Shown: positions 1 through 29,337 of the stretch, piece by piece
Numbering within the stretch: the first letter of the stretch is position 1
Layout: each line of letters opens with the position of its first letter
Assembly (NCBI RefSeq): GCF_006345805.1
Contig: NW_021833167.1
Span: 1-29,337 of the forward strand
DNA from: Octopus sinensis
Taxonomy: Eukaryota
Direction: 5' to 3'
Length of the DNA: 29,337 nt
Translations under genes and position numbers: made by a program
The notes under the pieces: generated by a model
Databases searched by the model: none
What the model was told of the DNA's origin: nothing
The model's input: the letters and a program-made list of their open reading frames with translations, nothing else

Positions 1-279
1 CGGGGTGAGCCTATTTATATATGAGGTGTGTGTTTATATCCACTTGTTCCCTTTCTGTCTTACCCTTCTCCGTTCCCTCCGCTTTCTGGTTGTCTTGTCT
101 TCATTTATCCCCTTTTCTCTTTCTCTCTCTCTCTCTCTCTCTCAATATCTCTTCCTTTCTTTCTCTCTCCTTCTCTCTCTCACTCGCTAATACTTAAGCG
201 TCAGTCCCTGAATGACCCTCCCACACAAAACATTTCGCTCTCGGCAATTAACACGTATAATGTATACACACACACACAC

Positions 280-334
<55 letters not shown>

Positions 335-475
335 TATGTGACTCTATATGCTTTGGAGAGACTCAGCTTATTTTTCTATCTGTCTTTCCTATTCTCGTAG
401 GTTCTAATTTGTCCTCTCAAATTTCTCTTCCTCTCTCTCTCATTCGTCCTCTTATTCTCTCTCTTTCTCTCTCTC

Positions 476-560
<85 letters not shown>

Positions 561-664
561 TTACATATACTACAACACACATATATATATACACATATAT
601 ACACACATATATATTTGTATATAAACATTCTCTGGCGGTAATGTATGTATGTGCGTGTGTATAT

Positions 665-835
665 TTCCTCTGTCTTTCCCTTCTCGGGATCTTTCCTTCT
701 CCTAATGTTTCCGACAAAGAGCTCCGCTCGAAACGTTAAATCCTTCTTCCCTTCTTTCCTGAGCGTCCAATAATACTTTATTTGTTCCACGTCCTCGCGT
801 TGTTGTGTTTTTTTTTGTGTTGTGATTTCTTGTTT
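665..835 (+). mobile_element. Possible Penelope-like terminal-repeat fragment with a degenerate minimal hammerhead motif
   Basis: 711-740 reads ccgacaa-a-gagc-tcc-gctc-gaaacgtt-aaa. This is hammerhead topology with an intact stem II and a palindromic stem III, but the CUGANGA core is altered at two positions. The Penelope assignment is an inference from motif type. Confidence 0.4.
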
Positions 836-845
836 GGATTAACTT

Positions 846-909
<64 letters not shown>

Positions 910-1399
910 ACAAAATAATAAAACACATATGACATATACATACACATATGTTCGTACCTACATCTATATGTATATATACATGCATATATGGGTACAGGAC
1001 ACCAAAAAGACGTCGAACACAATGAGAAACGAAAACAAAAGCACAAAACCAAAGAAACGGACATTTCTTTAAACAACGAAAAAACAGAGTAAAAGGCAAA
1101 CAACACAAGGAAAATTCCCCTTCTTCAGCCGCCTCCGCTTCGTCTACTCCACACACATACATACATATATTCAAGTGTACGTGTATTGTATATAAGAATG
1201 TAAGAATGTGTAAACACACATTTGTTTATGTGGTTATAATGTTGACGGTAGGAACAGATATTTTTTTCGTGCCCGTGCTTATAAGAGGCTCAATAAAGCG
1301 GAAAGAATTCGGATTCCAGGTTAATGACATATATACATCGGCGTGTACTCACCTAGACACACGCGTATGTATGGATGGATGGATTCACACACACATACA

Positions 1400-1725
1400 G
1401 GGCAAGTGTCTTCTACTATAGCCTCGGGCCGACCAAAGCCTTGTGAGTGGATTTGGTAGACGGAAACTGAAAGAAGCCCACTGTATATATGTATGTGTGT
1501 GTATATGTTTGTGTGTCTGTATTTGTCCCATCCAACATCGCCTGACAACCGATGCTGGTGTGCTTATGTCCCCGTCACCTAGCGGTTCGGCAAAAGAAAC
1601 CGATGGAATAAGTACTGGGCTTACAAAGAATAAGTCCCGGGGTCGAGTTGCTCGATTAAAGGCGGTGCTCCAGCATGGCCGCAGTCAAATGACTGAAACA
1701 AGTAAAATAGTAAAAGGAGTAAAGA
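1400..1725 (+). mobile_element. SINE family A (tRNA-derived, octopus-type), 5'-truncated
   Basis: gggcaagtgtcttctactatagcctcgggccgaccaaagcc...internal (TG/TA)n...gctccagcatggccgcagtcaaatgactgaaacaagtaaaa. The same sequence recurs more than 10 times in the window. Confidence 0.9.
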
Positions 1726-2094
1726 GAGACGCAGACATGGTTTTGGATCTCCATCGTTTGACATGAGGATTCAGGTGCTCATTTGACTGAATTAGCTTCT
1801 CTTTAATTAACGTGTTCGCGGTTGAGTATCCCGCATTACACAAGCGCCCTTAAATTAATTCTCAGACCTGATCATCATGACAAGGTTGTTCTTTTGGGAT
1901 TAGATGTACACCTATCCCAAAGGTTGTACTTTTGGGGAAACTACAGGTAGATCCACCCAATTTCACACGCAAAGTATGGGTCGACCCAACATTGTCGAAA
2001 ATGTTATTAGATCCAGTGACCGCGTAGAATGAATCGGACTTGAAATATCGCGGATGCAAAGCGAATTATAAAAACAACTGGCTTTTTTTGTGCT

Positions 2095-2660
2095 TACTTA
2101 CATACATACATACATACGTACGTACGTACATACATACATACATACATACGTACGTACGTACATACATACATACATACATACGTACGTACGTACGTACGTA
2201 CATACATTCGTACGTACGTACGTACGTACGTACATACATTCGTACGTACGTACATACATACATTCGTACGTACGTCCGTATATACATTCGTACGTACGTA
2301 CGTACATACATTCGTACGTACGTACATACATACATACATTCGTACGTACGTACATACGTACATACATTCGTACGTACATACATACATACATTCGTACGTA
2401 CATACATATATACATACATTCGTACGTACATACATATATACATACATTCGTACGTACATACATACATACATACATACATTCGTACGTACATACATATATA
2501 CATACGTACGTACATACATACATGTATGTATGTATGTATGTATGTATGTGTGTATGCATGTGTGTATGCGTGTATGCATGTATGTATGCATGTATGTATG
2601 CATGTATGTATGCATGTATGTATGCATGTATGTATGTATGTATGCATGTATGTATATGTA
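2095..2660. repeat. Compound tetranucleotide microsatellite (TACA/TACG/TTCG)n that flips to (TGTA/TGCA)n
   Basis: Read directly; the strand switch is at ...tacataca|tgtatgta... (2522/2523). Confidence 0.95.
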
Positions 2661-2934
2661 CCTGTCTGTGTATGTGAGTGTGTTTTGTAAAAATCATGTT
2701 GAAAGTGACTTTTTAATTTTAGCGTGAAGGGTTTTATTAAGTCCTTGCTTGCGCAAGTCGTCAGGCGAAACCCGAAGACCTCGTCGGCGAGGACTTGACA
2801 AACCAATTTGAGTCTGCTGTCAGCAGTGACACCCCGACTGCCTCTCAACACACACACCTTATCAATAACTGTTCCGTGGTTATTCTTTAACTTGCTTCAT
2901 AACGACAACCTTAGGTTAGCATTTTATATGTATG

Positions 2935-3740
<806 letters not shown>

Positions 3741-3884
3741 AGTGCTTAGAAAACGACCCCAGATGTTGGTTTATATAACTTTAGTATGACCTCTGAGGTC
3801 AACAACATCGTATATGGCAAGTTCGTTATTTGAAACACTTCCTCATTATCGCTATTCTTCCACATTTTCTCGTCTTCGTCGTCG

Positions 3885-3916
<32 letters not shown>

Positions 3917-4259
3917 GTCATTGTTGTTGTTGTTGTTGTTGTTGTTATTGTTGTTTATCTTCTTGTTATTTATTATATATATTTTTTCCGTTTCTGATGC
4001 TATTTTCGCTGTTGTTGTTAACGCTGTTGGTTGTTTTTAATGGCAGTCGTTGTTTTTGACTTTAAGAGTGTAGGCGTTTTATGAATGTATTTGCGGAGAG
4101 CCGTTCGGATGTGTGTATGTGTGTGTGTGTGTGTGTGTTTACGTATATGTAAATATATGAGTCTGTGGTGTGGTGTGTGGTGTGTGTGTGTGTGTTTACG
4201 TATATATAAATATATGAATCGGTGTGTGAGTCTGTATGAATCAGGAGCGCGGTATGTGT

Positions 4260-5130
4260 TCCGCCGAGGTCGACTTTGCCTTTCATCCTTTCGGGGTCGA
4301 TAAATTAAGTACCAGTTATGCACTGGGGTCGATGTAATCGAATTAATACCTATGTCTGTCCTAGTTTGTCCCCTCTGTGTTTAGCCCCTTGTGGGCAGTA
4401 AAGAAATAGGTATTTCGTCTGCCGCTACTTTCTGAGTTCAAATTCCGCCGAGGTCGACTTTGCCTTTCATCCTTTCGGGGTCGATAAATTAAGTACCAGT
4501 TACGCACTGGGGGTCGATGTAATCGACTTAATACCTATGTCTGTCCTTGTTTGTCCTCTCTGTGTTTAGCCCCTTGTGGGTAGTAAAGAAATAGGTATTT
4601 CGTCTGTCTTTATGTTCTGAGTTCAAATTCCGCCTTTCATCCTTTCGGGGTCGATAAATTAAGTACCAGTTACGCACTGGGGTCGATGTAATCGACTTAA
4701 TACCTATGTCTGTCCTTGTTTGTCCTCTCTGTGTTTAGCCCCTTGTGGGTCGTAAAGAAATAGGTATTTCGTCTATCTTTATGTTCTGAGTTCAAATTCC
4801 GCCGAGGTCGACTTTGCCTTTCATCCTTTCGGAGTCGATAAATTAAGTACCAGTTACGCACTGGGGTTGATATTATCGACTTAATCCGTTTGTCTGTACT
4901 TGTTTGTCCTCTCTGTGTTTAGCCCCTTGTGGGTAGTAAAGAAATAGGTATTTCGTCTATCATTATGTTCTGAGTTCAAATTCCGCCGAGGTCGACTTTG
5001 CCTTTCATCCTTTCGGGGTCGATAAATTAAGTACCAGTTACGCACTGGGGTCGATGTAATCGACTTAATACCTATGTCAGTCCTTGTTTGTCCCCTCTGT
5101 GTTTAGCCCCTTGTGGGTAATAAAGAAATA
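4260..5130 (+). mobile_element. SINE family B tandem array: 5 units (first 5'-truncated), ~184-bp period, flanked by ggtatgtgt direct repeats
   Basis: Unit junctions aaagaaata|ggtatttcg at 4409, 4594, 4763 and 4947. A B-box-like gagttcaaattcc is present in each complete unit. ggtatgtgt occurs at 4251-4259 and 5131-5139. Confidence 0.9.
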
Positions 5131-5139
5131 GGTATGTGT

Positions 5140-5620
5140 ATGTGTACGTGTATATATAGACATATATGTGTGTATGTGTACGTATGAAGGTCTGCGTAGG
5201 TGTGTGTTTGTGTACGTGTACATATAGACATATCTCTGTGTTTGTGTATGTGTACGTATGAAGGTCTGTGTAGGTGTGTGTATGTGTATACATGCAAGTC
5301 CGTTTGTGGTGTGTGTGCATGTATGTATACGTATGTAAGGTAAGCATGTGTCAGTGTGTGCGTGTGAATGTGTTTGCGGATAGTCGTTCGTATGTGTGTG
5401 TGTGTGTGTGTTTACGTATATGTAAATATATGAGTCGGTGTGTGTCCGTATGTATATGTGTACATGTACATATAGACATATCTCTATGTGTAGGTGTATG
5501 TGTACGTATGAAGGTCTGTGTAGGTGTGTGTATGTGTATGTATGCAGGTCCGTTTGTGTGTGTGTGTGTGTGTGTGCATGTATGTATACGTATGTAGGTA
5601 AGCATATGTCAGTGTGTACG
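5140..5620. repeat. TG-rich minisatellite with recurring gtgtacgtatgaaggtctg and tatagacatat motifs
   Basis: The motif repeats near 5170, 5245 and 5500. Confidence 0.75.
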
Positions 5621-5751
5621 TGTGTAGGGGGCATTACTGTTCTACATAATGTCAACCCTAAATCAACCGTGCCTAAAATCAAGCCCTTCCATCCGTGACC
5701 TTCTACTCTTAATGCCAGATTTATAAATCCAGTGTACATGTATTTTTTCTT

Positions 5752-6031
5752 TCATTTTTGTATTGGCTTCGGTTATTTGATTGCGGCCATACTGGAGCAC
5801 CACTTTAAAGGGGCGTTTTAGTCAAAGAAAACGACCTCGTTTTTATTCTTTGTAAGCCTAGTTATTTATACTATCGGCCTCTTTTGCCGAACAGCTTAGT
5901 TACGGGAATGTAAACAAACCAGCATCGGCTGTCAAGTGATGGTCGGGGAGCAAACACACACATAAATATATACATACATATATGTATGTGTGTATGTGTA
6001 CAAGTATATACATACATATTATATATATATT

Positions 6032-6074
<43 letters not shown>

Positions 6075-6247
6075 ATATTTATATATATGTGTGTGTGTGT
6101 ATATATATATTTATATATATGTGTGTGTGTATATATATATATTTATATATATGTGTGTGTGTATATATATATATTTATATATATGTGTGTGTGTATATAT
6201 ATATATATGTGTGTGTGTGTATATATTTATATATATGTGTGTGTGTA

Positions 6248-6283
<36 letters not shown>

Positions 6284-6428
6284 TACGACAGCCTTCTTTT
6301 AGTTTCCTTCTACCAAATGGTCGGCCCGAGGCTATAGCAGAAGACACTTGCCCAAGGTGCCACGCAGTGGGACTGAACTCGGAACCATATGGTTCGGAAG
6401 CAACCTTCTTACCACACAGCCATGCCTG
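5752..6428 (-). mobile_element. SINE family A with internal microsatellite expanded to ~300 bp
   Basis: 3' half at ~5752-5960, (TA/TG)n at ~5970-6285, and 5' half with a B-box-like head (gggactgaactcggaacc on + strand) to ~6428. Confidence 0.85.
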
Positions 6429-6724
6429 TATAAGTGTATGTAGATATTTTGTCATTTATTGTTGTTGTCGAACTGTATTCCATCCTTGACCATCCCATCA
6501 TATTTTCTGGGAAAACAATCTCCTATTCGGGATAAGAAATATCTCCAAATCCCAAAGTGTGTCCTTCCGTTATTCAAGATGTTTGGGCGTGGTTTAATGT
6601 GAATTTGACTGTATTTTCACGCGAGTTGAATGACCTTGCTGTGGTAATTGTTGTTGTGGTTGTTGTTGCGGATGTTTACACTATTGACGTAGGTCAGACA
6701 GTAATCTTAGTAGCAACAACAAAA

Positions 6725-7677
6725 TCGTTAGCACGCCGGGGGCGAAATGCTTAGCGGTATTTCGTCTGCCGTTACGCTCTGAGTTCAAATTCCACCGAGG
6801 TCAACCTTTGCCTTTCATCCTTTCGGGGTCAATTGCATAAGTACCAGTTACGCAATGGGGGTTCGATATAATCGACTTAATTCGTTTGTCTGTCCTTGTT
6901 TGACCTCTCTGTGTTTAGCCCCTTGTGGGTAGTAAAGAAATAGGTATTTCGTCTGCCGTTACGCTCTGAGTTCAAATTCCACCGAGGTCAACCTTTGCCT
7001 TTCATCCTTTCGGGGTCAATTGCATAAGTACCAGTTACGCACTGGGGGTCGATATAATCGACTTAATTCGTTTGTCTGTCCTTGTTTGACCTCTCTGTGT
7101 TTAGCCCCTTATGGGTAGTAAAGAAATAGGTATTTCGTCTGCCGTTACGCTCTGAGTTCAAATTCCACCGAGGTCAACCTTTGTCTTTCATCCTTTCGAG
7201 GACGATTGCATAAGTACCAGTTACGCAATGGGGATCGATGTAATCGACTTAATTCGTTTGTCCGTCCTTGTTTGACCTCTCTGTGTGTAGCCCCTTGTGG
7301 GTAGTAAAGAAATAGGTATTTCGTCTGCCGTTACGTTCTGATTTCAAATTCCGCCGAGGTCAACCTTTGTCTTTCATCCTTTCGGGGTCGATTAAATAAG
7401 TACCAGTTACGCAATGGGGCTCGATGTAATCGACTTAATCCGTTTGTCTGTCCTTGTTTGACCTCTCTGTGTTTTGCCCCTTGTGGGTAGTAAAGAAATA
7501 GGTATTTCCTCTGCCGTTAAGTCCTGAGTTCAAATTCCGCCGAGGTCTTTCATCCTTTCGGGGTCGATAAATTAAGTACCAGTTACACACTGGGGTCGAT
7601 GTAATCGACTTAATCCCATTGTCTGTCCTTGTCTGTCCCCTTTGTTTCGCCCCCTGTGGGCAATAAAGAAATAAATA
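6725..7677 (+). mobile_element. SINE family B tandem array: one head plus 5 units of ~186 bp, flanked by an 18-bp TSD with 2 mismatches
   Basis: Head aatcgttagcacgccgggggcgaaatgcttagc; ggtattt unit starts at 6756, 6943, 7129, 7315 and 7501. ttagtagcaacaacaaaa (6707-6724) versus ttagtagcagcagcaaaa (7678-7695). Confidence 0.9.
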
Positions 7678-7714
7678 TTAGTAGCAGCAGCAAAAGCAGA
7701 AGCAGCGGTAGAAG

Positions 7715-7720
7715 CTCTAA

Positions 7721-7759
<39 letters not shown>

Positions 7760-7913
7760 GTAGGTGGTGGTGGTTGTCCTTGTCATCGCAGAGTTGATGG
7801 CGTTGTTGGTGTCGTATTAGTAGAGCTCGATATTGTGGTGGAGTTGGTGCTGGTGGTAGTAGAAGTGGTAGTAGTAGTAGTAGTAGTAGTAGTAGTATTG
7901 TTGGTTGTAACAT

Positions 7914-7970
<57 letters not shown>
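7715..7970. repeat. (AGT)n/(GGT)n trinucleotide microsatellites
   Basis: Read directly. Confidence 0.9.
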
Positions 7971-7971
<1 letters not shown>

Positions 7972-8149
7972 GGAGCACATTCTTTTTTTGTGTCGTGTAC
8001 GTTTTATATTGTCATCTATGATGGCGGTGGTGGTGATGTAATGTTGCCGATGATGCTGATGTGGTGGCGGGTTGCATTGCGTTGGTGCATTTGTCGTTTC
8101 GCAGTGATTATTAGATTGGCTCTCTGCGTCTTCGCTGTCATACGACGAC

Positions 8150-8610
8150 GACGATGATGATGATGACACCGACGACCTGCGATGATGATGATGATTGTGG
8201 TGAAGGTGATGAGGACGATGACAATGACGACGACGATGACGATGATGATCATTGTGGTGGAGGGGATGATGATGATGATGACGACGACGACGATGATGAT
8301 GATGATGATGATGATGATGACGATGTTGATGATTGTGGTGAAGGTGATAAGGATGATGATGTTGACGCCGACGACGACGATGATGATTGTGGTGAAGGTG
8401 ATGAGGACGATGATGACAATGACGACGACGATGACGATGATGATCATTGTGGTGAAGGGGATGATGATGATGATGACGACGACGACGATGATGATGATGA
8501 TGATGATGATGATGACGATGTTGATGATTGTGGTGAAGGTGATAAGGATGATGATGTTGACGCCGACGACGACGATGATGATTGTGGTGAAGGTGATGAG
8601 GATGATATGA
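8150..8610. repeat. (GAT/GAC)n-derived minisatellite with ~192-195 bp higher-order period
   Basis: tgtggtgaaggtgatgagga recurs at 8196, 8388 and 8583; there are seven tgtggtg(a/g)agg subunits. Confidence 0.9.
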
Positions 8611-9042
8611 GTGCGTGTATGTGTGTGAGTGAGTGTGTGTGAGTGAGTGCGTATGTGTGTGTGTATGTGCGTGTGTACAGCCGGACTTCTATATAGTTTC
8701 CGTCCACCCAAGTTCACCGGGAAAGCTTTAGTCATCCTGCGGTGGGGTGGGGTGGATATAAAAAAAACATTAGTCCAACTTCACACGGTGTCGGATTGAA
8801 CCTGAGACCTCGAATTTTTTAACAATTCGAGTACCTCTGCTTGATTTGTTTACTGGTACCTTGCACAGCACTTCATCAACATCATCATCACCATCATCCA
8901 GTGTTTTAAATCCAGGTTTTGTCATAGCAACCGAGGTCGGCAGGTGCAGCCCACCCCAACCTTTGGGCTGGATGATGCTCATTCTCCTTTGCTATTGTGA
9001 GGCTTTTTTGGAGCTGGATTTTCTACGGAGTGGGGGGCATGT

Positions 9043-9330
9043 CCTTGCTTACCCTCAACTTCCGTTTCTAGACATGAGTGGTCCTGAGACCAAAGCGGGG
9101 AGCTTGCCCTTCCTTACTCTCAACCTCAGTTTCTAGACATGAGTGGTCCCGTGACCAAGGCCTCCACCACGATTTTTAAGAAATGTGGAAAACTAGCTTG
9201 GGAAGGCAGGGACACTACTTCTGAGACCCCTATACTTCAGAGTCCTCCCCTACATATACAAGAAATGTGGTGGAAAACTAGCTCAGCAAACAGGGACCCT
9301 ACTCCCTGAGACACCTTTCGGAGCCCCCTA
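9043..9330. repeat. Two adjacent diverged direct duplications (~65-bp and ~82-bp period)
   Basis: gtttctagacatgagtggtcc occurs twice (units from 9043 and 9108); aagaaatgtgg..aaaactagc occurs twice (9178 and 9260). Confidence 0.75.
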
Positions 9331-9798
9331 CCACAGTAATAATAAATTTGCATCATTTATACTAATGAACAGATACCTGCATTTAATTTTGATTATTGAA
9401 GTAAATTTCATATTTGCTTAATTTAGAGGTGACCACCTCTACTTCGGAAGAAATCATTAATCCCCGGAAAAGTGCTGCAGCCAAAAGTTCTGCAAAAATC
9501 GATGTTTTACCTGTGCGTGATTTGTGGTTATAGCCTATGACGAAACATCAGATGAAAGGATTCCGGCTCGACAGCAGACGGTCACGTGTAGTTACGACAT
9601 TATAGCGACAGTGACACGAACGACAGGAATAGAATATCTCAGACGACCAAAAACCAGTATGTTAGCTATCATCATCATCATCATCATCATTATCGACGTC
9701 GTCGTCGTTTTATGCCTGTTCTTCAGCGCTTGCGTGAGTCCAGTGGAATTCGTTGAAGCAGATTTTTTTTTGCTACACCTGGATGCCCTTCCTGCATA

Positions 9799-10178
9799 CT
9801 ACTCGTTTACTTGTTTCAGTCATTTGACTGCGGCCATGCTGGAGCACCGCCTTTTTAGTCGAGCAAATCGACTCCAGGACTTTGTAAGCCTAGTACTTAT
9901 TCTGTCGATCTCTTTTGCCGAACCGCTAAGAAACGGGGATGTAAACACACCAGCATCGGTTGTCAAGCGATGTGGTGGGGGGGGGGGGCAAACACAAACA
10001 CACAAACACACACACACACTTATACATTATATATTCTTTCAGTTTCCGTCTACCAAATCCACTCACAAGGCTTTGGTCGACCTGAGGCTATAGTAGAAGA
10101 CACTTGCCCAAGGTGCCACGCAGTGGGACTGAATCCGGAACCGTGTGGTTGGTAAACAAGCTACTTACCACACAGCCA
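9799..10178 (-). mobile_element. SINE family A, near full length
   Basis: Reverse complement of the 1400-1725 copy plus the tRNA-like head (gggactgaatccggaacc...ctacttaccacacagcc). Confidence 0.9.
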
Positions 10179-10222
10179 AGATACATAATTAAAAATATTG
10201 CTGAGGAAATATTGTTAAGGCT

Positions 10223-10416
10223 AATGTGCCAGACATAGTAATCTGGGACTTAGTAAAAAAATAAACAGTAAATGAAAAATAATGGCCAGCAGATGTTTAC
10301 ATCATTTTAAAGATAAAAGGAGAAAAATCCTCTATCGGAAATTAATGAGAAATCCTCAGCTACTCTACCTGGAATATCGTTTAAGATTTATACCAGTAAT
10401 TATTGGGGCATATGGA
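10223..10416 (+). pseudogene. Degenerate C-terminal restriction-like endonuclease (RLE) region of an R2/R4/NeSL-superfamily non-LTR retrotransposon
   Basis: Fragments translate as NVPDIVIWDLVKK*, PADVYIILKIK and KILYRKLMRNPQLLYLEYRLRFIPVIIGAYG. This matches the PD...EK..Y..L...P(V/I)IIG..G pattern of RLE domains, broken by stops and frameshifts. Confidence 0.65.
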
Positions 10417-10791
10417 TTTGAAACTGATCGGCTCAGTATTTATTATTCTACAGCTGTTGGCCTTCACAGAGTAAGAAAGGACACGGTTAATTAAGAAATT
10501 GTAATTAAAAGCCATTAATGAGACTAAGTGAAACATGCAAAACATGCCAGCTATTTATGGTGTAATATGTATGCACGTGTGTATGTGTGTGTATTTGTGT
10601 ATATGTGTATGTGCGTGTGTGTGTATTTGTGTGTGTGCACGTGTAAGAATACACAGATGTGTAGGCGTATGCACATATAACTAAAAGTTACAGATTCGCA
10701 CACGCGGTGATATGCATGACTGCACATGCATTCATGCGTGTATTGTTATAAACAAACACGCGCATGGGCATTTATATGCATGCATGCCCGT

Positions 10792-11000
10792 GTTTCAGTT
10801 ATATGGCTGTGGCCATGCTGGAGCAACGCCTTTAGTCGAGCAAATCGACCCCCCCAGGTCTTATTCTTTGTAAGCCTAACACCTATTCTATCGGTTCTCT
10901 TTTTGCCGGACTGCTAATGTTACGGGGACGTAAACACATCAGCATCGGTTGTCACGCGATGTTGGGGCGCCACAAACACAGACACACAAACATATGCACA
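10792..11000 (-). mobile_element. SINE family A, 3' half, running into a (GATA/GACA/GGAT)n block to ~11470
   Basis: cagttatatggctgtggccatgctggagc...gtaaacacatcagcatcggttgtc. Confidence 0.8.
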
Positions 11001-11186
11001 CACATAGATAGATAGACAGACAGACAGACAGGTAGATAGATAGATGGATGGATGGATTGATGGGTGGATGGAGGGATATGTAGATAGACAGACAGACAGA
11101 TAGATAGACAGACAGATAGATAGACAGACAGACAGACAGACAGGTAGATAGATGGATGGATGGATGGATGGACAGACAGACAGAGA

Positions 11187-11221
<35 letters not shown>

Positions 11222-11395
11222 GTAAATAGATAGATGGATGGATGGGTAGATGGATGGATGGATGGATATGTAGATGGACAGACAGACAGACACAGGTAGA
11301 TAGATGGATGGATGGATGGATAGGTAGATGGATGGATGGATAGATAGGTAGGTAGATGGATGGATAGGTAGATAGATGGATGGATGGACAGATAG

Positions 11396-11454
<59 letters not shown>

Positions 11455-11759
11455 TAGATAGATAGCTTCGGAGCTAGACATACAGACAGACGGGTCGACA
11501 AAGATAAGATAACACATGAAGACAGTACAAACACAGTAGTATCCAGCTAGTAAGATCGTAGTAGAATTGAGTTCAATGCAGTACTGTATCGTTATTTCAA
11601 TCGTACACCACTATCTTAATGTAGAGTAAGACGGAGGGAGTCTAAAAAAATCTATAACCGTCTATTTATAAATAGTAACAGCCAAATAGAGATGTCGTGA
11701 TATAATTATAGACTGGTGGAGTTCTACTATAGCTAGCGTCTAACGGGAGCTAACATAGA

Positions 11760-11913
11760 AAGAGATAGAGAGATGGGTAGGTATGTAGGTAGGGAGGTGG
11801 GTAGTGAGAGAGAGAGTGAGTGGCGGAGATAGACAGACAGAGAGAAAGAAAGAAAAAAGATAGATAGATAGATAAACAGACTGACGGGCAGACAGACAGT
11901 TAGATAGACAGAC

Positions 11914-11968
<55 letters not shown>

Positions 11969-12081
11969 CAGACAGAAAGAATGATGCATGGATGGCCGGA
12001 TGGATGAAGAGAGAGAGAGAGAGACGGAGACAGACAGACAGACAGAGCGAAAGAATGATAAACAGACGGACAGACAGACAG

Positions 12082-12137
<56 letters not shown>

Positions 12138-12176
12138 TTAAATAGAAATAGATAGACAGTTAGATAGATAGGTAGG

Positions 12177-12216
<40 letters not shown>

Positions 12217-12300
12217 CACAGACGGACGGACGGGCAAAGAAGCAGGCAACAAACAGACGGATTTTGGGTGGGTTGATAGGTGAGTGGATGGATGGATGGA
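11760..12300. repeat. (GA)n, (GATA)n and (GACA)n purine-rich microsatellites
   Basis: Read directly. Confidence 0.9.
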
Positions 12301-12605
12301 TGGAAAATCAGTTCACACAATTTATGTATAATTTATACAAAGCCAAACAATATAGATAGACAAACGGACAAGTAATTATGTATATTTGATGCATCCGCTG
12401 CTGAAGACGGCGTCTTGTTTTCACCCTTTGGTATCTATTTACGGCTCCGATGAAGGGAGATCTGTCAATTAATTAATTAACTAGGATCACCAGGACTATA
12501 ACCGAACGCTGTTGATTGACTGCCAACCTGGCTTTAATTAGCGTTGGTCAACAGGTGGGAACCACAGTGACCTTTACAGTATTCAGCTGTGTGTGTAAAC
12601 TGCCA

Positions 12606-13051
12606 AAATAATTGACCCTTTAGGATACGACGAAGTGAGGAGGCGGATATCATTATACGTAAACTGAACGAAATGCAGGTGTGGCTGTGTGATTAAGAAC
12701 GATGTGGTCGTGATTAAGAACCATGTGGTCGTGGGTTCACACCCGTTGCCTGGCACCTTGGACATGTGTCTGCTATTTATTTATAGCTTCGAGCCGACCA
12801 AAGTCTTGAGAGTGGATTTGGTAGACAGAAACTGAAAGAAGCGAAGAAGCCCATTACATATATATATCCACTCTCAATGCTTTGGTCGGTCCGAAGCTAT
12901 AAATAGCAGACACATGTCCAAGGTGTCAGGCAACGGGTGTGAACCCACGATCACATGGTTCTTAATCACCCGGCCACACCTGCATTTCGTTCAGTTTACG
13001 TATAATGACATCTGCTCCTTACTTCGTCGTATCATAAAGGGTCAATTATTT
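12606..13051. repeat. Fold-back inverted duplication of a SINE A 5' half plus ~70 bp of its flank; 48-bp spacer
   Basis: 12606-12817 matches the reverse complement of 12866-13051, including the non-SINE flank aaataattgacccttta.gatacgacgaagt and private SINE variants. Confidence 0.9.
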
Positions 13052-13059
13052 ATATATAT

Positions 13060-13439
13060 ACTCTTTACTCTTTATTTGTTTCAGTCATTTGACTGCGGCC
13101 ATGCTGGGGCACCTCTTTCAGTAGGGCAAACCGATCCTAGGACTTATAATTTGTAAGCCTAGTACTTATTCCATCGGTCTATTTTGCCGAACCGCTAAGT
13201 TACAGGGACGTGAACACACCAGCATCGGTTGTCAAGCGATGCTGTGGGGACAAACATATACACACATATACACATATACGACAGGCTTCTTCCAGTTTCC
13301 GTCTACCAGATCGACTCACAAGGTTTTGGTCGGCCCGAAACTTTAGTAGAAGACACTTGCCCAAGGTGTCATGCAGCGGGAATGAACCCGGAACCATGTG
13401 GCTGGTAAACAAGCTACTTACCACACAGCCACTCCTACG

Positions 13440-13440
<1 letters not shown>
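13060..13440 (-). mobile_element. SINE family A, near full length
   Basis: Tail tttactctttatttgtttcagtcatttgactgcggccatgctgg through head gaacccggaaccatgtggctggtaaacaagctacttaccacacagcc. Confidence 0.9.
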
Positions 13441-13492
<52 letters not shown>

Positions 13493-13639
13493 ATGTGTTT
13501 TACTACAATAATCCCTATCTAATCGTCAAGACGTTACATGATAGGGATTAACCAGTGGAATTTTGGGGATTATATAATCACTAATGTGGATGTAACATCC
13601 TGGAATTTACTATATATATATGTGTGTGTGTGTGTGTGT

Positions 13640-13815
13640 ACGTGCTTGTGTCAAGCACCGATTGATAACTAGAGTTGGTAAGTTAACGCCCCTGTAGATT
13701 AACGGGGTTCGGAATAAGATATCGATAGCGTAAATGCCAGACATTACAAAACAAGAATTAGTTCATGGTGGTGCCCCAGCATGACCGCATTTCAAGAACT
13801 ACAACAAGTAAAAGA
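13640..13815 (+). mobile_element. Old, diverged SINE family A 3' half
   Basis: Ends ggtggtgccccagcatgaccgc...acaagtaaaaga. Confidence 0.55.
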
Positions 13816-14102
13816 TAAAATATAATACAAAAAAATAATAATGCCGTCTATTCAGTAGCTCCAGACTCCAGGGAAGCTGTGTCTCCTCGGAAAATCTTTG
13901 TGGTTGGTGGTACCGGATTGTTGGCTCTTTCATTGGCGCCAAGTTCTAATCATCGAAAGTGATCCACATTTTGTAATTGTGCATTTGTCACGCGAGGTCA
14001 ATAAAAGAAGCGAAACAGTCATTATTAAAAACCTGGTATACGACTGAGGCTGTATTTAATTAAAACTTTTACTCTGTCGATAGACCAGTTGCTGCAGTGT
14101 TA

Positions 14103-14549
14103 TTTTTAGATATGAACATACTTTTGTTAAAAAACACAATAGCTATCAAAAAAAAAGACGGAAATATGTCCCAGCTGGAGCCAATGAATCCTTTCTTTGC
14201 GTTTTCTTATATCAGGGACAAAGAATTTTCGTTCCAGCATGTGGGTGGCTGTGAATACACGTCATTGACGAAGCGCAAAACGACCGAAATGTTTCTGACG
14301 GTCTCGACTCCCGCTGCTGGCATAATTTTTAGATATGGATGCTATTGTTAAAATACACAATAGCTGCCAAAAAGAGACGGAAATGCGTCCAAGTAGGGGC
14401 CAAGGAATCCTTTCTTTGAGTTTTCTTATATCAGAGACAACGAATTCTCGTTCCGACATGTGAGTGGCTGTGAATACACGTCATTGACGAAGCTCAAAAA
14501 CACCGAAATGCTTCTGACGCTCTCGATTCCCGCTGCTGGCATAATTTTT
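14103..14549. repeat. Tandem duplication of a ~223-bp unique segment (2 diverged copies)
   Basis: tttttagatatg at 14103 and 14326; shared ggctgtgaatacacgtcattgacgaagc and cccgctgctggcataatttt; two 2-bp indels between copies. Confidence 0.9.
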
Positions 14550-14759
14550 TGACCCTCTCAGATATTTATTGTGCTCTTAGCACAGCAAATCCATTAGCGA
14601 TGTTATCTCGGGTCAAATACTGCAGTAAACTGGCCTATCTAAGTTTACGAAAGTGTCATGGCGAGAATTGGATTTTGATGTTTCATTGTTGTGTTTAGCC
14701 AGAGAGACAGACAGACAGAGTAAGAATGATGGAAAGAGGAAGGGAAGGAGAGAGAGAGA

Positions 14760-15490
14760 AAGAAAGAATGAGACAAAAATACTCAACTTGTAAAACATCT
14801 TTGTTTCTCTCTCACTTACTTTCTCTCTCATTCGTTCCCATTTTCTTTCTCTCTCACTTGCTCTCTTTTCCCCTTCTTCAGTCCTCTCTCATTTCTTTCT
14901 CACTCTCTCTCTCTTTCTTTCTCTCTCTCTAGATATCTTGGTCTCTTTCTCTCTCGTTCTCTCTTTTTCTCACGTTCCCTTTCTGTCTCTCTCTCCTTCG
15001 CTCCCTTTCACTGTCTCTTGTTCTCTCTCACCCCCACACTCTCTCTCCACCTTTCTCTGTCTCAGCCTCTGTCTCTGCCTCTCTCTCTCTCTCACTCTTT
15101 CTTCCTTATACCAATTCTCTTTTTCTCTCTCATTTTCCACTTTCTCTCTCTCCCCTTCTCTCTCTCTCTTTTTCTCTTTCTCTCTCTCTCTAGATATCTA
15201 AGTCTTTTTCTCTCTCGTTCTCTCTTTTTCTTACGTTCCCTTTCTTTCTCTCTCTCTCTCCTTCTCTCCCTTTCACTGTCTCTTGCTCTCTCTCTCTCTC
15301 TCCCTTTCTCTCTCTCTGCCTCTGTCTCTCTCTCCTTCTCTCTCTCTCTCTCTCTCCTTCTCTCTCTCTCTCTCTCCTTCTCTCTCTCTCTCTCTTTCTT
15401 CCTTGTTCCATTTCTCTGTTTCTCTTTCATTTTTCTCTCTCATTTTCCACTTTCTCTCTCTCCCCTTCCCCTCTCTTTCTCTCTCTTTCA
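14760..15490. repeat. CT-rich low-complexity tract containing a ~260-bp tandem duplication
   Basis: tctctagatatct and acgttccctttct...ccctttcactgtctcttg each recur (near 14925/15185 and 14970/15230). Confidence 0.8.
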
Positions 15491-15809
15491 GATATTAACA
15501 TCCGATAACCCTAAAACACCGATTCCTTTGACCCCTAGCTCCTGCAATTACAACATACAAAACGCTATCTGAAATCTAATTCTTCGCCTTCAGAGCTTTT
15601 AGCCGCCACAGACCATCCACTACAGGTCATCCCAACTCACAAACGCCATTGATTGCAACGGTCAACGTATCTTTCTTGTCTTTAATGACCTTTGATTGGC
15701 CAGAAAATTACGTATGCCGGTACCAGGAATATGAATAACTCATTGAATTTTAACTGCGACGTCTTACGTATTTTGATCTCTTGCAATAACATATGCAATC
15801 TTATATATC

Positions 15810-15813
15810 ACCA

Positions 15814-15849
<36 letters not shown>

Positions 15850-15913
15850 TTTATACATATATATATCTATGTGTGTGTGTTTGTGTATACATATATATAT
15901 ATACATACGTACG

Positions 15914-15949
<36 letters not shown>

Positions 15950-16014
15950 TTTATACATATATATATATCTATGTGTGTGTGTTTGTGTATACATATATAA
16001 TATACATACGTACG

Positions 16015-16048
<34 letters not shown>

Positions 16049-16088
16049 CATATATATTTATACATATATATATCTGTGTGTGTGTGTT

Positions 16089-16135
<47 letters not shown>
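15810..16135. repeat. ~90-bp microsatellite-derived unit repeated about 3 times, adjoining a SINE A 5' fragment (~16150-16235, - strand)
   Basis: (CATA)n-tatttatacatatatatatct-(GT)n recurs three times. Confidence 0.75.
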
Positions 16136-16702
16136 TAACTCTAAGACTCTAAGTAGAAGACACTTGTCAAAGGTGCCACGCGATGAGATTGAACCTGGCA
16201 TCATATTGTTGGGAAGCAAATCACACAGCCACGCCTGTTTGATTTATTTACTTATTCATTTGTTGCACTCATTGAACTACTGGTCACGCTGAAGCGCCAA
16301 CGCGTTAGTGTAGTGGAAAGGCGTTGCACGAATTTGCATGTCCTCCTTGAGTTTAGTGAATTGCATTTCCTCACGTTTTCATAACACGTATAACATGAAT
16401 ATACCGCGTGATAATCTACGAAATAAAAAAAAAAACGAAAATAACACCATAAGAAAAAATAAAAAAAAACGCAATTAGTTATTGTGTTGTTAAGATATAG
16501 AATTTCCATCTTTCTAGCTTTGAATCAACCATACACTGCATTCATGCAAATGGCTCTTATGTTTTCGATACTAAATCAGTTTTGATCAATCAGGAAGTAT
16601 CTTTTTTTTGTTTGTTTGTTTGTATGTTCTTTTTTACTCATATCACAATGATGAAATATGTTGTAGTCGTAAACATATATAGAAATATCTATTCTTGTAT
16701 AT

Positions 16703-18071
16703 CATGGGTTCTCGACGATTTTTTAAATTTTATCTACGGATCCTTTTAATTATTATTTTATTCAGGTGCACCTCCATAGCCATTCGATGTTTAAAGACTT
16801 GTTTTATAGAAACGTCTTTCAAAATTTCTATTTGGTTTTTCATACATTCAGTTGCGTACGTAGAACTATGTAAAATGTTAGAGAAAGATACCTAGGTGTT
16901 TCTTGCAATACGTACATCTAAAGCAGGTTCTCAATCTCTTTTTTTTTTATCTTTGAACCCTTTTAATTACTATTTTATTCAGGTGGACCCCGATAGCCAT
17001 TTGAGGTTTAAAGACTAGTTTTATAGAAACTTCTTCAAAATTACTATTTTGATTTCCGAGAAAGAAATCTAGCTGTTTCTTGCAATACATACTTTTATAT
17101 TCTTCTATACGTAGGATATACAGATTTCATGAACGGAGTGTCAATGACTCTCGCAACAACATCTCCCCCTTTGAGATTTACCTCCCAGGGAAGTTTAATA
17201 TTTCTTTCGTTTAGGCACTACTTCCAACCATTCTGTTTGTTTCCTCTTTCTTGTGCTGCTACGCCTAGGTTCGACTCCCTGTGGCGTTGGAACGTCAACG
17301 ATGTCGTAGAGCACTTCCATGGGTATCTCTTTTCTTTTTCCCGTATATCTATTTTTTTAGCTAGTTTAAATGTCTTTTGTATTCCCAGTTTTTCGCCTCT
17401 TATCAAATATGTCGTTTTGCCTGTTCGTTTTGTAAGTACTCCGCCTTCCCAATCATGTCATCCTTGTCGTCTCTTTTATATTTTTCTATACGTTGGGTAT
17501 ACAGATATCACGAAGTGACGATAGACACAACTGTCTTCACACGACGTACTTCAAATTTCTCCACTAAACACGATTCTACAATAAATACAAACTCTCAACG
17601 ATATCAACGACTTCTGTCATCTCAACCAATTTGCTATTCTTTATAAGAGTTCGGCTAGTCCATTCTTAAAATAATTGACTACAGCTGTTTCGGTAACATT
17701 TTATTGATGCATTTATAGATCACATCACAATGACTCTCACCACAACACATACCAATACATACATCTAAAGCAGGGTTTCTCAACTATTTTTTATATATGG
17801 ACCCATTTAAATACTGTTTTATTTAAGTGGCCCCACATTATCACTAGATGTTTAAAAACCAGTTTTATAGAAACTTCTTTCTAAATTACTATTTCGTTTT
17901 TCGAGGAAAAACTCTAGTTATTTCTTGCATTACATACCAATGCGTAAATCTAAGGAAAAAAATTTTCAGAGGCCCTTAAAATACTATTATGGATCCCAAA
18001 TTTACTAATTTGTAGTGTGGCCCACACAAAAAATCTTATATGGATTCTTAGGGCCCGGTTGAAAACCACTG
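16703..18071 (+). mobile_element. hAT-like MITE cluster: two truncated 5' arms (16703-16912, 16924-17092) and one complete 301-bp copy (17771-18071)
   Basis: TIRs cagggtttctcaac (17771) and gttgaaaaccactg (to 18071); shared interior gttttatagaaac...tttcttgca. The hAT call rests on CAG(G/T)G-type termini; no intact 8-bp TSD is seen. Confidence 0.6.
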
Positions 18072-18399
18072 TTGCATATCTAGGGTTTCATAATATAATG
18101 TGTACTTCCTCATCGTAGGACGGGTGTGTGCGATGTACAAAGAGATTTGCTTGCTATTTTTAGCAGGCCTGGTGAACATGTAGATAAACTCCTCTCCGCA
18201 AACACCGTACAATTCGCTGCGTTTGCCATTGTAAGATTGTCGCATAGTTCCTAGAGTTGTTGTGCTAACATACGCGCGTGTGTATGTGCGTGTATGTTTA
18301 TGTATGTATGCATACACACACACATACATGCACACACGCACAACACACACACATACACATTCATACACACATATGCACACACACATATTCATTTATTCT

Positions 18400-18890
18400 T
18401 ATTCATTTACATGGTACATCTTACAGCGGCCATGCTGGAGCACCACCTTGAAGGGGTTTTTATTCGAACAAATCGACCACAGGACTTATTCTTTGTAAGC
18501 CTAGTACTTATTCTATCTATAGGTGGCTGAAGATTGCTCGACATTTTAAAACTGATGTAATACTTATAGTGTTTAATAAAATGAAGTAGCATGAAACGAT
18601 CGTACCACATTACCTCGGATATACTTGCTTATTTTGATTGGAATCACCCCATGGATTTATATGGATAATACCATACAAAATTCTGGTGCCTTTTACTTAA
18701 GTACCATATTCATCTGAATCTATATATATATATACGACAGGCTTCATTCAGTTTCCGTCTATCACATTCACTCACAAGCATTTGGTCGGCCCTAAGACAT
18801 AGTAGAAAACACTTGCCCAGGGTACCTCACAGTGGGACTGAACCCGGAACAATGTGATTGAGAAGCAAGCTTCTTACCACACAGTCACGC
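18400..18890 (-). mobile_element. SINE family A split into 3' (18400-18516) and 5' (~18730-18890) parts around a foreign ~200-bp segment
   Basis: The SINE match stops at ctagtacttattctatc and resumes at tatacgacaggcttc. Confidence 0.75.
18523..18608 (+). ncRNA. Type I hammerhead ribozyme motif (Penelope-type, palindromic minimal stem III)
   Basis: gtgg-CTGAAGA-ttgct...agcat-GAAA-cgatcg-TA-ccac. Stem I gtgg/ccac, both core boxes intact, stem III acgatcgt is self-complementary, and the cleavage triplet is GUA. The stem II closing pair is a U-U mismatch. Confidence 0.65.
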
Positions 18891-19159
18891 CTCTATATTT
18901 TATCTTTAACCATTCAACCATGATTATTCTACTCATATTCCAGCAGATTTGCGTTAAATTACGCACCTGATCCGTGTGAGAAATTTATTATCTTTCATCC
19001 GCTGAACGCGGCGGTAATTTGAGATAAGCTCTGGCTTTGTGCGTTTAATTATCCTTAATTAGTAAAACCTGACTGAATTAATTGCTCAGGGATAAGATAT
19101 CTTGAGCAGGGGTAAGAAATAATTAGCGCTAACATGGAAAAAATTAGTCTCTTTTACCC

Positions 19160-19430
19160 TCTTACTTATTTCAGTCATTTGACTACGGCCGTGCTGGAGC
19201 ACTGCCTTTAGTCGAACACATTATTTTATGAAACCCTAGATATGCAACAGCGGTTTTCAACCGGGGTTCATATAGGCCCGAAGAATCCATATAAGATTTT
19301 TTATGGGGTCCACACTAAAATTAGTAAATTGGGGATCCATAATAGGATTTATTCTTTGTAAGCCAAGTACTTCTTCTATCGGGCTTTTTGCTCACCAACA
19401 TCAGCTGTTAAGCAATGGAGGGGGGATTAA
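19160..19430 (-). mobile_element. SINE family A 3' part interrupted by a 130-bp inverted copy of 17984-18103
   Basis: SINE ...cctttagtcgaaca | insert 19216-19345 | gatttattctttgtaagcc... Confidence 0.8.
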
Positions 19431-19474
19431 CACACACACTCACACACACACACACATACATACACACACATATA

Positions 19475-19905
19475 GTGAAGGCGCATGGCTCAGTGATTAG
19501 AGCGTAGAGCTTACGATCGTGAGGTTGTGAGTTCGATGTCCGGACCGGGCTGTGTCCTGTGTTCTTGGGTGGAGGCACATGGCCTAGTGGTTAGAGCAGC
19601 GGACTCGCGGTCGAGGGATCGCGGGTTCTAATCTCGGACCGGTCGATGTGTGTGTTTTTATGAGCGAAAACATCTAAGCTCCACGCGGCTCCGGCAGAAG
19701 GTAATGGCGAACATCTGCTGACTCTTTCGCCGCAACTTTCTCTCATCTTTCCTCCTGCATCTTGCAGCTCACCTGCGACGGACCGGCATCTCATCCAGGT
19801 GGGGAACCTATACGCCAAAGAAACCGGGAAACCGGCCCTTATGAGCCAGGGATGGCTCGTGAAGGAACAAACAACAAAAAAACTGTGTTCTTGGCAGTAC
19901 ATTTG
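19475..19905 (+). mobile_element. SINE family C (19569-19882) inserted with a 12-bp TSD into another tRNA-derived SINE head (19475-19568)
   Basis: TSD ctgtgttcttgg at 19557-19568 and 19883-19894. Inner head ggcacatggcctagtggttagagc...gggttctaatc carries A/B boxes and the tail is aacaaacaacaaaaaa. The outer head is tggctcagtgattag...gagttcgatg. Confidence 0.85.
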
Positions 19906-20079
19906 TCACAATATTAGTACGCATGTCCTTATGTTAGTAAACAGCCATTGTCTCAGTGCTCCTTTCATTAAATCAGTACATTTATCATTGACTTAGTGCA
20001 GTTGTTCTTGCCGCGGTACACTTGTTACTTTCACTTTAGGAACGTCGCTGAAAAGTTTAAATAATAACATACTCTTTCC

Positions 20080-20492
20080 TCTCTTTTACTCTTTTACTGG
20101 TTTTAGTCATTTGACTGTAGCCATGCTGGAGCACCGCCTTTAGTCGAGCAAATCGACCCCCAGGACTTATTCTTTGTAAGCCTAGTAGTACTTATTCTAT
20201 CGGTCTCTTTTGCCGAACTGCTAAGTTACGGGGACGTAAACACACCAGGGTCGGTTGTCAAGCGATGTTGAGGTGACAAACACAGACACACAAACATATA
20301 CACATACATAAATATATATATATATGTACATATATGCGACGGGCTTCTTTCAGTTTCCGTCTACCAAATCCACTCACAAGCTTTGGTCGGCCCGAGGCTA
20401 TAGTAGAAGACACTTGCCCAAGGTACCACGCAGTGGGACTGCACCCGGATCCATGTGGTTGGTGAGCAAGCTACTTATAACACAGCCACTCC
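20080..20492 (-). mobile_element. SINE family A, near full length
   Basis: Tail ttttactggttttagtcatttgactg through head gggactgcacccggatccatgtgg. Confidence 0.9.
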
Positions 20493-20519
20493 TGGTTATG
20501 TATGCAGACAAAGCAATTT

Positions 20520-20963
20520 AATTTCTGACTATAAGCATAAGGCATGAAGTTTTGTGGGGAGGGTATGCTCGATTACGTCAACCCCAAACTCATCTGGTAC
20601 ATATTTCATCGACCCTAAAAGGACGGAAGGCAAAGTCAACCTCGGCGGAATTTGAAACCCTAAAGACGGACGAATTACCTATTTCTTTATTACCCACAAG
20701 GGGCTAAACACAGAGGGGACAAACAAGGACAGACATAGGTATTAAGTCGATTACATCGACCCCAGTGCGTAACTGGTACTTAATTTATCGACCCCGAAAG
20801 GATGAAAGGCAAAGTCGACCTCGGCGGATTTTGAACTCACAACGTAACGCAGACGAAATACCGCTAAGCATTTCGCCCGACGCGCTGACGTTTCTGCCAA
20901 CACGCCGCCTTTGACGGCCGAATTACCGTTAAGCATTTTGTCTGGCGTGCTAACTGTTCTGCC
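20520..20963 (-). mobile_element. Full-length SINE B (20680-20912) inserted with a 15-bp TSD into the head of an older related SINE (head 20928-20963, body ~20520-20664)
   Basis: TSD on - strand: ggtaattcggccgtc (20913-20927) and ggtaattcgtccgtc (20665-20679). The young copy starts aaaggcggcgtgttggcagaaacg and ends aataaagaaata. Confidence 0.85.
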
Positions 20964-21114
20964 GATTCTTTGTAAATGCACAAAAACCGTTTTAAGGGCT
21001 ACATACTTTGTATTGTTGTTATTGCATTAGCGAAGCAATTATGAGAACGGAACCAATTAAGAGATAAGCCCCACTTTCCTGGTGATTAATGGGTACGTCA
21101 GCTAGTATACATAT

Positions 21115-21184
<70 letters not shown>

Positions 21185-21599
21185 GAGAATACAAGTGGAG
21201 CTTAAAATAATTTACTACAGCTGTTTCGGTAGCATTTTATTGATGCATTTATAGATCACATCTCAGCATAAAACCACCATCCTCAAAAATTTAGTACAAG
21301 GTTCAATTCGCTCGGCTAAACGTTTTCAAGTCGGTGTCCCAGCACGGCCGCAGTTTAATGACTGAAACAAGTAAAAATTACAAGATACATATATATATTT
21401 TTTATATATATATATCACTGGTTTGCATTCATTATCGAGGCTTATAGGATTCGATGCCAGTACAAACTAATCGGTCCAGGCTCCACGTATACGGATACTC
21501 TAACAACGATTTAGATTGGTTTGTTATATTGGATTAGAGACGAATATTCTAATACTGTGCACCCGAACTAGCGCAACACGATATATATACGTATACATA

Positions 21600-21683
21600 T
21601 TGACGAAAGAAAGATAGAGAGAAGGATGGATGGATGGATGGATGGATGGATGGATGGATAGATAGATAGACAGATAGATAGAC

Positions 21684-21750
<67 letters not shown>

Positions 21751-21850
21751 AGATAGATAGATAGATGGATGGATAGGTTTATACGTGAAGAGAGAGAGAG
21801 AGAGAGAAGGGGGAGAGACAGACGGACAGACAATCAGACCGACAGTCAAG
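21600..21850. repeat. (GGAT)n/(GATA)n/(GA)n microsatellite
   Basis: Read directly. Confidence 0.9.
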
Positions 21851-22349
21851 CAGAGTTAGATAAGAGAGAAGTGGATTAAGAAAGTGTGATATAGATATAT
21901 AGATAAACAGGTTGGTACTTGATAGATAGATAGATAGATAGATGGATAGAAACATGGATAGGTATTGGGTAGGTAGGATAGATAAGCAGGTAAAGAGACA
22001 GGTAATTGCCTACCTGTATCGGTAAATACCTTCTCAAAACCTCAGATCTTCGCAATAAATGCATCATCATAGATTTGGAATGGTTAGCTGCTTAATTTAT
22101 TAGCGGCAAGTATTCCCAGCTGAGCCGGCGATTTGTGTGTTGTTTGTAGAACCAGTGGGGTGGGTGATTGAGTCATTAGGTATGTAAGGGGTTGAGAAGT
22201 TGGTCTATCGTTAATTAAGCACGTGCTTGTAAATGTGGGGAAACGTTTGACGCCGAATGAGGGAAGGTTGGGGCGGAAATTATAATTATTAACCTCCACG
22301 TAACATTCCTGTGCGTAGCAAAAGAAAAAAAAGAAACAGCTCTTTTCTC

Positions 22350-22409
<60 letters not shown>

Positions 22410-22592
22410 TCTTTATTTTCTCTCGACTCACATCGCCATATATGTTTATTTAAGTCGGGTGGATATGTGGGTATTAAGAAGAGAGTCTCATTTCTTTACG
22501 GTTCCCTAATACATTTCAACAAACCAATTAGACCTCCGCCTAGCTCAGACCCTTCGTTAAGAAGATTCCGCTGCCGTCTTTCATGATATATA

Positions 22593-23167
22593 CGAGGGTG
22601 AGTCAAAAAGTAATGCCATTTTGTTTAGGACAGGTATAATTACCAACGCAAGAACATGTATCATACATCAAAATGAAGCTGGTCCTCTGTGGATCACATC
22701 CCTACTTCTCAACATAGTCACTGTTTCTCTCAATAGCAATGTTCCACCTTCGAATGAGAGCATGTATCTCTGCCCCGTAAAATTCTGTTGACAGTTCTCT
22801 GAGCCAATTCTTCACTACAGTTTTCATTTCCTCGTCACCGGACTATCATCGACACCGGACTATCATCGTCGCTGGACTATCATCTCTTCGGTCCCATGAA
22901 AGAGGGTTTGAGGGGCAAACATTATTCCAGTGACGGGGAAGTGAAAACTGAAGTGGCTCAAAGAACAATCAACAGAATTTTACGGGGCAGGGATACATGC
23001 TTTCATTCGATGCTGGAACATTGCTATTCAGAGAAACAGTGACTATGTTGAGAAGTAGGGATGTGATCCACAGAGGACCAGCTTCCTTTTGATGTATGAT
23101 ACATGTTCCTGTGTTGGTAATTATACCTGTCCTAAACAAAATGGCGTTACTTTTTGACTCACTTTTA
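22593..23167. mobile_element. Palindromic (fold-back) non-autonomous mariner element
   Basis: ta|cgagggtgagtcaaaaagtaa start and ttactttttgactcac end. Arms 22593-22838 and 22930-23167 are reverse complements, both derived from the transposon right end. Confidence 0.9.
22875..23058 (+). pseudogene. Mariner transposase C-terminal fragment (frameshifted)
   Basis: DYHLFGPMKEGLRGKHYSSDGEVKT / KWLKEQSTEFYGAGIHAFIRCWNIAIQRNSDYVEK*, the typical mariner C-terminus after the PSDY motif. The left arm encodes DEEMKTVVKNWLRELSTEFYGAEIHALIRRWNIAIERNSDYVEK* on the - strand. Confidence 0.85.
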
Positions 23168-23633
23168 TATCTTCTGAATTGTACTCTGAGAGAATGGTTC
23201 GAACTTACGAAGCTTTCGTCCCATCTTTTGCTCCAGCTCTATAATACATGTTCATGAGAGATAAACTTACAAATGAGAAACATCACACTACTAACACAAA
23301 ACTAAGACACAATATTGGCTTGTATATAGCTGTTAGTATGTTATGGTTGGGAAACAAAGTGCGGAGTCCTTGCTAGCAATTAATGGTTATGCACCAGTTG
23401 CCCGGAATGTGTGTAATATGTAAATGTGTTCATCCGACCGTGTTACACTGCTCAACTTTAAAATGAGAACATCGCACGGCTAATACAAAAGACGCTGGGA
23501 GGGGGTGTATGTGTGCGTGCGTGCATAGGCTCCGGCGTGGCTGTGTGGAAAGTAGTTTACTTCCCAAATACATGGTTCCTTGGGCATGTGTCTTCTGATA
23601 TAGCCTCCGGCTGACCAAAGCCTTGTGAGTAGA

Positions 23634-23896
23634 TTTTTGTTTTGTTGTTCCTTCTCGAGCCCTGCTTTCCCGGTTTCCCCGGTCCATCGCAGGTGAGCTG
23701 CAAGATGCAGGAGGAAAGAGTGAGAGAAAGTTGTGGCGAAAGAGTCTGCAGAAGTTTCGCCATTACCTTCTACCGGTGCCGCGTGGAGCTTAGGTGTTTC
23801 GCTCATAAACACATACATCGCCCGGTTTAAGATTCGAACCCACGATCCCTCGACTGCGAGTCCGCTGCTCTAACCACTGGGCCATTGTGCCTCTAC
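23634..23896 (-). mobile_element. SINE family C with an internal deletion, abutting a SINE A 5' fragment (~23525-23632, +)
   Basis: Reverse complement of 19569-19882 (tail ttgttgttccttctcgagcc; head ctctaaccactgggccattgtgcctc). Confidence 0.85.
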
Positions 23897-24516
23897 TGTT
23901 GTTGCTGCTGTTGTTTCACACTACTGATTTTTCTGCCACGACTCACTAATTTCATCCTTTTTTTTTTCCTTCATTTTTGTTCGTAGTCCTCCCAATCATG
24001 TCAAAATGAAGCACAAATTGTCCAAAATATTCCCTGTATTAGGGGCCTCGGGATTCCTCCCGTTTCAGTAGGCGGGTCTGCACTACTAAAAATAGTCTAG
24101 GTAATTTGTTTCAGAAAGTCTCACGGGCCGCACTTTACCCATGATTGAACTACTGTATCCTTGCTTTATACAAAAAGCAAGGATACAATTTTCCTCAAAT
24201 TTACTGGGTGTGATTTTTTAAAGCAGATTTAGCTACTAATTCTAGCAGATCTTATCACATCTTAAGTGTAATTTCATCAGGTTAGTTGGCGCTCACCTAT
24301 GTTTTCATAAATAAAGCAAAACATCGATAATGGATCGAACCGTAGATGAAACAGCCTATTGTTCTTCTCATCTGATAATGGAGAACATTTCCTGATTATA
24401 ACAATGGGGGTTGATACATGAAAAGATGCAATGGTCCTGGGTTTCTAAGCGTTTTATATACTGGTGGCTAATGAAGAGAGGAGTGTCGGTGGTGCACACA
24501 ATATTTGTGACGTATT

Positions 24517-24519
<3 letters not shown>

Positions 24520-24579
<60 letters not shown>

Positions 24580-24878
24580 CTGTGTGTGTATCTGTGTTTG
24601 TGTATGTATGCATGAACGTATTTGTGCATGTATACGTATATGAATATATATAATATATATATATATATATATAATGTGTGTGTGTATGTGTGTATATATA
24701 TATGTGTATATATATATATATATCTATATATATATGTGTTATATATAATATATGTATATATATGTATATATATATGTATATGTATGTATGTCTGTATATA
24801 GGTATGTATGTATACATACAAAACAGACTTTTGTGTGTGTACATACATCGATATGTGTGAATGTAGATACATACGTAT

Positions 24879-24926
<48 letters not shown>

Positions 24927-24961
24927 TACATACATAATATGCTAATATATATTGTTATGAT

Positions 24962-24992
<31 letters not shown>

Positions 24993-25070
24993 TGAACACA
25001 TATATATTCATATGCATATATATTTGTACACATACATATATGCATGTATACATATATATATAATTTATAT
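24520..25070. repeat. (TG)n/(TA)n/(CA)n microsatellite block
   Basis: Read directly. Confidence 0.9.
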
Positions 25071-25329
25071 ATGCATACAAAATTTTGGCTCAGCACCACA
25101 GATTTTAGCGGTGGAGTTCACACTGTAGCGATGAACTCACTACTACTGCAGCACTGGGATTGACTTGTATGCAGTTTTCTATCAACACCCCAGGGTACAT
25201 TAAGGGTGACATTTGAAGGGATTTGAATGAGAAATTTAAGGGGACCATAAATCGGACGCATCAAAATATTTACATCCCTTCTATATGCTAACGTGAATGA
25301 ACAAATACACACACACACACACTCAAACA

Positions 25330-25930
25330 CAAGAAGCTTGCTTCCAAACCACATGGTTCCGGGTTCAGTCCCACTGCGTGGCATCTTGGGCAAGTGTCTT
25401 CTACTGCAGCCTCGGGCCGACCAAAGCCTTTTGAGTGGATTTGGTAGACGGAAACTGAAAGAAGCTTATTGTGTTTGAATATATATATATGTGTGTGTGT
25501 TTGTGTGTCTGTGTTTGTCCCCCTAACATCGCTTGACAACCGATGCTGGTGTGCTTACGTCCCCGTCACTTAGCGGTCCGGCAAAAGAGACCGATAGAAT
25601 AAGTACTGGGCTTACAAAGAATAAGTCCCGGGGTCGATTTGCTCGACCAAAGGCTGTGCTCCAGCATGGCTACAGTCAAATGACTGAAACAAGTAAAAGA
25701 GTAATATATATATATTTGTGTATGCATATATTTGTGTGTGTGTCTGAGTTTGTACCGCCTCCATCGCTTGACAACCGATGTTGGTGTGTTTACGTTCCCG
25801 TAACTTAGCGGTTCGGCAAAAGGAACCAATAGCATAAGTACTAAGCTTACAAAGAATAAGTCCTGTTTGACTAAAGGTGGTGCTCCAGCATGGTCGCAGT
25901 CAAATGACCGAAACAAGTAAAGGAGAATAA
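25330..25930 (+). mobile_element. SINE family A (25330-25700) followed by a second 3' half (~25740-25930)
   Basis: Head catggttccgggttcagtcccactgcgtggcatcttgggcaagtg; the tail gtcaaatgac.gaaacaagtaaa occurs twice. Confidence 0.85.
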
Positions 25931-26689
25931 AAGAATATATAAATAAAAAGGGGGTTGTATGATTGTGTATCGAGGAATATATGTTATTCAAAGAAATTCC
26001 AACTCCGTTTTTTTATATTTTATTTATATTGTTTATAATATAGAATATAAATATAATGTAGAATATAGAATATATATACTATAAATAGTATATATAGTAA
26101 AATGAAATGAAGTGTTGATTGTCTTATTGAATAGATGAAATGTTGAATATCAAATATTAAGGGACTAGTATACTTTCATGCATTAAAGCAGTCTTCAAGG
26201 TCCCAGGTTGTGACAGGAGTGTTTATATATATATTTTCTCTCTCTTCTCTTCTCACGTGACCGTCGGTCAACTATGCCTTTCGGCTTCTGAGCAGCGCCA
26301 CGACAACATCGAATCTTTCGTCTGCCGTAAGGCATTATTTTCCAAATACGCCAGCTAAGCTAAGTTGAACTGTCTAAAGTCGAAAGACGCCTGTTGTTTT
26401 TGTCCTGTTATTATTATTATTGCTTTTTGTATTTTATATCGTGTGGCAATCGTCCGTTTTTCTGTCCCTTGTTTCGTATACATATCCTTTTTCCCAAGAA
26501 ATCTAATGCTCGTAGCTTAGTTTTTCCTGGGGCTGCTGGCCGGATCGGAGCGATCTCAAGATAATCAGCCGAAATTGCGGAGGATGATCGGTTCTTGACT
26601 GAAGATTTAGAGGCTTCGATGAACCCGTTTCGTTTTTTGTGTCGTCTATTTGAATGTTTTGCGTTCTTGTCCCATTTTGTATTTTTATA

Positions 26690-26706
26690 TATATTTTTAT
26701 ACATAC

Positions 26707-26741
<35 letters not shown>

Positions 26742-26799
26742 TATGTAGTATATATATATATATATATATAATATATATATCTTCTAAAGCTTCCGTTTA

Positions 26800-26881
<82 letters not shown>

Positions 26882-27930
26882 TAAAGTTTTTTTTTAATAT
26901 AATAAATGAACAAAAGTCACCAAATCGTCATCCGTTATCGGTCAAAGGGTCAAACACAATATCGCGCCCTCCATGATAATAATACTCTCCCCTGTGGTGG
27001 CGCCGGCAGCAAGAGGCTATATATACGCTACGCCATGTGCTGATTGTCCTTTTTTAATATACAACTGTAAACATTATATAATTCTCAGGGTGTTTAATTA
27101 CATTTGCTGCGTGTTTATAAATAGTGCTGAATATTTAAATTTCAAAACCTGTGTTTGTGTGTGACCATGTGAATGTGTGCGTGTGCTTATGTGCGTGGGA
27201 TGTGTGAATGTGTGTCTGTATCTGTGTGTGTATACGGAAGTGTTTGTGTATGTGAATCTGTGCTTGTATGCGTGTGTGTGTGTGTCTGTTTTCTGTGTGG
27301 GGGGTATGTGAATGTGTCTGTATCTGTGTGTGTATACGGAAGTGTTTGGTGTATGCGAATCTGTGCGTGTGTGTGTGGGGGGGGGTGAATGTGTGTGTAT
27401 GCACGCGCGTGTGTGTGTCTGTTTAAGTGTGGGGTGTGTAAATTTGTTTGTGTGTGTGTGTGTGTGTTTATGTGAGTAAGGTGTGTGAATGCCTGTCTAT
27501 GTGTGTGTATATATATATGTGTGTGTGTTCGTGTTTTTGATGAAAAATCTGTATAATAAAATGTAAGTGTCTGTGTGTTTGTGTGTGTGTGTGCATGTGT
27601 GTGTGTTTGTGTGGTGTGTGTGTGTGTGTGTGTGTGCATGTGTGTGTGTGTATGTGTGTGTGCTTGTGTGTGTGTGTGTGTGTGTATGTGTGTGTATGTG
27701 TATGTGTGCATGTGTGTGTGTGTATGTGTGTGTGCTTGTGTGTGTATGTGTATGTGTGTGTGATAGGGAGAAAGAAACAGGGACAGACAGACAGAGGAAG
27801 AGAATTTAGTAAATGCTTTTTACGATTCTGCTATCCAGCTGCCATGTATATATATATATTTGTATTTGTGTGTGTGTGTGTGTGTGTGTATATGTTTGTA
27901 TTTATGTGTGTGTGTGTGTCTGTGTGTGTT
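26690..27930. repeat. (TA)n, (GA)n and long imperfect (TG)n tracts with a small internal duplication
   Basis: tgtctgtatctgtgtgtgtatacggaagtgtttg occurs twice (near 27215 and 27315). The stretch ~26890-27140 is unique sequence. Confidence 0.8.
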
Positions 27931-28282
27931 TTTGTTTGCGTTTCTGTGTTTCTGTGTACGTTCAGATTCATTCGCGTATTTCATATACGTGGCAATCATT
28001 TTTCCATATACACACATGTATACAAGAGTAGATGAATGTCTATACAGTTTACGTAGCCCCTGGCAAGGAATTAAGCGTCCCAACATATATTCTCCCAGTA
28101 AAACACACTGATTTTTTTTTCTTTTTTGTCATTTTATTTTGTTTTATTTGTATATTTTCATATTTTATTTTTGTACTAATTTTCTTAAACAGTTATTATT
28201 TGGCACTGAATAAGGGAATCTACTACAGCTACTACTACTACTAATAAAATAATAATAATAATAATGATGATGATGATGATAA

Positions 28283-28942
28283 TTCGTTCGTTTATTGGCC
28301 ACAAGGGCTGACAAAAATCAATTAAAACATAAAGGGACAAAACACAGGACGAAAGTTACAAAGGGTTTTGTCCGTTTGAAAAAGGTCCGTGTACAAAAGC
28401 AGGATGACAACGAAATATAAGTAACAATTAAAACTCCCAATAGGGGGAGGCGCTTCGAAAGGGTTACTCGTGGAAAAAACCATAAAAGCCACGGGAGCCT
28501 GGTCAAAAGGGGGTTAGAGAGCCCCTTTCTCCTTTTATATTTCCTTTTAATTCTCACAGGTGTATCCTCAGAATGGCCCCTTTCACACTGGCCATTCTTG
28601 CAGCATTCACCCACCTTTCAATAAACTTGCTACCAGACAACACTTCCCTCTCTACTCTCATCTTCCTTTTCAAGTGAAACTTGAAAAAGTTGATGAGGCC
28701 TTGGCCAAAGAGGAAAGTGTCTGAGCTTAGCCCTTTCAAACGGGTCCACCATATCACCTCTTTCGCTACAACCACTAGGCAAAGGAAAACTGCTTTGTCC
28801 TCCCGGTTAAAGGAGGTCGGCGGGGCAATCCTCACTATGGATTCAGCTGATAGCCGGATCCGTCTATACGCGACAGTAGATGTTCGACATAAACCCATAG
28901 TTCAGCAATACTCGGGCACTGGACGAGTGCGTGCAGAACGGT
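28283..28942 (-). mobile_element. 5'-truncated L1/Tx1-clade LINE: ORF2 C-terminus (one frameshift, stop at 28554-28556) plus 3' UTR
   Basis: TVLHALVQCPSIAELWVYVEHLLSRI / RIRLSAESIVRIAPP...VAKEVIWWTRLKG...RIHL*. The HxLxxCP zinc-knuckle end and the AKxxIWxxR motif are typical of L1/Tx1 ORF2. The 3' end is ccttgtggccaataaacgaacgaa. Confidence 0.8.
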
Positions 28943-28954
28943 AATAATAACAAT

Positions 28955-29275
28955 AAGCGCCTTCTACTATGGCCTCGAGCTGACCAATGCCTTGTGACTG
29001 GATTTGGTAGACGGAAACTGAAAGAAGCCCGTATATAATATATATATATTATATATATAATGGGACAAGAGCCACCACCATCACCACTACAACCATCGGT
29101 TGACAACCCATGTTGCTGAGTTTGCCATGCTGTAAACTAGCGGTTCGGCAAAAGGGAAGAGATAAAATAAACACCTGGTTTACAAAGAATAAGTCCAGGT
29201 ATCGATTCCTTCGACTAAGAACAGGTACTGCTCCAGCATGACCGCTGTCAAGTGACTGAAACAAGTAAAAGAATA
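28955..29275 (+). mobile_element. SINE family A, 5'-truncated
   Basis: ccttctactatggcctcgagctgaccaatgcc...actgaaacaagtaaaaga. Confidence 0.85.
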
Positions 29276-29337
29276 TTATACACAAACACACACACACACA
29301 CACACACACAACACAGATATATCTATATATATATATA

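Follow-up and report, generated by a model that had tools for sequence, protein, structure and literature searches.

A SINE of Octopus sinensis that carries its own target motif, and the tandem arrays whose units begin at that motif

A short interspersed element of Octopus sinensis, here called family Y, integrates preferentially at GGTAT-type sites, and the same GGTAT occupies positions 51-55 of the element itself. In the window, by which we mean the whole stretch of DNA that was analysed (29,337 nucleotides, contig NW_021833167.1 of assembly GCF_006345805.1, i.e., one complete contig out of the 13,516 that make up a 2.72-Gb assembly), a complete young Y copy sits in an older SINE exactly at that position, and every internal unit of two tandem arrays starts there as well. 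Both the target motif of Y and the nested insert are solid. A target motif carried inside a SINE may explain how a dispersed repeat gives rise to satellite-like arrays. Stepwise seamless insertion at position 51 appears to be the best-supported origin of most short arrays, with a probability that we put at roughly 0.55, and one-shot formation or unit transposition and local duplication also contribute, both being visible in the window.

The nested insertion, the SINE families and the partner LINE

Read on the minus strand, the segment at 20,522-20,963 consists of an old SINE head, a first copy of a target-site duplication (TSD), a complete Y element, a second copy of the TSD, and an old body whose 3' module is of another type (Table 1). 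The two flanking copies (GGTAATTCGgCCGTC and GGTAATTCGtCCGTC) agree at 14 of 15 positions, and both carry the private variants GGTAAT and CCGTC, which are absent from the insert's own internal copy of the site (GGTATTTCGTCTGCG). The pair is therefore a true TSD, that is, two copies of positions 51-65 of the old element; its start is also the start point of every internal unit in both window arrays. Host sequence that starts with the family motif and is directly repeated on both sides of a complete element marks the case as a canonical nested insertion by target-primed reverse transcription (TPRT). The insert is composed of a head (1-50), a body (51-233) and a tail ending in GGGTAATAAAGAAATA; its body differs from the Y consensus at three sites, all within positions 65-86, while positions 87-234 are identical to the consensus. 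A young element thus lies in an old one: once its two parts are joined across the duplication, the host shows 75% identity to the consensus of the related family O, against 96.6% for the insert and its own consensus, with the best Y copies in the genome reaching 98%. Taken separately, the old head with the first TSD copy (20913-20963) is 82-84% identical to positions 15-65 of the O/Y consensus, and the old body with the second copy (20522-20679) is 77% identical to O consensus 51-213.

The first-pass annotation had described exactly this arrangement, namely a complete young SINE inside an old one with a different tail, bounded by a 15-bp TSD at a GGTA-type site, and the description stands. Its expression for the event, an element caught inserting, is accurate inasmuch as a young copy entered an old one, the sense of being caught in the act remaining rhetorical. 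The placement of the site between the A and B boxes has only box-like motifs behind it, TGGCAGAAACG near position 13 and GAGTTCAAATTCC near position 77; neither Rfam (at the gathering threshold for the whole window and at an E-value threshold for 20500-21000) nor ARAGORN yielded a tRNA or another RNA family for the head.

Table 1. Features of the window that bear on the nested insertion, the arrays and the LINE.
Feature	Position	Strand	Evidence
Old O-like SINE head (consensus ~15-50), the element hit	20928..20963	-	alignment to consensus
TSD1 GGTAATTCGGCCGTC, upstream copy, old element positions 51-65	20913..20927	-	agrees with TSD2 at 14/15, common private variants
Young Y-family SINE, complete, 233 nt (AAAGGCGGCG...AATAAAGAAATA)	20680..20912	-	96.6% identity to Y consensus
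TSD2 GGTAATTCGTCCGTC, downstream copy	20665..20679	-	sequence read directly
Old SINE body and O-type 3' module (position 66 to tail)	20522..20664	-	alignment to O consensus
Array 1: Y 85-233, then four units of 51-233	4260..5130	+	consensus alignment
Array 1 upstream duplication GGTATGTGT	4251..4259	+	9-mer, abuts array end
Array 1 downstream duplication GGTATGTGT	5131..5139	+	partner of 4251..4259
Array 2: head truncated near 17-22, five bodies; 17-233, then four units of 51-233	6720..7673	+	consensus alignment
Array 2 outer duplication AATCTTAGTAGCAACAACAAAA	6703..6724	+	partner 7674-7695 agrees at 19/22
5'-truncated LINE fragment: ORF2 C-terminal end and ~270-nt 3' UTR	28281..28930	-	protein and 3' UTR homology

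The Y consensus is 234 nt long. Y is short, non-coding and of high copy number (76,155 exact 23-nt tails in the 2.72-Gb genome), and it is flanked by TSDs, which measure 8-22 bp in 37 of 46 solitary copies and 15 bp around the window insert. Exact head 14-mers number about 40,000 genome-wide (30,123 counted with an anchor of three of the four bases, scaled by 4/3). Y is a 234-nt SINE whose head, judged from the box-like motifs, would be tRNA-like. Family O has the same head and core as Y (113 of 118 positions identical over 51-168) and a 3' module of its own, which ends in CCTAGAGTAGAAAAGAAT; in both families positions 51-59 read GGTATTTCG.

The duplications around O elements tend to begin with AT(T/A), directly after AGAAAAGAAT (L004, L025, L043, L064, L079, L013, L053), and some O copies end in (ATT)n, so that the partner of O seems to follow a target or tail rule unlike that of Y. 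A third SINE-like repeat, unrelated to either family and containing GGATCCGGGTGCAGTCCCACTGCGTGGTACCTTGGGCAAGTG, adjoins the old O element at 20320-20500 of the window (minus strand); it accounts for 12 hits in the window, the 11 further copies including those at 10034-10178, 13266-13436, 18718-18892, 25331-25465 and 28955-29049, and is present in 33 sampled loci. Altogether, SINEs make up about 15% of the sampled DNA. For Octopus vulgaris, a share of about 11.6% of the genome has been given (PMC13282606).

A partner LINE, putatively of the Tx1 clade, had been proposed at 28.3-28.9 kb, and a 3' fragment of a LINE is indeed present there. It was recognised via its 3' UTR and by a profile-free protein search, Pfam giving no match among the ORFs of the window or in the six frames of 28.1-29.3 kb. 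The end of the LINE ORF (P0002; 28554-28901, minus strand) shares 71% identity with P0159, a protein of 1111 aa with the domains Exo_endo_phos, RVT_1 and zf-RVT, at the extreme C-terminus of the latter, and it is through this homology that an APE endonuclease, a reverse transcriptase and a C-terminal CCHC motif (zf-RVT) are attributed to the LINE. Its domain architecture, which is common to the whole L1 group, would make it an L1/Tx1-type element. The 3' UTR ends in CAGCCCTTGTGGCCAATAAACGAACGAATT at 28281. The last ~65 nt of the LINE align to the 3' module of Y, not to that of O, both in the window copy and in a full-length copy (L098, 1576-5157); the alignment scores are 28 and 31, respectively, as compared with ~14.6+-2.5 for shuffled sequences, none of 1000 shuffles reaching the observed values. 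Hence, the 3' module of Y is homologous to a LINE 3' end, which implies that the Y tail derives from an L1/Tx1-type LINE family. The LINE tail differs from the Y tail (GGCCAATAAAYGAA...), and two pattern searches for a LINE with the exact Y 3' module or its terminal 22 nt gave SINE copies only, which were either extremely truncated or had internal deletions or small indels. In both LINE copies examined, that is, at two 3' ends only, ATC/ATT repeats come next and no GGTAT; the LINE may either end in such repeats or target them.

The target motif and the occupancy of position 51

The nucleotides that follow Y tails were tabulated, as the first-pass annotation had suggested, in a position-unbiased sample, for which the 100 exact tails that come first on contig C1 were taken together with the 17 nt on the 3' side of each. 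In 55 cases the tail runs directly into SINE position 51. The 45 non-SINE flanks have T at +3 in 38 cases and A at +4 in 37; GGTAT opens 20% of them as compared to 0.069% of background 5-mers, an enrichment of ~290-fold, and TATAT opens 24% as compared to 1.7% of the 5-mers in non-SINE DNA. The consensus of the flank after solitary Y copies is GGTATT. The duplications around solitary copies present the same picture, starting with GGTAT in 10 cases, TATAT in 9 and GGTAA in 3; among ten solitary young copies, nine have duplications that start with GGTAT, GGTAA or GGTCT, and the tenth (L016) with TATAT.

The nested case of the window is one of many. A search for GGTATTTCG followed by 1-10 nt and a new head returned 145 exact matches genome-wide; directly upstream there is an old head in 41 of them (~33 loci) and a Y tail in 22 (~21 loci), and nested insertions with duplications were checked at no fewer than 54 loci. 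Resolved by hand were inserts with duplications of 8 bp (L005), 9 bp (L027) and 21 bp (L051); a site with a 13-bp duplication was hit repeatedly (L019), and at L002 a 16-bp duplication encloses two successive Y copies. When the conservation of the contexts is allowed for, junctions with a head have no more than an approximately two-fold advantage. What Y targets is the side of the junction with GGTAT, rather than the head as such. Y has other targets as well, namely the tail-51 junctions inside arrays, the related O family and, for ~45% of the insertions, unrelated DNA. The earlier proposal that the element inserts preferentially into its own head thus keeps the preference for GGTAT-type sites, its own position 51 included, and loses the specificity for the head; the outcome that would have spoken against it, random 3' flanks combined with a unique nested case, did not materialise. 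The view that SINEs simply nest at random, with no target preference, draws on the fact that nested repeats are common where SINEs cover as much of the DNA as they do here (~15% of the sample); the ~290-fold enrichment of GGTAT and the many loci hit refute it, and we assign it practically no weight.

At L090 (1-560; C1:~11936000), two full Y copies are each followed by the same 18-bp CATATATATAAAACAGGC, a layout of the form TSD1-(SINE-TSD1)x2, i.e., a target-site triplication.

Seamless junctions are far more numerous than nested inserts with duplications. One hundred Y-type position-51 sites were preceded by a head in 52 cases, by a Y tail in 47 and by other DNA in one; for 100 O-type sites, the counts were 47 after a head, 49 after a Y tail, none after an O tail and 4 after other sequence. 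Since position 51 is joined to Y tails only, array growth appears to be tied to the Y machinery. Unique DNA rarely contains headless copies with a start at position 51, and arrays account for about half of all bodies. By a rough estimate, generic GGTAT sites are occupied to ~0.3%, as compared with ~50% for SINE position 51. The seamless junctions are ~250 times commoner than duplication-bearing nested inserts, which amount to about 0.4-2% of the full-length copies and to some 1-3 of 100 in the unbiased head sample, roughly the number expected from the motif alone. No extended motif that would explain the ~100-fold excess at position 51 was seen in the unique targets. Tentatively, and with more doubt than confidence, the excess could be ascribed to a homology-assisted "retro-homing" of the SINE RNA or cDNA onto its own copies by the APE-type LINE machinery; if this is true, a non-autonomous element would be a direct generator of satellite DNA, producing one 184-bp unit per event.

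A rarer type of junction joins the Y tail directly to head position ~17-18 (AAAGAAATA followed by AGAAACGTTAGC), as at C1:834759, C1:6575631, L082 925-1141 and L028 2560-2678. The AGAAA microhomology at these junctions suggests template switching or microhomology joining.

Composition of the arrays and their possible origins

The arrays have the structure of a SINE-derived satellite: tandem units made of a part of the SINE, with periods of 184 and 186 bp, and at one end a longer unit extending to the terminus of the SINE, the first unit being the one that carries the head. It had been claimed that the internal units of both window arrays begin at one and the same site after the Y tail, and every one of them does, with GGTATTTCG directly following AAAGAAATA. 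In other respects the two arrays differ. The units of array 1 are heterogeneous and have no private variants in common; the flanking 9-mer occurs exactly twice in the window, once at each array end. Since the first unit of array 1 is truncated at position 85 and so has no position 51, the array was not assembled stepwise in place from a monomer; it must have come in as a whole or been made in a single event. A near-identical source was not found, the best match being 92% among the 40 of 5082 candidates that were scored. In array 2, units 1-4 have private variants in common, e.g., GAGGTCAACCTTTGCC, and unit 5 is independent, which indicates one original element together with local duplication or repeated use of one source.

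The window has two other tandem structures. The segment at 8180-8610, GAT/GAC-rich and beside long ORF-like frames, looks like low-complexity rather than coding sequence; a higher-order period of 195 bp is repeated in it 2.2 times with 96% matching. At 14102-14549, a 219-bp segment that has no relation to the SINEs is present twice in tandem (86% matching).

To see arrays without selection, 60 heads were taken in genome order from the first 12 Mb of contig C1. Of these, ~46 are Y-type; 13 of the Y-type heads are followed by extra bodies, the last unit being of O type in 8 of these cases. In such composites ([Y..][O]), the outer duplications are O-type and surround the composite as a whole (L004, with atatttcgttttag, L025, L043, L064, L079). 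When 18 composites were compared only at sites where the two consensus sequences agree, the first Y unit had kept 167 of 180 CpGs and had 69 mismatches at 1674 non-CpG positions, as compared with 129 of 180 and 160 of 1674 for the O part; at these shared-consensus sites, the O parts are thus ~2.3 times more diverged than the adjoining Y unit. Unselected composites gave 44 mismatches for Y vs 70 for O, and 9 vs 22 lost CpGs. In 31 arrays, most adjacent units are without common private variants and show several-fold differences in divergence; where arrays were unselected, 7 of 10 have their younger unit at the 5' end. Taken together, the graded ages of the units and the O-type outer duplications fit successive additions at position 51, and not local duplication or one-shot formation, at these loci.

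Rare variants in the first 22 nt of adjacent units, the signature expected of a duplication, gave two clear cases, in keeping with stepwise growth but too few to decide: a private variant within the first 15 nt is common to units 4 and 5 of array 1 and to units 2 and 3 of L006. The head is sometimes as young as the first body, though this comparison suffers from the shortness of the head (50 nt) and from a sample that was selected on the head 14-mer. Most arrays have 2-5 heterogeneous units, and a few longer ones exist, with 8 units at L083 and at least 15 on C1307.

The C1307 locus (54927-57165; L092, L093, L096) comprises at least 15 young Y units near the consensus, many of them with A>C at body position 173, and may be a satellite-like locus that was amplified recently. 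As a mirror image of the body arrays, there are also head-only arrays with a 65-66-bp period, in which SINE positions 1-65 are repeated, each repeat ending in GGTATTTCGTCTGCCG (C1:195358955-195359246; C7:15322784-15323080; C18:40399002-40399166; C9:16123246-16123340); these may stem from repeated nested hits or from slippage.

The following sequence of events can be envisaged. The last ~65 nt of Y would have come from an L1/Tx1-type LINE family encoding an APE endonuclease, a reverse transcriptase and a zf-RVT motif, and Y would integrate by TPRT, the first nick being made immediately 5' of the motif, between N and GGTAT, with TATAT and GGTAA also used. Since Y and O both carry GGTATTTCG at positions 51-59, the resident copies are themselves targets. 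A hit at position 51 could then have two outcomes. One would be the canonical full-length insert with a 7-22-bp duplication, as exemplified by 20665-20927; in the other, much commoner one, the new cDNA would pair with the identical resident sequence, so that the junction would be seamless and the element would gain precisely one 184-bp body (51-233), placed behind the head and ahead of the old body. After a series of such hits, a single head would be followed by many bodies, with the original duplication still on the outside, and the arrays could later also enlarge by local duplication and move as units. The homology-mediated 5' joining, and with it the reason why position 51 should be so much hotter than other GGTAT sites, is what we infer. 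With seamless junctions ~250 times commoner than duplication-bearing inserts, nearly all hits would have to be resolved by homology. There is also evidence against the stepwise scheme: in its simplest form, it predicts a copy of the first 15 nt of the target beside the O part, whereas the Y unit that adjoins the O part is mostly Y-type, not O-type, at positions 62-66. Given these Y-type starts beside O parts and the young heads, the cDNA would, if the scheme is right, often replace the resident head too.

Alternatively, an array could be made in one event, either by template switching of the reverse transcriptase at position 51 or from a multi-unit read-through Pol III transcript that is retrotransposed whole. 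In the template-switching version, the cDNA 3' end (...ATACC), which resembles the nicked target, would pair with the GGUAU that comes after the tail in read-through transcripts, and read-through is made plausible by the absence of a T4 terminator from the Y unit. The nested insert of the window would then be a motif-driven by-product only and a 100-fold hot spot would be unnecessary, in keeping with duplication-bearing nested inserts being no commoner than the motif predicts. Several loci point the same way, namely array 1, 5'-truncated at 85 with GGTATGTGT on both sides; L021 and L022, which are all-young arrays of two and three units with one GGTAT-type duplication; L010, where [O full][Y full][O 51-tail] has one outer duplication and no inner one, which suggests template switching; and the junctions of the tail with position 17 at L082 and L028, with their AGAAA microhomology. 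However, formation in one event predicts equal ages, whereas the units differ several-fold and the O parts exceed the Y units in divergence by the factor given above; the youngest unit is mostly the 5' one, and array 1 has no near-identical source among the candidates scored. On the whole, we consider a one-event origin unlikely. Still less probable are processes at the DNA level alone, i.e., unequal crossing-over between neighbouring or duplicated SINEs, or replication slippage, with the boundary at 51 being an accident of one founder dimer, even though this is the usual explanation for SINE-derived satellites (PMC10702118, PMC11481361). Private variants are indeed common to units 1-4 of array 2, to the 8 units of L083, to units 2-3 of L008 and to units of L094 and C1307, there are higher-order patterns at C1:8970276-8971767 and C1:7400076-7400442, and the period-65 head arrays and the target-site triplication at L090 also fit. 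Nevertheless, most short arrays consist of neighbours without private shared variants and of differing ages or subfamilies, and local duplication cannot yield Y-on-O composites; thousands of independent loci have this boundary in common although their outer duplications are all their own, position 51 is preceded by Y tails only and never by O tails, and the unit boundary coincides with an independently measured target motif. The independent outer duplications and the mixed-age units argue against an origin at the DNA level, not against a role of such processes as amplifiers. The descent of all arrays from one ancestral dimer, with no independent TSD-bearing insertions, which the first-pass annotation had named as fatal to its model, is at variance with the independent units and the recurrent nested duplications; the model itself, in which repeated seamless insertion builds one-head/many-body satellites, survives as the best-supported one for most short arrays and gives way to local duplication in array 2 and to arrival as a unit in array 1.

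Comparison with known systems

How a dispersed repeat becomes a tandem satellite is an open question, and the papers on SINE satellites, while calling the process "nonrandom", offer unequal recombination only. The match between boundary and motif, the mixed ages of the units and the presence of both outcomes at one site translate into a testable mechanism, which has a bearing on repeat annotation and on age estimates that count an array as a single insertion. Our survey of the cephalopod literature found nothing on SINE arrays or target motifs.

Tx1L of Xenopus, R1 and TRAS/SART are sequence-specific APE-type LINEs, and homology-assisted 5' joining has been reported for R2/R1-type elements. 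Y would resemble such sequence-specific LINEs in the defined nick site, the repeated hits at the same site and the seamless junctions where the cDNA could pair with the target sequence upstream. Unlike those LINEs, it uses a short, degenerate motif, ~45% of its insertions are in unrelated DNA, and the preferred, repeatedly hit target is the non-autonomous element itself. In this last respect, Y is comparable to the Alu-into-Alu clusters and to the jerboa Dip/B1 multimers (cited in PMC10702118), where a SINE likewise holds a good target for its own LINE machinery; in those cases, however, full-length elements are joined at A-rich tails, whereas here the target is internal and it is a headless 184-bp body that accumulates.

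Among the SINE-derived satellites, the sSats of squamates (Vassetzky et al. 2023, PMC10702118), whose origin was ascribed to unequal recombination and for which no target motif was given, share with the octopus arrays the tandem units made of a partial SINE, the longer terminal unit that reaches the SINE terminus, the occurrence of short variable loci beside a few long ones, which are homogeneous in the squamates, and the independent origins at many loci. Unlike the squamate units, those described here have a boundary that coincides with the integration motif, are independent and of differing age in most short arrays, and are dispersed genome-wide and very frequent. In the bivalve Scapharca broughtonii, multimers of the type TSD1-(SINE)n-TSD1 have been ascribed to recombination between duplications (PMC11481361); as in the octopus, there is one outer duplication, the first unit has a complete head, tRNA-like in the bivalve, the later units are cut at the same head position, and mixed-family arrays occur. 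The internal units of Scapharca, unlike ours, are also truncated in the 3' tail and involve only ~3% of the SINEs, whereas here every tail is complete. SINE-derived satellites are already known and the proposed mechanism is the new part: what sets the octopus arrays apart is the boundary that matches the target motif, the occurrence of duplication-bearing and seamless products at one site, the age-graded independent units, and the large scale.
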